Shown piece by piece: positions 1 to 6,156 of a stretch of 6,156 nt of DNA. The notes under the pieces were generated by a model. That model saw only the letters and a list, made by a program, of their open reading frames with translations. It searched no databases and was not told the DNA's origin. The stretch is from a virus. The stretch is taken from IMG/VR virus record IMGVR_UViG_3300020030_000031, positions 1 to 6,156 of that record. One strand, written 5' to 3'. Made by a program: the position numbers and the translations under genes. Numbering within the stretch: the first letter of the stretch is position 1; the number at the start of each line of letters is the position of its first letter.

Positions 1-121
1 AATCAAACATGAGAATAAGGGTATTATCAAAGAAATCAACTCGGAAATGAGGTAGACTACCACAGGTAGCGACGAGTTCATAAATTTCCGAATGGTCAAC
101 GTAGAGCGAATCGCTAATGAA
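1..121. repeat. Terminal direct repeat, copy 1; identical to 6036..6156 (assembly overlap of a circular genome)
   Basis: I compared 1..121 with 6036..6156 base by base and found 121/121 identity. The offset of 6035 nt gives the unit genome length. Confidence 0.95.
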
Positions 122-271
122 AGAACTATTTAGGAAACGCGCGATGGGGGTGTCCGTGAGAGCGCTGAGCGGAAGGGATACAAATTGATCATCCTTGAGG
201 TAACCTACCTGGGCGAAGTCAATTTTAAGAGCCGGGTTAATTCGACGAATAACAACATGAATCTGTGTCAT
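1..271 (-). CDS. Hypothetical protein ORF107, N-terminal 90 codons. The CDS crosses the circular junction and ends at 5983, for 107 aa in total.
   Basis: This ORF is absent from the supplied track because it runs off the window edge. A minus-strand ATG at 271..269 opens a frame that stays open for 90 codons (MTQIHVVIRRINPALKIDFAQVGYLKDDQFVSLPLSALTDTPIARFLNSSFISDSLYVDHSEIYELVATCGSLPHFRVDFFDNTLILMFD). Position 1 is the first base of the next codon. Through the repeat the frame continues 6035->5986 (FNLDCDEGPSEKERKRS) to TAA at 5985..5983. It starts 11 nt downstream of ORF106 on the same strand. Composition looks globular and I recognise no family. Confidence 0.5.
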   Translation of the reverse strand, partial: MTQIHVVIRRINPALKIDFAQVGYLKDDQFVSLPLSALTDTPIARFLNSSFISDSLYVDHSEIYELVATCGSLPHFRVDFFDNTLILMFD

Positions 272-282
272 AGTAATGTAAT

Positions 283-603
283 TTAAATTTGAGATTGAAA
301 TCTGAGATAAAAACGCTTCCAGGCGTCGGAATACTTTCTCCAAAAATCATAACCCTCGGGCGTCGTGTCAAACAAGAAAGCGGTAGAAATGAGGTAGGTA
401 GGGCCTAGACTCGGGTTGCAAAGAGAACGCCGAATGTGGGCGCGCAAACGATCACGAAAACCCCCGTAAGGCGAAACGACGACATCGTAGTTCGTCTTAA
501 AAGCAACGAATATTCCTTGGCGGACGAGCCACTCAGTAAAAGCGTAATCGAGCACGTCGACAATCAAGTCGCCAGCCTTGAAGTACTTACTTCTTTTTTT
601 CAT
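283..603 (-). CDS. Hypothetical basic protein, 106 aa (ORF106)
   Basis: ATG-initiated ORF on the coding strand with TAA at 285..283. About 17 K/R versus 10 D/E. It is tightly packed with the downstream ORF107 (11-nt spacer). I recognise no motif. Confidence 0.6.
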   Translation of the reverse strand: MKKRSKYFKAGDLIVDVLDYAFTEWLVRQGIFVAFKTNYDVVVSPYGGFRDRLRAHIRRSLCNPSLGPTYLISTAFLFDTTPEGYDFWRKYSDAWKRFYLRFQSQI

Positions 604-672
604 AGTATTGTGGTTATTGGTTTACAACGCAAAGATGCAACAAAAAGAACAAACGATAAAGTTCAAAAAGCC

Positions 673-693
673 GAGGGAATTGTTCAATTCCTC
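673..693 (-). terminator. Weak hairpin plus T-run overlapping the VP2 stop codon; possible leaky intrinsic terminator
   Basis: The sense strand reads GAGGAATT-GAAC-AATTC(C)CTC, then GGC, then TTTTTG. That is an 8-bp AT-rich stem with one bulge, followed by a 5-T run after a 3-nt spacer. The stem is weak and overlaps the TGA at 686..684. Confidence 0.25.
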
Positions 694-1940
694 CTAAAAT
701 AACTGCGGCGGGTGTATGTAGCACCAATTTGATCTCCGGAAGGGCCGTAAACGTCGCGCATCTCGTCGTAACCAGCAGGTGAGGCTGCGCCTTTGGTAAG
801 AGCTACACTGCTAATAGCGAGAGCCCCGGCAAGGGCCGTGCGAGCCATCGAATAACCAAAAGCATTCTTTTCTGATCGGTTAGAAAACCATTGAGCAGAA
901 AGACTCTGCGACGCATTGGCGGCGGCAATACCCACAAGATGTTCGTGTATCTGACGGCCAGTTAATTTAACAGTTTTACCAGTAGGCTTGCCTGATTCAG
1001 TAACCTGGGGGACTTCAATTTCGGCCTCCCAGTTGAGGCGAAACCACTCACGAAGATCAGACAGACGAACTTTGGCTATAGCAAACTCGGCATTCGCGAG
1101 GTCGCCTGTTGCGGCAGAACTGTAGGCGGCAGCGTAATCGCGAGCAATTTGTGCGGCGTAAATTTGATCAAAATACTTTGAATTGAATTCCCTGATCTGA
1201 ACAGCCTCCTCGACATGTTTACTGTATTGGGCAACAAAATCTTGAAATTTATAAGTAGCCATCAAATCTGCGTATTCAGAGTCGGCCATATGAATATCAG
1301 CAAGAGCGCGATTAAGATCAGCAAGAGCGGCAGCGTTGTTGACGTCGTGCGTACGAATCTGCTTATCCAACTCGTCAATGTCTTTACGCCACTCAACAGT
1401 ATGTGTATTTCCACGAAGCATAGCAGCCTCGGCGTTGTCACGATTAGAAGCAGCATCGTTACGATCAACCGTAGAACGCGCAAGCATATTCTGCGCAATA
1501 GCAGTAGGATCGGCAGTAGCAAAACCACCGGGAGCAACGGGCGAGCCGCCCGAGGGACCAGAGGCAGAGGGCATAGAAGCAGAGCCGCCGGACATGGTGG
1601 CGTTAACGCCGACGCCCGAGGAGCCAAGTACGGCAGCGGGCGTTACGCCAGCTTTCAAGTAGCGGTCGAAAACTTTCGTAGGGTCATTATATGCATTCTC
1701 GTAATCAAACTGTTTCTGCCAATTAGCATAGGAAAGTTCAGACTGCTTCTGCATTTGCTCGAGAGCATACTTTTGCTGAAGCTTCATTTGTTTTTGCTGA
1801 AAACGCCATTGGCGACGGGCGTTCATACCGCCAAAAAGCTGGCCGAGAGCACCGGTAATTAGACCGGTCGCGCCAGTAGATGCAGACGATTGACCAAGAG
1901 CCTGTCCAAAAGAAGCAGCAGCAACAGCAGGAATAGGCAT
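684..1940 (-). CDS. VP2: Microviridae VP2 (phiX174 H-like) DNA pilot / minor capsid protein, 418 aa
   Basis: The N-terminus is Ala/Gly-rich (MPIPAVAAASFGQALGQ...GALGQLFGG) and is followed by a Q/K-rich helical segment. The segment YENAYNDPTKVFDRYLKAGVTPAAVLG matches my recollection of the conserved VP2 core of gokusho/alpa-like microviruses (N-x-Y-N-x-P ... R-x-x-x-A-G-(L/V)-(N/T)-P). A G/S/P low-complexity linker (GGSASMPSASGPSGGSPVAPGG) follows. Size and the position next to the capsid module fit. Confidence 0.8.
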   Translation of the reverse strand: MPIPAVAAASFGQALGQSSASTGATGLITGALGQLFGGMNARRQWRFQQKQMKLQQKYALEQMQKQSELSYANWQKQFDYENAYNDPTKVFDRYLKAGVTPAAVLGSSGVGVNATMSGGSASMPSASGPSGGSPVAPGGFATADPTAIAQNMLARSTVDRNDAASNRDNAEAAMLRGNTHTVEWRKDIDELDKQIRTHDVNNAAALADLNRALADIHMADSEYADLMATYKFQDFVAQYSKHVEEAVQIREFNSKYFDQIYAAQIARDYAAAYSSAATGDLANAEFAIAKVRLSDLREWFRLNWEAEIEVPQVTESGKPTGKTVKLTGRQIHEHLVGIAAANASQSLSAQWFSNRSEKNAFGYSMARTALAGALAISSVALTKGAASPAGYDEMRDVYGPSGDQIGATYTRRSYFRRN

Positions 1941-1941
1941 A

Positions 1942-2133
1942 CTAAATGTGAGTTAAATTGTTAGAACGAATAATGTAGTCAACGCGAACAGTGTCGATAT
2001 GAACGCCGCTACGCTGCATCCTAGCTTGAGCTGAACAAGAAGCAAGAAAAAAAGTAGCCAACGCAGCAATAATAGATGAAATGAGCGTCCAAAAAGCCTT
2101 TGATTTATAGAAAGGTTGTTTAACGTCTGACAT
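1942..2133 (-). CDS. Small predicted lipoprotein, 63 aa (signal peptide plus lipobox L-A-S-C; about 31-aa mature peptide)
   Basis: The protein is MSDVKQPFYKSKAFWTLISSIIAALATFFLAS|CSAQARMQRSGVHIDTVRVDYIIRSNNLTHI. It has a Lys-containing n-region, a 17-residue hydrophobic core, and a lipobox L30-A31-S32-C33 (codons 2046..2035). ATG is at 2133..2131. TAG at 1944..1942 lies one nucleotide before the VP2 ATG (TAG-T-ATG). Confidence 0.6.
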   Translation of the reverse strand: MSDVKQPFYKSKAFWTLISSIIAALATFFLASCSAQARMQRSGVHIDTVRVDYIIRSNNLTHI

Positions 2134-2154
2134 GATATTAAAAATTTAGGGGAA

Positions 2155-2339
2155 GCTACGGTGCCGCACCCTCACTACGTTCGGGGCGGTTCTCCGAACC
2201 GCGAAATGCGTCACCTCGCCACAATGGTGTAAACAAATTGAATAAAGAACGATAGAAAAATGCGCGGCCACTCCTGCAATCGTTACCAATAACCTTTAGC
2301 AATTCACGAACTCTTGCAAAAGGGGTCCGCGCACGTAGC
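2155..2339. other. 185-nt domain closed by an imperfect inverted repeat (2155..2172 pairs with 2321..2339)
   Basis: On the plus strand the pairs are 2155-2160 GCTACG with 2334-2339 CGTAGC, 2162-2164 TGC with 2331-2333 GCA, 2166-2167 GC with 2329-2330 GC, and 2168-2171 ACCC with 2323-2326 GGGT. T2172 can pair with A2321. That is about 16 bp with three small bulges, and the ends coincide with the ATG and TAG of ORF61. Confidence 0.45.
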
Positions 2340-2341
2340 AT
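2156..2341 (-). CDS. Possible small arginine-rich protein, 61 aa (ORF61). The alternative reading is a non-coding structured region.
   Basis: ATG at 2341..2339 and TAG at 2158..2156. About 12 R/K versus 6 D/E. There are 22-nt spacers to both neighbouring genes, so accepting it would make the genome uniformly compact. A small basic DNA-condensing protein (phiX174 J analogue) is expected in microviruses. Against it, first-codon-position purine content is only about half, and the interval is dominated by secondary structure. Confidence 0.35.
   Translation of the reverse strand: MLRARTPFARVRELLKVIGNDCRSGRAFFYRSLFNLFTPLWRGDAFRGSENRPERSEGAAP
2180..2205. other. GC-rich hairpin inside the 2134..2363 region
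   Basis: The plus strand reads TTCG-GGG-CGGTTC-TCC-GAACCG-CGAA. That is a 6-bp stem (7 bp if G2186 pairs with C2202) with a 3-nt loop, extended by 4 bp across a bulge. Confidence 0.5.
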
Positions 2342-2363
2342 ATATCGTCAAGTAAAGAATGTA

Positions 2364-2660
2364 CTATTTTTCTTCAGACTTAGAGGTCTTCGCAGCAGCA
2401 TTCGATCTATCTATTTCTGAATCAATGAGTTCCTGACCAACCTCGAGACCATCGAACTTATCCATACGGGAGAAGGAATTAGGGTCGAAATCAATCTCGG
2501 GATTGAATTTTTCGCCCTTGTCGAAATCAGACGAGGACGCCTCGACATCTGGGCGACCAGGAAGAACATCGACGGAACCAGAACCGTTAAGAACAGAAAG
2601 AATACGCTGACCACGAGAAACATAGGTAGGAGCGTCCTCAAGTAACCAATTAAGTGCCAT
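2364..2660 (-). CDS. Acidic 98-aa protein immediately downstream of VP1; candidate scaffolding protein (VP3/D/B-like role by position and charge only)
   Basis: ATG at 2660..2658 lies 12 nt after the VP1 stop, and TAG is at 2366..2364. About 20 D/E versus 11 K/R, with repeated D-F-D / E-I-D motifs (SSSDFDKGEKFNPEIDFDPNSF...DSEIDR). I recognise no sequence family. Confidence 0.6.
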   Translation of the reverse strand: MALNWLLEDAPTYVSRGQRILSVLNGSGSVDVLPGRPDVEASSSDFDKGEKFNPEIDFDPNSFSRMDKFDGLEVGQELIDSEIDRSNAAAKTSKSEEK

Positions 2661-2672
2661 AAAATCAGTGTA

Positions 2673-4463
2673 TTAACGATTAGACAAACGGGTTGCAAAT
2701 GTTTTATTAACCAAGTTCTTCTTCTGGACAGAATACGAAATATTGACAAAGAAATTATCCTCTAGCTTGGAGGCAAACGGGGCGTTTACCTGATCAATAT
2801 CCACAAACAAAAGGGAATAATACTGATTATAGCTCGCCGACAGAACGCGCTGCTGAACCCAATAAGAATAAAGAGGAATGTTGTTATAGGCTTTTTGAAA
2901 TCGAGTCAGCTGGCCAAGAACCTCATCAAACGAGGACCGAAACTCATTGAAACACGGTTCGTAGGCTACAGCTTCTGAGGCCGAGGTGGTTCCGAATCCG
3001 AATTGAAATCCGGGAACATCCTGGTATCCAATATCATTATAGATCGGATTAAAATAATCGGCACCAGTATAATGAAGGTAGTCGGGATAAACACCTGCCC
3101 AATAGTAGACGGGGCGAATACTCAGCATATCAATCATATAGCCAGGCTCGCGGAAGTAATAAGATTGACGACGACCGAGGCGATCATTGAAGGCGATTGC
3201 ACCACCTTGTTGTCCCAGGGGGCCATTTACGCTTGGACCAGAAAAATTATTTTGTCCGGCCTGATTCATGACAATCTGAACGTTAACTGTCTGGGATGCG
3301 CTAAACAACAATTTGGGCCGATCGACGTGTTCGATTTTCGAAGCAAAAAAAGTCTCCAGCCAGTCGCTGTAACGAGAACCTCCAGCGCCGAGCAGATCCT
3401 TGTATTCCTGAAGACGCGAAGCAATAGCCAGCTGCGGCACGGTCGAGACACCGGACATGGAAACACCCTCGGAGCTACCGACAGGAAGCAATCGGCTATA
3501 GCGATCGGGATTCGAAGGTATAACGGCCAGCGGATGGGCGACAAGGAACGCTCCAAGCGTAGTAACAGTCGTAGAGGCAGCGCCAACAGCGAATTGATTT
3601 GCGGGACCCGCGGTGGACAGCGAAGTGTTTCCGGGATAAATGGTAGAGACGGGGTAGCCATCTCTGGATGCGGTAATCGTAGCGCCGAGATCTGAAAGTA
3701 ATATCTGCGAAAAAAGATTTCCCCTGTTATATGTATTGTTCGACGACGACACAGCCGAAGGATAAAACTGACTCTCAAAATAAGCATCGAGGAATTCGAG
3801 GTTTCCAAATCTTTGCGAGAAAAACCTCGACGTGTCACCGAACTGAAGAGTATTATACGCGGTACCGGTGCTGTTCGGGATGAAATACCAACTACTAGGC
3901 CAAGCGAAAGAATAAAGTCCCCACTGGGAATAACTATAATAATTGCGAACGATGTCCCAATAAGCGAGATAAGAATCGGCGGTACACCAGCCTAAAGGAT
4001 ACCCCAACTGGGCCGTTGTAAGATTAGCAGTCACAGGGACATTACTCGAGGTCGGGGTCGGGATTGACCCAGGAATGACACGCAACCAACGAAGCAGCGA
4101 ATTAGAATAAGGATAATTATTAGTCGTAAACTCGTAACTACCCGTAGAAGAAGCAGCAATAAAATTCAAACTCAAATCGTTCATATCAAACTTACTGCTA
4201 TTCGTCCGCATTTCAGGGTGATACAACTGGAGAGGCACCCAAAAACGATGCAAACGAATAGTATAGGGATTGAACGTCGGGACGGCGAGCGGATTACTAC
4301 GAACGTCGATCCCCTGCTCGATAGATACACGATCCCGAGCGTTAATAAAATCAATTCGCACCGGATATAAAATACCCGGCGTACACGTAAAGGCCTTACT
4401 CTCAGGGACATCGTAACGAGAGTAGCCATTGACGGCATGTGAAATAAAGGGCTGTTTTCCCAT
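2673..4463 (-). CDS. VP1: Microviridae major capsid protein VP1 (phiX174 F-like), 596 aa
   Basis: This is the largest ORF. The N-terminal pattern FTCTPGILYPV...RSNPLAVPTF...IRLHRFWVPLQLYHPEM matches the conserved microvirus capsid N-terminus as I recall it (G-x-L-x-P ... R-x-x-P-L-x-x-P ... H-x-F-(F/W)-V-P-x-x-L). The C-terminal region is rich in aromatics and Tyr (YYFREPGYMIDMLSIRPVYYW). Its size suits the gokusho/alpa-like groups, which carry large loop insertions. Confidence 0.93.
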   Translation of the reverse strand: MGKQPFISHAVNGYSRYDVPESKAFTCTPGILYPVRIDFINARDRVSIEQGIDVRSNPLAVPTFNPYTIRLHRFWVPLQLYHPEMRTNSSKFDMNDLSLNFIAASSTGSYEFTTNNYPYSNSLLRWLRVIPGSIPTPTSSNVPVTANLTTAQLGYPLGWCTADSYLAYWDIVRNYYSYSQWGLYSFAWPSSWYFIPNSTGTAYNTLQFGDTSRFFSQRFGNLEFLDAYFESQFYPSAVSSSNNTYNRGNLFSQILLSDLGATITASRDGYPVSTIYPGNTSLSTAGPANQFAVGAASTTVTTLGAFLVAHPLAVIPSNPDRYSRLLPVGSSEGVSMSGVSTVPQLAIASRLQEYKDLLGAGGSRYSDWLETFFASKIEHVDRPKLLFSASQTVNVQIVMNQAGQNNFSGPSVNGPLGQQGGAIAFNDRLGRRQSYYFREPGYMIDMLSIRPVYYWAGVYPDYLHYTGADYFNPIYNDIGYQDVPGFQFGFGTTSASEAVAYEPCFNEFRSSFDEVLGQLTRFQKAYNNIPLYSYWVQQRVLSASYNQYYSLLFVDIDQVNAPFASKLEDNFFVNISYSVQKKNLVNKTFATRLSNR

Positions 4464-4466
4464 AAA

Positions 4467-5537
4467 TTAAATGTTTAGTTGAAGTTTATAATGATCTCTC
4501 CAAAACTGAAGAATGTCCAGGTCTAGCCAAGTAGGTGGGTCGAAATCCGGCATCTTACGAGAGGACGCAGCGAAACGCATTATTTGCTTTTGCTCCCACG
4601 TATACGACGCTCTACAGGATACGGAGGAATTGAGGCCGAACCGCTCAACGCACAAAGACACAATACGCTTAACCAGAGAAGACTCGCTAAAACGTGAATA
4701 AGCATCAGCAGCGGTAATCGAGCGAATAACGTCGTCTTCCGGTTTAAGGTATCTAAGGTAATACCGAGGAATCGAGTAGTTATAATTGACGCGCTTCTCA
4801 AAATCGAAATAAGACCACGTCGAAGTACGAGCAGAAGGGCGAGGCTGATAACCAAGAAAATCACCAACGCCAGCAGATACGAATTTTCGCGTATAACGGC
4901 GATGTTGGAGGAGGCAAGATAAAGGTGTAAGGTTTCCATCTATGGTAACATATTTGTCCGAAATTTCTTCGGGATTAAATTGAATCTGTTTAGTAACATA
5001 CTTAACGCAATAACGAGCACGCTTATGAGTCGCCTTCGCCAACCACACAAAACCAAGATCTCGAACAGCCGATCGAATCTCGTTATACAGACAATTCGTG
5101 CCGAATAAAAAACCATGGAAATGCAGACGAGGCTCAGAGCTTATTTCCGGGTGAGTCCCAAACTCCTGGAAAAACGCGTGCTTGAAAGAATGTCCGAGCG
5201 TATGGCGGACGCGTTCGTTCCACCGTCGAATAAACGTAGAGGGGTTCTGTAATGCTTCATCGTAATACTTAGGAGCTATGGTTATTGTAATAAAAATAGC
5301 CTGCTGGGACTCGGCTTTACAACGAGCGAGTTCGCGCTCCAAGCGAACGAACCAATCATTACGCTGACGACGCAGACAGTCTTCACACTTTCCACACGGG
5401 ACCATGAGCCACTGACGCGCGATGTCCCAGGGGCGGAGCGCCAAAGCGGACTTTGCAACGTCCGAGCCATCACGACAGGGATTCTTCTTGTCGAAATAGC
5501 GACGATTACGTATCCATATGGGCGACGAACAAGGCAT
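4467..5537 (-). CDS. VP4: Rolling-circle replication initiator VP4 (phiX174 A-like, HUH endonuclease superfamily), 356 aa
   Basis: Motif order is diagnostic. N-terminal PCSSPIWIRN is followed by VPCGKCEDCLRRQRNDW. Motif I is AIFITITI. The HUH motif is L-H139-F-H141-GFLF (H codons 5123..5121 and 5117..5115). The double-tyrosine motif Y176-CVK-Y180-VTK (codons 5012..5010 and 5000..4998) has the same Y-x-x-K-Y-x-x-K layout as phiX174 gpA. Confidence 0.93.
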   Translation of the reverse strand: MPCSSPIWIRNRRYFDKKNPCRDGSDVAKSALALRPWDIARQWLMVPCGKCEDCLRRQRNDWFVRLERELARCKAESQQAIFITITIAPKYYDEALQNPSTFIRRWNERVRHTLGHSFKHAFFQEFGTHPEISSEPRLHFHGFLFGTNCLYNEIRSAVRDLGFVWLAKATHKRARYCVKYVTKQIQFNPEEISDKYVTIDGNLTPLSCLLQHRRYTRKFVSAGVGDFLGYQPRPSARTSTWSYFDFEKRVNYNYSIPRYYLRYLKPEDDVIRSITAADAYSRFSESSLVKRIVSLCVERFGLNSSVSCRASYTWEQKQIMRFAASSRKMPDFDPPTWLDLDILQFWRDHYKLQLNI

Positions 5538-5737
5538 TACAGGAGGCTTCTAAGACAGTCAAATCTAATAGCGGGATAATCGAGACGACAGCGAATGAGG
5601 TAATCATTAGCGGGTTCCTCGTCGGAAAACCAAGCGATAACAACTCGCTTTTTACCACGGTACGCTCCAATAGAAAAACGGTAGGGAATACTGTTAATCA
5701 CAGGAGAAAAACGGGGGCGAAAATCAAATATATCCAT
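5537..5737 (-). CDS. Hypothetical 66-aa protein overlapping the VP4 start (TAATG)
   Basis: ATG is at 5737..5735. The stop TAA at 5539..5537 shares its last A with the VP4 ATG at 5537..5535 (sense TAATG), an arrangement typical of translational coupling. It is the first gene after the structured intergenic region. I recognise no family. Confidence 0.55.
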   Translation of the reverse strand: MDIFDFRPRFSPVINSIPYRFSIGAYRGKKRVVIAWFSDEEPANDYLIRCRLDYPAIRFDCLRSLL

Positions 5738-5756
5738 AATCGTTAAACAATACTTT

Positions 5757-5785
5757 GCGCTTCGAAAGACGGTACTTTCGAGCGC
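5757..5785. other. Stem-loop (11 bp, one bulged T, 6-nt loop) 19 nt upstream of the ORF66 start
   Basis: The plus strand reads GCGC-T-TCGAAAG-ACGGTA-CTTTCGA-GCGC. Pairs are 5757-5760 with 5782-5785 and 5762-5768 with 5775-5781. Confidence 0.6.
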
Positions 5786-5805
5786 GAGAACTACTTCGTT
5801 CCGCC

Positions 5806-5846
5806 GGCCGACCGCCTAACGGCGGGGACGCTCCGCGTCTTCGGCC
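5806..5846. other. GC-rich three-way junction (Y-shaped) fold, 41 nt
   Basis: The outer stem is GGCCGA (5806-5811) with TCGGCC (5841-5846). Arm 1 is CCGCC-TAAC-GGCGG (5812-5825). Arm 2 is GACGC-TCC-GCGTC (5827-5839). That is 16 bp, 14 of them G:C, with single unpaired bases at 5826 and 5840. An extra CCGCC at 5801-5805 permits an alternative pairing. Confidence 0.6.
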
Positions 5847-5874
5847 TCCATGGCTCCACTTCGTGAGTCTATAT

Positions 5875-5890
5875 ACCGGATAAATCCGGT
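5875..5890. other. Short perfect hairpin ACCGGA-TAAA-TCCGGT
   Basis: It has a 6-bp stem and a 4-nt A/T loop. It lies between the terminator and the three-way junction. Confidence 0.5.
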
Positions 5891-5902
5891 GAGTTTGCGG
5901 AC

Positions 5903-5937
5903 AAAAACTCCCAGGGAGAGAAAACCTCTCCCGGGAG
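5903..5937 (-). terminator. Rho-independent terminator ending the genome-long minus-strand transcription unit
   Basis: The sense strand reads CTCCCGGGAGAGG-TTTT-CTCTCCC(T)GGGAG followed directly by TTTTTGT. That is a 12-bp GC-rich stem (5908-5912 with 5933-5937, and 5914-5920 with 5926-5932, with one bulge at 5913) and a 5-T tract (5907..5903). It lies 46 nt downstream of the ORF107 stop. Confidence 0.7.
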
Positions 5938-5982
5938 CATCACAGTTAAAGAACTCTTCCACCAAGAGGACGGGTAACGATC

Positions 5983-6156
5983 TTAGCTCCTCTTCCTTTC
6001 TTTTTCCGACGGGCCTTCATCACAATCAAGATTAAAATCAAACATGAGAATAAGGGTATTATCAAAGAAATCAACTCGGAAATGAGGTAGACTACCACAG
6101 GTAGCGACGAGTTCATAAATTTCCGAATGGTCAACGTAGAGCGAATCGCTAATGAA
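5983..6156 (-). CDS. C-terminal part of ORF107 (same CDS as 1..271). Bases 6036..6156 duplicate 1..121 and 5983..6035 is the unique 3' end.
   Basis: The frame is continuous through the repeat and ends ...LILMFDFNLDCDEGPSEKERKRS with TAA at 5985..5983. Confidence 0.5.
   Translation of the reverse strand, partial: FISDSLYVDHSEIYELVATCGSLPHFRVDFFDNTLILMFDFNLDCDEGPSEKERKRS
6036..6156. repeat. Terminal direct repeat, copy 2; identical to 1..121
   Basis: 121/121 identity with the first 121 bases of the window. Confidence 0.95.

Follow-up and report, generated by a model that had tools for sequence, protein, structure and literature searches.

Among microviruses, phiX174 alone has an elucidated lysis mechanism (PMC3394797), and the way in which the others exit their hosts is largely unknown; phiHBP1, the only isolated Bacteroides microvirus, carries an M15 peptidase (PMC13064476). 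Outside the microviruses, the release protein of pCloDF13 has a stable and active signal peptide, as reported by van der Wal and colleagues (1994; 1995; both as cited in PMC5727409). A lipobox consensus has been given as [LVI][ASTVI][GAS]C, and o-spanins are described as having a mature region rich in proline, periplasmic cysteines that join dimers by disulfides, or both (PMC6139136), while an acidic surface-export signal has been defined for the lipoproteins of Bacteroidota (PMC5080379). We found no paper on a microvirus lipoprotein. Here we describe a small gene, ORF63, from a gut microvirus; viruses of this kind occur in great numbers in animals and humans, and their hosts are probably Bacteroidota.

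Gene layout around ORF63

The window, that is, the whole 6,156-nucleotide stretch of viral DNA analysed (IMG/VR record IMGVR_UViG_3300020030_000031), carries all of its genes on the minus strand (ORF list, Pfam and PHROG). These are the replication initiator VP4 (4467–5537; Pfam REP_ORF2-G2P, PHROG 942), the major capsid protein VP1 (2673–4463; Phage_F, PHROG 514), an acidic ORF of 98 residues (ORF98, 2364–2660; ORF list), ORF63 itself (1942–2133; ORF list, homologues and dN/dS), the DNA pilot protein VP2 directly downstream of ORF63 (684–1940; PHROG 8689, ‘pilot protein for DNA ejection’, E 1.5e-8), and two small ORFs of 106 and 66 residues (ORF list). In GenBank, the nearest records are genomes of Microviridae sampled in the faeces of pig, deer, rodent, lemur and tortoise.

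ORF63 comprises 63 codons and the stop codon TAG and encodes a small putative lipoprotein precursor, MSDVKQPFYKSKAFWTLISSIIAALATFFLASCSAQARMQRSGVHIDTVRVDYIIRSNNLTHI. Codons 1–32 (2038–2133) specify a basic n-region with lysines at K5, K10 and K12, followed by a hydrophobic stretch of 20 uncharged residues from A13 to S32, predicted to be either a type II signal peptide or a transmembrane helix. The lipobox is L30-A31-S32-C33, the Cys33 codon (2035–2037; aca on the plus strand, TGT on the minus strand) being the predicted site of lipidation and cleavage, and codons 34–63 (1945–2034) supply the rest of a 31-residue mature peptide that starts at Cys33. A reading of this DNA made beforehand from its letters and ORF translations (the sequence-only reading) had described the basic n-region, a lipobox L-A-S-C that includes Cys33 and a mature peptide of some 31 amino acids, all of which agree with the sequence; the hydrophobic core that it described is there as well, and comprises 20 uncharged residues rather than 17.

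The same reading had placed the stop of ORF63 one nucleotide before the VP2 start codon, and this is what the sequence has: on the minus strand, TAG at 1942–1944, a single base at 1941 and the VP2 ATG at 1938–1940. A TAGTATG or TAATATG junction at VP2 recurs among relatives. With its stop only a single base away from the VP2 start, ORF63 would be made together with VP2; expression with the virion module, as earlier proposed, is plausible in view of the conserved junction.

Upstream of ORF63 lies a near-invariant noncoding element (2243–2363, minus strand) in which variability is about 0.04 in all three phases across 75 loci, with no codon periodicity, and which probably carries cis signals, a promoter and/or a replication origin. 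An Rfam scan of the whole window gave no match, and a scan for sigma-70 promoters and terminators, which is ill-suited to Bacteroidota promoters, showed no enrichment. This element also bears on how the gene is annotated elsewhere: half of the ORF63 database entries are 100 residues long, with an N-terminal extension. We rejected this longer form (MLRARTP... followed by ORF63), since its extra 37 codons fall in the near-invariant DNA without codon periodicity and are thus a product of ORF-calling through the noncoding element, outside the protein proper; within the window, the extension is split from ORF63 by a 95-nt insertion. Another small ORF, ORF62 (5946–6134), was considered as a transmembrane partner and set aside, as stop codons interrupt it in relatives and its last 24 codons alone are conserved.

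ORF63 as a gene and its spread among relatives

Of the 41 window ORFs with at least 40 amino acids, ORF63 alone satisfies a lipoprotein rule of the PROSITE type. The rule is passed by 0.24 ORFs per shuffled genome, so the lipobox motif alone is not beyond chance, and it is conservation that is decisive. Across 79 different DNA copies, namely the window and loci from IMG/VR, variability was concentrated at third codon positions (0.354, vs 0.075 at first and 0.038 at second positions), with pN/pS of 0.13 and dN/dS of about 0.06 in the ORF63 frame, compared with 0.23 to 4.2 and 0.15 to 4.9, respectively, in the other five frames. A protein search returned 356 homologues, the best 120 of which share 84–97% identity, and the exact ORF63 protein is already on public record. 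That ORF63 is a chance or mis-called ORF with a fortuitous lipobox, as the frequency of the motif in shuffled genomes might allow, is thus vanishingly improbable: it is already refuted by purifying selection that is strong and specific to this frame, and is further at odds with the number of homologues and with the place next to VP2, which is kept in every examined relative with VP1 identity of at least 47%. By these comparative measures, ORF63 is a real gene.

Its distribution was followed in the 45 GenBank records found with VP1 identity of at least 47%. A direct tblastn match to ORF63 was obtained in 32 of these, and the other 13 represent nine distinct viruses (Dulem virus 210 accounts for five of the 13 records, one of which was examined), each of which has a small lipobox ORF ending at VP2. 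In these nine viruses the N-terminal helix and the cysteine are the same and the C-terminal peptide is different, e.g. ...KKFWTLVASIVAALAAYFATSC followed by TTRHYVVQSASSIKSGDTTRTTITYEQVGNFKRP. An ORF at this position, whose conservation the sequence-only reading had proposed to check, is therefore present in all 45 relatives, either by tblastn or as an equivalent ORF. One relative at 44% VP1 identity has no ORF63-like ORF. A profile search of 1.84 billion cluster representatives yielded 65 ORF63-family clusters; the repeat proteins P0127 and P0172, which also surfaced in the deep profile search, were discarded as score artefacts. Judged from these comparisons, ORF63 is a true gene and belongs to the core of a gut microvirus clade.

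Within the clade that shares its mature peptide (type A), ORF63 is 88–90% identical, as compared with 88% for VP4, 69% for VP1 (range 65–95%) and 56% for VP2 (range 37–92%). ORF63 thus does not seem to track the proteins thought to recognize the host, and a conserved host target would fit this constancy better than a receptor-specific block, with which it may still be compatible. A second mature peptide, type B, belongs to a separate VP4 lineage (68% identity); the sister clades differ in mature type, while the signal helix stays.

The host is probably a member of the Bacteroidota, as suggested by an integrated relative and by the translation signals of the window. A one-genome-per-species scan recovered one relative, in a 53.5-kb contig of an Alistipes MAG, with the ORF63-like protein MDLQKLIDWLKTQPVWIRIVSILIALLAIIIGLFSTSC followed by SSAFKLHRSGVHIDTVRVEYQGRTNNYQKFEI. 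In this element the ORF63-like gene comes first, then a 99-aa ORF, VP2, VP4 and VP1, and since bacterial genes lie on both flanks (one flank has a HIT-family gene, the opposite one genes for a metal ABC transporter), it is an integrated microvirus. As for translation, none of the nine window genes (0/9) is preceded by a Shine-Dalgarno-like motif and all leaders are AT-rich, which fits translation initiation in Bacteroidota.

Lipobox, signal helix and mature peptide

Comparison across the family bears directly on the lipobox. Cys33 is kept in 79 of 79 close copies and is invariant in alignments of 26, 28 and 52 members, being the sole invariant column in those of 26 and 52; in the 28-member alignment A24 is likewise invariant. 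The residue that precedes the cysteine is always S, G or A in diverse family members, the residue that follows it in the family clusters may be A, S, T or G but in no case D, and at least 90% of family members retain K12, F14, W15, A24, F29 and D47. Of the 65 clusters at 50% identity, 55 show a lipoprotein core pattern (PROSITE). The uncharged run that leads up to the cysteine nearly always measures 19–20 residues, which is long for a lipoprotein signal and could be that of an uncleaved anchor. In ORF63 itself, K5 and Cys33 supply the K or R in the first seven residues and the cysteine at position 15–35 that the lipoprotein rule calls for, and LASC matches the published consensus [LVI][ASTVI][GAS]C (PMC6139136). 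Residues +2 to +6, SAQAR, are without an acidic surface-export signal and without an Asp at +2, so the product is expected to face the periplasm. A conserved A-Q-A four residues past the cysteine is a possible signal peptidase I site in type-A members.

On this comparative evidence, the product of ORF63 is almost certainly a lipoprotein targeted to a membrane; the name ‘lipoprotein’ is already attached to three nr records that come from virome assemblies. The lipoprotein reading proposed earlier is well supported by the invariant cysteine, which holds in the 79 close copies and the 52 diverse members alike, by the S, G or A before it and by the pattern in 55 of 65 clusters. The sign that had been named as counting against it, an N-terminus that is a mere uncleaved anchor, is borne out in part: the helix is indeed the most constrained part of the protein, while the invariant cysteine still argues for lipidation.

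The degree of this constraint is itself informative. The signal region (codons 1–33) has a dN/dS of 0.045 vs 0.083 in the mature part, and synonymous change is alike in the two (0.64 and 0.63, respectively), so that the constraint on the signal region acts on the protein and not on the DNA. The helix, KKFWTLVAAIVAALAAFF, is nearly unchanged across clusters of less than 50% identity, with at least four unrelated C-terminal peptides behind it. The reverse is seen too: in the Alistipes prophage and in P0147, P0153 and P0165, a very different helix is followed by the mature motif R-x-G-V-H-x-D-T-V-R-V-D/E-Y. Because the signal helix is kept across at least four mature types and the mature motif across two signal types, both halves of ORF63 look functional and, on the pattern of substitution, the signal-peptide helix would be more than an export tag. 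Such conservation of a signal helix is unusual and deserves explanation on its own.

Mature peptides of the family are 27–38 residues long (median 31), carry a net charge of 0 to +6 (median +2) and have hardly any proline or extra cysteine; that of ORF63 has neither, is cationic (+2) and contains the motif R-x-G-V-H-x-D-T-V. AlphaFold2 modelled ORF63 as a helix at residues 12–34 (pLDDT about 90) and a weak hairpin at 38–41/51–54, with the hairpin of a long relative reaching pLDDT of about 72, and the mature peptide is thus weakly predicted to be a short beta-hairpin. Long relatives make up about 30 clusters, in which the same N-terminus is joined to a C-terminal hydrophobic stretch and a basic tail. 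The hydrophobic stretch is 11–16 residues, the 110-residue middle is unconserved and predicted to be disordered, and the long frame remains open in 6–56% of synonymous resamplings, so it may be tolerated read-through. We therefore did not accept the long forms as proof of a spanin-like architecture.

Candidate roles in the envelope and comparison with known systems

Searches of ORF63 and its relatives against Pfam, PHROG, NCBIfam and PADLOC matched no family at a meaningful level, including colicin lysis proteins, spanins and exclusion families, and Pfam Lysis_col, searched up to E = 0.1, matched neither ORF63 nor a single one of 52 family members. Matches to DUF5455 (in one of 52 members), YgdI/YgdR, LptM, RexB and other families were rejected as below threshold and not common to the family. 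The PADLOC defence-candidate family PDC-M02A weakly matched six of 52 members (E 0.02 and, at best, 0.0028); we found no paper that mentions it. A search of solved structures with ORF63 returned matches at E = 0.3 and E = 3 only. None of the window ORFs has a peptidase or lysozyme (endolysin) domain, none of 124 ORF63-family loci has an M15 peptidase, and phiHBP1, which has one, is without an ORF63-like gene.

The sequence-only reading had arrived at a lysis role for ORF63 partly by elimination, and this argument fails, because the replication gene contains a second conserved candidate. All alternative-frame ORFs were tested for conservation: those in VP1, VP2, ORF98 and ORF63 are interrupted in most relatives, and ORF119 alone, which lies within VP4 (4580–4939, minus strand, 119 codons), is kept. 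It is open in 75 of 76 close relatives and is retained down to 42% VP4 identity, and VP4 loses synonymous codon diversity exactly over its codons 200–320, from 0.45 down to 0.175 (Mann-Whitney p = 2e-27, 62 genomes). Its product, with two strongly hydrophobic stretches and a basic tail, matches only five database proteins and no known family among those searched. From the pattern of conservation, ORF119 is a genuine overprinted gene under selection, and it is a candidate lysis protein that might be either partner or rival of ORF63. With ORF119 under selection inside VP4, ORF63 is thus not the sole lysis candidate. In a single case, a relative without ORF63 has a putative counterpart, a long hydrophobic alternative-frame ORF in VP4.

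Our tentative reading, by analogy and held with well under even confidence, is that ORF63 is a late lysis or release factor that acts on the envelope in the manner of a colicin release protein. The comparisons show a 63-residue precursor that is targeted to the envelope by its basic N-terminus, 20-residue hydrophobic helix and invariant lipobox cysteine; host Sec, Lgt and LspA would export, lipidate and cleave it, leaving a cationic lipopeptide of 31 residues, a beta-hairpin, at the periplasmic face of a membrane. Damage to the envelope would come both from the signal helix, which stays behind in the inner membrane, and from the very small lipid-bearing peptide, with ORF63 probably assisting the inner-membrane protein ORF119 rather than acting as sole lysis gene. 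We count in favour of such a role, at the same tentative level, the 88–90% conservation of ORF63 relative to VP1 and VP2, which would point to a conserved host target, and the pairing of a window without an endolysin with a peptidase-bearing phiHBP1 without an ORF63-like gene. It is weakened by ORF119, the better candidate for the main lysis gene, by the hydrophobic alternative-frame ORF in VP4 of a relative without ORF63, by the long uncharged stretch and the possible A-Q-A site, and by the want of a sequence match to any lysis family; moreover, the phospholipase route used by release proteins is that of E. coli, and Bacteroidota may differ.

Nearly as likely, if a little more doubtful, is a role in superinfection exclusion or receptor masking, like that of T5 Llp or Cor, in which the lipidated hairpin would bind an outer-membrane receptor or entry route, stop further microvirus infection and prevent the loss of progeny on debris and vesicles. 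A small phage lipoprotein without the acidic surface-export signal (PMC5080379) would face the periplasm as Llp does, the ORF63-like gene is the first gene of the integrated Alistipes prophage, and a mature domain that switches type between sister clades behind a constant signal helix is what is expected of a specificity determinant; the weak PDC-M02A match points the same way, although it is confined to six of the 52 members and no known exclusion family was matched. Exclusion sits less easily with a protein that is nearly constant within the type-A clade where capsid and pilot proteins vary widely. It leaves the tight constraint on the signal helix unexplained, and a universal, strongly constrained accessory gene would be unexpected in a 6-kb genome. 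A third possibility is that the N-terminus is an uncleaved membrane anchor and the conserved helix is the effector, either as a single-gene lysis ‘protein antibiotic’ acting on an inner-membrane cell-wall enzyme, like phiX174 E or levivirus LysM, or as a small pore-former. Here the helix is the most conserved part of the family across unrelated C-termini, with its low dN/dS at normal synonymous change; its many small residues (AAIVAALAA) are typical of helices that pack together, its 19–20 uncharged residues are enough to span a membrane, and AlphaFold2 gives one long confident helix. We nonetheless regard a plain anchor, in either variant, as unlikely, since it would not explain the invariant cysteine at the helix end preceded by S, G or A, a signature of lipoprotein processing, nor a mature motif that is conserved behind a different helix too, and neither E nor any other known lysis protein shows similarity to ORF63.

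Two further possibilities were considered. In one, ORF63 is a spanin-type outer-membrane lipoprotein that links to the inner-membrane ORF119 and disrupts the outer membrane last in lysis, the long relatives being one-piece spanins. An outer-membrane-type lipoprotein signal, a conserved inner-membrane protein in the same genome and the roughly 30 long-form clusters, which recall the origin of u-spanins from o-spanins by stop-codon loss proposed in PMC6139136, all speak for such an arrangement. Both the idea and its one-piece extension are nevertheless improbable: there is neither an endolysin gene nor an adjacent i-spanin-type gene, the mature peptide is without a proline-rich region or a further cysteine, the short hydrophobic stretch, disordered middle and possible read-through of the long forms argue against it, and no spanin model was matched. 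In the other, which we consider more improbable still, ORF63 is a new kind of single-gene lysis ‘protein antibiotic’, a decoy prolipoprotein that jams Lgt, LspA or Lol as a genetically encoded counterpart of globomycin, the collapse of the envelope then freeing the virions. A decoy of this kind would account both for the signal region being more constrained than the rest of the protein and for a cysteine that is never lost.

Whichever of these readings applies, the window offers two cloneable candidates for action on the envelope, a 63-codon lipoprotein gene that is core to its clade and a 119-codon membrane-protein gene inside the replication gene, and either could reveal a new way of breaching the Bacteroidota envelope or a new exclusion mechanism.

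Set beside described systems, ORF63 shares separate features with each. With phiX174 E it has in common that it is a small membrane-targeted microvirus protein whose N-terminal helix is the most conserved part. E, however, is overprinted in gene D, lacks a lipobox and is uncleaved, whereas ORF63 is free-standing and has an invariant lipobox cysteine; by its layout within VP4, it is ORF119 that is the E-like overprinted gene here. T5 Llp and Cor are, like ORF63, small phage lipoproteins probably facing the periplasm whose gene adjoins that of an entry protein, but the mature part of ORF63 is about half their size, has no homology to them (no Pfam or PHROG match) and does not seem to co-vary with capsid or pilot proteins inside the type-A clade, a different mature type being found in the sister clade. 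Rz1-type o-spanins and T1 gp11-type u-spanins are also small phage lipoproteins with a canonical lipobox, and for both, as for ORF63, short and C-terminally extended homologues exist. Unlike Rz1-type o-spanins, ORF63 comes without an i-spanin gene or a holin-endolysin cassette, its neighbours being the noncoding element and VP2, and without a proline-rich region or periplasmic cysteine; unlike T1 gp11, it ends after 31 mature residues with no hydrophobic C-terminus, and the extension of its long forms is disordered with a marginal hydrophobic stretch.

The colicin lysis proteins, or bacteriocin release proteins, of which that of pCloDF13 is an example, differ from ORF63 in having no sequence similarity to it and in being encoded on colicin plasmids of Enterobacteria, whereas ORF63 is viral with a host that is probably of the Bacteroidota; ORF63 is also set apart by a mature part that is a predicted beta-hairpin with a conserved G-x-H-x-D-T motif. 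The likenesses are nonetheless several. Both are very small lipoprotein precursors that give a mature lipopeptide of about 30 residues, ORF63 with 31 (also the family median) falling within the 28–33 or so that characterize release proteins. The pCloDF13 signal peptide is functional in itself, according to the studies cited in PMC5727409, and the dN/dS of 0.045 may point the same way for the signal region of ORF63. Finally, colicin lysis proteins are made with the product to be released, as ORF63 may be with VP2. By analogy, then, the closest functional counterpart of ORF63 would be the colicin release protein.

A reading frame overprinted in the replication initiator gene

Within VP4, the gene of the replication initiator (4467–5537, minus strand), lies ORF119, a 119-codon alternative-frame ORF (4580–4939, minus strand; METLHLYLASSNIAVIRENSYLLALVIFLVISLALLLVL...PYPVERRIRGSKSK) whose product would combine a basic tail with two hydrophobic stretches. 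Its frame is uninterrupted in 75 of 76 relatives, and synonymous diversity in VP4 falls from 0.45 to 0.175, a fall which coincides exactly with the ORF119 span (p = 2e-27). Judged from these sequence comparisons, ORF119 is a genuine overprinted gene for a predicted membrane protein, and it is a candidate lysis gene, either E-like or holin-like. In bajarodmic virus 974 (locus L131), a relative with 44% identity in the major capsid protein VP1, no ORF63-like gene is present, but VP4 contains a hydrophobic ORF of 185 codons in an alternative frame (L131 5093–5650); therefore, membrane proteins overprinted in VP4 may be more widely spread than the lipoprotein.

Relatives of the small predicted lipoprotein

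In other microviruses, about 30 clusters (proteins P0125–P0168; for example, L085 1512–2114 and L086 3262–3804) carry an ORF63-like N-terminus, that of the predicted lipoprotein encoded directly upstream of VP2, extended by 170–225 residues. The middle of these long forms is Ser/Thr-rich, unconserved and disordered by prediction, and overlaps, in a different frame, another gene, while the C-terminus is a conserved basic tail (...RRGGRRG.PRPK.K.IPLGGSHL) that ends immediately before VP4. The long-form frame was free of stops in 6–56% of synonymous resamplings, and these forms could be either functional fusions or read-through that is tolerated.

A microvirus integrated in an Alistipes sp. MAG contig (CALUMM010000015.1; L004, about 7900–12600), with bacterial genes on its flanks, has as its first gene a homologue of ORF63 whose signal helix differs. 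The PADLOC defence-candidate family PDC-M02A, on which our literature search found no publication, weakly matched the lipobox and mature region of ORF63 itself (1942–2133) and of P0129 (E 0.02 and 0.0028), a match limited to six of the 52 diverse members of the ORF63 family.

Noncoding DNA, gene starts and a small basic peptide

No Shine-Dalgarno-like 4-mer was present within 25 nt 5' of any of the nine gene starts in the whole window, all of which are preceded by AT-rich leaders. A 24-codon ORF (5946–6020, minus strand; MKARRKKKGRGAKIVTRPLGGRVL) is kept across relatives with R/K and I/V exchanges, and upstream of it stops interrupt the frame of the longer ORF62 (5946–6134) in relatives. The 24-codon ORF probably encodes a basic, J-like peptide that binds DNA.

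Just 5' of ORF63 is a near-invariant noncoding element (2243–2363), which gene callers translate as MLRARTP... and whose variability is ~0.04 in each of the three codon phases (75 loci). It is separated from ORF63 by a GC-rich (56%) insertion of ~95 nt (about 2146–2242) containing the hairpin GCGGTTCGGAGAACCGC; this insertion had no match in an Rfam search and is limited to 19 of 83 related loci, one of them from the distant Dulem virus 225. The element itself, which may be an origin, a promoter or both, has a long stem rich in GC; it also contains ACTTGACGATATATGC, a sequence resembling the phiX174 origin nick region.

Follow-up and report, generated by a model that had tools for sequence, protein, structure and literature searches.

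In the coliphages phiX174 and G4, the origin of complementary-strand synthesis lies in the F-G intergenic region: the n' site of phiX174 is PriA-dependent, and the G4 origin consists of three hairpins and is primase-dependent. To our knowledge, complementary-strand origins are experimentally known solely for phages of the phiX174/G4 type, and we know of no account of how the injected strand is primed in the microviruses that dominate gut viromes. Single-strand origins, as a class, are folded, work in one orientation to the displaced strand, depend on host priming and are not absolutely required (PMC4595007). Among microviruses, hairpins upstream of Rep in the reekeekee- and roodoodoo-microviruses were tentatively linked to negative-strand synthesis (PMC9865509). 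The viral-strand origin of phiX174, in which CAACTTG is followed across the nick by ATATTAATAAC, is cleaved by gene A protein.

The locus described here, a folded element of ~135 nt from an uncultivated microvirus, shares several features with these systems. Like the n'/primosome assembly site of phiX174 and the G4 origin, it is a stable intergenic hairpin cluster on the (here presumed) virion strand of a microvirus, with an orientation apparently tied to the single strand and a host factor as its putative target (PMC9865509). However, it has no sequence similarity to these origins, sits after the last gene and ahead of the Rep operon, contains both a covarying three-way junction and a hairpin of invariant sequence, occurs as two variants that can be exchanged and has a host that is probably a member of the Bacteroidales. 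With the reekeekee- and roodoodoo-microviruses it shares an uncultivated source and hairpins beside Rep whose two arms show compensatory substitutions (PMC9865509), yet their hairpins are single or double, simple and found in one clade, whereas the present element is multi-domain, occurs across clades and was compared in orientation with strand composition. The single-strand origins of rolling-circle plasmids and conjugative elements (ssoA, ssoT, ssoU, ssoW and ICEBs1 sso1) are likewise folded non-coding DNA, of ~150-300 nt, that is active only when single-stranded and modular between replicons (PMC4595007); the replicon here is a phage genome instead.

The window (the whole stretch of DNA that was analysed, 6,156 nt) is a circular microvirus genome of 6035 nt plus a terminal redundancy of 121 nt, with a GC content of 46.9% and every gene on the minus strand (Table 1). 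VP4 matched PF23343 and the PHROG replication initiation protein; its match to Phage_GPA was weak. An earlier note had described 5738..5982 as a 245-nt non-coding region in the largest gap of the genome. This holds for 5738..5945, but not for 5946..5982, which is the C-terminus of a conserved, highly basic ORF of 24 aa. The 24-aa ORF and the end of the 107-aa ORF overlap in different frames, and the last 37 nt of the former fall within 5738..5982. With this coding stretch taken off, the gap measures 208 nt (5738..5945), less than the 230 nt of the other gap. The 24-aa peptide is conserved in most relatives examined, with DNA differences at the third bases of codons (alignment A1, columns 12-45); it had no PHROG match and is possibly a J/VP8-like DNA-binding peptide. 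The region as a whole is a composite of the tail of this small basic ORF, a predicted intrinsic terminator and a conserved, exchangeable cassette of folded DNA. An upstream ORF of 11 codons beginning with ATGGAGGCCGAAGAC was considered and rejected, as 13 relatives have ACG or GTG in place of its ATG, and substitutions keep the stems, not the codons.

Table 1. Order and positions of genes and sequence elements in the window.
Feature	Position	Strand	Remarks
ORF66		-	first in gene order
VP4/Rep		-	second
VP1 (Phage_F)		-	third
98-aa ORF		-	fourth
Gap 2	2134..2363		after the 98-aa ORF
phiX174-ori-like motif CTTGACGATATATG, preceded by CTTTA	2339..2352	-	start of near-invariant block 2243..2378
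63-aa ORF		-	first after gap 2
VP2 (pilot protein)		-	second after gap 2
106-aa ORF		-	third after gap 2
107-aa ORF		-	fourth after gap 2; followed by the studied gap
24-aa highly basic ORF MKARRKKKGRGAKIVTRPLGGRVL	6020..5946	-	stop TAA 5948..5946
Intrinsic terminator (predicted), GC-rich stem-loop then TTTTT	5937..5903	-	from folds and terminator scan
Small hairpin, ACCGGA/TTTA/TCCGGT	5890..5875	-	cassette left end; runs into GGTATATA (5877..5870)
Y-junction (type A central domain)	5803..5854, core 5846..5806	-	16 bp, 14 G:C
11-bp hairpin, loop TACCGT, one bulged A	5785..5757	-	cassette right end
AT-rich spacer, cassette to ORF66 start codon	5738..5756	-	variable in relatives

The four folds reported previously were present base for base in the sequence, and thermodynamic folding of the strands recovered all of them, with both the minimum-energy and the centroid structures containing all four. 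Folded as DNA, the sense strand reached −54.0 kcal/mol versus −35.0 ± 3.4 kcal/mol for dinucleotide shuffles (z −5.6; 0 of 200 as good); z was −4.8 for the same strand folded as RNA and −5.1 for the opposite strand folded as DNA. When 61 overlapping 200-nt segments of the genome were ranked, 5935..5736 was the most stable of them (−47 versus a mean of −21.6, s.d. 6.2). A search of both strands of the whole window with Rfam covariance models, at E ≤ 1, gave no match.

Relatives were collected by pattern scans of IMG/VR, which yielded 82 distinct homologous gap sequences; in GenBank, the gap had a single full homologue (MG945664, 78.6% identity), and a 42-nt match to the last hairpin was found in MG945515. 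The first fold begins 8 nt past the last stop codon, and a terminator scan detected its inner stem and T-run. Its stem-loop comes in 76 distinct sequences in the 82 relatives, all of which fold (−19 to −30 kcal/mol as RNA), with the T-run after the stem retained and the pairing kept by double-sided changes (for example, UA42/CG33 at 55/84). The call of a strong terminator at this site is thus upheld, and the element is a predicted intrinsic terminator that closes the gene block.

The part past the terminator behaves as a cassette of ~135 nt (5890..5757), laid out as the small hairpin, GGTATATA, a large GC-rich fold that comes in two related variants (types A and B) and an invariant hairpin. 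Alignment of the 82 relatives revealed compensatory changes in the terminator, the small hairpin and the Y-junction. Across the four-element structure, 14 pairs showed double-sided changes, and 93.0% of cells were paired, versus 89.6 ± 0.2% after shuffling (0/500) and 36-46% with slid partners. The stem of the small hairpin covaries (GC45/AU36 at 114/121, the G-C pair becoming A-T in 36 sequences), and in type B and inverted-clade copies it takes the forms CTGGC/GCCAG, CCAGC/GCTGG, TCGC/GCGA and ACC/GGT; in the adjoining GGTATATA, no change was seen at T113 or A114, and conservation of GG is at least 90%. The Y-junction is a three-way junction with its core lengthened by a GCC/GGC helix, and its four helices were 100% paired in the 82 distinct sequences (36-46% in slid controls). 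Compensatory pairs within it include 156/195 (CG44 GC37 AU1), 157/194 (CG44 UA37 GC1), 177/189 (GC43 AU30 CG9), 163/173 (AU80 GC2) and 180/186 (CG79 UA2 UG1): the base stem exists in the versions GC/GC, CT/AG, CC/GG, CG/CG and AC/GT, one arm carries C-G, G-C or A-T, and the other arm shows a rare switch from A-T to G-C. The type B central fold is a long imperfect hairpin (z −4.3) with compensatory pairs of its own in 27 distinct sequences. The 11-bp hairpin, which ends 19 nt ahead of the ORF66 ATG (5737), is almost unvarying among the 82 relatives. Mismatches were counted as a test of which strand folds: those in the cassette stems were G.T in 28 cases and A.C in five, a suggestive ratio that is confounded by a possible C-to-T mutation bias, and the corresponding counts for the terminator were unusable owing to alignment register.

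The cassette is at least 90% identical across lineages whose Reps share just 25-30% identity. Types A and B each occur in window-like and in MG945515-like backbones, whose VP4 are ~30% identical; L013-type phages carry a type B cassette with a VP4 ~27% identical; and the 20-nt hairpin top TCGAAAGTACCGTCTTTCGA is identical in four lineages between which VP4 is at most 30% identical. The L173 type retains this top but has CCGGCC/GGCCGG as its lower stem. Losses within the cassette occur as well. The 11-bp hairpin is precisely deleted in nine relatives, of which seven are complete circular genomes as judged by terminal redundancy, and it was found nowhere else in them; in L152, the gap holds other sequence, with neither the 11-bp hairpin nor a type A/B central domain. 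A scan of viral contigs with a type B 17-mer gave mostly chance matches in large contigs, and ARAGORN detected no tRNA at a tRNA-like sequence noticed upstream of the L013 cassette. Type A/B swaps could proceed by recombination through the shared flanks, in which case orientation would be kept automatically.

The L013-type relatives are prophages located beside Alistipes relA/spoT, with a flanking protein 98% identical to an Alistipes protein. Microviruses are known to use dif-like sites (PMC3091885), and lysogeny by way of a XerC/XerD site was proposed for those of Bacteroidetes; the 11-6-11(12) hairpin, with a palindromic architecture of 28-29 bp that fits, could on these grounds be read as a dif-like attP, that is, a XerC/XerD site for lysogeny. 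This reading is barely credible, however. In the L013-type prophages the crossover lies at ATTTAACATAATGAATAGTATTATATCA, ~530 nt from the hairpin, and the hairpin is intact inside the prophage; the best att-core match in the window has mismatches at 7 of 22 positions, within the range of shuffled sequences; and exact matching against 185,579 bacterial genomes gave no chromosomal counterpart of the 20-mer besides chance matches in coding sequence. A dif/XerCD role was thus rejected for the 11-bp hairpin, since the L013 junctions are at a separate, genuine dif-like core and the likeness is one of layout only. A host repeat of the REP/PATE kind was also rejected, as the 20-mer occurs in just 4 of the 185,579 genomes, always in coding sequence; three of the four matches encode an S-K-D-G-T-F-D segment that was read as rpsB.

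The orientation of the cassette relative to the genes is not constant. In MG945515-like phages it is inverted (five viral-contig or GenBank genomes plus 10 metagenome loci), so that the end with the hairpin faces the end of VP2; this inverted clade includes a type A copy 92% identical to the cassette of the window. Nevertheless, in 88 of 88 viral-contig and GenBank carriers the hairpin reads TACCGT on the T-rich strand (TA skew from +0.13 to +0.38), with the genes on that strand in 83 genomes and on the opposite strand in five. In loci added by a metagenome scan, hairpin and genes shared a strand in 30 cases and lay on opposite strands in 10, the latter all of MG945515 type, and the skews of these loci were consistent. 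Composition at four-fold sites is mirrored accordingly (A.106, C.282, G.178 and T.433 on the sense strand of the window; A.088, C.277, G.179 and T.455 on the non-coding strand of MG945515). As cassette and composition are both inverted in the MG945515-like phages, the cassette follows the T-rich strand, not the mRNA strand. These carriers represent approximately four independent lineages, one of them inverted, and the chance of the result under a null of random orientation is ~1 in 8. Phages with ssDNA genomes are T-rich at third codon positions, which was attributed to C-to-T deamination of the single strand (PMC3278643), and T was.63 and.51 in the composition controls phiX174 and Chp2. On the basis of composition, the T-rich strand is here assumed to be the packaged one; phiMH2K, an isolated gokushovirus with an A-rich coding strand, is a possible counter-example.

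Such tracking of strand asymmetry is required of a single-strand origin or a nick site and contradicts a general role as an mRNA leader, which the note had raised for ORF66/VP4. In the clade of the window, the cassette does lie on the sense strand between the terminator and the first gene, its fold is stable as RNA (z −4.8), and covariation alone is indifferent between RNA and ssDNA; the folds could thus govern the stability, translation or attenuation of the ORF66/VP4 mRNA from its 5′ leader. As a general explanation, this fails for the clade in which the cassette is inverted relative to VP4 and the other genes. Moreover, the cassette has no Rfam family at E ≤ 1, and the hairpin stops 19 nt short of the ATG and leaves the start codon uncovered, so that control at the RNA level appears improbable. 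As a separate matter, in the clade of the window the cassette may also lie within the ORF66/VP4 leader and may have an added RNA role there.

An independent small non-coding RNA gene, with its own promoter on the T-rich strand and in either orientation to the protein genes, would be compatible with the inversion: the cassette-like behaviour is accompanied by structure and covariation, and a hairpin follows the cassette in the inverted clade. Yet ahead of the cassette there is neither a sigma-70-type nor a Bacteroidetes-type (TTTG...TAnnTTTG) promoter, in the window no T-run stands behind the 11-bp hairpin, and no Rfam match was found; nor would such a gene give any reason for its orientation to track strand composition. 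We accordingly rate an RNA gene as having little likelihood. In the promoter scans, sigma-70-type sites occurred at chance level, with none in the studied gap, and the Bacteroidetes-type promoter was found in neither gap; no promoter was therefore assigned.

The constant proximity to VP4 could also reflect a control region acting as duplex, in which a dimeric repressor would have the 11-6-11 palindrome as its operator and TATATA would serve VP4 as a -10 promoter box. In both orientations the cassette is always beside the VP4 start, and a palindromic TATATA lies upstream of VP4 in all types, at ~25 nt or ~130 nt. Compensatory changes in intrastrand stems, however, are unexpected for protein sites in duplex DNA, the asymmetric TACCGT loop is conserved in one orientation on the T-rich strand, and the sixth base of the putative -10 box is rarely T; a duplex function has, in our assessment, a slim chance of being correct.

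The note had further allowed for the VP4 nick site within the studied gap, and here the evidence points elsewhere. CTTGATA is absent from the whole window, and no CTTGATA-type motif occurs in 5738..5982; the closest sequence to a core of the CTTG|ATA type is CTTTACTTGAC (2357..2347), outside the studied gap. The phiX174-ori-like motif of gap 2 lies in the block 2243..2378, whose opening letters on the T-rich strand are CTTTACTTGACGATATATG. This block hardly varies among 90 distinct relatives (up to 95.6% identity in 63 GenBank records) and is more conserved than the proteins. A clade with A-rich coding strands carries a conserved CCTT(TA)CTTG(A/T)TATATAAGTATAATCGT at the corresponding site of the non-coding strand, which is its T-rich one, and CTTTACTTGA is common to gap 2 and to this motif. 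In PQ007260 the motif matches the phiX174 ori across ACTTGATAT, nick position included; a 9-nt run shared between a motif of ~25 nt and an origin of 30 nt has, by our own estimate, a probability of ~1e-3. A simple pattern search for a phiX-like motif found none in the L013 and L173 types. As in phiX174, a conserved motif containing ACTTGA is present in the window genome and the Rep proteins are related, but the motif (2339..2357) is in the other gap. From these sequence comparisons, the ACTTGA motif of gap 2 is more likely than the cassette to be the VP4 nick site, with candidate cleavage expected between CTTTACTTG and A.

Several observations nevertheless bear on a viral-strand origin within the cassette itself. 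Its orientation follows the T-rich strand, as that of a nick site must; it always adjoins the VP4 start; a hairpin followed by TATATA recurs beside VP4 in types A, B, L152, L154 and L155; and T113 and A114 of GGTATATA are invariant. VP4 would then bind the small or the invariant hairpin and nick adjacent to it, for example, between GGT and ATATA or in the TACCGT loop, which we consider unlikely; that the cassette would set which strand is displaced and packaged is likewise unlikely. The studied region is without a CTTGATA-type core, and L152, L155 and L157 have the sequences flanking TATATA the other way round on the T-rich strand. Instead of being indispensable and co-varying with Rep, the cassette has parts deleted or replaced in complete genomes, the 11-bp hairpin being missing from complete circular ones and the type A/B domain also from L152. 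Furthermore, Reps that are 25-30% identical coexist with cassettes at least 90% identical, which a host target fits better, and both gap 2 and the corresponding site of the A-rich clade offer a stronger candidate.

Given the better candidate for the double-strand origin in gap 2, an origin of second-strand synthesis is the most economical role for the cassette. The cluster of folds, which the note had compared with complementary-strand origins, indeed proved structured, covarying, exchanged, partly dispensable and oriented with the T-rich (presumed virion) strand. We infer, with moderate confidence, that the cassette 5890..5757 is a complementary-strand (single-strand) origin, acting at the DNA level on the T-rich strand through priming enzymes of the Bacteroidales. 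It shares with single-strand origins the extensive intrastrand pairing of non-coding DNA (z −5.6; kept by compensatory changes among 82 sequences of type A and 27 of type B), and its hairpin loss, type A/B swaps and replacement in the L152 gap mark it as non-essential and exchangeable. By blastn, no match of the cassette to plasmids was found. Its TACCGT loop agrees with the CS-6 box of ssoA, TAGCGT, at 5 of 6 positions (PMC4598088); for the RSB of ssoA (PMC4598088), comparison by eye gave just a loose resemblance at GCCGAAGA, with no clear counterpart. Judged by this comparison, the cassette lacks the combination of an RSB with CS-6 in a terminal loop that characterizes the ssoA subtype.

Under the proposed second-strand origin, the cassette would fold after injection into the small hairpin, the GC-rich Y-junction and the invariant hairpin. 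These folds would remain free of SSB and would be recognised by the priming machinery of the host. RNA polymerase and primase are candidates for this machinery, as is a primosome of the PriA type, for which the Y-junction may serve as a mimic of a branched fork. A primer would be made, and the replicative form would arise from the single strand through the host polymerase. As such an element would address a host factor and not the phage Rep, the cassette could be swapped among otherwise unrelated microviruses of the same host group, which is probably Alistipes/Bacteroidales.

A further reading concerns polarity. Since the MG945515-like cassette is inverted, the four-fold composition is mirrored and the ACTTGATAT / CTTGTTATATA motif is on the non-coding strand, the large microvirus clade that includes these phages may be negative-sense, packaging the complement of its mRNA, with polarity in the family set by movable origin elements in the gaps, not by the genes; we put this forward tentatively, as a possibility. 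Mirrored composition and a phiX174-ori-like motif on the non-coding strand were also found in MG945634, PQ007260, PP511536 and the Antarctic MN311493, which are more distant relatives; a VP1 search gave 126 GenBank records, five of which were checked.

The present comparison defines an element of ~135 nt whose stems are explicit, whose loops are invariant and which nature supplies in deleted and swapped forms; with this cassette and a probable host group in hand, the question of how the injected strand is primed becomes directly testable. The comparison is also evidence for origin modules that move among otherwise unrelated microviruses. The opposite polarity of one large clade, if true, would change genome annotation and the interpretation of ssDNA viromes.

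The gap that lies apart from the one holding the cassette contains a non-coding block (Table) that is nearly invariant across 90 relatives and shares up to 95.6% identity with 63 GenBank microviruses. A phiX174-ori-like CTTTACTTGAC stands at the start of the block and precedes a long hairpin and a T-run; the block is a candidate for the viral-strand origin, that is, the VP4 nick site. It is not present in the MG945515-like and L013-like lineages, two microvirus groups that carry the cassette.

Beside the gap that holds the cassette, a conserved and very basic 24-aa ORF overlaps the final part of the 107-aa ORF in a different frame. No PHROG match was found for its peptide, which is possibly the counterpart of the DNA-binding peptide known as J in phiX174 and VP8 in gokushoviruses.

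Features located in the window and in L013-type contigs
Feature	Position	Strand	Remark
Non-coding block	window 2243..2378 (core 2339..2357)	-	near-invariance among relatives
Conserved, very basic 24-aa ORF	window 5946..6020	-	peptide MKARRKKKGRGAKIVTRPLGGRVL
L013-type prophages	L166 3225 and 9138; L062 1985 and 7822; L013 2532..2559		

The first and last 121 nt of the window (1..121 and 6036..6156) are exactly identical, and a redundancy of this length was also found in most IMG/VR relatives; it is the assembly signature of a circular genome and not a biological repeat. An 8.3-kb metagenome contig (L195) carries two copies of the hairpin and cassette, at 495 and 3149 (~2.65 kb apart), with a phage segment duplicated, reflecting either a partial tandem duplication or two variants assembled together.

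The 20-nt top of the cassette's near-invariant hairpin was also matched in bacterial genomes. In three of them (L121 at 7514, L123 at 3184 and L124 at 5767) it is the coding segment for S-K-D-G-T-F-D, which we take to belong to ribosomal protein S2 (rpsB), while a fourth match (L122) falls within another coding sequence. As ~1 match is expected by chance in the 596 Gb searched, these matches were judged coincidental.

By eye, the stretches ahead of the start codons of VP1, VP2 and ORF66 in the window are AT-rich and lack a Shine-Dalgarno motif, which is consistent with a Bacteroidota host. Prophages of L013-type microviruses sit in long gut contigs, adjoining an Alistipes relA/spoT gene. They are bounded by a dif-like core (ATTTAACATAATGA...), and the XerD arm of this core is identical to that of E. 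coli dif. Their integration beside this gene points to Alistipes as host for phages bearing the same cassette.

For one microvirus clade, from which a VP1 search returned 126 GenBank records, the coding strand is A-rich and T-poor in the eleven genomes checked (L004 (MG945515), L014, L033, L050, L151, L152, L154 and L155-L158), where A makes up.34-.65 and T.06-.18 of the four-fold degenerate sites. The coding strand of the isolated gokushovirus phiMH2K (L160, AF306496) is likewise A-rich (A.47, T.24 and G.07, again for four-fold sites), and is either a counter-example to equating the T-rich strand with the virion strand or a further case worth checking. The composition of the A-rich clade mirrors that of the window-type phages and phiX174, and a phiX-ori-like motif is conserved on its non-coding strand; its members could be negative-sense microviruses.
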